Below are positions 1 through 64,000 of a stretch of DNA of 64,000 nucleotides, in pieces. Source of the DNA: Calcarisporiella thermophila CBS 279.70. Taxonomy: Eukaryota; Fungi; Calcarisporiellomycota. The stretch covers positions 738,152-802,151 of the forward strand of contig NW_027192191.1 of assembly GCF_041956535.1 (NCBI RefSeq), written 5' to 3'. The notes beneath the pieces are model-generated. The model did not search any database. It was not told where the DNA came from and saw only the letters and a program-made list of their open reading frames with translations. Numbering within the stretch: position 1 is the stretch's first letter; each line of letters starts with the position of its first letter. A program made the translations under genes and the position numbers.

Positions 1-1102
1 GTTGACTGGCAAAAAGCATTGGATTTAGTCCATCAAAGACGTATATTTTTAAAGCGTGGTAAAGCATACGTTCCTTCGAGTGATCTGATTGTGCTTGTAC
101 TTGGTGAATTCCGAAAGCATTTAACATGCGCCATGGAGGTAACTAGGTGATTCGATCTGTTTTTATTGTGTACCCTCCTTCAATATGGCCAATCCTTCAA
201 TAGGCAGCCTCAAAAGCATTACCACGACTTGACGAAGATGACCGATTGGTACCAGTGTTAAACAATATCAATACACAGAGTTCAGGAAAAGAGTTCACTG
301 CGTCAGTACCGATTGCGGGGAAAGTATCGGCAAATGATGTTCCTAACGTAAGTAACATCCTGTTCAATGGTATGTTATCTCATCTATTCCTAATTCTTAT
401 TTTATTCTTAAAGCTTGAACACCACTTTCCTTTGTGCATGCGCCATCTTTACTCTCAACTTACTAAAGATAAACATATGAAACACGGGGGTCGCATGCAG
501 TTTGGATTATTCTTGAAGGTGAGATGAGCTGCTTTCCGCCTGTTTCGAATTTCATTAACACTTCTTCTTATCTCAGGGTGTTGGTCTCTCACTTGAGGAA
601 TCTATGATTTTCTGGCAAAAGGCGTTTACAAAAATTTCCAGCGATGACTTCCATAAGAAAGGTTATGCATACAACATTCGGCATAACTATGGTATGGAGG
701 GAAAGCGGACCAACTATACTCCATACAGGTAAGAAAAATATAAATCGAATGATTGCAATTGCATAGTCGAATTCATTCCTTGTATAATTCAGCTGCACTA
801 AAATAATCATGGGCGACCAACCACATGCTGGTGAGCATCACGGCTGCCCATTTCGCCATTTCTCACCTGAGAATCTCACGGCTACTCTCCGGGGCTACAA
901 AGTACCTGAATCTGGAATACGCGAGATATTGGAGCTTGTACAGGGAAGACATTATCAGGTGGCATGCACAAGATACTATGAGCTGACGCGACGGCCGAAA
1001 GAGGAAGGTGCATCAACAAAGCTATTAGAGCCTGTAGAACATCCGAACATATTCTTCAACAAAAGCTATGAGTTGGAAACAGGGTTAGAAGCTAATAAAT
1101 GA
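1..1102 (+). CDS. PRI2: DNA primase large subunit, 3' part (spliced; 5' end outside window)
   Basis: Spliced exons give [59 protein letters not shown] and HGCPFRHF...[11 protein letters not shown]...HPN, the Fe-S C-terminal domain of PriL. Stop TGA at 1100-1102. Confidence 0.95.
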
Positions 1103-2109
1103 ACAGATATTCTTGGCTTCATTTGTATGAGTTTTATGTTTAATTTTCAAATAAAATAGATAATCGGCTATAGTAACATAACCATTGTTTCACTCCTCCC
1201 CCTCTTGATCCATAGAAATGGACCCATATAAGAAGGCAAATCAACGGATACCAAGATTAATTTTCAACTACGACTTAGATTATCAACCATTCTACTTCAA
1301 TCCTTACATCTCACACTTCTCGACATATCATCTTGAAGGACGTGTCGCAGTTTTTATTTGACGCTTAACCAAAAATGCACGAGGTCGGCTCTGCTTTCAC
1401 GTTTTAATATCCTGCTTCAGAGTAGAGTTGCAAAGCACTCCGACAAAATAATTAAATAATATGCTGTCAAAAAAAAAAGAGCTTAAAAGCGTGCGCTAAT
1501 CAGAGTTAATAAACTAACATACTCCTGACCTTAACGGAAATATTTTCAGCAAACCCCAGGTATCCTAACATAAAGAAAACGGTAAATATTCAGGTGACTC
1601 CTATTACAAAAGAGAGTTAAATAAAAAAAAAATTCGAAAATCCAAAACCTGGAAAATTCAAATCAAGAAAGCATTAATTCATTACGAACTGAAAAGGCTC
1701 GTCAAAAGGTATCTTTCGGAGACCCAGCGGTACAGCATGAGTAGAGGGTGGTATAGTTTCTTGTGAGGGGACTACACCTTATGCTGAAAAAGGTGAGATC
1801 TGTAGATCACAGTTTTTTCGATCACATTAAGATCGACAAATGCCGTGTACACGAAAATGGAAAGCAATCAATGGATGTATAGATTTTCAAAAAGAAGACG
1901 CACTAAGGCTGCGGGAAATCGAGGTCACTTATTCACCATATGACCAGAATAATATACCGACTGAGGAATCGACAGCAACAACATCCATATAGTTCAAAAG
2001 AGTAATTAATGATACAAATTATATACCATAAAATATATACAGTCCATTGCAAATATAAGAATATAAGGAAAAGAGCACGAGACCAACTAGCCGAGGTGCT
2101 TGCTGGATA

Positions 2110-2845
2110 CTATGCGCTGCTGCTAGTAGGCAAGCTAGACCCCTTGATGATCGTATTATAATCAGGAGGAGGTGAGAGTGGCTGCAAAGAATCGGAGGAA
2201 GAGGGGTTGAAGGTGGGAGGAGGCGGCGGAATAAGAGTGGTGGCTTCGTATTCTGGGACAGGAGGGATCTCGGAGAACTTTATGATAATAAACTGGATGG
2301 TAGAGGTGTCAGTGTCAGGGGGTTAGACCTCAGAGAAAAACGTTTTAAGGCCTACATAATCGAAGGTTCCTTCGAGCGTCTTCGACCCGTCGGGATTGAT
2401 TCTTGTTGAACCCAACAGCTGTCTTCTCATTGAATACGCAATGTCCGGGTGGTCTAGCTCGCTCAACTCGGAGCAGATTGCTTTCACAACTCTTTCAAAC
2501 TATATAAACGCGTTTCTCCATCCAGTCTATAATTGAATGGGGCAACCATTGGTAACCTACCTTGCTCAACCGTTTTAGGACAAAAATTTCACACGCCAAC
2601 GCAATGCAAACAAGAAAAACAATGGCTATTGCAGTAATTCCCCAGTGGAATCCTGAAGGAAGAAAAGGTTTCTCTTGAAGCAGAGGGGTAATTCCCAGTG
2701 CAACTACCGTCAAGACTACGACACTCACGAACACCAGCCAGAAAATAATGCGCGTCAAGCGCGATTCCGAGTGGGGCTTCACATTTTGCTCTCTTATTCG
2801 CTGATTGATAGCCATTATACGAAGAGAAAAGGTTTGGGGTGACAT
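2110..2845 (-). CDS. Small two-TM membrane protein with C-terminal Pro-rich/PPxY tail (3 exons)
   Basis: ORF 2495-2845 has two hydrophobic helices. GT-AG introns at about 2560-2501 and 2355-2279 join it in frame to FERVVKAICSEL...EGTFDY and FSEIPPVPEYEAT...LSPPPDYNT...SSSA*. Confidence 0.65.
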
Positions 2846-4560
2846 CTAGATCATAGAAAGGTGGGTTAAGCTCACATGAGAATCAGCGCGAGAACAATGA
2901 CTCTTCCATACATAACCATCAAGACTGGCGGGGAACTTGTCGCAAAATTTCTCGCGAGAATACACTAGTGGAATTTCGACTTTTCTCGAAGTTGGTTCCT
3001 CCATCTCCCATTGTTTAATTAAAAAAGACGCGGCATAAAGAAAGGGCGGCAGAGAGAGATTGGATTAACAAAAACAAAAAGCCCTTATAGCTAGAGTGTA
3101 TTTTTTTTAGAAAAAAAAGTGTTTGTGAAAGGCTGTGGGGAAAAAGAAAAGGCAGGCGCGCGTGATACAGCATATAGCATTCAGCTCCTTCAAACTCTCA
3201 CTTTTGAAGTATCAGCATGAGATTGCATTGCATTGATTTTGGAGTCTAGTGGTGGCAAAAGGGGCAGCGATGAGAAATCTTAAATTCGTCTATAGTAATC
3301 CAGAGCCGTAACCCTATGCTGCTCCAGGAGACCCGCCCGCTGCACAGAGAGCCCACGAAGCTCGGCCAATAATCCTTGGAGATCTCTAGTATGCCTCGGA
3401 TAAATAAGCTTGCCTTCCAGGAGACTTCAATAACCGCTGCGGTATTCTTGGCTATATTAAAGTGAAGTGTGCAAGACTCTAATTGAATCGCATGTGCATT
3501 GAATGCAAAAATCGCTGGCTAGCTCCGGCTACAACCTAGAAGATATCTGGCTGCTAACCCTTGGACATAGCCAGCGTCTCCCGACTGTTTGACACAATAA
3601 GCTGGCTCTTCTATTCGGGTGAATATTATGCAACATAGACTTTTTTAATTTACCGCCGATTTCATGCGTGTTTGCGTCATACCACCTTCCCCTCGCATTC
3701 CCTCCTCCTCCCCGTCAACACAGATTAGGTTCCAATATACGTCTTGAATGGCCCATGCTTACCTCACTTTGTCCGCGCGTAGTGGCTGCTTCTGAAAGCT
3801 GTACAAAAAGATGGGAATTATTTTTGTTCTCTGAAGTGTCAGAAAGGGATGAATGATAGAATTTAAGATCTCACGAGATATCCCGTGTCGACTAAAGCAG
3901 CTGATGCATCAAGCGGTCAAGGAAGCTCAATGATCTCTAGTAAGAGCCGTGGAAAAGGCAAGAGTAACGAGGGCCGTAGCCAGGAAGCACCGACCGCTGT
4001 CGAGATGAATTTTTTTTTTTTTGGGTATTCATCTCTAAGAGAGCATAAGATTTTCAGTTCTTTGTGAAGCAATGAACACCAATAATAAATTGTCTGAAAT
4101 CTGGTCTTAACCTTTCAAGCCAGCAATCTTGCATCTCTGCGAAAGCATAAATTCTTAGCTCTTCTACGTCTCTGTACCATTATTTCACCAGGAGTGAACC
4201 ATCTTTATTCAGGCAAAGTTAGCACAACAACAAGGTGAGTCTCGCCCCTTCCTCAATCTCCATTCTGTACGCGCATCAATATTTGCTATGCTTTGCTTTG
4301 CCCACATGTGGAGTAAACATGGGAAATCTCTGGATTAAGTGGGATTATTAACAACGTATTAATCTTAGTGCTTGGTGCTGCTTCACGGGAAACTAAAAGG
4401 ATCTAGCGTGCGCATGGAGATCCTCATCCAGTTTCTTATGGTAAATATATTCGACATAGATTACTTCATGATCTGTGGTATTAGATCCCTGGGTCCAATA
4501 GTGTTCACTAATGTCCATTCGATTTTTTTTTTTTCTATTTAAGCTCCTTTCCCCATAATC

Positions 4561-7500
4561 ATGTCTTCAGAATGCAATTCTTCAACCAGCAATGAACAAT
4601 ATATAACCACTTGGACGTCAACAACGCCTCTATTTGAGCTACCTGGAATTCAGAATCGTGTTACCATCGAAAAAGTTTATTTAAATGGATTGCATGCACT
4701 AAAGCGCTTTGAGATCAAGAACACATCACCTTTTCGCATACTCGTGCGCCTGCGTTCCAACCTGGGAACGCAGGTTGCATTTCAGCCTAATAACGAAAAC
4801 CTCCCCGATCCTGATGCATTTTTTCAAAACACTTCATCCGCAGGGGCTGGGCTTGTGTCATTTCCTCAGACTCCCAGTGACGAAGCGTCTGAGCCCCTAG
4901 CCACATTTCCCTCTACTCCTCCCTCTCCTACTCTCTCCACGAGTATGGACGATGTACCCAATACTTTGCCTGAACACTTCTTCAGTATTGCTACCAACAC
5001 GGTAGCAGCCATGGCCGCGGGAATAAGTGACCGGTTTGGCCACCAGGGCTATCAGTTCAACCAGCTGTTTAACTATGTTAATTATGTGGACGAAATTGAT
5101 ATACCCCCTTTTCAATCGAAGAAAGTTATTCTTGCTTTCCTCCCGGACTCTTCACGCGAACGAAGCAGTCGTCGTACAGCAAATCGAGTAGATAGGTCAG
5201 AAGAATCAAGTGATAGGTCAAGTTTGTTTTCATCGGCCGCCCCTGCCGACTCGGAGGAGACGCATGATATATTTGAAGTCAACGGGTTGCTTCTGTTTTA
5301 CGGGTATATCATGGACGCGACCCAACGTTTTCAGTACAATCATTCTTCAGCAACCTCAGGTCAGCGCACGGGATCAACTTCTGTCGACCCATCTCCCCCT
5401 ACCTCCAACTCACTCTCACGGCGTAACTCCATATCCCAGGAGCGACCACCTCGCTTACAGTTTTCTGAGTCGGAGGAAGGTTCTGCGACATCTGAGCCTC
5501 GGAGGGAGGATGAGCCCGGCTATGGAGCACGCTCTGACTACCAACTGACGGTAAAATTCCGGTCCTCTGTATGCCGTAGCGTCCTCTGGACCGATGTCGG
5601 TGAAACAGGCATCAATTTCGATGACTGTGTCGTGGGAGGTATCTACTTCAAAGATTTTACGGTGTGGAATCGCTCCGAAATTGAGCTTTACTGGCTGCTA
5701 AACACGGTGGACCTCACTAACACTCGGCATGATGACTGGCTACAATTCATCGACTACGATACTGGTGAACCGTTGGACGCAAAGCCCATTCCAAGTTATT
5801 CACATCGTCGAATCCGCATTACCTTCCGACCAAAAGAAACCGGCGAGTTCAATTACGATCTTCAGGTGGAAAATGCCAATGATGCGAGCAATATTGAGCT
5901 GGTGCGGATCAACGCGTCGGTGCGCACTGTCCTCCGCGAAGAATCACTAGTGGTGAGTAGTGGAAACGTGCTGGATTTTGGCGATTGCTGTGCAGGTGTG
6001 GTGGCAAAACAGCAGATAGTGCTCAAGAATGTAAGCGACATGCCATTGGAAATCCGATTCTCGGCCGAAAATGCAGAGGTTGCGTTCGACCTTGGTTCAG
6101 CTCCCGAATTACCCTCTGATCTCTCCTCTTCCCACCAAGATACCGTAAGCTCAGGATTGCACACGCCCACTCTATCTCTAAGTACCATGCTAAGCACAAC
6201 TGACCGGTCTACCCCTGGAAGCGGTGCAAGTTCCCCACGCCCCTCCTCTCCAATATCTTCTTTGAATACACCCCATTCGCTGGGACTCGAGATGGTGAGC
6301 GGGCGATCGGCGAGCAGCTCGGTGGCCGAAAATGGGGAAGGAGAGGCGGACGGCGAATCCATTCCTGAAAGTTTAAAACTCAATCCGAATGCCTCCCCGT
6401 CTTTGGCGAGCAATAGACCATGGGGTAGTTCAGTTGAAGCCGGCACCAGTCGCTCAGCGTCCCGGGCTGAAGGATTACAGATCGATGAACTCTTAATAAA
6501 ACCCGGTTCGGAGCGAACTGTAATCGTGTCCTATCGGCCTGAAAAGGATGCGTCCGCAACCGACTTCCGTGCAGGTCAGCTGGTGCGGCGAAACTTCCGC
6601 ATTATTCTGGACTACGCCACTTATTCTGGCTCATCGGCACCTAGCTATCAGCGAGAAAAGAAGATAATCAAATGTAAGGCAAGAAGTTGCACCTCATTTG
6701 TTGAAGTTGTACCAAAAGAAGTCAACTTCGGCGATACGGACGTTGGCACACTTAAATCGCTCCCGATTGACATTGTGAACCGTTCCGAGCTAACGGCCCG
6801 TGTTGAAATTCGTTTCACCTCAAAAGTGCTCAATTGTTATCAAGGAGAACTGGTTATACCACCTTTACAGTCGATTGAAGTGAAACTGGACCTGTACCCG
6901 CGTAAGGTCAACCCTGATTACCGCAAGGAGCTTACCCTCGTTAACTTGCAAAACCGAGATAACGACCAGATCATCGAAGTACGCAGCAACAATATTGATA
7001 AGAAACGCGTTACATTTCACTCGCTCTTCTACCGCATTCTCACACCGACGGGATCGAATTATATTGATTTCGGATCGATTATTCTTAATTCACCTGCAGT
7101 GCGCACTTTTGTCATTGACAACATTAGCCAGGCGCCGTTAAAGCTAGAGCTCTCATCTTCGCTTCCCGAGGAGGTTGTAGTATATCGGAAGCGAAAACTT
7201 GCTGACGCTGCAGGTCAATTAGAAATCGACCAGGGCAACCTACTCTTTCGTCAGCGGTTGCTAGACTCCATCAGCGAGAAACGGGTGAGCGCTTCAAATT
7301 TTGTTGATAAAGAATCTATCGCTAGTGCATCCAATGGCTCTCCACTGGCTTCAACAAGTCTGAAGAATGGTCCAAGCAGCTCCCCGAGAAAACTAAGCTC
7401 TCCACGCCACACTATTGGCACCAATGCAGATAAGGGCATCGTTTCTCGGACAGAATATCTTGATTTGGCGACATCCGCTCATACCTCTGGCCCGAATGGC

Positions 7501-10500
7501 TCGGCTCGTAACAAGTCGCGTCCTCCCTCGCGTGTCCCTGGTATATCGAAACCATCGCGGCCCGAGTACTTCCTCAAGAAGCTTGTGCAGAATAAACTTG
7601 CCCTTCAAGCAAAAACTGAAATGAACCGAGATGGAGAAGCGGTCCAGGAGCTCTCACCTGATCCTAGGGGACTATCAATGAAGACTCCACTTGCATCCTC
7701 AGCGTCCACTAGAAGCCCTGCCTCGACATCGACAAAATTACGTCCCACTAATAGATTTGCAAGGGCAGGAAGTATATCTGCTGCCAATCCGAAATCATTC
7801 TCTAGATTGAATTTTAACGACTGGGTCCACAACGCCGACATTGCCACCGATGCTCTGATCGATGCACTGGAAGCCAATTGCATCACCTCTCCGCCCCTTT
7901 TCGCAAACTCGTCAGCCGAAGAGAAATATGTGCAGTACCAAGTCGCCTTAAGGCAGGCATTGAACAAAGCGTACGAAAATGGGATTCTTGTCCCTAGCAC
8001 AGAGGTGGTGATACCGCCTCTTTCGCAAGAGGAAATCATTCTCATCTATACTGCCTCCGGCCAGGACAAGGCACACGTACAAGGCATTCCAAAAAGGCAG
8101 AACGCAAGGATATTTCTTCGGCTTGTTAGTTTCGACCGGAATGTCGAGCATGAAGGGCAATTCGACTCTTTGTTACAGACAGACATTACTCAAATCCCAG
8201 TGCGAGAGTTGATGCTCCGGTCCTCACTGTGTCGTTCTATCATGGATATCGGGCAAAAGAACATCAATTTCGGTGTGCTCGACAAGGGCGAGAAACGTAC
8301 CAAAACCATTGTTATTCAGAATCGTAGTGAGGTGCCACTTCTCTACGCTATTCGTAAATCAGGTTCAATTGCATCGGGCGGTATATCCATTGGGTCGGGT
8401 GCATATGGTGTAGTACGAGGGTACGGTAAGAAGGAGGTCGAGTTCTCCTTCAGGCCAAGTCTTGCCGGTCCTGTGCACGAGCGTCTTGTTATTGAGAATA
8501 TTTACGATCGGGAGACTAGCCAGATAGTTTCGGTCAAATCCCAGGTCCGAAAACAATGCCACTTTTTCATCAAGTCACTTGAGCTCGATTTTGGTCCGTG
8601 TGCCGTTGAACAACCGTCCCGCCGCAATCAGCAACTTGTCATCACCAACACGGACCGCCAGGCACGGACTATTGTGGTGCGTGTTGATCCGGAGGAGTTG
8701 AAGTTTGAACGGTGCTTCGGAGAATTGGATTTCACCTTAATGGAGTCACAAGAGTCGCATATAGAGCTAAGCAAAGAGGCAGAAGAGGAGATAGAGAGCA
8801 TCGAGCAGAAACTGAAAATTGCTAAGCGCAAAGGCCGCGAGGACAAAGTGAAGAAGCTGCTGAAAAAACTAGAGAAACTAAAGCGAGGTGTATCCGCAGA
8901 AGAAGAGGCCGAAGATCCAAATGCCCCAATCGCTAGCGAGTCCTCGAATGACACCCATGCAATGACGGGGAATACTGTGGGGTCCACCTCTGCTGAGACA
9001 AGAAAGGGCCAGTCTCCTGAGCTTCCTCCTGAGTCACCGGCTCACCCAGATCCATCGATGACGCCCGCGCAGCCCCCCGCATCCGCCGCAGCATCTTACA
9101 AAATCAGAAAGACGCCCAACGAGCTCACATTTGTCTTAGAGCCACGCGCCACTCGCACCGTTACAATCTGTTTCCGCTCTCGGCTTCGCCTTGATAATAT
9201 CAATGACAACTCCCCCACTTTGCGTGAGATAATCAAGGGCCGGATTTTTGTTCATGAGCATAAGAATACGGATGCAATTAAGAAGGTGGTTTTCCAGGCG
9301 ATCGTTTGCTATGACCATGAGACCTATAAAAAGGCCCTTGTTGAGGCCATGGGCCCAGCAGGCTATGACTCCTTACCCCAATTGGATGTCGCAACCGATT
9401 CATCAAAGCTCCGCCCTGATTCATCAATGAACAAAGTAGAGGAATCACAAGAGCAAATCAGGACCGAGACTGTTGCCGTCTTGCCTCCAGACCTTGATGT
9501 TGGAAGGTTGGGAGCCGAACAAAAGGGAAACTATTATCTTCGGCTGTGCAATCAAACAGATGACAAACTCGACTTCGAGATCATACCCTCTTCATCCGAA
9601 TTTTTCCTCTTTAGCTCTCTTGTTGGTTCCCTTGCTCCCCGCGAGGTGCGTCGACTCGATTTCAGCGTTTTATGCTCCGAAATTGGGCGACACACGCAGC
9701 ACCTGCTCATACGGGATCTAACCCATGGCACTTCTAATGCGACCTTCCGTTTTCACTGCTTGATCCATCGCGTGCAATATTTGAACTTCCCTTCGCTCAA
9801 TACAAATGGAGAGCTGGACCTTGGCCTTTGTTATGTAGATCCCGGGCGCAAATACTCTCAGGTAACCCCGTTACTTGTGGAAAATGTATCAGACGAGGAT
9901 ATCTATATCACCTGTCAGAGCAATCTGTCGCAGCAGGTGTGTATCTTTCTGGATGAAACTGGTAAACGGGGGCAAGTGGTGGATACTTTGCTCAAACGTA
10001 AAAGTGTAATGACTGTGTGGGTTGCATTACGTCCGAATTTGCTGGGAGCATATCTCACAGGAACGTCCACAAGCTCCTCCAATTCGACCTCTACTTCTTC
10101 AGGGCTGGCTGCATCCACTCCAACCTTTAACGACAAAGGTGCATCATCGAGCAGCGAGTGTCGCAAACTGGTCGGCGGAATCAAGTTCTCGGTGTCCGTG
10201 GCAGAATCCAGTCTGAAAGCAGCCGATCAACTCCCCTCCTCTTCTATTGGCGAGGAAGAGCACGTCCTCATGACCACACATACAGTTAAATTTACCTCAC
10301 TAATAGGTCAATCTGTCATGTCCGTTTCGACGACAATGATTGATTTGGGAGTGGTATCACGGCTCGGACAAACAGTATACAACGTGTTCACAGTATATAA
10401 CATGTCTTCGCGATTACCCCTTGAGTATGATGTGGAATGCCCAAGTGGAGCCATCTTAGTGGATCGAAAGGATGGAGTCTTGCGTGGACGAGATGTTGGG

Positions 10501-13500
10501 AAGGTGAGAGAGGATGGTAGCCGTCACTCTCCTCTATTCTCGCCACCCTCCGAAAGTGGTCCTGAAGGAGGTGGAGAGCTCGAAGATTTTGCGGAGGATG
10601 TCACCCAAAGCTCCGCATTAGTGAGCTTTCGCTTCAACTGCACACGCTGGGGCCTCTTCCAGGACAAAATTGTGGTTTCTAACCGCAACAACCGTGACCA
10701 GGAGTTTGAGATTGTGGTGATGTTAATGGCTGATCCGGGCATTTTAAATCACATACCCGATTCGATGCGATGGGATATCAGTGATCTTACCCTAACCAAA
10801 CCCACCAGCGGAGGTACCCCACTGCACGAGATTTGCACAACAAGGGACGAAGGACTGTGTCATTCTGGACGACGAAATCTTCCTGAATTGTGCTGGGATA
10901 ATATACCTCTTCACTTGGAAAAAGCTTCGGTATCCCCTCCCCAGTCAGGGCTGCGGGTGATTTTGGATGAAGCCGAAATCCCCTCTAATGGTACTCAGGT
11001 GGTGCTTGCTGGGTTTGGTGGGGAAATATCAACCATACCTGAGCAATGTATTGAACTCACCAATCTTAGCAAAGAATTGGCTCAGATCGTTCCCTATTGC
11101 AACGTGGACGTCGGTGTCTCTTGGGAAGAGGGGGCTCCAGTGGAAAATAATGTGATTGGTGACGATGAGAATCCCCTGACGTCCTTCGGATTCCGTCGGC
11201 TGGGTTCATCAATGGACCTGCTACCCAACCAAAAAGTTCATCTCCAAATTGGCTGTCCACTGCCACCCAACCTTACTAGTGCCAATATTGAGCAACTACA
11301 GAAAGGCGACAAAATATACTGGACTGGAATTCTCGCCCTCTATGACACCATTTCGCGAACGGCTATAAAAGTGTTTCGGCTCTCAGCCCTACTTGGACAA
11401 CCGCGAGCCGAACTTGTTAGCAAGAAAATCGAACTTGGCAAGGTTGGGCATTTCAATGGCTGGAGAAACGTAGACTTTTCATTCAATGTGCGCAATTTGT
11501 CTGCGCTGCCGTTCATTTATAACTTGAGGCTGCCGAGCGAAGTGATGGTTCGGAACTCGATTTTGGAGAGTTGGCACTCCGTTGCAAATCAGTGGATTAT
11601 TCCGCCATGGGAAGAACAGACAGTGTACGCTACCTTGCAGCCGCGCAAACTTTCTGATCCCACTCAGCCTGGAGAACGAACGCAAATACTGAGTGTGGTT
11701 AACGCCCGCGACCCATCTCAAGTGATGGACTTGAAAATTAGACTTCGGCTAACAGTGTTCGAACTAAGTTTCGCCAATCTTGAAGAGAATGGTGAGCTGC
11801 ACCTTCCCCCGCTACAACACCCGCTCCTAGCATCAGCCGTGCCTTGTGACGCCTGGTTTACGGTGATGAACACGACTGACGATGATGTTAGGTTTGATAT
11901 AGGGGCAGAGCTCAACCCAGAAGTGTCAGATTATATCAAGATGGAAGTCCTTTCCCGCTTTTCTAATACCCCACTGAAAGGTGGCGTCTCGCTCAGCCCC
12001 CATGGCAAAATCGAGGTGAGGCTTCGCGTCCACCCAAGGGAAGATTCACGCTTGCCGAAGAATGCGTTCCATCTCACTAACCCAGCGGGGATTTATTTTG
12101 GCAAGCTTCGTGTATCCACGCGACAATCACCCGCAGATAAACCGTTTTCAGAGCTCCCAGGAGATTCGGAGACACGACCTAGCGATATTGTTGATATTCC
12201 AATACGGGGAGTACTTATCGAAGGCCCTGTGTTTAGTATCTCGCGGGATCATATCGAATTCCGCAGTGCATGGCTTGGTCTATCTGACAGTGAACAGAGC
12301 GAAGGTGAGGACGAGGGAGGGAAGCATCCAACTAAGAGAAGTCCTCTCATGCCCTCGATGTTGGATCACAAGCAAATTGAAACGGTTGTCATTACGAACC
12401 ACAATCCCAAATTACCGCTTGAGTTTTCAGTGAGCCTGAACGGTCCGATGGAGACCCCCCTCGATGAGTTAATCGATATCTCTCCCCTCTCGGAGGAAGG
12501 TCGTGGTTTCGTGGAGCCGGGTGGAAAGCTAACACTCTCTGTGCAATTTCTCGACCCCCAGATTGTCATTTCAGACAGCATTAAAGTGTGCATCCAGGAT
12601 ATCAATTCCCTCTCTGGACTCAAGCAAGTGTTAACTGTCAACGTCAGCGCCCGCAAGACGACTAACAAGCGCATCGATTATGGGCTGGATGGAGGAGATG
12701 GCACACAATCTGAGCATGCTAGGCGGAGGTTACACCACGAGGGTGTCAGTACCGCCATGTCTCCTCGCGTTGCCTACGAGTGTCCATGTATCACGCTACG
12801 TGGATGCAAGCGAATATCGGATGGAGGCTTTGGTGGACGATATGAGCTCGATCTTGGCCAGCAGGATTTGGGGGCAACTAATATTGTTAAGAAGTTGACG
12901 TTGGAAAACACTTCTAATGAACCTATCTCCTACCGCGTTAAGACTGTGAATGATGCGGATCGCTCATGGCTCAGCATCAGCCCTGCCGAGGGTACTCTGG
13001 ATCCTCCGAGTGAAGCCGCAGACTCCGAGAACGAGGTCGCATGCAACGATGGATACTCGTCGACTCAAACGATTACCATTAGCTTCTCTGCCGCAACACG
13101 AAACATTTACTCCACCTATTTGCTCATCGAGAGTGTGGATAATCCGGCTGACACTAAGACGGTGCGAGTGACCATGGAGGTGGTCGCGAGGCAAAATATT
13201 CGCCGAGGGATTGCATCGGGCGGATCGGCGGAGAGTAATAGAGTTTTCGATGTGTACGTGAATGGGGTTGACTCGGAGAAGACGTGCATCGAGATGCTGA
13301 GTCTATACTATGGTCACGAATATACCACTCGCAGCATGGTTATCCATAATTATGAACCCATGCCGATGGAGTTTGCCCTCAAGACGAACTTGTCTCATGA
13401 CGACCCTACGGAGATCCTGTTTTCCACCTCGCGCACCTCGGCCAAACTATTCAAGACCCTAACAGTCGATGGGTATTCAAGCGCGCGTGTCTACATTCGC

Positions 13501-14894
13501 TTCAGGCCGTTCCCCTCTGCCGATATTAGGGCAATGCTTGCCAATGGAGAAGCGCGTGATATCGACGCTGTGGAAGAGAAACGCCTTGAAATATATGTTA
13601 ATTGTCGGCTCGTAAAGGATTTTCAACAGATTGTATTCCTAAAAGCAGAGTGTCGAATGCCAGCAATGGAAGTGTATTGGCTCGAGACGGAGGCCTTTGT
13701 TGGTGTGTAATCTTTTTCGGAAGCATTTCTACACCAAACTTCAACCCACTAATATTTACATAACACTTTTCACCTAGGTACAATTTCAAGATTATTGACT
13801 ACTGACTCCGAGGAAAGTGACTGGGAGATCCAGTTTTCAGAAAAAGAGCGTCCGCTCATCGTCTGCAATCTCCTGGACATACCACTTGAATATGAGATCG
13901 TCAATGATACGAGGTATTTCTTAATGGAGCCAACCGATGCCGATAAGACGGTCGAGTCTTTTGGCCGTCGAGAAGTCAAAGTTTCTCCAAATATAAAAGC
14001 TCTATTGAAGAATGCGGATTCTCTATGGAGGGTGAGTTAAACACATGCTTTCATTCATTTAATTTTTATTTTGCTAATATAGCTTCGGTCGACTTTTATA
14101 ATACAGGAAAAATATATCCAAGAAAATGTGACCATCTATAATCGTAAACGACCCCTTGAAAACTATTGGCTACCGCTTCGTATCAGCTTCGGACAGACTT
14201 CCCATTTCCAGATGTCATCCGGCTATAAGAGCTCATACGCATTCAGTATGCTCGAGAATCATGTTGTGTACTTTTTGGGAGATTTCAACATGAATGCGAC
14301 CCTATTGCTGACCCAAGAAGACGAGGTACGATAACCCCCTGGACCGAATATATTCAACTATTTCCTGACATAACTATCCTTATTTTACGCTGTAGATGAC
14401 CCAAAAGAAAATTGCTGATTTGGAGTTTCAGTACCATTTCATCGTCGATCAATTGGTCTACTATGGAACCATTAAGACTGGCGAGAACTTTATCCAGCTG
14501 GCTTGCCTTCTCTTTGGGTATTTATTGCATTAAATCAATTTATATTTAGTCTTGATTCTCAACTGGCTATTTTATTATTTAGCTCGGCACTTGGACACGA
14601 CGTGTTCAAGGAATATGCCCCTTCCTATCTTAAAGCTACCGATACAGACCAGCGTATCTGGCCCCCTGTACTGGCTAAATGGGTATGTTGAACATTCCGG
14701 CACTCCTGCCCCCATGAAAAATACTAACCACAGTTTGGAATTCCTAGGTTTCGCTATTACATTATTTCATTAGCTTTTTCCCATACGAGAACCCAATTCT
14801 TCATACTCTGAAGCGATTGCATGCATCCTTGATTCTGGTTGATGGAGGTTCTGGGAGTGGAGGAAGTTCTCAGCGGAAGAAGCCTCAAGGGTGA
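4561..14894 (+). CDS. Giant (>3300 aa) protein with many ASH/PapD-like Ig-fold repeats
   Basis: First exon of about 9.1 kb (3049-aa ORF), then five short exons spliced in frame (starting about 13778, 14107, 14396, 14583 and 14749) to ...QRKKPQG* at 14892-14894. Recurrent [IL]DFGxx...[VI]xNxS motifs. Confidence 0.85.
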
Positions 14895-15680
14895 AGGGAG
14901 TTGTGGAGCAGGACTTTGTGTGAAGAACGGGAAGATGCTTTGAACACGGACTTTTCTTATTTTTATTTGTATTTATTTAGTGTTAGCTACTTATTCGGGA
15001 GAGTTTTGGCTTTCGCACAGGGACAATGCTTTTGTTATCACTATTTTTCTTTATAGGCAAATTTTTAATTGTGCGAGTCCATATACTTTTGTTGGTAGAT
15101 TTTTCTTTTTCTTTCTTTCCACTTAATATCGTTATGGAAATTTATAGTCAATTCCTTTAATTTTTTTTCTTGCAATTTTTCATCCCAAGTGTTATTTTAA
15201 GGCACCTTGTACTAAATTGCTCTCTTTTCCTCCTCGACTTTTCAATCCGACACTTGTGATTTTTAGGTACTCTTTTTGTAATTAATTTATTTTTTTTTGA
15301 CCAAGGTAAACCGGCTTTATAAACGAAACTGGAATTGCCATAGAGGTACACACTTTGCTTAATTGGTTGACTCTATGACCAAGATTTGCATTCAATGCCT
15401 ACCCGGAGATATTGCCGGCGGATAATGATTTTACCTGTGTCACTTTTGGTGAGTAGAAACAAATTCACAGTAAACAGATCATTGCATGTAACTTAAAGTT
15501 TAATAGAGACGTTAACTGCCAAAAAGAGACTGCACGAAGGAGATAGACCCGAGCAACCAGGAAAATAATCAAAAAGAAACCAAACACAATCGATTATCAA
15601 TAGTTTTTGAATATATATAATGACTAGCGCATCCAAACATAAACTTTCAAAATAACACAACCACTACACTTGGTTAAGAT

Positions 15681-17069
15681 ATGGGTGAAAACACTCTACG
15701 TTCTGGATCGGGTCAATACAATGTCACGATAGGGGTTCAGCAAGAGGCTCCTGCAAATTCAGAGGATATAACTCATATTGGATATCCACCGCCTCACAAA
15801 TCTATGAGACTTAACAGATGCCACGCCATTCCGCTAATTTCTATAGCTATATCCTACATTTCTTTTATCCTTATTGGAATTAATGATGCCGGGTTAGGAG
15901 TGCTGCTCAAGAATATGAAGCAGCACTATCTGGTCGACGATGCACACATCGCGCTTATTTTTGTATTCAACCTCATTGGCTTTCTGATTTCTTCTTTAAG
16001 TGCGGGATTTTGTATTCAAAAACTTGGGATTCGGTGGTATCTTGTTGCGGGGCATAGCTTGTTTTTAATTGCCACGCTGGCAAATGGCTTTGCACCTCCA
16101 CTTGTCTTGCTTTTATTTATCATGCTAGTTTTGGGTGGATCGATCGCCAGCATCGATGCCGGATTCAACGCGTATATTATAGGCTTTAAGAATAGCACGA
16201 CATTACTTGGATACTTGCACGCATTCTATGGGATAGGTGGGTGGGTGGGACCTGTGGTAACATCTAGTTTGATCGCACAGAGACATCTCTTATGGAATCA
16301 TGTATATTTTCTATGGACAGCGATGTGTGGTGTATCACTGATCCTAATTCTGACACTGTTTCGCGAGCATTCCGATTTACAAAATGTCAAAATTAAAGAA
16401 ACAATTGGGCATCCTCCTTCAGGTGAAATGAGTGTTGGGACTCAAGCTAAACGGAAAATTACTCTCACTATATTTCGCAACAAATTCGTCTGGTGGAGCT
16501 GTATCACTTTTCTTGTTTATATGGGAATCGGCGCAACGATAAGTAATTGGATGTTTTCTTTTTTCGTTGAATCTCGTTCTTTCACCGAGCTGGTGGCCGG
16601 CTGGATGATAAGTATATATTGGATTGGAATGACAGCGGGGCGCATCATAACGGGTCACCTCGCGAACAGATTGGGTAGAATGCGAAGCATTTTTATCGGA
16701 TATGCTCTCTGTTACGCCGGCCTTGCAATCGCTTGGGCTATACGGTACGAGGTTGGCTCAGGTGTAGGGATGTTTTTAGTTGGATTCGGACTTGGACCTG
16801 CGTATCCAATAGCCATTTCTGTCATAATCTCTATGCTACCTGAATACCTAAGACCGGGTTCAATCGGATTTCTAACCAGCGCTGCCTGCGTGGGTAATGG
16901 GCTTCTCTCCTGGCTAGCAGGTTATATATATCAAAATACTGGAAGAGAGTCGTTGATGATATATTTAACCGTTGGAACGGGGGTCAGTTTGATGGGATTT
17001 ATTGGATTGCACCTCTATAAGGTTAGAAGTAAAAGCGCAGAACATATTGAACAGAACTCTACGTCCTAG
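15681..17069 (+). CDS. MFS transporter (FucP/Bsc6-like), intronless
   Basis: 462-aa ORF with about 12 hydrophobic segments. Motifs IDAGFNAY, LHAFYGIGGWVGP, GRIITGHLANRLG and GLGPAYP. Confidence 0.9.
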   Translation: MGENTLRSGSGQYNVTIGVQQEAPANSEDITHIGYPPPHKSMRLNRCHAIPLISIAISYISFILIGINDAGLGVLLKNMKQHYLVDDAHIALIFVFNLIGFLISSLSAGFCIQKLGIRWYLVAGHSLFLIATLANGFAPPLVLLLFIMLVLGGSIASIDAGFNAYIIGFKNSTTLLGYLHAFYGIGGWVGPVVTSSLIAQRHLLWNHVYFLWTAMCGVSLILILTLFREHSDLQNVKIKETIGHPPSGEMSVGTQAKRKITLTIFRNKFVWWSCITFLVYMGIGATISNWMFSFFVESRSFTELVAGWMISIYWIGMTAGRIITGHLANRLGRMRSIFIGYALCYAGLAIAWAIRYEVGSGVGMFLVGFGLGPAYPIAISVIISMLPEYLRPGSIGFLTSAACVGNGLLSWLAGYIYQNTGRESLMIYLTVGTGVSLMGFIGLHLYKVRSKSAEHIEQNSTS

Positions 17070-17998
17070 ATTCATTTAGCCACTGCGTTAATTGTAGAAT
17101 ATATATTTTTAAACTTGATTTTACTCAATAAAGGAGAGGGAACTAATGTACATACAAAGCAATAAAAAATCCTAGTTCCAGATTACCACATTATTCAAGA
17201 ATACAGGTATATATTTTATAAGCTTTATCTAAACTATATCAACTAAACGATATTTGCATTAGTCAAACTCTCTCTTTGAATTCATCCAGCTAGAGGCAAT
17301 GGTATTTTTCGCAAGCTCCACCAAATAATGGGATACCCAATGTTTAAGAAGAACTCTATTGATTATTTTTAAAGCATCTTGGCCTTCTTTTGAGTCAACT
17401 TTTCTCTAACTTCCCCCAGAAATTTGAAAACACAAAACCATAAACACTAGATACGAACATAAATTTCAATTTAAACTTGCCTCAAATCCAGCGCCTCATT
17501 CCCAAGAATAGCTGATTCACCTACGAGATATTCCGTTGATAGAAATTTAGACTAACCTTTGGTGTGCATACATTACCCCATATCTCACCTACAGTATCAT
17601 GTTGATGTATAAATTTTGTTCTTTTGAAGAACCCTCCAGTTTTCCATTTTATTTGCAAATATTTGCCCTAAATACAATATATTGCCCCGCACTTGTGGTT
17701 TTGCAATCTAAAACAAGTAATACGAAATTAAAATAGCTATTCATTGGAATTCGAGGGATACAGCAGAAATTGCTGCAAGGCCTCGTGAAAAATGCTTTTG
17801 TCCATGCGGGGTGATATCCTTCTTTAGGGAATGCAGTAAGCTGTTGGAATTATCCCTATTAAAATAATCGGGGTTCTAGTAACGGAAGAAAAAAATGACA
17901 AAAAAAAATAATCAAAGAGCAAACGCAATAAATGATATTTCAAAATAAAGAAAGAAAAATCTATAAAATATTTCACAATAAATATATAAAAAGCTCCA

Positions 17999-19147
17999 CT
18001 AAATGGAAGCCGCGCACCCATAATCAAAACGAAGGCGGTGGAAATGCAACGTAGCCAAATAGTGATACTAAAGAAGAAAATCAATAGAGGAAATTAGCGC
18101 GGAACTGAAGAGCGGTCGCCAGGCATACTCACGAAGATTCCCAACATGACAAACACATGCCATATTGCGTGACTTGTCAACCCTGGGTAATCAAATAGAC
18201 CAGGCCAGAACTTCTCAGGGAATCGATGTCCGTAAAAGATCACACCAACAATATATGCAATGACACTCCAAAGGAGCGGTGCGAGGAATTGGAAAGTGGG
18301 AGCCCATCCACGAATTGAGGCCATATGGGCGAGCGGTACCAACCCTCCCAAGCCTGCCAAAGAGATGAAAAGAAAAATCCGGAAGGGGCGGTATTTGTGT
18401 GTATCGAAAAATTTGAAAAACTGGGGGGGGGGAAACATCAAAAGTTAAGATGATCATAAGCAAGCGAGGACTGTAGATAAATATGGGCAATAGACTTACC
18501 GGAAATACTAAAGTGCTCATCCCAAGAATGGCAGTGAGTCCCATGTAGAAATTGCGAGTTGAGTCCTCGCAATAAAACCCATAATAAATTTTGGTCAGAA
18601 GACTCGCCGTGATAAGCAATCCTATTCCAACATAATCAAATGTCGCAGCACATTTGGCTACTGCCGGCTTGGAGTGGCACATCAGAGTATGGTAGAGGGT
18701 CGAACATAACAGGCACTTCAATGCAGCAACAAAGAAGAAGGATACCACCAATCTATCCGCAAGCAGAGATCCAGTCAAATGATGAGGGATTGCATAGATG
18801 GCAAGGCCGAGAAAGAAAAAGAATCCTAAGAGATGGGTCCATATATTGCATGTTTCGTTGTGGACCATGAAAATGCTCTGAAAGCATTCTCGCATTGTCG
18901 AAAAATGCCGATAGCCGCGACGCACATACTGGTTCTCCTGCCATTCCCGGGGAAGTTCCTCAAACTTGAGCAGTCGCCTGGCCGCGCGCTTACCTGCGGT
19001 AACCGCATCTCCGACGGTCTTATCAATACAATTAACGAGATTGCTTGCGGCCACAGAGGCCGAGGCAGCTGCGTGTGCAAAATGGGGATCTAATACGGTG
19101 GTAGATGCTCTTCGTTGGTGCAGAGTAGCTGCGGAATTGAACACCAT
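17999..19147 (-). CDS. PAQR/IZH (haemolysin-III family) membrane protein, 3 exons
   Basis: LPREWQENQYVRRGYR, HNETCNIWTH, STLYHTLMCH, DYVGI, FPEKFWPGLFDYPGLTSHAIWHVFV. Last exon YHYLATLHFHRLRFDYGCAASI*. Confidence 0.93.
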
Positions 19148-19811
19148 TCTCGACAGAGTAGGGAAATCAGCAATTAATTGAGCGGAACTAACAAAACTGG
19201 AGCCTGGGGAATTAAAGAGATATCGGAGGAAAATAGGATATCTGAGGAATAATATCAAAAAGGGAGGGGGGTAAGCAAGCCAAAGCAATGATTGTAAAAA
19301 AGGATGGGGGAAGTCTTAACTAAAATTTGAAAGATATGAGAAAAATATTGATCTATTCGATAGAGAAAAAGTGGTACCGTCGTACGAAATCTCATAGCCC
19401 ACTGATATGCTCCTTTGGCTACACACTACAAATTTAGTGGAGTTCCGAATAGACCCCTCCCTTCGGCATGAAAACAGCCGCAGCCATTTCTCTATGCATA
19501 TTCTCCTGGTGCACTAGGATTTATCCCCTGCCATATGCGACTGGAAGACTCCGGATGCTGAGAGAAGCTACCATTTAAGGCTAACGAATAGGATACCCGT
19601 CTGTTTCCACAAAACTTTTCCAAAAGTGAAGTGTGCTATTCCTAAGTAGGTGGTGGAGTGCTTGGTTGGGGCACGTGAGACAAGCCACGGAAGTCACAGC
19701 TAGGACGCCCTTCCATTGTGGCGTCTAGTTTACATCTTGTTTAGTGTAATATAAAAAGCCTTTGACAGCTCAGTGGCATTTTCTTCATACTAGTTTTCGT
19801 TTTCTACAAAG

Positions 19812-20127
19812 ATGTCTTCTAAATATAATCTAAAGCACCAAGAAAAAGTCCAGCCCATAGGTAATTTCTGCATCATTATCCACCTTTCGCGTCAATTGTT
19901 TTAACCTGCTATTCATCTTGAAAGGCCGTGAACCCAATAGTGCCGCCGTCTTTCACGCGGGACCTCGTCATGACGAGGAAAACACTATGCTAGATCCTTC
20001 GCTCAGCCAATTGAACCAGAAGGGCGAAACTTGGCAGGACAGCGGGGTGACCAACCCCCCTGGCGATAATCGTGGAGTTGTAGGAAAACCGCAGAAAGAT
20101 TTTGAACAGTCAAAGCAACAGAAATAG
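19812..20127 (+). CDS. Small hydrophilic protein (2 exons), unknown function
   Basis: ATG 19812 (MSSKYNLKHQEKVQPI), GT-AG intron about 19861-19924, then in frame GREPNSAAVFHAGPRHDEEN...QQK*. TATA-like ATATAAAAA near 19750. Confidence 0.7.
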
Positions 20128-20207
20128 AACCACATGCAGACGTTCAGAGCACCAATATATTAGAAATCGTGTAAAGTTTAACTTGTACAATAATAAATAT
20201 CTGTTGT

Positions 20208-21345
20208 CTACAACTTGGGCTCGAAATCAAGAAGCTTCACGCCTAACAACATTTCGAGCTTTTCTAGAGCTTCTAACTCCCGCCCAAGTGTCACTCCTTT
20301 ATGCAAGTATAACAATGTCACTATTAATTGAAAATACAGGTTTTTCGAATAAAATTACTCACGAATAGTTTGCATCCCAAGTTCACGGGCAGCTTTAAGA
20401 TTCCTATTAACGAAAGTAGAACTATTTAATGCTCATCTATCACTATCATGAATAAAAGGTACCTATTACATTCCGATATCATCCAGGAATACCACCTCAG
20501 AAGGTAGAAGATTCAGGGCTTTGCATGCGTGTAAATAAAAATCGGGGCTAGGTTTTCTAGAAAAATATTTCACCCGATGTTAAATCACATATTTGAAATG
20601 TGCAAGGCACCAAGATAGATTTAGTGTATTCGGCATACCTTAATCCAACTACTGAAGATTCGAAGTAGGCATCAAAATTTGCTTTCAACGATTTTTCATG
20701 CGACACGTTTGTTAGAGGGTAGTTATTGGTTAGGGCGGCAACCTTGAATCCTTTTTCTCTTAGCCTCCTAATAGCACTTAAATAACCTGGATTTATCCGT
20801 AGAGCCTCCCTCATCATCTGGGTAAATAGCTCCTCTCCGTCAATATGGATTTTTTCAGGAATGGTCACATTTCTAAGATTCCTTCGCTGAGCGTAAACAC
20901 GGTAGTAATCCACATTAGCAGGATCAGATAATTCAGCACCAAAGAGAGAATAAAACTCTTCGAGTTGAAGTTCGCCCCGTTCCAAGCGCTAGTGGATGAG
21001 TGAGTCAATCTAAAATGAATTGCTGAAAATAAAAAAAAAAATGTAAATTCATACTTGGAAAGCACCATTTTCGCGCGAAGCTCTTAAAATTCACAAGAAA
21101 TAAAACGAATAGGTATGAGAAACAAAGAACAAGAATCAATGATATAAGTATACTGAATCACTTACATCGCGACATTAATATAATTCTTAGGCAATCCATA
21201 TTTCGTTTCATATCTTTTATATTAGTCGTTAGCTTTTAAACCTAACCATGCTTATCAAAAGTCATCAAGTATACTTTGCAATCCCTGTGAACGGCGAGCC
21301 ACAAACCACGCCTCCAATGTCGAATATAACTGCTTTGATATTCAT
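20208..21345 (-). CDS. HAD-superfamily hydrolase (soluble epoxide hydrolase N-terminal/ACAD10-like), multi-exon
   Basis: MNIKAVIFDIGGVVCGSP (motif I), AALTNN (II), ESSVVGLRKP (III), FLDDIGMNLKAARELGM (IV). Ends ...LDFEPKL*. Confidence 0.9.
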
Positions 21346-21769
21346 TATTTCCTCTAACAATGTATATGATGGTTCTGACTGTTCTTCAGAACTAGGTATC
21401 GACTTTAGAGACTGAATCCTCGTGAAAGAAATCATGCGTGACTTTTTTTTCTCAAGACAGATTTCATTTATTCGATCGTTCATATGAGAAGCTGAATTGT
21501 GCGGCAGAATTAAGAGATAGGTAGCCACAGGGAGCTTCGTTCTTTCATTAATAAATTACAATGGCAAATTGTCATTTAACATCTCATCAAACTTGAGTTC
21601 TCATTTTGACCCGAGCGCGAAATATTAATCCTTTTTTTTTTTTACTTTTGAGCATATAAATATTACAAATAATATAGAACAATAAGCCGCTATACTAGGA
21701 AAAGGCATTAACTTTTGCACCGTCCGTCACGAGGATCAATTTAAATGGAAAGGCTATAACCAAAATATT

Positions 21770-23088
21770 TTACAAAAGGCCACACTCACGCAGAGCGGAC
21801 TGGATCAGAATGTCGTTAACGGCATTCATAATACCTCTCACCTGTTGAGTATCAGTTGCACATGTAAAGTGGGCGTAAATCTTTATACATAAATGATAAG
21901 GAGACAGATTTGGTGAATTGGTTCTATCCTTTAGAACTTACCTGCTTGCTCTCCGATTGATTTTCAGCAGCAAATTTATTCAGGAGATAGTCGCACGCTT
22001 GATCGTAGTCAGCTCCTCCAACATAATCGGGAAAAGAATTACTAAGAGGCGTGGCCTGAAGTTTCTCCCGGAAAAGATCGATTTTATTCAAGAAGAGTAT
22101 GATGGACGTATGGACAAACCACCTAAATAAGGATGGGTTAATTGTCCAGAGCTATTCTTTAAGTCGAAAGCGCTTATTACCTTGAATTACAGATGGATCC
22201 AAAGAGAGTTAGTGATTCGGTCATACGATTTGCACTTTCGTCCTCTCGAAGACGCTGATCATATTCTGACAAGGCAACCAGAAAAATAACAGCTGATACA
22301 TTTTCGAAACAGTGGATCCATTTCTTGCGCTCTGACCGCTGACCACCGACATCGAACACGCGATAAACAATATCACGCACGTGGAAGGTTGCCTCCGTAA
22401 TCCCTGTGGTTTTGACGCGCGACCGAAGAACATCTTGATCAGTTGGAATGTAGTTGGGCTGAGCAATCCGGTCAATCGAATCAAAATAACTATTAAAACA
22501 CGCATCCCATGGATAAATAAACCTAAAATTATCTACACTATTAGCTATTGAACTCACTATCTTGCGGAATCATTTAATTGGTATTCGCGACTTCTCCTCT
22601 GGCACTCTCGTACCATAGGATCCCACCATAATTCTCTAATGGCTAGCGCAATTTCTGGTGGCATTGTCTCATACTCCATCTGATACATTTCAGCAGAAAG
22701 TATTACATTGGCATGCACTTTATTCGCGGGATTGGCAAGAGTTAGACCCATGTCCTGCATGGCTTCAAGGATGACCCGCATAGACTGGCATGTATTGATA
22801 AATATAATCTCGCGGAAACTTTCACGCTCTTCACGCGAATAGCTTCCCTCATTGATTAGCTTAAACTGCTTAAGTATAGTGGATTTTCCGCTTTCCCCAG
22901 CACCTATCAATTTAGTAGCAAAACTGTATGAATCGAAAGTCAACATCAACTCATTCAATTTGATGTTTACCAAGTAGAAGCAATTTCACTTCATTATTCA
23001 TTTTGACTCGGTCGCGTCGCAACTGATTCTCGATCTCATTGTTGCGGCGGTTTTTCTTTTTCAACTCAGAACTCAGACAACAACCCAT
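21770..23088 (-). CDS. Heterotrimeric G-protein alpha subunit, group I (Gi-like)
   Basis: N-terminus MGCCLSS (myristoylation/palmitoylation), [38 protein letters not shown]-terminus ECGLL*. Confidence 0.97.
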
Positions 23089-24016
23089 TTTAGAGAGGAA
23101 TCGTAAGAATAAATAAAATGATATATAAACTGCAGCAAATAGAATGGAAACAAACAGTGGATGAAAACGAATGAATGGAGGAAGTTATTCGTAATATATA
23201 AGAGGAGATATTTTTAAAAGTGGTGGCAAAGCAATGAATTAAACAGGTCGAAATTTAACCAGTTTATTAGGGTGAAAGAGCTCGGATTGGATTTTCGATC
23301 TGCCACAGTTGGGCAATACTACAGAATCAGACAAATCTCGAGAACTATAGGATAAAATAGGCAAGTCCACCTCGAAAGCTTTTTCACCCATGAAAGGAAT
23401 GCAGGAAATCGTGGGCAATGAGCAAATTTACTTGGTTCTTACAACGGGGCTGATATGCAAATATGAAATAGATGATGCATCCGGAGAATATACAACGAAT
23501 TTATTTTTCAGGAACGTAAGAAACTCGGACTTTCCAAGAAAAGAAACATAAAACAATTAAGGTAATTAAGCTTGCAAATTAATACTGTCAATTGCGCAGA
23601 TATTGTATTGAAATGTCACCCGGTGGTCTAATTTCCCTCGCACTAACACAATATTTGATATAATAAAATTCACCGGGAGTCTTTTTCTACCAGATAAATA
23701 AAAGCAAGCACGACATCCTCATGAATCTTGATTTTATTTTATGCACAATATTTTTTGTAAAATTAAACAGGTCACCATAATAAGAATTATTGTTATAACC
23801 CATTGATGATCATCCGTTACCCACTTAATCAAATTAATGGCGGTTGATTAACAGTCGAAGCTCTTTCAGACTTCAAATAATCAAGATTTTCAAAACATAA
23901 TTATGATAGATTGCAAAACGATTAAACTTCATAATATAAAAATATTAAATATGAACAATAATCCAGCCTCTATATATGAGCACACAAACTAATGCATAAT
24001 ATGTCGATTATTCCAT

Positions 24017-25807
24017 TCAATTATACCAGGAACCGCGCGCTGATCCATCGGCGGTCAACCCAACCTCTATGCCTTTTTGGATGAATTCATCCTGTGCATC
24101 ATGGAGCGTCCAATCTCCCTGTCTATCGCCTCTGAGATCTCGCAGCTCTTTTATAGATTGCACCCACTGTAAAATATCCTCCTTCGAATAGACCGTCCAT
24201 TTGGCTTCCTCTAGTAACTGCCGTAATCGGGCAGGATGAATTGCCGCTCCACAATACGTGTTTCTCCAGCAGATCGTAAGAAGCAGCCAGCCAAAGATTT
24301 CTTCTTGGAAGGGAAGAGGCAGATCCCACTGCTCGACCCATAAGGGAATCTCAAAAGCAGCCCAGTTCTCCGCACTCCAACGGTGAAAATGATCGAAGAG
24401 GTCAAGGTGCGTGCGAGTAGAGCCAAACCGTCTCAGTGGCTTAATATTTCCTAATGCAGCAAGCAACAAATAACGTATCCCTGTCGCCAAAAGATTTCCC
24501 CAGGCAATCGCGGTAGCTCCTGTAGATTCCGTTGCAGCCCATAATGAAATAGCAAGTCCAGCAGCACCAAAAGTCCAACCAACAATGACGATCAACCAAG
24601 CCAAAGGTAAGCGGACACGCAAAGCTCTGATGCCTGGGGACAATGCAGCATGATTACAATGCCACCATCGACTAATCTTGCCAGTCGCCTTCGATCGTGC
24701 AATAGCCAAGCCAGTAGCACCTCGAGTTGGTATAAGCAGGTTATTTGTCGATTGCAACACGACAGCCGCTTTCCTGTTAGGTTGAGCTGTGTATAAGAAT
24801 TCCGACAGATCAGCCACCAACAAGGGTGTGGGCAGCGTCTCCAAAGCAACCCAACAGGCAAGCCCGACTCCGAAGGAAAGCAGCACAGAACCAACCCCAA
24901 CGGCCCATAAAGGACCACTACTAATAATTAGTGCTAATATCCAGACTATGATGCCTTGAAGACAAGCCCAAAAGGCAACCCAACTTCCACCGATGAAAAC
25001 ATGGACTGCGGCAGCGGATATGACAGTTTTCTTACTCCTGGCTTTTCCAGAACGCAGTTGCATCCACCACCTCTCGTGGCTATATGTCCAAGAGTCTAGA
25101 GAAGACGAACGTACAGACCTGGATGGATCGGCCAATGGCCTCACAGTCCATTTTTCTCCGTCCCAAGTCACACTTTCCCAAGTTAATTCAGCTTCCGAAT
25201 GGGCCATGCCAAGATCCCAGTATAGGCGGGCGCCAGCCATGTCGATAGCATAGGCAGGACAGTTTGAAGCAAGAAGGTGTATCTGAGCCAATTCAGCACC
25301 AATATTCCCAAGCACTCCGAGGCCAACCCTCAACTGCCATCCACCTCCAAGTGTAGCTCCACAAAGAAGCGTTCCAATATACGCGTTTAGCACATTGTAA
25401 CTTGCTCTTTTCACAAAGCTATTTCCTAGTGCTCCTACGATAGGAGCAATCCAGCTTGCACGGTCAATAATCGGGCCAGGAACATTACCATCAGCTGCCA
25501 GAGACATTTTGGGTATCTGGGCAGCAAACAACGTTTGAATCGCTACTTGCCACCAATTTGTTAAGCCAATAAAGGAAGAAACTGGAAAACTATCATGAGA
25601 AGGATGACTCGAAATGTTAGGACTGGTAGCATAATGTGTTATGAATCTAATTAGTTCAGAGAATTGTGCAGCATCCATTGCTATTTCCTTGCGCACCGAC
25701 CCCATAACCAGCGTCCTTTTCTTTTTTTCTGCACTCGAATTGCGGGAGCGAGAAAACAAGGACAATAATAAACGCCAACGCAAATTGAAACATGATGGGC
25801 TGCTCAT
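24017..25807 (-). CDS. Orphan multi-pass membrane protein, intronless (true start may be the Met of MGSVRKE or MDAAQF)
   Basis: Uninterrupted 596-codon ORF in AT-rich flanks, with several long hydrophobic Gly/Trp-rich segments. No family recognised. Confidence 0.8.
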   Translation of the reverse strand: MSSPSCFNLRWRLLLSLFSRSRNSSAEKKKRTLVMGSVRKEIAMDAAQFSELIRFITHYATSPNISSHPSHDSFPVSSFIGLTNWWQVAIQTLFAAQIPKMSLAADGNVPGPIIDRASWIAPIVGALGNSFVKRASYNVLNAYIGTLLCGATLGGGWQLRVGLGVLGNIGAELAQIHLLASNCPAYAIDMAGARLYWDLGMAHSEAELTWESVTWDGEKWTVRPLADPSRSVRSSSLDSWTYSHERWWMQLRSGKARSKKTVISAAAVHVFIGGSWVAFWACLQGIIVWILALIISSGPLWAVGVGSVLLSFGVGLACWVALETLPTPLLVADLSEFLYTAQPNRKAAVVLQSTNNLLIPTRGATGLAIARSKATGKISRWWHCNHAALSPGIRALRVRLPLAWLIVIVGWTFGAAGLAISLWAATESTGATAIAWGNLLATGIRYLLLAALGNIKPLRRFGSTRTHLDLFDHFHRWSAENWAAFEIPLWVEQWDLPLPFQEEIFGWLLLTICWRNTYCGAAIHPARLRQLLEEAKWTVYSKEDILQWVQSIKELRDLRGDRQGDWTLHDAQDEFIQKGIEVGLTADGSARGSWYN

Positions 25808-26986
25808 ATAATTTCTTCAATTTTGCAACTGAATAATAGGAAAAGAACGAATGTCGCTTTCTTTTATTCTTACATAAAGCACGTGTTACGTACAGTCTCT
25901 CAGGAGAATAGAGTTTGTAAAATTTTAACAAGTGAGATAAGGAGGGACGAACTTGAATAGCCACTGGGCTTGTAGAATATTCTCGGGTACTATATCAATA
26001 CTGATCACACCAAGCCCAAGCAAACCACAAGTACATCTGCATGTGTCTTCTTTTGCCGAGCCTTAACTTTAAGGTTGGTTCCGTGAGGAAATTTTTCTAG
26101 ATTGAAATTCAGGTATATATATTTTATCCAATGCCTAAAGATGATAGAGCTAGATATGCGATACGTTTATATGTACAAAGGACCACAAAAATTCATATAT
26201 AGGAGATATAAATATTTATTTTAGCAACCTCCAAGGAGTAAATATCCTTACTAAACATATAGTTCTCATTCCTTTTTTATTGTAGCACCCAGCTCAGGGT
26301 AATAACTAAAGTTAGGTTAAACTTCGATTGAACGGTTGATACATTTTAGTTTTAATTTCACTCCTACATCTTTCAGGTATAGATATAGTATTTTATCCAA
26401 GATATGTTTCTGCTACTTCAAATATAAGCGAAACTTGTTTAAATGTAATAAGTTTTTAATTGTAGCCTAATGTGAAGAGTTTTCCATTAACGTGTAATAG
26501 CAGGAATAATAGAAGTTTAAAAGAAGTGCCAATTTAAATTTCGTACATCAAAATTATACTTGGCGAAAATGAAAAAAAAAAGCGAAAAAGAAAACAACGC
26601 ATTCCTTTGGCCACAGGCGATGGAATGTTTTATAATAAAAGCCAATAAATTGTTGTGCTTGAGATGATTTTTCAAGTACTTAGTGCCAATTGACCACATC
26701 CTTGGCTTGTTTACTTTCTTGATGCCTTTGTTTTCATTTATATACGGTATTTTTAATAGCTTCTATGCGTTTCTAACCGTCCTCTTACGCTTGTGATGAC
26801 CTACTGCCAGCATATTCCTGGATTAGCTGCTTCTCCTTTGCATTGAGTTCCGATCAAGTCCAAGAAGTAAAGGAATAGGAATTTAGATCCCCAACTATGC
26901 TGATGCAAAACTCTTCTTCAATCTGTGGCGCGACGAAAAACATATCTCAGCCAATGTAAATTAAGGTTAGCTTGAAATAATCAAAA

Positions 26987-28084
26987 ATGTTTCCATCTCT
27001 TCGTCTTCTCCTGAACGAAACTTACTCCATTCTCGCACACGTAGATATCCACATGTACTTTGAAAATGCTTATGCGCTTCTTATAGGGACAGGTGCTAAT
27101 GATAATGGCGATGTTGACCCTGAATATGAAAGCTTTATAGAGGATGCTAAATGGCTTAAAGATATATTAACAGATGAATCGCGTTGTGCTTATCCTCCCG
27201 GCAATGTGCATCTCATTTTGGGTAGGGAAGCAACAAGGAAAAATATAATTCTTGGATTAGAGAGACTGGCTTCAACGTCAAATGAGGATTCGACGGTCCT
27301 AGTATTATTTTCGGGGCATGGGTTCCGGAAAGGTTCCAATCAAACTTATTTAGTTCCCACTGGAATGCGCTCCAATGACAATCCCGAACAGTGTGCGATT
27401 TCTGGTGATGTATTCTATAATCTCATTAAATCCATACCAAGTAAAAAAATATTACTTCTACTGAATTGCTGCTATGCCGGTGGAGTTATTCCTAATTTGC
27501 TACGATCTGAAGGTGAACTAGCTCTTGGTAATACACCACTTACTGAAGGGCAAATTGCCCAGCTCAGGGATGGTAAGGGCTTTGCTGTTTTGTCGTCCTC
27601 GCATCCAAATGAAATAACTAAAACGGGTAGACCCGGCGGAGAGCATGGCTCTCTATCGTCAAAATCATACAGTGTTTTTGTGATGGGTGTCATTGCGGCC
27701 TTATCTGGATGGAATCAGAAGTCTGACGAGAACTGTGTCCGTGTCTTGGATCTGATTACTGCATGCAAAGAATATGTGAAGGAAAAATCGAAGGGAAAGC
27801 AGAACCCTTATGCGGATTTCCATCACCTCGATAATTTTCCTGTTTCTTACTTCAGTGATTACAAAGAAAAACGCAAGAGAACAAGGTGGTTCCTTGGTAT
27901 GGACAGAGACTTCATTATCGATAGTGATAGTGATAGTGATAACAGTGAAGAAGAGGATATGCCTATGACCACCTCGCATGTTTCTCAGGTGGCTAGAACC
28001 AGAAACGCCCATGCGACAAATGGCGGCGTTGTCATATCTGGAAACTTTAATATGAATAACGGAAGAGTCCACTTCGGACGATAA
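26987..28084 (+). CDS. Caspase-like peptidase C14 (bacterial-type), intronless, with acidic linker and C-terminal N/G-rich motif; likely start ATG 27053
   Basis: FENAYALLIG, ATRKNIILGLERLA, VLFSGHG (His at 27317), LLLLNCCYAGG (Cys at 27470), VLSSSHPNE, KQNP. Confidence 0.9.
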   Translation: MFPSLRLLLNETYSILAHVDIHMYFENAYALLIGTGANDNGDVDPEYESFIEDAKWLKDILTDESRCAYPPGNVHLILGREATRKNIILGLERLASTSNEDSTVLVLFSGHGFRKGSNQTYLVPTGMRSNDNPEQCAISGDVFYNLIKSIPSKKILLLLNCCYAGGVIPNLLRSEGELALGNTPLTEGQIAQLRDGKGFAVLSSSHPNEITKTGRPGGEHGSLSSKSYSVFVMGVIAALSGWNQKSDENCVRVLDLITACKEYVKEKSKGKQNPYADFHHLDNFPVSYFSDYKEKRKRTRWFLGMDRDFIIDSDSDSDNSEEEDMPMTTSHVSQVARTRNAHATNGGVVISGNFNMNNGRVHFGR

Positions 28085-29338
28085 ATCTCACATCAAATTA
28101 ATTTGTTAGTTAACCAGCATCAGAAAAAGGGTTCGGGTCGGAGGTCGAACATATAAGTAAGAATATGGAGAAATATATAATATATAATTCAGTTTTCTAT
28201 GAATAAACCTATTGACCTGTCCACTTTGGTTTCTTGGTCATTTTTGGACAATCTATGCTCACATTTATCTCTAAAAATGGATCAATGCAATGAGAGCTGA
28301 AGAGTATTCCATTATAAGCTCATACCTTGCGTTGTTAAATCTGACCTCTCTAAACTAGTTCAAGATTATGTAAAGAGCGATCGAGTTGCGCAACATAAAC
28401 TACTCACATATTGGTGCTATGTCATTGCATAAACCGTTTGGATGGGTTTATGTTAACAAAATGCACAAGGTATTCAATCTCCTCTTCCTCCGAAAATGTC
28501 CAGACCATCAAGACTACTTAACTTTTACACTTAGCCATTGCGGAAAACTGTTCTATATAGTATGTTCATGCAGAATATCTAGATTTATAGACCGACTATT
28601 TGCCCTAGATCAGCTTGTCCTCCATATATTTTCCCGTGATTTTCATGAGCTAAAACTTGTTATTATTAATTGTATTCTGTATTTTGATGAAGTGCAGGAT
28701 AACTATATGCCTATCTCTTTCAGCTAATAACTCAAATTGATTGAGAAGGGGCTGCTCTTGGCTGGGTAGCTTTTAGACAAACGAAACAAGGGAAAAACAA
28801 AATGTGGGAGGTTCAAAAACTTTATTGAGTGGTCGTTTACGCGGGCTCACTCTCATCGTCGTTCGATAAGGCTGCACCCGGTGAACCTTATTAAATGCTG
28901 CGCCCCATTCACCTGAATGCCCCATTTTTAGCCTCCAACAGATGACGCAACCATTAAAGCAGTTGAAATGGCCAACCAGATTGGTTATTAGCCCCATCAG
29001 TTATTTTTTTTTTTGCGCAGGGGTGGCTTTTTGAAATCTTTCGCCCTTTTATCCTTTTTCTTTTTTGTTCTTTGTCTCTTTCCTCAAGCCTCTCGTCTCT
29101 CGCCGCAGCTTTACCTTTTCCTCTGTTACTGTCTTTTTTTTCATATATCCTCGTTAACGCGACACCACCGACTTTCGCATTAACGTCTAGTATATACTTG
29201 AGCGTTTTTACTCAATATCCGCACCCATTAGCATACTTTGCTTGCTTTTGCATTATTCTCGACCGGGTCTTGCCCCCCTCTTAACGTCTCTGACTCATTA
29301 CATTTGATCACTCCGCATTATCTTCTAATTAGCACACC

Positions 29339-30847
29339 ATGGAGACCTCGAATGCCAATGAATCAACGAAAGCCACGGAAAACGAAAAATCACTCATGGA
29401 GGACGAGGAAGACAAACAAGTATTTGCTAAATCGGATGCTCTAAAAGATAACAAAGGTAGCCTAAATGACAAAGAGAATTCCACTCCACCAGTAACCACC
29501 GAAAATGGTGAGAAATCACAGTCCGAGGACAAAGCCAGGGGGACCCATCAGGATCTCACCGAGCAAGCCGCTGCAGCCACTGCCCTCCAGCTTTTGGGTC
29601 TAGCAACAAAGTCAGACGAGCACTCTCATGGCGATCGGCCCTCCACTGATGGTGGTCAGCTGTCAGCATCACAAACGCCTGGCCTGGCCGAGCAGAATGG
29701 AGCAGAGTCAAACAACGCTGGGAACACATCGGGAACGGGTGATAATGCCAACAATTCTCAAAAACGCTCACACGAGCAGATGGATTCGGATGAACCATCC
29801 CAAACTTCAACGGCACCAACGAACCAAGATGAGAGCGTTCTCCAGCTGCATTCCGAGGGTGGCCTCACCTTCACGCGTGAGGAAATTGCAGCTGGTCTTG
29901 CTGAACTCTCCGCGCTTCATTCAGCGGATCTGGGAACCTCAACCACCCTTGTTTCTGCTTCGGCTGACGAAAAGATCGAAACAGACCCCGCCACCTCCAT
30001 CCCCGTTAAGCGACGGAAGCCAACATACGATATGAGTATCATCTCGACCACACCCATTACAGTTACCGGAAGCGATGGGCAGAACATTCAGATGTACCAA
30101 TGCCTGTATCCCGGATGTGGAAAGCAGTTTGCCAGACTCTATAATTTAAAATCCCATACCCGCACCCATATTGATGACCGCCCATTCACGTGCGGAGTAT
30201 GTTCACAATCCTTCTCGCGCAATCACGATTTAAAGGTATACCTCTATTTACACACCTAGCCCCAATCCTTCTCTCGTTGCTAAATACCTATTGTACTTTT
30301 TTAGCGCCATGTTAAAATACACGCGGGAGATAAACCCTATTTATGCCACGGATGTGGCAAATCCTTCTCTCGGCTCGACGCACTAAAACGTCACCAAGGA
30401 AATCAGAAAAACCGGAGCGGCTGTGCAGCGGTAGCTTCGATGCAGTCGATAGAACAGCAACAGCAACAACACCAGGTTCAACCGTCTCATGCGTCTGCGG
30501 ATCAGCACGGGCTCGATCACTCTCAATCAAATGAGACCCAACCAGAACTAAACCATCACGAACTTACACAAGAACACCACCAGCTATTATTACAACAACT
30601 GGAGCAGATTGCCGCTAGTCAAGCGCGGCAACAGCAGCAACAACAGCATGGGCCCGAGCCGGAGCATGCTAACGGGCTTGCTTCGGCAGACCAAGCAAAA
30701 GAGCCCGGAACGGGGCCCCACAGTGACGTAGAAATGAAGCAAGATGTGGGGAAAGGGGTGGAGGAGCCAAAGACCATGTTGGCGGATTCTACAATAGATA
30801 AGAACAAGGACATGAAATCGGATTCATTACAGGACGTGGAGGCTTAG
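29339..30847 (+). CDS. C2H2 zinc-finger transcription factor (Crz1-like finger array), 2 exons
   Basis: [38 protein letters not shown]|[23 protein letters not shown]. Intron 30236-30304; Gln-rich tail. Confidence 0.92.
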
Positions 30848-31218
30848 CACTGGTGATATCTTGGCCGGTGGCCACGCAAGAAAAATGTATACGGAAATAA
30901 CATAGTAATTCCTTCTGTTTTTCTTTAATATATGTGTATGTTCTTACTATCGTTTTATGATTATATTGCGCGAGTATTTTAAGTCACTTTCCCTTTTTTT
31001 TTAATATTTAGTATTTTTATTGAGTTTTTCTTTTTCTCTTTGCCAATTCACTTTTCTTTTCTTTTTCTTCTTTTTCTTTTCTCTTTTCTACTTTTCTTTT
31101 TTTTTTTTCCTTTGGTTTTTGAAAAATCACCTTTTTTGACTGTTAGTAAATCATTTCCACATACAACACGTCTTTGAGCATGAAAGAGAAATAGAAATAA
31201 ATAGAGAATGAATGACCC

Positions 31219-32927
31219 TCAAAAGATGCTTGACCTCTGCTTCAACAGTCTATCTAACCACAGTTTGCCTCGCTTGACCCGTACTTTTCTGCGTGGCTCC
31301 ACTCTAACCAGTCTTAAGATGGCCATAAAATAGGCATGGGGCTCGGGGGGTCGTGAGAAGAGGCTGATGGTCCATTTCTTACAGATCTCGGCGACGATGG
31401 TTTCTGCGCGTTCCCTATCCACCTTTCTGTTCAAGAGACCGGTAAGCATTCCATGATGTACGTCTCCGGCCCACCACGCCGTGCTTTTCACGCACTCTTC
31501 GGCATACTCCTTCTCCGTCCACTGCCCCCGTTCAAATTGGGACCATCCGGGGGAGCACATGCGTTCTAAGCGAAATTCAAGCGTTTTCCACTGAGTCTGA
31601 GAGAGTAGCGTCTCCTTCACCTCCTCCACGCTTCGAAAATGCATCGCCACTCCCAGGAAATCCCTCTCGCGGCTCGTCAGTATTCCCTCCTCCACGCACG
31701 CATCCACCGCCTCATCCAGTGCACCCGTCATCACCTCGCATGCTCCGCTCTGCGCATCCTCCACAGCCGGAAAGGTGATGAGCAGCTGGCCCATGGGGAC
31801 GAATTCTTGAGCTCGCAGGTGAAGGAACAAGAGGAGATCGTGGTGGGCTCGTATGGAAAAGGGAAGTCGCTGGAGCCGAGGAGTGTGTGGAGAGAATGCG
31901 AGAGGGGAAAGAGGGGGCCCCTTATGGGGGGGGAGCTTGGAGAGTCTATGGAGGCTATCGAACGAGAATCCAAGCTGGATATGGTTGGCTATCAAGGAGA
32001 AAACGGGAAAGAGCATTGATTGTTTCGTGGGGGTGCAAATTCTAAGATGAGTGAACCTACCTGGAAAAAGACGCTCGAATACAGGGCGAATGACGACAAA
32101 GGGATACACGTTCATCCACGATAAGTTCGATTTATGAGTCCCGTCGCTATGCTTCTCGTGTTGCTCTTCCTCTTGAATCGAGCCGTGAGGATCTTCAATT
32201 TCAAGCACGATGTCGCCGGCTCCGTCCACCCCCTCGAGATTCACATGAATTTCGAGCTCTTTCACGTCCTCTTTGTCGTGGTGGAAGGGCACTTTATTTC
32301 CAGCAACGGTAGTGTCACCGTTCCCGCATTGAATCTCTGTTTGCGTTTCCTTATCCTTCGGCGGGGTGGCCGGAGGGCTGGGCGGTTTGCTTAGAAAGGT
32401 CTTTCTCTTTCTTTTCCATGTTTTCCCCCGGCCTTCTCCCGGTTTGGTGGATTGGAGATGATACAGATATCCCTCCCTGGATCTGCCCCAGCCGTTAGTA
32501 TACTTGCATCCACTCCTCACTTGAAGCGTAGGATTGACTTACTTGCAAATATGATCGAAATCTGCCTGGGAATCGACGACATGGCTCACCACGAACTCGG
32601 GGTCCTTTATCGAGCAAGAGTGGAAGGGAAAATGGGGCCGGTGTGATATTCGATGGCTAATATTTTCTACAATATGGGACATGATAGAATATGAAGAATA
32701 ATGGAATCCTGTGGGTGTTGAGGAGCAAGGTTAAACATTCCGGTTTAGAGGATAGAAAAGACGACCGGAATTACCAAAGTCGACAATATGAATGGGATTG
32801 GTGAGTGGGAGCGCGCATTCTTCGGCTATGCCAGATAGGTGCAAGTGTTTGGTTAAAATGGGGTCCATTAGGTGGAGGGAGAAGAGAGAAGCATACCGGC
32901 TCGCCTGGCGGTGGAAAGAGCGTCCAT
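31219..32927 (-). CDS. SABATH-type (Methyltransf_7) SAM-dependent carboxyl methyltransferase-like protein, degenerate motifs
   Basis: Spliced product MDALSTARRAAEECALPLTNPIHIVDFG...FERLFPANHIQLGFSFDSLHRLSKLP...DLLLFLHLRAQEFVPMGQLLITF...HFRSVEEVK matches the SABATH motifs IADLG, RLFPxxSL..SLHWLS and FLxxRxxELxPGG. Confidence 0.75.
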
Positions 32928-33444
32928 TGGCTTGGAAATTAAGGAGAGGGAGGAAGGATGTCGATAATCAGTTGGGGAAGAAACGGATTTCAAGGCTATG
33001 GAGAGGGTTGTGAGAACGAAGCATGGCCCTTGGGATATCGCGGAAACTGGAAAAGAAACCGGTCTTCCTCGCTAACTTCTCGCGGGGGCACGGAGGAGAG
33101 TCGGTCAGACGAGCTTATTTATTTTTAATTTTCTCTAAGCGGTCCATCACGCCGATAGACCTCGCCCCATTTGCCACCCGATAAACTCTAATGGAGTACA
33201 TGTGCTCTAACAACAAAGGAAAAAACATGGCATCGCGTAGAGTTAATTTATCCATGCCCGCGTTCCAATCTCTTCCGTCGGCTTGTTTTGGGACCATTCG
33301 ATCGTGACCCTTTTTTGCTCTCTCTTAGCCCAGCATCATGCGCCCCAAAACAAAGGGAGGGGCCGCTTTAAAATGATCATGACGCCACCGCTGATTTCCT
33401 CTTTGTTCTCCCTCTCCTTCGTCAACAAGCCCATTCCATAGCTA

Positions 33445-35091
33445 ATGGAAGACACCATGCAAGATTCTAATGCCGACGACTCCTCCCCAGAGCCCTCGGA
33501 CACGCCGAGAGAAGTGCTCTCGCCTATCGTCTGCTCACATTGCGCCCACGCGCAAACGGAGGATGCAACGAAAAGCTTTTTTCGTAACCCTTCTCTTCCC
33601 AGCTCTCTATCCAATAGTGAATAGCTTAAATGAATGAATCCTTCTCTCGATAGTCCATCCCAGAACTCTCACCATACTCGCTTTGATGCTGCTTGCGCTT
33701 GTCTATGTTGCAATGACGCCTGAAATAGATGATACAACCACCAATGTGAAGTTTGGGATCTTCGCGGCAATAATGGTGTTCATTCTAATTGGAACGCTGC
33801 AGTTTCCCGATGGACCATTTATCCGGCCCCATCCTGCGATTTGGCGTGCCGTGCTCTCAATTAGTGTTCTTTACCAGATGACATTAGTATTTTTGTTGTA
33901 CATGGTCTGTTCAATTTTGACTGGCGATTCGACCTTTTTTTTCTACCCGCTTGCTTATTAGTATGGCGCTTATAGAACAAGAACGATGCCCGGAAGCTCT
34001 TTTCCTATATCGATCCTACGCTTGGAGTTGAGCTACCGGAGCGCTCCTACGCCGAGAACTGTAAAATCACGGTGCATAATGTGCTGGCGCAGAGCGACAT
34101 TTTCGTGCTTGCCCACGCACTCGGATGGTTTGGTAAAGGTAGCTGAACAATCCACTTGCAAAAATTCTCGAATTGTTTGGGTTAGCCCTGTGAATCCTTA
34201 TAATGTCCAAATCCATATTAATAGCGCTCATCCTGAGAGACGTGTGGTTCTGTTGGATTCTGTCCATTATGTTCGAGGTGTGCGAGTATTCGCTGCAGCA
34301 CCAATTGCCAAATTTCAAGGAATGCTGGTGGGATCATGTAGGCATTGGCTTTCCGTAATTTGCAAACTCCCAATTCTAACCAGCTGATGCCTCTAACCTG
34401 TACAGTGGATCCTCGACGTCCTTGTTTGCAACTGGCTGGGCATCTATCTCGGCATGAAAACCTGCGAATATTTCGAAATGAAGCAGTATTCCTGGCGAGG
34501 CTTCCGAGAGATACCCACCATTCGGGGCAAAGTGTCGCGAACCGTACAACAGTTTACCCCGCATTCCTGGACCCGCTTCGAGTGGGGCACCACCAAGAGC
34601 TTTAAAAACTATGTTGTGGTCGTGTTCTTGCTTGCCATCTTTCTACAGTGCGAGCTTAACTGCTTCTACCTGAAATATTTGCTATGGATACCCCCCGAGC
34701 ATCCCCTCAACACGTGGCGGCTTTTCTTTTACTTCTTGGCGGGTGTACCGGGAACGCGAGAATTATACCAATACGTCACGGATAAGTGAGTAGCCATGGC
34801 GCTTGTAGGAGGGCTCCCTCCACCTACCTTGTTATTGACAAGATTATTATGATGTCTTTTTCCTTCGGTAGAAATTGTAAACGTATTGGCCCCCAAGCTT
34901 GGTTGGTGATGGCGACCATTTGCACCGAGACTCTCATCTGCGTCAAGCTTGGTCAGGGCGAATTCCCGAACCCAACCCCCACTTCAGTGAAATGGTTTTG
35001 GGCGGTGCTACTCACGCTGGTGGTGGGGTACGGGCTCCGAGTCCTATCCTTTACAAGCTCAGCAAAACGGAAGGAGAAGAAGCTAGCATGA
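33445..35091 (+). CDS. PTDSS: Phosphatidylserine synthase, base-exchange type (PTDSS1/2 family), multi-exon
   Basis: [82 protein letters not shown]. Confidence 0.95.
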
Positions 35092-35437
35092 GCTGCCTAA
35101 CTGGGAATGAGAAGATACTGTTGGCTCTTCTTATTTTGGTTCCCCCTTAATTCTGTCTTTTTTCTCTAAGTGCATTCTCTTGTAAATAGGTCTTCCTGTC
35201 TTATGCATGCTATTCTCCCGTTAACTTTAGCTCTCTTATCTATCATTAAATCTGTTCGTTTTCATGTAATTATCAGAGTTCTCCCCCCCCCTCCCCCCCT
35301 CTTCTTCCCTGATTTTATCAATGATACTCATGGTTTTATGTGTAATAGGGTGAATTCTTTTTTAAAAAAATCAAAAAACTTATTTTTCAAGCAGAAGAGG
35401 TTACAGGTAGAACGATCAAAGTGTATAGATTTATTAT

Positions 35438-36284
35438 TTACTATCAAAGAAGATCAAAAAGAAAGAGACGTGAATACCTTGGATGATAAAAAGCCCTTCA
35501 AGAATAACTCACCTCCTGCATGGCATCCTCGGCCTTGCCCTTGCCCTTGGCCGAGGCTGACCGATCCTTGCGCTCAAGCAAGTTCTTGCGGTCCTTGTCG
35601 ACCTTGAGCTTGGTGATCACCACCTTGGAGGGGTGGATGCCGATGGGAACGGTCGAACCTAGATGTTAAGAGTTAGCCAATCCAGCGCCGACAAATTCAT
35701 TCGGGGGGGAGAATAACTAGGTACCATTGACTTTCTCGCGGCTCACGCGCTCAATGTGGATAATCCACTTCTTGCGATAGACCTGCACGACCTTGCCCTC
35801 ACGACCCTTGTAGGATCCGCGCACAACGAGCACCTCATCATCCTTGCGGATGGGGATGGAGCGAGCCTAAATGAAACCATGTTTAAGCCACGGAGAACAT
35901 TCAGCAAAAGCGCAGCCAAATCCAACTTACATGGTGCTTCTCGCGGAGCTCCTTGGAGAGAGACGCGCTCATGATCTTGCGGCGGATATTGGAGGGCGCA
36001 GAGAAGTGGGCCTTGCGGCTCTTGCGACGAGAAGAGCTAACGTCTAATGGGGAAGGGCAGACGGATGAAGTTAGCATGAGGCCATCAGAATGATCGTATA
36101 GTGACAAGAGCAGATCCTAATGGACAGAGATCGAAATAACAACGCTTCTCAAATAAGAGAAAACACATGGTATATGGAATATACAATGCATCTGTTGTTG
36201 TTCCTTCTTCCATCCATCCATCCATCCACCCACTACTTTAGTATCATAAAGAGAAAGCATCTTCTTACCCTGGCTGAACTTCAT
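35438..36284 (-). CDS. RPL26: 60S ribosomal protein L26 (uL24)
   Basis: MKFSQ|[69 protein letters not shown]. The last intron appears to leave only the TAA on the final exon. Confidence 0.97.
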
Positions 36285-36395
36285 CGCAAATGGAATAGGA
36301 TAAAGAAAAGAGAAGGAACCTCCTTTCCCCCCTCCTAGGATTACTTTTCTTCCCTACCGTCAAAGAACAAAAATTTGCAACGTCACGATTACGGA

Positions 36396-36403
36396 CAGTC
36401 ACA
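36396..36403. promoter_or_regulatory. Homol-D box (CAGTCACA) in the bidirectional RPL26/RPP2 promoter
   Basis: Exact CAGTCACA octamer between two divergent ribosomal protein genes. Homol-D is the known RP-promoter element of S. pombe and other fungi. Confidence 0.65.
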
Positions 36404-36673
36404 GTGGAAAGGGGGGGATTTTTGTAGTGCGAATTGATGCGTCGAGGAGTTCCTCCTCTTTTGACTTTAACACCGTATATCAGTCGAACTAGGTAAGCAT
36501 GCATCCATCTTTAAAGATGGGTTTGCCATGGTGGCCGATGGACGGATGGATGGATGGTTCGATTTAATGCGCCTCCGCCCTTCGTCCACTTTGCTATGTG
36601 ACCTTTGTGAATTATTCGAATCGCTTTTAGGATATCCATCATTAACGCGTCCTTTTGTCGAAGTAGATCCAAG

Positions 36674-37109
36674 ATGCGTCACCTCGCTGCTTATATGCTT
36701 CTCACCCTCGGCGGTAACGCATCTCCCTCCGCTGAGGACATCAAGTCCATCCTCTCCACTGTCGGCATTGAGGCTGAGGAGGAGCGCCTTAACCAGCTCC
36801 TTTCCGAGCTTGCTGGCAAGGACTTGAACGAGGTGAGTGGCATCGCATTTCTTTTTTTTTTATTTTTATTTTGCTTGCACACTGTTGGTTGATTCAGTGG
36901 ACTAACTGAAGAATTTCCCTATTTATTTATAGCTCATCGCTCAGGGTAAGGAGAAACTCGCCTCGGTTCCCACTGGTGGTGCTGCTGTTGCTTCCTCTGG
37001 TGCTGCTGCCTCGGGCGGTGCTGCCGCTGCGGCTGAAGAGAAGAAGGAGGAGAAGAAGGAGGAGGAGGAGGAGGAAGATGAAGACATGGGCTTCGGTCTC
37101 TTCGATTAG
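36674..37109 (+). CDS. RPP2: 60S acidic ribosomal protein P2
   Basis: [33 protein letters not shown]..., intron 36833-36932, C-terminus [15 protein letters not shown]. Confidence 0.97.
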
Positions 37110-37827
37110 ATTCTTGCTCTTTAAAATACAACCTAATAAACACGTCACTTGTATTTTCCTCTCGAAATGGACAGCACGTCTATTCCACATTAGACCAGGT
37201 TTCCCTGCCAACTATCCAGTCATGGATACAGGCTCGGAGCCCTCTCGGTAGAGGGCTGCATTACTTTAGGAGCTCTTCCACTTTTCTCGCTCAAACTTTT
37301 TCACTTATTACGCAACTTTTACATAATATTCGAAAACCTTAACGGCCTATAGAGAGGGGATCCTAGCAAAGATGCCCATCACATAAACTTGCATTGGAAG
37401 CAAAAGGCGGTGCTGATACATAATGAAGCAGAATCACGACATATAGTGAAGAAAGAAGGCGATGCTGGTCATCCGGCGGTTGCTAGGGTGGCCACATTAA
37501 GCCCGAGGTCTCGTGTTTTATGATTCGATGATGTCTCGTAGCATTCCCAGCCTTTTGTGGTAAGATTAGAAATGGTACCCATTAAAATTTAATTGCGCGC
37601 ACAAGCACAGGAAAAAATGCCTGCCAGTTCGTGAAGTAGGGGAAACGGGAGAAAATCGCATATTCGTGTTTCTTTTCGCTTGTTTTGATTTCTCTCTGTG
37701 AGAGCAAGCTTCTTCACTTTCATTCATCCCACTTTCACTTCACTCCTCACTCTCGGCGTCCGCTTTCACTTTCCGTTCCCTCTCCACCTCCCCCCTCCTG
37801 TCTCCTAAGGGAACAGCACAAGCAAGC

Positions 37828-38449
37828 ATGGCCTCACGTATCTTTCAGCATTTCCATCGCCAATCCTGGGATTCACGCCGTTCCCTAGCATCCCTGGCTC
37901 TCTCTGCACTCCTCCTTCTGTATATCACTTCACTCGCCTCCGCAGCACCCGCTCGAACAATAAAGGTAGGCTTGTTTTCTGTCGGGCTCAGGAAGATTGA
38001 GCGACAATTAATGTTTTGGATTGATAATGGGTTTCTAGTTCCCACAAGTGTCCTTCTACAAAATTGAAAACCACAGCATCACGGCCAGCCAACAGAGCGC
38101 ACCACCTCACTTTTGCGACTGCGATTCCCCCACCTGCCGGAGTGCACCTCCTGCCGTCACCGTCCACACCGGAGATACTGTCACACTCTACTTTGAAATG
38201 TCTCCTGGACTTGGCGACTGCGACATTTGGCTTGAGGATCCGGGTGCTCGCCCACCTCATCATCGTGTGTTGCAGGAATGGTGGCACGGAGACTGCACCT
38301 TTGCGAACGCAACCACCACGGGAACTACCCCGCTAATTATACCTGCGCGCAAGTGCGAGCAGTGCTTACTGCGGTTCCAGTGGGAGTTGAAGGCGGATAA
38401 CAGTAGGAAGACGATACTGGAGCGTTGCTCGAATGTAAGAATTATTTAA
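37828..38449 (+). CDS. Secreted Cys-containing protein, possible LPMO-like beta-sandwich without His brace (2 exons)
   Basis: Signal peptide LALSALLLLYITSLASA, intron 37966-38038, C-terminal IPARKCEQCLLRFQW...RCSNVRII*. Confidence 0.7.
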
Positions 38450-40139
38450 GCACGAAAAGTATGAAGGTTCCTTTCCATCGGTGACACGCCCCCTCTTGCC
38501 CCTTCGTTTTCTCATTCACTTTAATTTTTTTTTCCCCTCTGTTCATAATTTCGCATCTACACTTGTGCAAAGACGCTTCGCTTCATTCCTTTACCCCCTC
38601 CTTGATATCGATGTACTTCTAGTGTTCTCCCGTTCCTCACTGCAATGTGCAGGCTCACATTTGTGCACTATTCTCTATTGCTATTGTTTTTTTTTGCTAT
38701 TGATACTGTTTTTAGCACTTTGGCGCATCTAATGTTAATATATCCTATGATCGCTATTGCACAGGCGGTTGGGCCTGAATCATAGAGTGCATTACACCAG
38801 GGAAGCAAATTGGAGGTCCCCCTCCAATGCATGTAGGACGTGCGTTCGTGACCGCACAAGCTAGGCCTGGTTGTGGCTCGACGGGGGCTGCCACAGAGTT
38901 CAATGCAATATAGTTTGTGCTCTGTGTCTCGAAACCCCAGACAAGCCTTGTCGAGGTTGGTAGCGCGAGACCTCCACCTTGGCGACAGCAGAGCGAGGGA
39001 CTTCGAAAAAAGGAGGAAATTTAATATATCGTGGAAATTGGATGGCTCTTTCGGCCATTTCCTTATTCACTGGAAAACGCCATAATGACATATTAAGCGT
39101 GCAATTTTTCGATCCCATGCACTCGCTCGGCCAATAGCAGAGCGATCGAGGATTCCACCCTCCTTGGTGTCTCCTTGTCCCCGCCCGTTCGCAATGAGGA
39201 TGTTTGCATCGTTCATAGTAAATATTAATTCCTCTCTTTGATGTATATATAATTAAACCGCGACTTTCTAGTACTCTCCTCAGTAATGAAAGCATGATCT
39301 ATTTATCCCTAATATTTCCTTTACTCTTCATCTCCCCGCCACACCTCACGGTAGCCGACACCAACATCGACCGACATCCCTTCTCATCTCCAAAGGTAGC
39401 TTGAACTCTTCGCATCGTCACCGTATATCTCTTCTCCCAGGGGGCTAACTATAGACACTCTCCCCATCGCTAGTCATCCCAACTGCTGCTGAGCACTGGC
39501 CATAATGTGTCACGAGAATTTTGCCGCATGGACCAGGTCGGACCCCTGACACTTGGTATTGTATTTTGGCTAAGGAGGGAGTCTCTTTGGAAAAAGCAGC
39601 CATTCACGCATTTATACGCTTACAGATCCTTCTTACCTCTATACCTTGGACTCACTCTATAAAAATCCAGTGTGCCTCATACGATCAAGCGCGTTAGATA
39701 CCCAACCCTTCCTCGGACGCCGAGCTTCTTCGTACTTTTTCCAAAATCTTCAAAGGTAACTCCTTGCCCTCTCCTTTCCCCTCGAATCGATGGCTAAGCC
39801 AATCCACCCTTTAGAGAGCCGAGATCATTAGGAGAGAAGCTGGCGTTTAGCTCCAGAAGAGTTGCTGTCGCCAAGCCGTCCACCATCCGGAGCGATGCCA
39901 CGCTTTCTTGTATCCACTTTGGTTTTGTTGTGTTTTTAGGCGCCGCTGTATTCTTTTTCCAATAATAATAACTTAGAAGTTTCCTGTGCCTTTTTGGAGA
40001 GGACGTGGCCAAAAATATATCATCCCCAATGTCTTGATGCAGGTCTGAATTTTCAGCCACCACTCCAGGAAAGACTATTCATCTTGGGATAGGGGCTGAC
40101 TCCCACCGAGATCAAACCCAACTTTCTAAATTAGACTCC

Positions 40140-41690
40140 ATGACACTACGACTCAAGAACACATTCCACAAACTCAACCCTCTGCACAGTGACACTCGGA
40201 ATCTGCAGATACTTTTGCAGGATGAGAAGGATTTCCTGGCCACCCTCAATAACGCTGCATTTCTCCGCCGCAGTTCTGCAAAACACATTGCAACATGGGG
40301 GAAGGATGAGGGCGAGGACATGGCTGATGTGACGGCCAAAATGGGCGAGGTAAGCATCCAGATTCTCACGTCGTTAAGTAGTGATGGGCGCTGAATGGAT
40401 GGAATTGTGGCTTTTAGCTCATGCTGAAGATGGCCGACATCCAAGAGGCCTATGCCAAAAAATACGAGGTGTACCGGACCACCCTCAAGAATGTGCGGAT
40501 CCAGGAGAACTCGATGCACGATTTACGCGAGCGACACAAATCCCTGATCAGCAAGATCAATGTGCTCAAGAAAAAGGCGCAGAATCAACCGCAGCCACGC
40601 CTGCCCGAACTGGAGGCGGAATTGCAGACGGTTGAACAGGAGCTCCTCGTCAAGGAGACGGAGCTTTCCGATTTCAAGCGGTACGCCCTGAAGGAGGCGG
40701 CCTATCTGTTCCACGGGGCGGCCCTCGAGTTTGCCCAAAAGACGGCCATCGTCGCAGAGTACGGGAAATACGTCGCCGACGTGTTGAACACAACCCCCAC
40801 GATACCGGGGCAACCTCGCCCGAGATACGAATGTAAGTGATCCAGCTGAATGCTCGGCTCGCCTCTTTCCTCTCTTTCTTAAGCTGTGCTTCTATGGGTT
40901 AGACACGGAAAGAACCACGCAAGTGGTGGCTAGCTGCACCTCCGCCTTGGACAACTGGTTCCCGCCTGCAGCCGATGTGGGCTTCAACCCGTCCTCCTCC
41001 TCCAACCTCTCTCAGCCCCCTAGGTCGCCGTTGCATCTCGATCAGCAATTTGGGAGCAAGCTCAAAGTCGCCAACGATGGCTCCGCTCCTAGCCAAGAAT
41101 ATGCTGAACCTGATGGGCAGTATGAGTACGATCACGCGACGAGTGAAATAAAGACAGGAGAATCCTCCTCTCCCCCTTACATAGCCGATCCGTCCTCCTC
41201 AACCACCTACGGGTGGTATTCACCCACTCAGCCAACCGCAGGCGAGCCGGCAGCGGCTCAAAGCGAATACCAAGAGGCCTCGTCCTACTATCCTGCATCG
41301 CACGGATACGATCAAGCTGTATATACGCAATCCCCAGTTCCATCCGCCCCAGATCTCCCACCCTATTCATCCTACGGCCCCACACCTAAGGCCCAGCCAA
41401 GCCGTCGCCCGTATGACCCTAGCATCGGGCCAGCTGGCATTCGCGTTCCGCTCACAGCCGAGGAAGAAAAGCAGCTACTGGCGCAGCAGCAGATGGCTTA
41501 CGGCTCCTATCACGAGCCACCTCAGGGATACACTTCTGCGTCACCGCCGCCTCCGCCTCCGCCACCTCCTCTCCCGCCAGGCACTTCATCGCCAGCAACA
41601 TCCTCTCAGTCGGGGCAGCCCACCCTTCCTCCGAAAATCCCTATGGAGGCCAACCCTGATCATCAGAACCAGGCGACGCCCCCGCCATGA
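40140..41690 (+). CDS. Eisosome Pil1/Lsp1-like BAR protein with Pro/Tyr-rich tail (3 exons)
   Basis: TWGKDEGEDMADVTAKMGE, YRTTLKNVRIQE, ELSDFKRYALKEA, EFAQKTAIVAEYGK, TPTIPGQPRPRY. Introns about 40350-40417 and 40833-40902. Confidence 0.88.
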
Positions 41691-42049
41691 TTGATGTATA
41701 TTGTTTTTTAATTATACATACATATATATGTTTATATTTCTATTTATATTTAAGCGGCTAATGTAAAGAGGAAACCACCCGTTCTCCTAGTTGCAAAACC
41801 AACTCTCCCCTTTCTCCCCCCACCAGTTTATTGTTTGCCTGGAGGAGTTGGCCCAAACCTCACGTCTACACCTGTGTCTGTTGGATCCAAAGCTTTTCCC
41901 TGAAGATCCTGGAATCCCATTTAAAATTCGAAAAAAAATTAAGATTTACAGTGGATCGTGGACCTCTTGTTTGATGGGAAGCAAGATGCGAGAGAAAATA
42001 AAACAATAAAATATGTATTTTGCGTCATCATACAGGCCAATTTCGAGCA

Positions 42050-42941
42050 TTATTTAAAGTTATTCTTCATCTCTCGTAGTTTTGCCATCACCGCAACCGC
42101 GTCGGTCTCTCCGGTCGCGGCCTGCACCTTTTGCTCCTTCACACGCATAAACGGGTTGGTGGCCTTCTCGTGGGCAAGGGTGCCAGGCACGGTGCACGAT
42201 GCATTTTCCGCCTTTTTCACGGCCTCCTGGATCGCTTGGTTGTCTGGCTCAACGCTCAACGCAAACTTGAGATTGCTCTTGGTGTATTCATGCCCACAGT
42301 ACACCTTGGTGTCATCGGGGAGCGATGCGAGCACCTCATTGAGGGACCGCTGCATTTGTTCGGCAGTGCCCTCGAAGAATCGTCCACAGCCACCCAAAAA
42401 CAGGGTATCGCCTGTGAACACGGCGCGCTGCTCCCCATCTTCGAGGAAGAAGCTCACGCTTCCCTTCGTGTGGCAAGGAGTGTGCAGAGACTTCACCTTG
42501 ATTTCGCCAATATTGAAGGTTTCATCGTGCTTACATGCGTTGGTTAGCCCGGGAATGCGATCGTCTCCTCCCCAGACCTTGATTCCGGGATAAAGAGCGA
42601 GAAATTCCTCGTTACCGCCAGAATGGTCCCAGTGGTGGTGGGTTGTGATAACGCTACCATGGAAAAAGTGTAAGAATAAAAAAGGGACATTATGGAGACA
42701 AAATAGGAAAGGTAGCCCTTACCCAACGACGGTGCATTTCGCCTTCTCGATCACCGGGACAATTTTCTTCGGCTCGACCGGATCAACCACAGCGGCTGCC
42801 GAGAATTGGGGGAAAAGAAGCATCAATAGGATTCGCGTTCAGGCCACGTAATCCGTAGTCATTCTTACCCTGGCCAGTCTTTTCATCCACCACAAGGTAT
42901 GCGTAGTTGTCGTCCAAACACGGAACAGGTGTAATTTTCAT
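42050..42941 (-). CDS. GLO2: Hydroxyacylglutathione hydrolase (glyoxalase II)
   Basis: MKITPVPCLDDNYAYL, TTHHHWDHSGGN, TPCHTKGS, FTGDTLFLGGCGRFFEG, CGHEYT, EKATNPFMR. Confidence 0.97.
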
Positions 42942-43386
42942 TGTCGCGAGAAGTTGAAGAATGTCAGAGCGAATTCGGCGTGAGAAAGGCCCAAAAAGTT
43001 TGGAAGTGAGCAAGCCTAGAAGGGAGGATATATAATCGAGGGCGTGGCTTCTGAAATCAATTCTGAAGTCAGCGGGAAGTCATTAAATTGCTTACGGCTC
43101 GTCAATGTGACGTCATCCTATATGGATACGAGACGTGCTGCTGGCCATGCCCATTAGAGATTATTTTTTCCCCCTTAGTAATTTACATTTTGGATCCGCT
43201 TTCGCGATCTGAGCTATTTGGTATTGGGTACTGTAACCGTGTAAGTTGGATAGGACGCGACGGCTAGGCAGCTTAGAGGATTGCTGCGATGCGTGACTTT
43301 GACGGCCTAATTTTAACCTTCTTCACTCACTTGAACAGAGCATAGAACATCATCCAATAGAGGGAAGAACACATCAATAAATAAAA

Positions 43387-44693
43387 CTGGATATCGGAAC
43401 GAGCTCTATTTACTCCTCCATCTTGGAGGCCAAGGTCGTCATTCTAGGGAGTCAAGGTAAATTGTGGCCATGTCTATGACTGTATGTGTGGGGGAGAGGA
43501 GGAGGCTTAACCAACGGGGCTTGAGCAATTAGGTGTGGGCAAAACATCGCTAGCGGTGCGATATGTGCAGAAGACCTTCTCCCCAAACTGCTCTTCGACC
43601 ATCGGTGCATCGTTCATGACTAAAAAGCTGTGAGTTTCTAGAGGTCTAGAATGTGTTCTGCTGCTGGACATCCTAACATATGAATTGATGGAAACTCAGG
43701 GTTGTGGACAATTGCCGCGTCCGACTGCAGATATGGGATACAGTAAGTTTCGCGGTTTACCTATCATGAAATTCCTACGCTGACAGATTGCTAACCGATC
43801 CAATTTACAGGCAGGACAGGTAGTAATTCTCTTTGTTTGCAGAGTGTAACATTGAGTGGTCTAATAAGGAGTATATTGTTTGCTTCTCCCGTCTCTCCTT
43901 CAGGAACGATTTCGGTCGATGGTAAAGTACTCTGTGCCTACAATCGCCTCTTTCTTTTTGTTTATTGTGTTCCATCTTCATGCTCTTTTTTTTCTGTAGG
44001 CACCAATGTACTATAGAGGGGTGGGTATTGCGAACTTGCACGAGTGGAACACCATGGTTTTAATTCTTACCCCCATTCTCCGCGACCTGATTAGGCTCAT
44101 GCTGCGATTTTAGTATATGATATCACGTCGGAGGAGAGCTTTGCTGATATGTCAACATGGACGGAAGGTTCCCCTTCTTTTTGATCTCTGCTCCATTTCG
44201 ATCTGCGAACTAACCTACCCTCTCTATGCACTTTAGAGTTGCGAAAAAATATGACGGATGATTTAAGTAAGCACACAAACTCGTGTTTCCTCTCGTTTCT
44301 CCATCATTAAGCCCATTTTGTGTTCTGCCTTTCGGTTTGGACAGTCATCCATGTGGTTGGCAACAAGCGCGATCTCGCGACCACACGGCGTGCAGTACCA
44401 CTGGCGCGGGCCCAGGAATATGTATCTAGAGTGCTGGGGTCGGAGTATGCTGTGCATGAAGTCTCCGCCAAAGACGATGAAGGTTGGAGCTGATGGCTCG
44501 CCCGCTTTTTTGCGAAATGGTCTAATCTTGGTCCTGAATCTCTGTTTTAGGAGTAGAGGAGGTGTTTCTGGAGATCACCCGCGAGTTGGTACAGCGAAAG
44601 AACGAGATGGAGCGCGCACGATATTATAACCAACAGAACTCGATCACATTCGATGAGGAACCCCAGGCGCAGAAAAATCAGTGCTGCACATAG
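43387..44693 (+). CDS. Rab5/Rab22-like small GTPase, 10 coding exons, probable CUG start
   Basis: [50 protein letters not shown], EVSAK, C-terminal CCT* prenylation motif. An in-frame TAA at 43378-43380 precedes the coding region and no AUG follows it before the P-loop. Confidence 0.92.
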
Positions 44694-45230
44694 TCCCCTC
44701 CGCATCTTTTCGTTACTTTTTCTTCCCCTAACCTTATTCCTCCGCCTCCTGCCTTTGTCTTTTTTTTTCCTCTTTACGACTATTATTTGAACCGCTGTAA
44801 TCGATCACACGCTCTGCCTCTTTTCCTTTTCATTGTTCTTTTTTTTTATTATTTTATTATTATTTCCCGCAACAACAGCAATAACATAAACAACAAATGA
44901 CATGTTCTTATTCCTTTTTTTTCCTTTATATTTAGTGGTATTTTTTTTTCTAGGAAGAGTTTCTTATATTTTTCTTTTTCTTAGATGATCTTTTTTTTTT
45001 TTTCCTTCAAAATTGTGAAGCCATGGCTCTTTAATATTATCTATATCTATCTATCTTCTCTTTTTCATTGTCCTTTTTCTCTTTCACTTTCTTTTCCTCT
45101 GCCAAATTGAATTTGTCTCGGAGGGAGGGAGAAGATAGTTGAAATACGAAAAGTTTATTAAGAAAAAAGGGCGTCTATATGGTACTATTTACAAAGGAGG
45201 GCAATTGACAGGAAATAAGGCCGGAAATCC

Positions 45231-45548
45231 CTATTTCTGGCCATCAATCTCTTTCCAGATACTTTCAATACGCTTCCGCCGCTCTGCTGCATCCTGTTTA
45301 TTCTTTTGACGTTTTCTCACATGCTAGATATTTGTTGAGATGGTAATGAGCGATTTCCCGGAAAAATTGGGGTCAACAAGACAATCTCAACCACTTACCT
45401 CCTCGGAAAGGCACTTGTTTAGATCGGCTTTGATGCTGTTGCAGCGGCCCAGAAAGGTATTCCAGAAAGAGGCGCGATGGCATTCCTCGAGGGCGGCAAT
45501 CACATCCTGGCATTGGGGATGCTCGTGGTAGGCAAGTTGTGGGTGCAT
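45231..45548 (-). CDS. CMC2: Twin CX9C cytochrome c oxidase assembly protein
   Basis: MHPQLAYHEHPQCQDVIAALEECHRASFWNTFLGRCNSIKADLNKCLSEE, intron 45398-45324, HVRKRQKNKQDAAERRKRIESIWKEIDGQK*. Missed by the ORF track. Confidence 0.9.
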
Positions 45549-45823
45549 GCTAGGCGAGTGGGAGACGGGATTGTTTTTGTCAAAGAGAAACCGACTTGGC
45601 CTGTGACGTGATCGAGGCTTTGAATATGAGTGGTGAATAAAATCTTAATTTGAAAATCCCACTCCTTCCCCTTTCTCCCCTCCGCCTTAAAAATCACTTG
45701 AGCATTCCATCGCAAAAACCGCTCCCTCCTCCTTTGTTGGAGTCGTTCTTCTCATGACTATTTTCCCTATCTAGCTTTGCACTTGCGCCGGTTCACACAA
45801 GCACATTGAGTATTTTTTTCGAC

Positions 45824-46978
45824 ATGCCAGACCGCCACTCCACCTCTGCCAGGCACGACACGGCCCCACGACTGGGGTCGAAATGCACGACAAAAGGGGC
45901 GCCTCCCGGCCCAAATGCCATTTTCCCCACGCCTTCCATGCATGACCCTGGCGACAGGGACAGTCGGTCCCGCCGCGTATCGCCCGTCACTCGCAAACGT
46001 TCTCGCAGTGGCTCCCGAGACGGAGCAAGGGGCCGCGTTGGGCGGGACAGAGATAGGCGCACTTCCATAGAGGATAGAGAGCGGCGCCGTCGATCGCTGT
46101 CGACGGCGCGAGGTGAAGGAAGGAGGTCACCGGTCTATTCTTCCGAGACATTGCGGTCGAGAGTAGGCGAGCGCGAGGAGGAGGAGAGAAAGAGGGGCGA
46201 GGAGGCCACACGCGGAAGCGATAGGGGTCGGCATTCGGCCGACCACAAAAGGCACTCAGACCAAGATGGCCACCGGGAGAGGCGCAGATCGATTCCGCAT
46301 CCTTGGCAGGAGTGCCTCTCCAGCCGGGGCGAGATCTACTTTTACAATCCCGAGACCGGGGAGAGCCGGTGGAACATCCCAAACGAGCCATCGCATCCGC
46401 GACGGCGGAGAAGTGAGACCGGGGACTCCACCTTGGACCAAGATCACGCCAAGCGACGGCGCGTCACGGCAGACGCGCTGAGCGGGAGCGATAGGAGGGC
46501 GGTCGCGGACAAGGAGGTGCTCCGGGCCAAACTGAAGCTGCCCACGGGGCCCCGAGGTGTGTCCCAGCAAGAGGAGCCAAGGTTCGCCCGGCGAGGCTCC
46601 ACTACGTGGGATGAGGAGAGGCCGGAGCGCAGCGTGGAATCGCAGGAGCAGAGGTCAAGGGGACGAGATCTGGATGGGCCATCGGATCGCAACCGCTCTG
46701 CCGAGCACGGCACTCATCCACCCTTACCGGGCGGGGGTCCTTGTTCGGGCGTGCGGAGCCCAATGAGCCCGTTTTTTCTCCCTGCTCCCCCGTCTCCTCT
46801 CTCGGACCGAGAGCGTATCTGGCGCCAGGTCCGCGCCACCTGGCCCTTCCTCTCTCCGCGCACCGTGGGGACTGAGCTCTATGCCCGCCTCCGTGAGGTG
46901 GTTTGCCAGGGGGAGCTGGAATTTGGCATCCGGTGGCAGCGGCGGTATTTGATGCCCATGGGCGTGGCCATGAAGTAG
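45824..46978 (+). CDS. Arg/Ser-rich protein with a WW domain
   Basis: PHPWQECLSSRGEIYFYNPETGESRWNIP (WW domain) within RS/RD-rich low-complexity sequence. Confidence 0.8.
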   Translation: MPDRHSTSARHDTAPRLGSKCTTKGAPPGPNAIFPTPSMHDPGDRDSRSRRVSPVTRKRSRSGSRDGARGRVGRDRDRRTSIEDRERRRRSLSTARGEGRRSPVYSSETLRSRVGEREEEERKRGEEATRGSDRGRHSADHKRHSDQDGHRERRRSIPHPWQECLSSRGEIYFYNPETGESRWNIPNEPSHPRRRRSETGDSTLDQDHAKRRRVTADALSGSDRRAVADKEVLRAKLKLPTGPRGVSQQEEPRFARRGSTTWDEERPERSVESQEQRSRGRDLDGPSDRNRSAEHGTHPPLPGGGPCSGVRSPMSPFFLPAPPSPLSDRERIWRQVRATWPFLSPRTVGTELYARLREVVCQGELEFGIRWQRRYLMPMGVAMK

Positions 46979-47576
46979 GTATCGGCACACAAACATCCCC
47001 CACACGATGGCCCCCACTGTACTAATGACCTTGTAACCATACTCTAATCCATTTTTTCTTCCTTTCCTTTTTTTGAGGTTTTTTTATTTGGAAGGATTCT
47101 TTTTTTTTTACTTTTCCGATAACTTGCATGATCTATTTCGATTGTACCCCGCTTCCCCTCCCTCTTTCCATCATGAGAGAGAGAGGAGCGGACGTGTATT
47201 TGCCAATGGGTTTAGGAGAGGAGATGGGTCCTCTTTTTCTCCACCAAAATAATCACCGTCCTCATTTGCACATAGTTGAATAGAGCCATCCTCCGTAGTA
47301 TTATTAGAGGATTAATAAAAGCTTCAAACAAGGACGAGCCAAGATGGCGAAAGGACTTTGCTACGGATGAACAACTAAACGAAACGAAAAAAGAATGGAT
47401 ATATAAACATGGGGTGACTGCAGTCGAATGGGGAGTACGTAGAATTAGCGAGCTGAAAGGATAAAGCTAGACATTATCGGGGATGGGGTAGATTCTAGAT
47501 AGATGTTATAGAGTATATACACAGGGAGCAGGTGGAGAAGGGGAGGGAGGGAGGGAGGAAGGGCCCCTTGGGGTGG

Positions 47577-48707
47577 TTAACGTTGATGCAGCTGGGTTGG
47601 GGTTGGGTGGAGGGGCGGCGGGTAGGGGCTCAGGGCCGGGAGGGAAGGCATGCCGGGGGTCGACGGCAACGAGGAGGCACTCAGAGCATGGGAGACCTGT
47701 CTGCGCTGGAGGGGCGAGAATGGCGACTGGACGGGGGAGTGAGAGGCGGGGGTTCCGGGGAGTGAGATGCTTAAGGAGGCGGGGGTGAGCTGCACGCGGG
47801 ATTGGGGGAGAGGAGGATGGCCCCTCAGCTTGAGCGGCTGCGGCGCGAGAGAGGCGAGCCGAATGTCTTCCGCCGAGAGGGAGGAGGGGGTTGGGGGGAG
47901 CGAGCTCATCGAGGGGAAGCGGGGAGATCCGGGCGTGCTTCTTGTCTGCGGCGGCCCGCCAGGACCCAGTCGCGGGGAGCTGGGCATGGAGAGGGAGCCG
48001 GTGGCATGCGGGGAGGAGAAGGCGTGCATGGGGGGGTGGGGAGGGTGCTGTGGATGCTGCTGCGGGTGCGGATGGGGCTGCAGTTGCGGTGAGTGGCCAT
48101 GGGTGGGCCCCACGACGGGTCGCGCCAGCTCCGAGCGCAGCAGCTTGTTCTCTCGCTGCAGGTCCCGGATGTAGTCGACGGCCAAGCGCAGCACCGCGCC
48201 CTTGTTGGGGCGCTGCTTCTGATCGCGGCCCTTGGGGGTCACGAGCTCGCAGATCTCCCAGATGGTGTTGTTGATGTTGTCTCGTCTTCGCCGCTCGACC
48301 ACGTTGTGGTTCTCTCGCCTCCGGATCAAGCGCTCGATCGCCGTCTTGGTGTCGACGTTGTTGCGGTTCAGGATGTTGACCCCGTTGACCTTGTAGGTGG
48401 GCTGCTTGCCCTTGGCCCGCCGCTTCACCAAGCCTCCGTTCTGGGGCGAGAGATCGCGGGCGAAGTTGAGGAAGAGGGGCTGGGCCCCGGCATCCACTCC
48501 GCCTGGGCCCGAGCCGGACTGGTGGCCGTGGGCCAGCTCCTCCTCTTCGGAGAGGAACTCGTCGTCGTCGTCGTCCAAGTCGACCGACGACGCCCGCGAA
48601 GACGCAGCCGACGCACACATAAACGTCAGGGGGTATACTTCTCTAGCGGCGGGGGTATCGTTTTGGGGAGGGGATGGCTGGAAATGAGCAATGGGGGAGG
48701 GGCTCAT
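47577..48707 (-). CDS. bHLH transcription factor (H-E-R basic region, CACGTG class)
   Basis: YKVNGVNILNR...RRRENHNVVERRRRDNINNTIWEI...PNKGAVLRLAVDYIRDLQREN. Confidence 0.92.
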   Translation of the reverse strand: MSPSPIAHFQPSPPQNDTPAAREVYPLTFMCASAASSRASSVDLDDDDDEFLSEEEELAHGHQSGSGPGGVDAGAQPLFLNFARDLSPQNGGLVKRRAKGKQPTYKVNGVNILNRNNVDTKTAIERLIRRRENHNVVERRRRDNINNTIWEICELVTPKGRDQKQRPNKGAVLRLAVDYIRDLQRENKLLRSELARPVVGPTHGHSPQLQPHPHPQQHPQHPPHPPMHAFSSPHATGSLSMPSSPRLGPGGPPQTRSTPGSPRFPSMSSLPPTPSSLSAEDIRLASLAPQPLKLRGHPPLPQSRVQLTPASLSISLPGTPASHSPVQSPFSPLQRRQVSHALSASSLPSTPGMPSLPALSPYPPPLHPTPTQLHQR

Positions 48708-50203
48708 GCTTTTTTGTCCGCAATGCTCGGCCTTGGAGAATGATTCTGGTTTTGAGAATGTGAGAAGGTGAGAGAAGAGAGAGGGAGGAGAAGGAAGAAC
48801 GGGGTGCGAGAGAAAGTGAAACACAAATAAAAAAAAGAGAAAGTAAAGGATTAGCCGGTCACTTGCGAATAGACGACAGCGCTGGGGTTGTACGGAGCAT
48901 CAATGTTGGCTCGAAGGGGACTCCTTTTTAATGTGTTTTCATGTGTTCCCATGCCGTAAAGAGGTGCTTTTTATGTCTGCGGTTTTTGATCACCGATGCC
49001 TATTTTCAAACCAATGTAACCTCCTTCCGAAGGCCGATCCGAGTAAACCAATAAGATTGCATCTGGATGCATGTGCACTGACCGCTCTGGTCCTGCCTGT
49101 AGGACTCGATTGGAGATGTTCGACGCCTCTCCTCCAAGATCTTGGAGGCTCTTATCCGCGCATGACCTCATCGCCACGGGGCCGAGGAGGCGCGCGTGCC
49201 GGCCACTCTTCGCCCGCAGGGTGGCTGCGAGCGCCTGCGTTTGAACCGGCCACGACGTTTCCCATTACTCACCCGAAATCGCCAGCTTTTCAATTTAGTC
49301 ATGACCCTCTCGGTGCTCCACAGCCTGAGAAAAAAATGCGCCGTGACGGACTTGGTCAAGGAGGGGGGGACATACCTTAACAAGCAACTCCGAGCAACCC
49401 CCCCTAATCTGCTCTGAACCCGGTGAAAATTTGGGAAGTTGGGGAAGGCAGGGTTCCACAGAGGGAATCAAGGCCCTTTGCGTCCTTTCCGAAGGGCCTC
49501 TCCTTGCCGGCTCTTTCCCCCCTCTGCCTGCTAAGAGTTTTTCCTTGCCACTCGCCTTAGGGCTGAGCGTCAAATCAGCTTCAAGGCCCCCCCCCTCCCT
49601 CTCGCCCGCTTCTTATAGAAGCCTTCCGTCATTTCCGTGCCCTATTTGATCCTTTGCGGAGTACAACCTTAAATTGCCGCTCTCCGGTTTCGTACCGCGC
49701 TGCCTAAGTGCGTGCTTTCTCATACAGACGAGCACGCACGCAGTCACAAGCGCTGGCTCCGCTGCCACGCCTTTGCCGGCAGGTTTCCCCTCCTCGGCCT
49801 GCTTGTGAGCGCGGCTCCAATGACGGCGGGCGGGGTCCTTGGGCGGATTGCACATAGTCTCCACGTCAAGCTGGTGAGTCTCTCCAGTGCCGCGCAGCTA
49901 TTGGGAGGCCGAAGAGAGCGGCTACGATCCGCTCATGCCCCCGCTATAGGCTGTGCGGGGGATGGCGTGGTTTCAACTCCTCCCCTCGCTCTTTCTCTCT
50001 CTCTCCCCTCTCCATGTGCACGCGTAACGAAAATCAAGCCATGCGTCCCCCTAAGCGAGAGATTTCACACCCGGTGGCTTATGCTTCCCTTTCTTCAACA
50101 ACAAATAAGCCTCATTGGGGGGGGGGAGTGAAATCGAGAACGCTCCACGCAACCCAAGATCGGCTTTCGCGTCTCTGCACTCCAAGATTCAGCCTGATGA
50201 ACA

Positions 50204-51910
50204 ATGGTCTCCAAGGGCGATCTAAGCGTGTCCAACATGCCGGAGACTGCTATGGTGTACGCGTTTTGCATCACTTTCTCGCCGGTGGTTAGCATCCCCG
50301 AGATAAATCCCGAGGTAAACCTCACATGGCTAAGCTAAAGAATGCCCCTCCAAAATGATCGCGGAGGGTTCCAAGATCCAGCTCGAGATGGAGTCGCTCA
50401 CCATGGCCTCTTTGCCTTGTTAGGATCTTGAGCAGGCGCTGGAGGATTCCGCCAAAAGCGAGCTGCTCGAATCGCTCCATTGCAGCTTCCTCTCATCGTG
50501 TCTTAACCGCAAGAAGCCAATCAGGTAAGCACGGCCGCTTTCTCTCTGCATTGGATGCTTCCCCACATGCCCCTCATGCTCTCCTCTCATTCCCATCCTA
50601 GCCGCGAGAATTGGCAAAAGGTACTGAAGGAGACGATCGAGAATAAATTGAAATCAAACGAGAGCGACATCGACAACTACATGAAAGAGGTGAGCGATTA
50701 CTACGATCTATCTCCAACCCAAAAGGTAAGCTTTTCTGGTCGGGTTTCGACGGCGCGGGCCGCCATCATCCCTCCTCTCACCTCTCCACTCGCCCATTCA
50801 GGTTGCCATTCTCAAGTCCCTGGTCGACTGGCAGCTCCAGGACTGCTCTCGGATCCGCGACTACATCGAACGCACCTTCAAGAGCGTGCGGAGGACCGAG
50901 AATCCCCTCATCATGAAACCCTACGGAACCGACACCAAAAAGAGGATCTACTGGCACTTTGGGGGTGGGTAGAGTGCTCGTCGGGCACGTGGGTTTGGTG
51001 GCCGGAGAGTTGTTCTAACCACACTATTTTTTTTTCTTCCAACCCTTGCAGCCGTCTCCACCCGCCTCTACCGAGAGACAAAAACCGCCGGGAAAAAGAC
51101 GACGAAGACGTGGGATGTCGTGACCACCACACTAGACGACCTGCGCGCCTTTTGCGATGAGCTCGGTGCTTCCTCGTCGCGGCCGGAAAAACAGCTGCTG
51201 CAGCGTATTCAAAACGAACTTATACCCATGGTGGAAAAAAGAATGGCGGTATGTCCACGGTTTTTGTGGGTGTTTTTTCCTCTAGCATCTCACTCACTCT
51301 CTGGGGGACGGGGGGGTCTTCCTTTTTTCTTCGCCTTTTGCAGGAGGAGGAGCGCCGTCAGCGGAATCTCCAGCGGCTTGCGCTCATTCATCGCAATTTC
51401 GAGCCCCCAGAAACGCGCCTACGGCAGCGCAAGCGTGTCAACTATAACCTTGACTCGCTGGAGAACGAGGTGTTCGAGGGCGCCATGGCGTCCTATGAGC
51501 AGCAGAGGCCGCCCGCAAGCATTGGGGAACGGTCGAGCCGGAGGCAGCGCAGGGAAGCGCCCGAGATGTTTGTGTACGAGCCATTGGAGCCGTCGGAGCT
51601 CCTCGAGGCTGAGAACGGGGAGAGCGACCACATCGAGGTGGACATCGTGGACGAAGGCCTCCTGGCCGGGCCTGAGCCGGGCGGTGAGGTGGAGGCGACT
51701 CCCGACAGCGTAGGGGGGGCGGAGGGGTGGGACGAGGGCGAGAGCGAGGAGAATGCATCGGGCTCTGCCTATGATCCACTGGAGGTCGAGGAGGAGGCCG
51801 AGGATGCCGAGGATGAAGAGTACTTGGATGGGGGAGGAGGAGGAGGAGGAGGGGGAGGGAGAGAATGGGCGCCCTCAAAAACGCTGGCGGACCGACGATG
51901 GTTAATATAA
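50204..51910 (+). CDS. DDT/WHIM1/WSD-domain chromatin-remodeller accessory protein (RSF1-like), multi-exon
   Basis: Spliced: ETAMVYAFCITFS..DLEQALE (DDT), YYDLSPTQKVAILKSLVDWQL (WHIM1), PYGTDTKKRIYWHF..RLYRE..WDVVTTTLDDL (WSD), acidic tail. Confidence 0.82.
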
Positions 51911-54877
51911 TGATAGAGAATGTTTATTTTAGTGCTAGGGATGGCCTCTTCATGTATAGTTGATTTTTTTAACCGAATTTTGGCTTTTTGTTCTTGGTTT
52001 GTTTTTGTCTCATCGCTTGCGCACGGACACTTTGCCATCCGCTTAGGATACGAAAGTCGGACTCTTTTTTTTTCATGTGTCTTTTTCCCTTCTCATTCTC
52101 TTCCTTGTACAATAAATGTAGTTTCATGCGGACAAGGTCCAGGGGAGGGGAAGAGGGAGGGGATCACACGGATACAATCCCGGCTAAGCCCACCCGAATC
52201 TTTTTTAAGGTAACCATGGCTGAATCCGACGATGCACCCGTCGGCCATCACCGGTGGGCCGGGGGGGGGGGGGCGATGAATTGCCCTCCCTCCTTCTTCT
52301 CTCTCTCCCCCCCTCCCTTCTATATAAGCACAAGTCTGCGTCCCATCCGAGTGCGTTGTTTGTGTATGGAATGGCTTGATTTTTGGGGTGTACTCACCAG
52401 TCCTACATTAAATCATCCAGCCGCCACCACGGCGGAGGAAGCAGTTGGTGAGATGGAATGAATTTGTATTACTTCTCCCCCCTCTCGCTAGAATAATGTA
52501 TAGAGCCCGAGCTCACACCGGTTTGCGCGCTGTTTTTTCATTGGCATTCTCCAGCGACGATGACACCTGCCTGCCACCGTTCCTTACGTAAGACGGCACT
52601 CATCCTATTCAGCGCTCTTCCCCCTTTCGTTAGTGCGACCCGGATTTCTTTTCATCTACAAGGAAGGGAAAAAAAAGAGTTGGGGATCGTCTGATACAAC
52701 CTAAGCCAACTCGCCAGGTTGGTTCCACGCCAAAGAGTTGTGCCTTGCACGTATATCAACTCAAAATGCGGGCGGACGATCCCTCTTGTACAGCCATGCT
52801 TGACAGCAAGAGGTACCACCTCCCGCGATCACCACCTCCCTCTTGTTGATGAGTCTCAAACCAACCCCAAAAGGCGTTTGCCAAGGCCCGTTGGTTTTCG
52901 AATTTCGACCATCGAGTTGCACATGGCGACGCTGCCTGTGGAGATATCCCCTCTAGTGGTGCCGCGACCAAAGCCCTCTCCAAGCGGTGCGCTTGCGAGG
53001 GACTTTGCGCGGTTCCAAAAGTCGCCGCCTGCGGCCTAGGACCTCGTTAGCCCTGGTGCGATACAAGTTTCTAGTTGGCCGCGGCCTGACGCTGCCGCAG
53101 CTCTTCTTCTCTCTCTTTTCACTGATGCGCGCGAGCTGCTGTGGATTGCCATCCGTTCCCCATAAGGACTGCCGGGGCCGACCACGAAAAGCCCAGATTT
53201 TGTTTTTAATTTAGCATTTCCTAACATGCCCAAGCCTGGTGATGAACGCACTCCTATCGCCATCGCTCGCGTTTCTGCCACTGGTGCTCCGGGGAAGGGG
53301 GCGGAATTTGATTGCGGATTAGCTAATGGGCTATTTTTACCCTCGCGTTAGGTTAGAGGAGGAAAAAGGAAAAAGCGGCCCCCCGTTTCGAGGAGCGGCC
53401 TCTCGCATCAGGCTCTCTGCTCCATTACTCACTTTTGAATTTAATTTCTGGACCGGTTGAGCGAGCCCGCATGCCTGCGAAAGCAAACTCAATCTCCCGC
53501 TATCTGCAAATCATCAGCCCGAGCCTCTCGCTCATAGCGCACTAGCCTCCCCGCCGGCCCCCCCTCTCTCCCCCATCTCCGTCAGTCCATCTGGGCGGGG
53601 CAAGCCAGCAAGCTCAGAGTTCATCTACTGAAGCTTCTTTTGCTTGACGTGATCACCGCGGGCGGGTTATGCATCCAAGCGCATGTGCAGCCGCGACCGT
53701 CGCGGCCGCAGCTCTCTCCGCAGCCCCCCCGGCGCCAAGCAAAGTGAGCCCAATGGAGCGAGATAAAAAAAGCCGGTCGCCATTGCGGCGTGATCTGTGC
53801 AATCGCGGCCCACTGGTGCCTGTCGCAGCGATAAGCGCCAGCCATGGGGGAAAACTGGGGACAGCGGAACGCGAGCATGGCACGGGGTGGTTACCAGGGA
53901 CGTCTGCTTGGAGGCACGGCTGTGCGCGGGTGTCTGGGCGAGGAGGGGGCCGGCGGGTTTCAGGCGGGAGGCAAGGCCGCCGCGCTGGAAATAGAGTTAA
54001 TCAGGCCCATGTGAGAGGCACAAGGCTCCTTGAGGCCGCAAACCCTACGGCCAGGCGAGCCAGGGATGCCCTGCGAGCTCCCTTGTGCCCGGTCACGGTG
54101 CCACAAGCGGCTGTCCTCCTCCCCCCTCCCCCCCCCCCTCCCGGCCGTGGCCAAGGAGAGGAGGCTGTGTGCTGTGCTTGTGCGCTCGGGCGGGGAAAGA
54201 AAATGGCAGCGAGGCTTTCAAGTGATTTGCAAGGAGATGGAGCACGAGCGAGGCACAAACCACGGGACGGATTGGTGAATTGATCCCGGCACGACCGAGT
54301 TGGCTCGCCCCTCGCCCCCCCCCCCTCCTCGCAGCAGTCCCAACCCAGCACCGCTGCTGCGCTAAACGAATCGGAGAATATAGCGCTTGCATGGATTGTC
54401 CTGCGCGTTACAAAGCTTTATTATGGTTTTGCCTGCCCGTTATGGTATCGAAAAAGTTTCTTTTCCTTTTTTTTCCTTGCTTTTTCTCTCTTCCTTTTGT
54501 CTTTCTCCTCCTCCTCCTCCCCCTCCTCCCCTGCCGGCAGCGCCCTTCTCACGCACCTCTCTGCTCCTCTTTTTCCCACCCGCGCTTTCCCGCTCATCCG
54601 CTTGCCCGCACCCGCCTCATCTCGTCTCTCCCCCATCTCCCCACATCGCGCTCTCTCGCCCCTAAGTCGCCCTCCCTCTCCATCCCACGACGCCAACTCT
54701 CGCCGTCTCATTGGTGACTGCCCGCCCTCGCCGCCTCTACTGCATCGGCATTCGGACTCTGTGTCAAGTCTTTCTAGGCCTCTGGACAACAAAGGTAGGC
54801 GCTATTGCCAACATTGCTGACTCGATTGCTGGAGATTCATCCCCTCCCCGCCGACCATCCCCTAGCGCTTGGCCGTG

Positions 54878-56862
54878 ATGAACAACCCTTCACATCCCCT
54901 TCAGCAGGGGGGGAATCTGCCAACCGGGAGCGAAATGAACGGAGAATTCATGCCGGCTTCATTTCCCGGCTACGACCACCCGCAGGGCCAAGCTCTCGGC
55001 GCATTTGCAAACCAGGACCAGGGGCGGCATGCGCTCGGCATCAAGAATGAGGATGTGATGCCGGCACGCGTCACCTATGGAAGGTAACGCCCAGAACGTG
55101 CCCGCTTGTTCCTTGCTGACCACTAACCAGACCTTCTCCTATCCTCAAGCTACGGCGTGCTCTCTCCCATGGTCCCCAACCGCCCGCCCCTCACGCCCAC
55201 CATCCCCTCCCCCGGCGTGCCGCTCCCGGATCAAGAGCGCCGCACCGCCTTCCAGCCCCCCGCCGCCTACCACCCCGGGCTCCCCTACACCCCGCAGCCG
55301 CCCATCCGGAGGAGGCGCACCGAGCCCACCCCCTACTCCGTGGAGGCGGGCCCCTTCTTCTGCCCCACCAAGCAGCTGTACAACCTCTACAGCATGGACC
55401 GCACAAATGGGTTGGTATTCCGATTCCGCGGAATCTCCCGCGCTCGATACTGACCCCCGTGTTCTCTCTTCTCTTTGCCCCTAGCTACAAGGTCAGGATA
55501 TTCTCCAAGGTCGACAAGGGGTTTTTCTTGGCCGACAACGACTGGACGTGCTACCGCCGGAACTACTTCCAGGTGAGCAACGCCTTCACCGTGCAGGGCA
55601 CAAACCACCCGCTGGTCGAGCCCGAGACCCCGTGCCTGATCGAGGTCGACGGGCAGTTCCACATCGTGACCCACTTCCTCCTCGGCATCAACGGGCGGGT
55701 CAGCAACTCGGAGAAGAAGGTGGAGCTCGTGCAGCACACGCCCAAGCGTGACAAGGGTCCCCAGACAACGCCCATGCCCCGGCCGATCCGCGCCGGCGGC
55801 AACCTCAACATGACCACCCTGTGCCCGCAGCAGAACATCGCCACGTTCGAGCGCATCCAGTTCAAGACCGCCACCGCCAACAACGGGAAGCGCCGTGCCG
55901 CCCAGCAGTACTACGTCCTCATCGTGGAGTTGCACGCCCTGTGCGACAACGGGCAGCAGTACCAGGTCGCCGTGTCGCAGTCGGCGCCCCTCGTCGTGCG
56001 CGGGCGCTCGCCCGGCCACTATGCCGACAGCCACGAGCGATACCAGCCGCTGACCCCGCAGGCAGCAGACGAGCGCTTCTACTCGCCCTACGGCCGCCCC
56101 GCCCCCATGGCCGCGCCCGGCGAGTACGGCGGCGGATACTACGCCAGCCCGTTTGGCCTGCCCCCCCACGGGATGATGGGCAGCCAGAGCGCCCCCACCT
56201 CGCCCATGCCGCCCGCCGGCAGCGGCCCCCACTCCTCGGTCTCCGGCCACTTCGTGGTGCCCACCCTGGGCGACGCCGCCGAGAGCGGCGTGTTCGGCCG
56301 CGGAAGCAGCGGCAGTGGCGTCGAGCTGGGCGCCTCGTCCGAGGCAAGTAGCACCGAGTCCCCCCTTGATCGCCTCGCCTCCTCCTCCTCCTCCTCGAAC
56401 CGATCCCTCCACCCCCCGCCGCCCTCGGGATCCGGTGATGCCGCGTCGGTGTCGGCTGGTCCGCCGCTTGCCCCTCATCACCAGCCGCACGGCGCCCCTC
56501 TCCGACACGACCCCTACCCGAGAAAGCTCGAGACGCTGGGTGGCCCCGGTGGCAGTGGCGCCGGCGGCGGCATGGACCACCCCTACGCCTACGGCCACCA
56601 GGGCGAGAGTGACTCGTGGCAAAGCTACCCGCGCTCCATCGAGCCCCCCCATCCCCAAATCCACCCGCCCCCCTCCTCCGCCCCCTACGGGCCATACCCG
56701 TCCTCACTCTCCGGTGGCGGCCTCGAGCCCCCCCCCCACCACCACCACCCCTACTACCGCCAGCCCTTGAATGGCCCCTACCACCATGCCCCGCAAACGG
56801 TCCCCCATCTCCCGCCACTCTCGGCCTCCTCCGCCAACGGCTCGGCTCCATCCCACTCGTAA
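54878..56862 (+). CDS. NDT80/PhoG-family (p53-like) transcription factor, 3 exons
   Basis: KVDKGFFLADNDWTCYRRNYFQV, LVQHTPKRDKGPQ, FERIQFKTATANNGKRRAAQQYY, PLVVRGRSPGHY. Confidence 0.95.
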
Positions 56863-59037
56863 TCCATCCGTAGGGGCTGGGAAAAAGAGACCTTTTCATG
56901 GCTGTAATTAATTCCAAGGGTGGCGTGGTTTCCTCCCCGGCCTCCCTTCCGTTTCTTTACCCCTCCACCCTCTCTGATTTTTATCTCCTCTCCGCTATTT
57001 CTCTTTTAATTTCTTATAGAATTATATCCTTTTACTATTTATTGATTGTCTCATGATAACCTACTGCCCCTCCCTCCCCCCCCCCCCCACCACCACTAAT
57101 GATAGAATTATTTATTGACTGTTGTTCGCAATAGCGGGGGCATTTTGCTTCCAGTTCACTGCTACTTTTTCTTTTGGTGTGCTTTATTTCTTTTCTTTTT
57201 TTTTTCCTCTTAATTCAAATGTACATTATTAGCTTCTGTTATGTTTAATAGGGAAAGAATAAAAAACGGAGGCCCGCTCTTGCAATTTCTGGAGGGACCG
57301 CGGTTGGCCTGAAAGTGGGAATGACGGGGTGAGCTGCTTGGATCCAAACCGGCCCAGAAGAACGCCCATCTTCATCTCCTTGAAAATTTACAGTTTGGGA
57401 AAGGGAGGGGGGAGGGGCGATTCCTAGGGAGAGACTTCCAACTCAGCTCCGTCTATTGGAGGGTGGAGAAAGAAAAATAAAAACCTCCCAAAAAACGTCA
57501 TCCTTGATTCTAGGTACAAGCTTTTTCGGTATCCAAAATGCATTAGGTAATTCCGACCCAGCTGCTTCCTCCCGTTTTCTCGCGCTTTTGATCCTGTCCA
57601 CGGGAAATTCTTCCAGCATGGTTTCTGAGCTCCCCTGCTGCAATATTCAGCACAGTAGAGGGAATCTGGAGACAGGGGGAGCTGGGAACATTTTTTTTTT
57701 CTCTGGATGAAATGAGGTCCCAATCGGATTGGAGGGCAGAGCTATACCGAAGCCGTAGCCCCCAGCAGCCTGTTGCTTTTTTATCTTTGGTGTCCCCTCA
57801 AGGCGGTCGCCACTTAGTCTTATTCGTATTAATAGGACAAATATAGGAATGGCCTCTTGCTGTGCTCCTCCGTTTGCTTTGCAAACACTACGCGGCTACT
57901 AGGCGAATATTAAGAAAGAAGGTTTGAGCTTGTGCGTGCTCCACTCCCAAAGTCAATCAGCTCCATCAACAAGAGGCGGTAAAAGCAGCGGGTCGGCGCC
58001 TCGGTATTCACTGGCCCAGCATGAACCTTCTTTTCGCAGAGCTTGTAAGCAGGAATAGAGTGGGATTTTCGCTCGACTTCTCGATATAGTATATCTTGAT
58101 AACAAGCGTGGGTTTTCCGGATTGCGCCTGGACCTCACCCTTGGTGATATTTTCTCACGTGGCGGACCGGTGTCCCTCTCATACTGATTCAACTCATGCG
58201 AATGAGGATAGGTGAGGATAGATGAGGATAGAATTGGTAGGCAAATGTGGTTGCTTTAGCAAGGACGTAAGGCACTCTGGAGGAAAATAAAAGCTGCCTT
58301 GGACTCCTGCAGCTCGACTGCCTCTACTAGGCTATGAGAAGTGCATCGATTTCTCAATCGTGCTTAGAATAGCTTTGTAGCAGCAGTGGACCAGATTGCT
58401 TTGATGGGAGGCAAAAATTGCTTCCAACATCAAATGACCCAAGCCTAAGCAAGCGCTATTGAAAGCATTCTCTGTGTATATTAGATCGACTCAGCATCAC
58501 AGGATAAATGCCCTTTCCTTGGGTAACCATGCGGTATGACGACAACATGATACTCCATCTCCCTTGCTGAGCGCTAAAGCGGGTTAGATTACGGGGTAGA
58601 TCTTTTTGCCCCCCTTTGCTCCCTTGTTAACCTCCAAAGCGCTTAGAGCAAAGGTGAGTGAGGTCAGGCGAAGAATGCTTTTTCGGTGGCCAGAATAAGG
58701 TACAAGCAGTCCCGGTGGGGGGAATCAATTTTCTGTTCATTGCATTTGATCTCCGACACCTGTCAGACGGGAGTGTGTTTTGTACAGCAACCCGGAATTA
58801 TCAAAATTGGGAGGCACGAATTGATTCCTGGTTACCACGGAACTCTTGGGTCCGGAATGAATCTTTCGGTTTTCCTTTGTTTATCCGAGGGGAAGCAAGA
58901 TGACAAACGGAGTGGAGATGGTGGAGAATTTATGTGAGCATTCCCGTGATAGATTTGAACCATGGTAGATGGGTCGCCACACTGCTCGTGCCTTCATATC
59001 TACACGTGGGATATTTCTGAGATTTTATTTTTAAACC

Positions 59038-59419
59038 AAACACAAAGAAATATAACATCGCAAGTTCTCAAAACTGAGCCGTTTACAGGCCCGAGTCGTT
59101 GTACACCAAATCATAGCCAGGGAGGGCATCTTTGGTGGCAATTTGCTTCAGGTAGGCGAGCATCGAAGCGGGATCGCGCTGTTTAAGGGCCAAGAAATAG
59201 GCGATGAGACCAGCACCGTGTGCAGCGGATGGCGTCGTTCCGGAGATAGTGTTGTTCTTGTTGCCGGGCCAGGTGGAGGGGACACTGACTCCGGGGGCGA
59301 AGAGGGTGACGCACTTGCCATAATTGCTAAATGATGCCTTCTTATCATTGGCATCGGTGGCACCAATGCAGATGGCTTTTGCCGCACGGCAAGGGGAGTA
59401 TTTGCATCCGTCACTGTTA
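59038..59419. repeat. About 380-bp direct repeat, identical by eye to 62931-63312
   Basis: Both ends align at a constant offset of 3893 bp. Covers the last subtilisin exon and part of the 3' UTR. Confidence 0.9.
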
Positions 59420-60207
59420 TCTCCTCCAGCGACAACCGCAAAGGGTAACCCGGATTCAACCGCCTTTGGTTTTGGAATTGCAAGTCAATATCATAAAGTT
59501 GAAATGCGTCTAGAGGCTCAAACCTTATTGATGGCTTCATCCATTGCGTCGGAAGCAGACCCTCCAGCGGTTAAGGCCGCAACCGATTTGCCGTGATTGT
59601 GTTGTCTGGCGTGCTTGGCTGCCCAAGTGATACCGGCGATAACGTCGCTATTAGGTTCAAGTGGGTAAAGAGCGATAGAAGAGTATGCGAGTTGAAGGTT
59701 ACCTCAACCTTGCTGAGCCGTTCTTATCAAGGACCTTCACGGCAATCAGTTTGGTCTTTTTAGCTGGAGATATAAAGTACTGAGGATCCAGCGGAAACAA
59801 AGAAATTCTGACAAATCATAGCTCAAAGAAACTCACCCACTCCATAGGTCTTGCTCCCGATAATACCTGCTGTATAGGTGCCATGCCCTAATATCCATAG
59901 TTTGTATGTTTGACTTTAGTCCTAAGAAAATTTTCGACTCTGCAGACTTACCGTGAAAATCTGTATCTCCATCCTTGGCAAAGGTTGCACCCCAGCTTGC
60001 TCTTCCTTCAAACTCGGGGTGCTGTATATCTATTCCCGTGTCAATAACGTAGCTGGTGGTCCCTTCACCAGCTTTTGGATTGAATACATATCCACCCTTG
60101 ATGTCCGTTTTTTTGCGGTGTGAGATGCGCCCCAAGTTCCAAGGAGCATTGGTTTGGTTGACCTTCACATTGATGGATAGGATGCTGTCTGGCTCGATGT
60201 ATTTTAC
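59083..60207 (-). CDS. Proteinase K-like subtilisin (S8A) paralogue 1, catalytically degenerate; 5' end lost in assembly gap
   Basis: Spliced in frame: [65 protein letters not shown]. Confidence 0.9.
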
Positions 60208-60229
60208 CTAATTTGGAAGAACTTTTTAG

Positions 60230-60810
60230 NNNNNNNNNNNNNNNNNNNNNNNNNNNNNNNNNNNNNNNNNNNNNNNNNNNNNNNNNNNNNNNNNNNNNNN
60301 NNNNNNNNNNNNNNNNNNNNNNNNNNNNNNNNNNNNNNNNNNNNNNNNNNNNNNNNNNNNNNNNNNNNNNNNNNNNNNNNNNNNNNNNNNNNNNNNNNNN
60401 NNNNNNNNNNNNNNNNNNNNNNNNNNNNNNNNNNNNNNNNNNNNNNNNNNNNNNNNNNNNNNNNNNNNNNNNNNNNNNNNNNNNNNNNNNNNNNNNNNNN
60501 NNNNNNNNNNNNNNNNNNNNNNNNNNNNNNNNNNNNNNNNNNNNNNNNNNNNNNNNNNNNNNNNNNNNNNNNNNNNNNNNNNNNNNNNNNNNNNNNNNNN
60601 NNNNNNNNNNNNNNNNNNNNNNNNNNNNNNNNNNNNNNNNNNNNNNNNNNNNNNNNNNNNNNNNNNNNNNNNNNNNNNNNNNNNNNNNNNNNNNNNNNNN
60701 NNNNNNNNNNNNNNNNNNNNNNNNNNNNNNNNNNNNNNNNNNNNNNNNNNNNNNNNNNNNNNNNNNNNNNNNNNNNNNNNNNNNNNNNNNNNNNNNNNNN
60801 NNNNNNNNNN
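60230..60810. other. Assembly gap (run of N)
   Basis: 581 consecutive n bases. Confidence 1.
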
Positions 60811-61655
60811 NAGGCAGTCAGGGTTTCTATAAGTGGGTCTCGCATAAGGACAATAATCTTGGAAATTGCCTCAGAAAAAAGTGGCACAGGATTTTTCATT
60901 ACAAACAAGGAAAAATGTGTATCAATTTTTTGCATGAATAGAATAATATATAGGCAGCTTACTTAGTGTAAAAGTACAATTGTGAAATCATTCACAATTT
61001 GTATAATTACACTATATTTTGATCTACACACTATCCTGGCTGTACACGCTCCTTCCAAAAAACGGTGAAAGTTAAACCTGCTGCTCGGGAAAATATTAAT
61101 TTCACGAAAATAGTCAATTTTTATTATTATGGTTCCCACAAATATTTCTATAGTTCATATCTTTCTCTAGCTTTATAAAATAGCAGAAACTCTGCATATT
61201 CTCGTAGAGAGAATCAATCTACGCCTAAATATGCCCCCCTCCCCCCCCCCAAGTGTATTTGGCTCGGCCCAATACGCGCTTCCCTCTACTTTGAATAAAT
61301 TATACAATCTTAGCAACGCCTCTTCAATGGACTCTAAAAGATTTCAAATCTGATGGCTATTCCCAGATATTCTAAGTTTTCAATATTATGATCTTGGCCA
61401 TGATTGTGTTAAAAGCGATATCATGTTGGAAGACGATAATAACCTTGTTTATCCCATACCAATGGTCCGAAATATTATTCCTAGAGAGTTCCAGTAACTT
61501 TGAATTCTAGTTAGTCATTGGTTGATATGGTCAGTGTCTTTTCATTGTTCCTACCGAGGCAAATTTTCATATTTGCCATAATTTAGGGTCCTTCATAACC
61601 CCCAGGGTATTCTCGCACATCTCGTAAACTATTAGCACAAATCTTATCAAGTAGC

Positions 61656-62276
61656 ATGACAACGTTATTTAACAGTCCGCTTCTTTTATTTCTCTTCCTT
61701 ATCACTCCAGCATTTTGCTCTGAGTTGAATTCTATGAGATGTACAGACTCCCTCTCTCCTCAAGCGTGCACTACTAAATATCGCACATTTGTAAGCGATT
61801 GCTCTTATTTAGCCAGAATAGTCGAATGTACACATCCACCATCCACTTATACTTTGTATAAACGGTGCATGGATCCCAGCAGATCTTGCACCTGGGAAAC
61901 TCAACTGGACGCTACGGGTGGATGCATAAATGCGAAAGTGTGCCATCTGGCTCCCTATTCATCCTACAAACGAAATGCTATGCTCGTGCCGAATGGGCCA
62001 GAATGTTCTACTAAACCCGTAATCCCATCTGGAGATTGTCCTTATCCAGTTAAGGTCATTGAATGCGTAGGGCTTACTGCAATCACTAGCCCCTATTATA
62101 TAACACAACCCTGTGTAGATCCACCTCCGTGCTATACTGTGAGTTTCGATTATAATAAAAAAATGTCCAGCCCTGGATGGTGGGGTGAAGTGATATGCCC
62201 TCGAACTTCCGTCACAATAACATCTCGGCCTTGTGCAATTCCTATGGCTACTGCCCAAATACCCCGGCCAGCTTAA
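61656..62276 (+). CDS. Secreted cysteine-rich protein with two internal repeats
   Basis: Signal peptide (LLLFLFLITPAFC), 16 Cys in 206 aa, intronless, duplicated C-xTK-x6-DC-xY-x5-EC...CxDP..C unit. Confidence 0.85.
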   Translation: MTTLFNSPLLLFLFLITPAFCSELNSMRCTDSLSPQACTTKYRTFVSDCSYLARIVECTHPPSTYTLYKRCMDPSRSCTWETQLDATGGCINAKVCHLAPYSSYKRNAMLVPNGPECSTKPVIPSGDCPYPVKVIECVGLTAITSPYYITQPCVDPPPCYTVSFDYNKKMSSPGWWGEVICPRTSVTITSRPCAIPMATAQIPRPA

Positions 62277-62975
62277 CTGTTTTGATCATTATCCTCTTGT
62301 GACAATAGCAATTAGGTTGGATTGTAATTTCAGTATAATTCACCATGATTCAAAATATTTATTAGGCATTAACACTTTTGCCAAATACATCAGATAATAT
62401 GCTCACGGCTCACTTGGTGGTTAGTAGCTACTCCGCCGGAACTTGTGTCCCTGATATAAGTAGAGGCAGAAATATTATCGTAGTTGCTGTTAAATATAAG
62501 TGCTATCCCGAGCAAATTTAGTCTAGGTATCTATTAGGGTTTTGTAGACTAAAATGTAATAGCCCTAGATAAAATGATGGGTAAAACTGATCGATTTATA
62601 CTTCAACCTTGAGAATAATCTGGATTACGCACTAAAAAGCATTTTACTTTTCATAATCCCCTCCTCTTCACACCACACAAACCATGAACTGTGCATATTA
62701 TATAAATGAAAAATCCTTGAATTATATTAGATTTTGAAACAGCAATAAGGCTTTCTCCGAAACTAATGTCATGGCACAAAATCTAGATAGGATTTTGTGA
62801 ATCAACCCTCTTGAATAGTTAAAATATTGTATGTATTCCCTTGATGTATTTGAACCAAGGTACATGGATCGGCGTACTGCTTGTGCCTTCATATCTACAC
62901 ATTGGTGTTTTAGGGAATTATTTTCAAACTAAACACAAAGAAATATAACATCGCAAGTTCTCAAAACTGAGCCGT

Positions 62976-64000
62976 TTACAGGCCCGAGTCGTTGTACACC
63001 AAATCATAGCCAGGGAGGGCATCTTTGGTGGCAATTTGCTTCAGGTAGGCGAGCATCGAAGCGGGATCGCGCTGTTTAAGGGCCAAGAAATAGGCGATGA
63101 GACCAGCACCGTGTGCAGCGGATGGCGTCGTTCCGGAGATAGTGTTGTTCTTGTTGCCGGGCCAGGTGGAGGGGACACTGACTCCGGGGGCGAAGAGGGT
63201 GACGCACTTGCCATAATTGCTAAATGATGCCTTCTTATCATTGGCATCGGTGGCACCAATGCAGATGGCTTTTGCCGCACGGCAAGGGGAGTATTTGCAT
63301 CCGTCACTGTTAGCTTTTCCAGCGACAACCGCAAAGGGCAATCCAGATTCAACCGCCTTTGGTTTTGGAGATATAAAGTCAATATTTTGCAATGAAGATG
63401 CGTCTGTGGGTTCAAACCTTATTGATGGCTTCATCCATTGCGTCGGAAGCAGGCCCTCCCACGGTGAGAACCGCAACCGATTTGCCGTGATTGTTCTGCC
63501 TGGCGTGTTTGGCTGCCCAAGTGATACCGGCGATAACATCGCTGTTAAGCTCAAGTGGGTGAAGAGCGATACAAAAATTTACAAGTTGACTTGAACCTTA
63601 CCTGGTGCTTCCTGCGCCCGATTTATCCAGGACCTTCACGGCAACCAGTTTGGTCTTTTTAGCTGGGAATAAACAATGACTGAGAGTCAGGCGGAACCGA
63701 ATTCAATATATCAATTGAAATTTCTGCGAAGCTCACCCACTCCATAGGTCTTGCTCCCGATAATACCTGCTGTGTAAGTACCTTGTCCTAATAGCCATCG
63801 CTTATACGCTTAACTTGTTCTATGAATCTTTTCGACTCTGCAAACTTACCGTTTAAATCCGTATCTCCATCCTTGGCAAAGGTTGCACCCCAGCTTGCTC
63901 TTCCTTCAAACTCGGGATGCTGTATATCTATTCCCGTATCGATGACATAGCTGGTGGTTCCTTCGCCAGCCTTCGGATTATATACATATCCACCCCTTGC
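62976..64000 (-). CDS. Proteinase K-like subtilisin (S8A) paralogue 2, catalytically degenerate; 5' end outside window
   Basis: Same exon structure as paralogue 1: [35 protein letters not shown]. Confidence 0.9.

What the first reader, a model, noticed from the sequence alone, without database searches (positions are those of the whole stretch)
27921..28084. C-terminal amyloid-signalling-like motif on the caspase
Seen: after the catalytic domain comes an acidic disordered linker (DSDSDSDNSEEED) and a terminal ~26-aa segment NAHATNGGVVISGNFNMNNGRVHFGR, rich in N/G with alternating hydrophobics and no Pro. Known: fungal and bacterial NLR effectors carry short C-terminal amyloid motifs (HRAM, PP/RHIM-like, sigma, BASS) with G-hydrophobic-x-hydrophobic-G-N/D cores, templated by a matching N-terminal motif on an NLR. 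Inference: a caspase activated by prion-like amyloid clustering in an early-diverging fungus, an architecture I do not know to be characterised.
Basis: partly seen in the sequence, partly recalled or inferred. Interest (0 to 1): 0.8.

Follow-up and report, generated by a model that had tools for sequence, protein, structure and literature searches.

The report
Caspase tail shares NLR signalling motif
A caspase-like protease of the early-diverging fungus Calcarisporiella thermophila ends in a short N/G-rich tail. The same sequence pattern opens about a dozen NB-ARC immune-receptor-like (NLR) genes and one patatin lipase gene in this genome. This is the genomic signature of prion-like "amyloid signalling" from receptor to executioner, and I found no report of it wired to a caspase in a fungus.

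Summary
ORF 26987..28084 (+) encodes a 365-aa Peptidase_C14 caspase with an intact His/Cys dyad, an acidic linker and the quoted 26-aa tail (42% N+G, no Pro).

At least 11 NB-ARC NLR loci in this genome begin with a roughly 30-aa exon carrying the same motif. Four annotated gene models confirm its position at the extreme N-terminus.

A profile built only from the NLR side ranks the two intact caspase tails first among non-NLR sequence (15.6 and 15.8 bits; next background 8.6). No shuffle out of 5000 composition-matched shuffles reaches either tail. A patatin lipase carries the motif too.

The tail is conserved between paralogues (17 of 40 positions) while the linker is not. All close homologues (Endogonales) have analogous tails.

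Amyloid formation itself is untested. The genes are unlinked, and this window's copy matches less strongly than its paralogue.

No known amyloid-motif Pfam family matches, and I found no paper describing a caspase with such a motif in fungi. In bacteria, CHAT proteases with BASS motifs are known.

Another agent of this scan reached the same system from the NLR side on other DNA of this genome.

Verdict: a real feature and a new variant of NLR amyloid signalling.

The parts
26987..28084 (+). Caspase gene: single-exon ORF, 365 aa, stop included (protein P0001).
   Evidence: The database holds an identical 365-aa product. Paralogues begin at the equivalent of Met23 (27053), so the true start may be there.
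27071..27829 (+). Peptidase_C14 (caspase) catalytic domain, aa 29-281.
   Evidence: Pfam PF00656, 6.2e-12. AlphaFold core pLDDT is 80-97. Foldseek matches MALT1, metacaspases and caspase-9.
27317..27319 (+). Catalytic His111, in the SGHG motif.
   Evidence: Invariant column H111 in alignment A1; position confirmed.
27470..27472 (+). Catalytic Cys162, in the NCCYAGG motif.
   Evidence: Nearly invariant column C162 in A1. The neighbouring Cys161 varies; position confirmed.
27830..27979 (+). Variable linker, aa 282-331. It includes the acidic run aa 312-324 (27920..27958), encoded partly by three copies of GATAGT.
   Evidence: Not conserved against the paralogue P0002; pLDDT below 50; sequence.
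27980..28081 (+). C-terminal signalling motif, aa 332-365.
   Evidence: Aligns with NLR N-termini from the SQ dipeptide onward (A3). NLR-only HMM: 15.6 bits on the full-length ORF segment, aligned over aa 342-361. 0 of 5000 shuffles reach the real score. Best single pair is the first exon of NLR locus L010, z 4.5.

Best explanation
The last ~34 residues of this caspase are an effector-side copy of a short homotypic signalling motif. Its receptor-side copies form the whole N-terminal 'domain' of the NB-ARC NLRs of Calcarisporiella thermophila.

Proposed mechanism, by analogy with NWD2/HET-S and with bacterial BASS pairs:
- A ligand bound by the TPR or ankyrin repeats drives NB-ARC oligomerisation.
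- The clustered N-terminal motifs adopt a beta-arch (amyloid-like) fold.
- That fold templates the same fold in the otherwise disordered caspase tail.
- The resulting polymer brings caspase domains together and activates them by induced proximity.
- A patatin lipase carrying the motif at its N-terminus is recruited in parallel.

Shown here: the shared motif, its terminal positions, its specificity within the genome, its conservation, and the intact catalytic dyad.
Inferred: the amyloid state, templating, activation by clustering, and a cell-death or immune output. The substrate is unknown.
For: (a) Partner side. The genome has 14 NB-ARC hits. 11 NB-ARC loci have an ATG-led mini-exon with the motif 100-250 nt upstream, joined by in-frame GT..AG introns. 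Annotated models P0031, P0032, P0033 and P0036 start with exactly these peptides. Their architecture is motif, then NB-ARC, DUF7779 and TPR, with no other N-terminal domain.

(b) Specificity. A six-frame whole-genome search with the motif profile gives only 16 hits: 11 exons upstream of NB-ARC exons, 1 orphan exon, 3 caspase tails and 1 patatin N-terminus. With an NLR-only profile, the only non-NLR hits are the patatin (28.4 bits) and the paralogue caspase tail (19.1 bits, E 0.046 for the genome).

(c) This window's tail. It scores 15.6 bits (E 0.005 at Z = 10000) with the NLR-only HMM, against a best background of 8.6 bits in 3963 six-frame segments. 0 of 5000 shuffles reach its score. Pairwise z is 4.5 against L010, 3.2 against P0036 and 3.6 against the patatin.

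(d) Constraint. Tail identity to the paralogue is 17 of 40 positions, against an unconserved linker.

(e) Phylogeny. The 15 fungal-type caspases form one clade (SH-aLRT 100, quick tree). Every tail inspected in this clade is N/G/S-rich; acidic linkers are frequent among them.

(f) Disorder. The tail is unstructured in the monomer model, as expected for such motifs.

(g) Precedent. Fungal NLR/effector amyloid pairs, including non-adjacent ones with many NLRs per effector, are described in PMC9815663. Bacterial BASS motifs on CHAT proteases are described in 10.1101/2020.01.06.895854.
Against: - There are no biophysical or genetic data. The complex prediction gave no answer.
- The genes are unlinked. 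The nearest NB-ARC loci lie about 230 kb from this caspase. The one about 10 kb from the paralogue has a divergent N-terminus.
- This window's tail matches less strongly than the paralogue's. The tool's first-look filter did not pick it up with the NLR-only profile.
- No Pfam or NCBIfam model of a known amyloid motif matches.
- No RNA run was listed, so expression is unverified.
- Endogonales tails are similar in kind only. Their profile ranks a Calcarisporiella NLR exon first, but at E 0.22. No partner was found near two Jimgerdemannia loci.
- Bacterial caspase/STAND neighbours show only composition-level similarity, z 1-2.
- The patatin copy is N-terminal, which is unusual for an effector.
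Confidence: 0.6

Rival explanations
1. The shared motif is a real receptor-effector adaptor, but it works through a finite, non-amyloid homotypic contact, such as beta-strand augmentation within an NLR oligomer. There would be no templated, self-propagating cross-beta polymer.
For: All the sequence evidence shows only that the motif is shared and constrained, not what state it adopts. No known amyloid-motif family matches. Bacterial conflict systems use many non-amyloid 'effector-associated domains' for the same coupling logic (PMC7159879).
Against: The length (~30 aa), the N/G-plus-hydrophobic pattern, the lack of Pro, Lys and Leu, the disorder in the monomer model and the terminal positions are those described for BASS and fungal amyloid motifs. 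The known EADs are helical, death-like folds (established knowledge).
Confidence: 0.22
2. This window's copy is a drifting paralogue. The working effector would be the paralogue P0002 at G000:C1:900999-902051, and the tail here no longer pairs productively with any NLR.
For: P0002's tail matches NLR N-termini much better (z 5.7-7.2, against 1.8-4.5 here). Only P0002 is recovered by the genome search with the NLR-only profile. A third copy on contig 39 already carries an in-frame TGA.
Against: The ORF is intact with the dyad conserved. The tail is still above all 5000 shuffles. It has its own best partners, L010 and P0036, including the terminal hydrophobic-x-FG element that P0036 shares. That pattern fits sub-specialisation rather than decay.
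Confidence: 0.1
3. The tail is a chance low-complexity, disordered extension with no specific function.
For: N/G-rich tails are common in eukaryotic proteins. The motif is short, and no curated family matches.
Against: There is order-specific similarity to an independently built NLR profile (0 of 5000 shuffles). The tail ranks first among non-NLR sequence. The motif gives only 16 hits in the whole genome, all at protein termini of NLRs, caspases and a patatin. The tail is conserved while the linker is not.
Confidence: 0.04

Closest known systems
NWD2/HET-S and other fungal NLR-effector amyloid signalling pairs (HRAM, PP, sigma, PUASM; Daskalov 2015; Wojciechowski 2022, PMC9815663)
   Same: A short motif forms the entire N-terminus of an NLR and is repeated at the terminus of a separate effector behind a flexible linker. 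The composition is rich in N, G and hydrophobic residues. Many-NLR-to-few-effector, non-adjacent arrangements are also reported.
   Different: The effector here is a C14 caspase (plus a patatin), not HeLo, HELL, SesA, SesB or PNP_UDP. The host is a zygomycete-grade fungus (Calcarisporiellomycota), not Ascomycota or Basidiomycota. No HET-s, Ses_B, NACHT_sigma or RHIM Pfam model matches. The genes are unlinked.
Bacterial BASS motifs on Bell, TIR and CHAT proteins paired with NB-ARC or NACHT NLRs (Dyrka 2020, bioRxiv 10.1101/2020.01.06.895854); Bab/Agp BASS11 (10.1101/2024.11.07.622273)
   Same: A caspase-superfamily protease carries a C-terminal amyloid-type motif matched by an NB-ARC-TPR N-terminus. 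Prokaryote-type homologues of this caspase have G/N/V-rich tails and lie next to STAND NTPases.
   Different: Those proteases are CHAT and the genes are adjacent and collinear. Here the domain is Peptidase_C14, the host is a eukaryote and the genes are dispersed. Membership in BASS1-11 could not be tested because no profiles were on hand. The bacterial neighbour pairs I examined were not significant by shuffling.
Animal supramolecular caspase platforms (apoptosome, inflammasome ASC filaments, CARMA1-BCL10-MALT1)
   Same: The logic is an NLR or STAND sensor, then a nucleated polymer, then proximity-activated caspase-fold protease. The best structural matches of the model are MALT1 paracaspase and caspase-9.
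   Different: The adaptor here is a ~30-aa beta-type motif, not a CARD or PYD death-fold domain. Activation by proximity is inferred, not shown.
EACC1-caspase two-gene systems of multicellular bacteria (PMC7159879; 10.1101/2025.11.14.688446)
   Same: The nearest NCBIfam model for the catalytic domain is 'caspase, EACC1-associated type'.
   Different: The score of 67.5 is below the 140-bit cut-off. No EACC1 (PF19953) was detected in the genome. The neighbouring 596-aa membrane ORF is unrelated to EACC1 and unique in the genome.
Fungal NLRs with fused CHAT or S8 protease domains and gasdermin-protease clusters (PMC10197012)
   Same: A caspase-related protease sits under NLR control in a fungus.
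   Different: There the protease is part of the receptor or is clustered with a gasdermin. Here it is a separate protein coupled only by a shared terminal motif, and no gasdermin was detected (inconclusive).

Membership tests
NLR-associated amyloid signalling motif (ASM) pair | A short motif (about 20-40 aa) forms the N-terminus of an NLR that lacks any other N-terminal effector domain. | tested here: met
   Annotated models P0031, P0032, P0033 and P0036 start with the motif, and NB-ARC begins at about aa 66. Mini-exons are present at 11 NB-ARC loci.
NLR-associated amyloid signalling motif (ASM) pair | The same motif sits at a terminus of a separate effector protein, behind a variable linker. 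| tested here: met
   NLR-only HMM scores the caspases 15.6 and 15.8 bits, E about 0.005 at Z = 10000. 0 of 5000 shuffles reach the real score. Alignment A3. The linker is not conserved.
NLR-associated amyloid signalling motif (ASM) pair | The effector and NLR genes are adjacent. This is usual but not obligatory. | tested here: not met
   The nearest NB-ARC loci are about 230 kb from this caspase. The one about 10 kb from the paralogue has a divergent N-terminus. Non-adjacent cases are documented.
NLR-associated amyloid signalling motif (ASM) pair | Composition enriched in N, G, Q, V and I and depleted in P, K and L, about 25 aa long. | tested here: met
   11 of the 26 residues are N or G, with no P, K or L. 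The criterion is quoted.
NLR-associated amyloid signalling motif (ASM) pair | The motif forms cross-beta fibrils, behaves as a prion-forming domain, and the two sides cross-seed. | not testable with these tools
   This needs ThT, EM, ssNMR and in-vivo foci assays. ArchCandy, ASMscan and the PCFG scorer were not available. The complex prediction gave no answer.
HRAM (HET-s_218-289), sigma (Ses_B, NACHT_sigma), RHIM/PP | A match to the family's profile. | tested here: not met
   Pfam scan of both sides at E up to 10 found no amyloid-motif family. The 'h-x-h-G-N-x-h' resemblance to HRAM is recalled from memory and is only a lead.
BASS1-BASS11 | A match to a BASS profile or consensus. | not testable with these tools
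   The profiles and logos exist only in figures and were not on hand. NCBIfam gave nothing.
Peptidase C14 (caspase, metacaspase, paracaspase fold) | Domain profile, caspase-haemoglobinase fold, and the His/Cys catalytic dyad. | tested here: met
   PF00656 at 46.1 bits against a cut-off of 21.4. Foldseek matches MALT1, metacaspase and caspase-9. H111 and C162 are conserved.
EACC1-associated caspase system | The caspase scores above the model cut-off and a partner EACC1 gene is present. | tested here: not met
   NF047832 scores 67.5 against a 140-bit cut-off. PF19953 is not found in the genome (absence is not proven).

The most novel reading that the evidence does not exclude
A natural sensor-to-caspase relay built on a prion-like motif in a fungus. 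At least 11 NB-ARC receptors (TPR or ankyrin type) would converge, through one ~30-aa self-templating motif, on two caspases and a patatin lipase encoded elsewhere in the genome. This would be a hub-type, inflammasome-like network in a lineage said to be poor in NLRs. It uses a motif family distinct from HRAM, PP, sigma and PUASM, and a caspase clade shared with Endogonales whose relatives are prokaryote-type caspases.
Probability: 0.5. Interest if true: 0.8.

Novelty: new variant of a known kind. Interest (0 to 1): 0.72.

Why it matters
Amyloid signalling between NLRs and cell-death effectors has been described in Ascomycota, some Basidiomycota and filamentous bacteria (PMC9815663; 10.1101/2020.01.06.895854). 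The listed fungal effectors are pore-formers, hydrolases and PNP_UDP, not caspases.

Mucoromycotina-grade fungi are described as having a dearth of NLRs (PMC9119436). Here nearly the whole NB-ARC repertoire of a zygomycete-grade thermophile carries one motif, and that motif reappears on caspases and a patatin.

If the motif is amyloid-forming, three things follow:
- A fungus would use a prion-like polymer where animals use CARD or PYD filaments to activate caspase-fold proteases.
- Amyloid signalling would extend to early-diverging fungi.
- The system offers a compact, testable case (a 34-aa peptide and a 365-aa protease) for induced-proximity activation of a non-animal caspase.

It also gives a lead for the origin of such relays, because prokaryote-type relatives of this caspase lie next to STAND NTPases.

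Tried and rejected
- Complex prediction (tail aa 326-365 x2 with P0031 residues 1-40 x2): no answer, score 0.01. It is not evidence either way.
- RNA support: no RNA run was listed for the gene.
- Direct search of the genome with the 64-aa tail found only itself. The partner appeared only after listing NB-ARC loci and reading upstream of them.
- Pfam NACHT (PF05729): no hit over the cut-off in this genome.
- Pfam and NCBIfam scans of both motif sides: nothing relevant.
- PDB sequence search of the caspase: no hit. The fold search was needed instead.
- Bacterial neighbour pairs (P0022 with its nSTAND1 neighbour; P0029 with its NB-ARC neighbour): both sides have G/N/V-rich stretches, but shuffle z is only 1.1-2.0. 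I do not claim matched motifs there. The neighbourhoods of P0009, P0010, P0021 and P0027 were uninformative.
- Endogonales tail profile against Calcarisporiella: the top hit is an NLR exon, but at E 0.22. The tails are the same kind, but the motifs are not shown to be the same.
- No partner motif was found near two Jimgerdemannia loci.
- The head-to-head 596-aa membrane ORF as a conserved caspase partner: it is unique in the genome and absent next to the paralogues, so this idea has no support.
- Downstream substrate: no gasdermin (PF04598) or EACC1 (PF19953) hit. Both results are inconclusive.
- Spliced models were not joined. Exons were searched by reference, and the stored annotated proteins (P0031-P0036) were used instead. 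For L010 and the patatin locus L037, the exon junctions rest on my reading of GT..AG sites only.
- A withheld stretch that reads N (L006 2304-5196) was left alone.
- The third big protein search was not spent.

Full report
**What is there.** The window is part of contig 1 of a 28-Mb fungal assembly (G000:C1:738152-802151). Database names identify the organism as Calcarisporiella thermophila, which NCBI taxonomy places in Calcarisporiellomycota. ORF 26987..28084 (+) encodes 365 aa. Residues 29-281 are a Peptidase_C14 domain (Pfam 6.2e-12). The closest NCBIfam model is the EACC1-associated caspase type, but it scores below its cut-off.

An AlphaFold model has a confident caspase core and pLDDT below 50 from residue 292 to the end. 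Foldseek finds MALT1 paracaspase, metacaspases and caspase-9. His111 (SGHG) and Cys162 (NCCYAGG) are conserved across homologues. After the domain comes a variable linker with the acidic run (27920..27958).

**Is the tail constrained?** The genome holds three paralogues:
- this gene;
- P0002, at C1:900999-902051;
- a copy on contig 39 with an in-frame TGA at a conserved Arg codon, next to a transposase remnant.

Between this protein and P0002 the linker is unalignable, but 17 of 40 tail positions are identical. That is about the same level as the catalytic domain (47%).

A full HMMER scan of 1.8 billion representatives finds 6216 homologues. The nearest named ones come from Jimgerdemannia flammicorona and Endogone sp. 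(Endogonales). In a quick ML tree, 15 fungal-type sequences form one clade (SH-aLRT 100) apart from 50 prokaryote-type rows. Every tail I inspected in this clade is N/G/S-rich, and acidic linkers are frequent among them. Two Jimgerdemannia proteins (P0006, P0008) lack such a tail and were not in the tree.

**The partner.** A direct search with the tail found only itself. Pfam NB-ARC finds 14 loci in the genome. The open frame holding each NB-ARC exon starts only about 60-70 codons before the P-loop. About 100-250 nt upstream sits a short ATG-led exon ending at a GT donor, with an in-frame AG acceptor before the NB-ARC exon.

These mini-exons encode peptides of the form M-S-x-Q-T-S-x(3)-G-N-V-H-A-E-x-G-A-x-I-x-x-G-N-x-x-Y-N. 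They align with the caspase tails from the SQ dipeptide onward (alignment A3).

The public annotation agrees independently with this splice reading. Proteins P0031, P0032, P0033 and P0036 (VTP21DRAFT_1062, 7781, 9796, 10838) begin with exactly these peptides. Their architecture is motif, then NB-ARC (from about aa 66), DUF7779 and TPR_10/12. The motif is therefore the whole N-terminal 'domain' of these NLRs. Exons were handled by reference, and the stored annotated proteins served for full-length work.

**Statistics.**
- An HMM built from ten NLR-side peptides only was run against 3963 six-frame segments (208 kaa) of the window and all fetched loci. After its own training loci, it ranks the two intact caspases first, at 15.8 and 15.6 bits (E about 0.005 for a 10,000-protein proteome). 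Next comes an NB-ARC locus not used in training (L018, 12.2 bits). The best remaining hit scores 8.6 bits.
- On the isolated tails, 0 of 5000 composition-preserving shuffles reach the real score, for this window's tail (17.8 bits against a best of 14.3) and for the paralogue's.
- A six-frame search of the entire genome with the full motif profile returns just 16 places: 11 exons upstream of NB-ARC exons, one orphan exon, the three caspase tails and one more gene.
- With the NLR-only profile, the only non-NLR places are that extra gene (28.4 bits) and the paralogue's tail (19.1 bits, E 0.046). This window's tail was not among the 15 first-look candidates.
- In pairwise Smith-Waterman tests with shuffles, the paralogue's tail matches P0032, P0033 and L010 at z 5.7-7.2. 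This window's tail matches L010 at z 4.5 (2 of 1000) and P0036 at z 3.2, including a shared terminal hydrophobic-x-F-G element.

**A second effector.** The extra gene (L037, G000:C16) has the motif on its first exon. After an in-frame intron by my reading, it continues with the GGGxRG and GTSTGG signatures of a patatin-like phospholipase. Pfam Patatin scores 31.7 bits on the third exon. Its motif matches the NLR side at z 7-8 and the caspase tails at z 3.6-5.2.

The network is thus many receptors (several of them degraded: L015, L016, L020, L036) to a few effectors: two intact caspases, one broken copy and one patatin. None is adjacent to a matching NLR.

**How it most likely works.** The arrangement is the defining genomic signature of NLR amyloid signalling. 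An effector-less NLR has an N-terminus that is a ~30-aa N/G/hydrophobic motif, and the same motif sits behind a flexible linker at the end of an enzyme. This signature was established for NWD2/HET-S and extended to PP, sigma, PUASM and the bacterial BASS families.

By analogy, NLR oligomerisation would fold the clustered motifs into a beta-arch template. The template would convert the caspase tail, polymerise the protease and activate it by proximity, as filaments do for MALT1 or initiator caspases in animals (established knowledge). This step, the amyloid state and the output are inferences. The complex predictor gave no answer, no RNA run was listed, and no substrate candidate emerged.

**Comparison with what is known.** No Pfam model of HET-s, Ses_B, NACHT_sigma or RHIM matches either side, nor does NCBIfam. 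BASS profiles were not available.
- The survey of fungal NLR amyloid motifs (PMC9815663) does not mention caspases, C14 or Mucoromycota in its text. It lists motifs in Ascomycota and Basidiomycota, with HeLo, HELL, SesA, SesB and PNP_UDP effectors.
- In bacteria, BASS motifs occur on CHAT metacaspase-like proteins.
- A review states that Mucoromycotina show a dearth of NLRs.
- Literature searches combining amyloid signalling with metacaspase, caspase, Mucoromycota or the species name found no description of this system.

Prokaryote-type homologues of the caspase have G/N/V-rich tails. Two of them lie next to STAND NTPases with similar stretches. Those similarities do not exceed composition, so I use them only as a lead for origin.

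The Endogonales tails are analogous but not demonstrably the same motif. This would fit lineage-specific co-evolution, but it is not shown.

**Relation to the rest of the scan.** Other first-stage notes flagged NLR-side mini-exons on other pieces of this genome. One follow-up agent (s1-605894) reached the same network from a tandem NB-ARC-ankyrin cluster. I re-derived the link independently here. These notes are not independent evidence.

**Verdict.** It is a new variant of NLR amyloid signalling, with a new effector class for fungi, a new lineage and an unclassified motif. The physical mechanism is still to be shown. My confidence that the tail is a functional shared signalling motif is about 0.85. 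My confidence that it works by amyloid-like templating is about 0.6.

Noticed in passing
window 24017..25807 (-): A 596-aa Trp/Gly-rich multi-pass membrane ORF lies head-to-head with the caspase. It has no Pfam family and is unique in the genome, with no copy beside the other caspase paralogues. A conserved caspase-membrane module is therefore unsupported.
   Followed up: partly
window 26987..27052 (+): The first 22 codons of the caspase ORF have no counterpart in the paralogues, which start at the equivalent of Met23 (27053). These residues are modelled at pLDDT about 40. The true start may be Met23.
   Followed up: no
L003 1498..2547 (G000:C39:19128-20177): The third caspase paralogue has an in-frame TGA where homologues have a conserved Arg, just after the AVISSS stretch. 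Its tail is divergent, and a Tc1/mariner-like transposase remnant lies just upstream.
   Followed up: partly
L037 1495..2941 (G000:C16:694917-696363): A patatin-like phospholipase whose first exon encodes the same motif at its N-terminus. The exon junction rests on my GT..AG reading only.
   Followed up: partly
G000:C2:45-67 kb (L016, L022, L028, L023): A cluster of NLR genes carries a variant of the motif (M-Q-S-S-S-I type). It includes an orphan motif exon with no NB-ARC detected downstream (L028) and degraded copies. An ankyrin-repeat ORF lies between them.
   Followed up: partly
L042 (metagenome-assembled contig JBFOMR010017048.1): A prokaryote-type caspase with a G/N-rich tail is followed by an nSTAND1-AAA_16-FGE-sulfatase protein, a reverse transcriptase and bAvd. 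This looks like a diversity-generating retroelement next to a STAND-caspase pair.
   Followed up: no
L047 (JGI metagenome contig): A patatin gene, a caspase with a G/V-rich tail and a second caspase lie in a row on a prokaryote-type contig. The effector pairing (patatin plus caspase) is the same as in the fungus.
   Followed up: no
L006 2304..5196 (G000:C39): This stretch is withheld and reads N. A weak motif-like hit (8.6 bits) lies just before it, at about L006 1916. It was left alone.
   Followed up: no
window 4561..13710 (+): An uninterrupted 3049-aa ORF. It was not examined.
   Followed up: no
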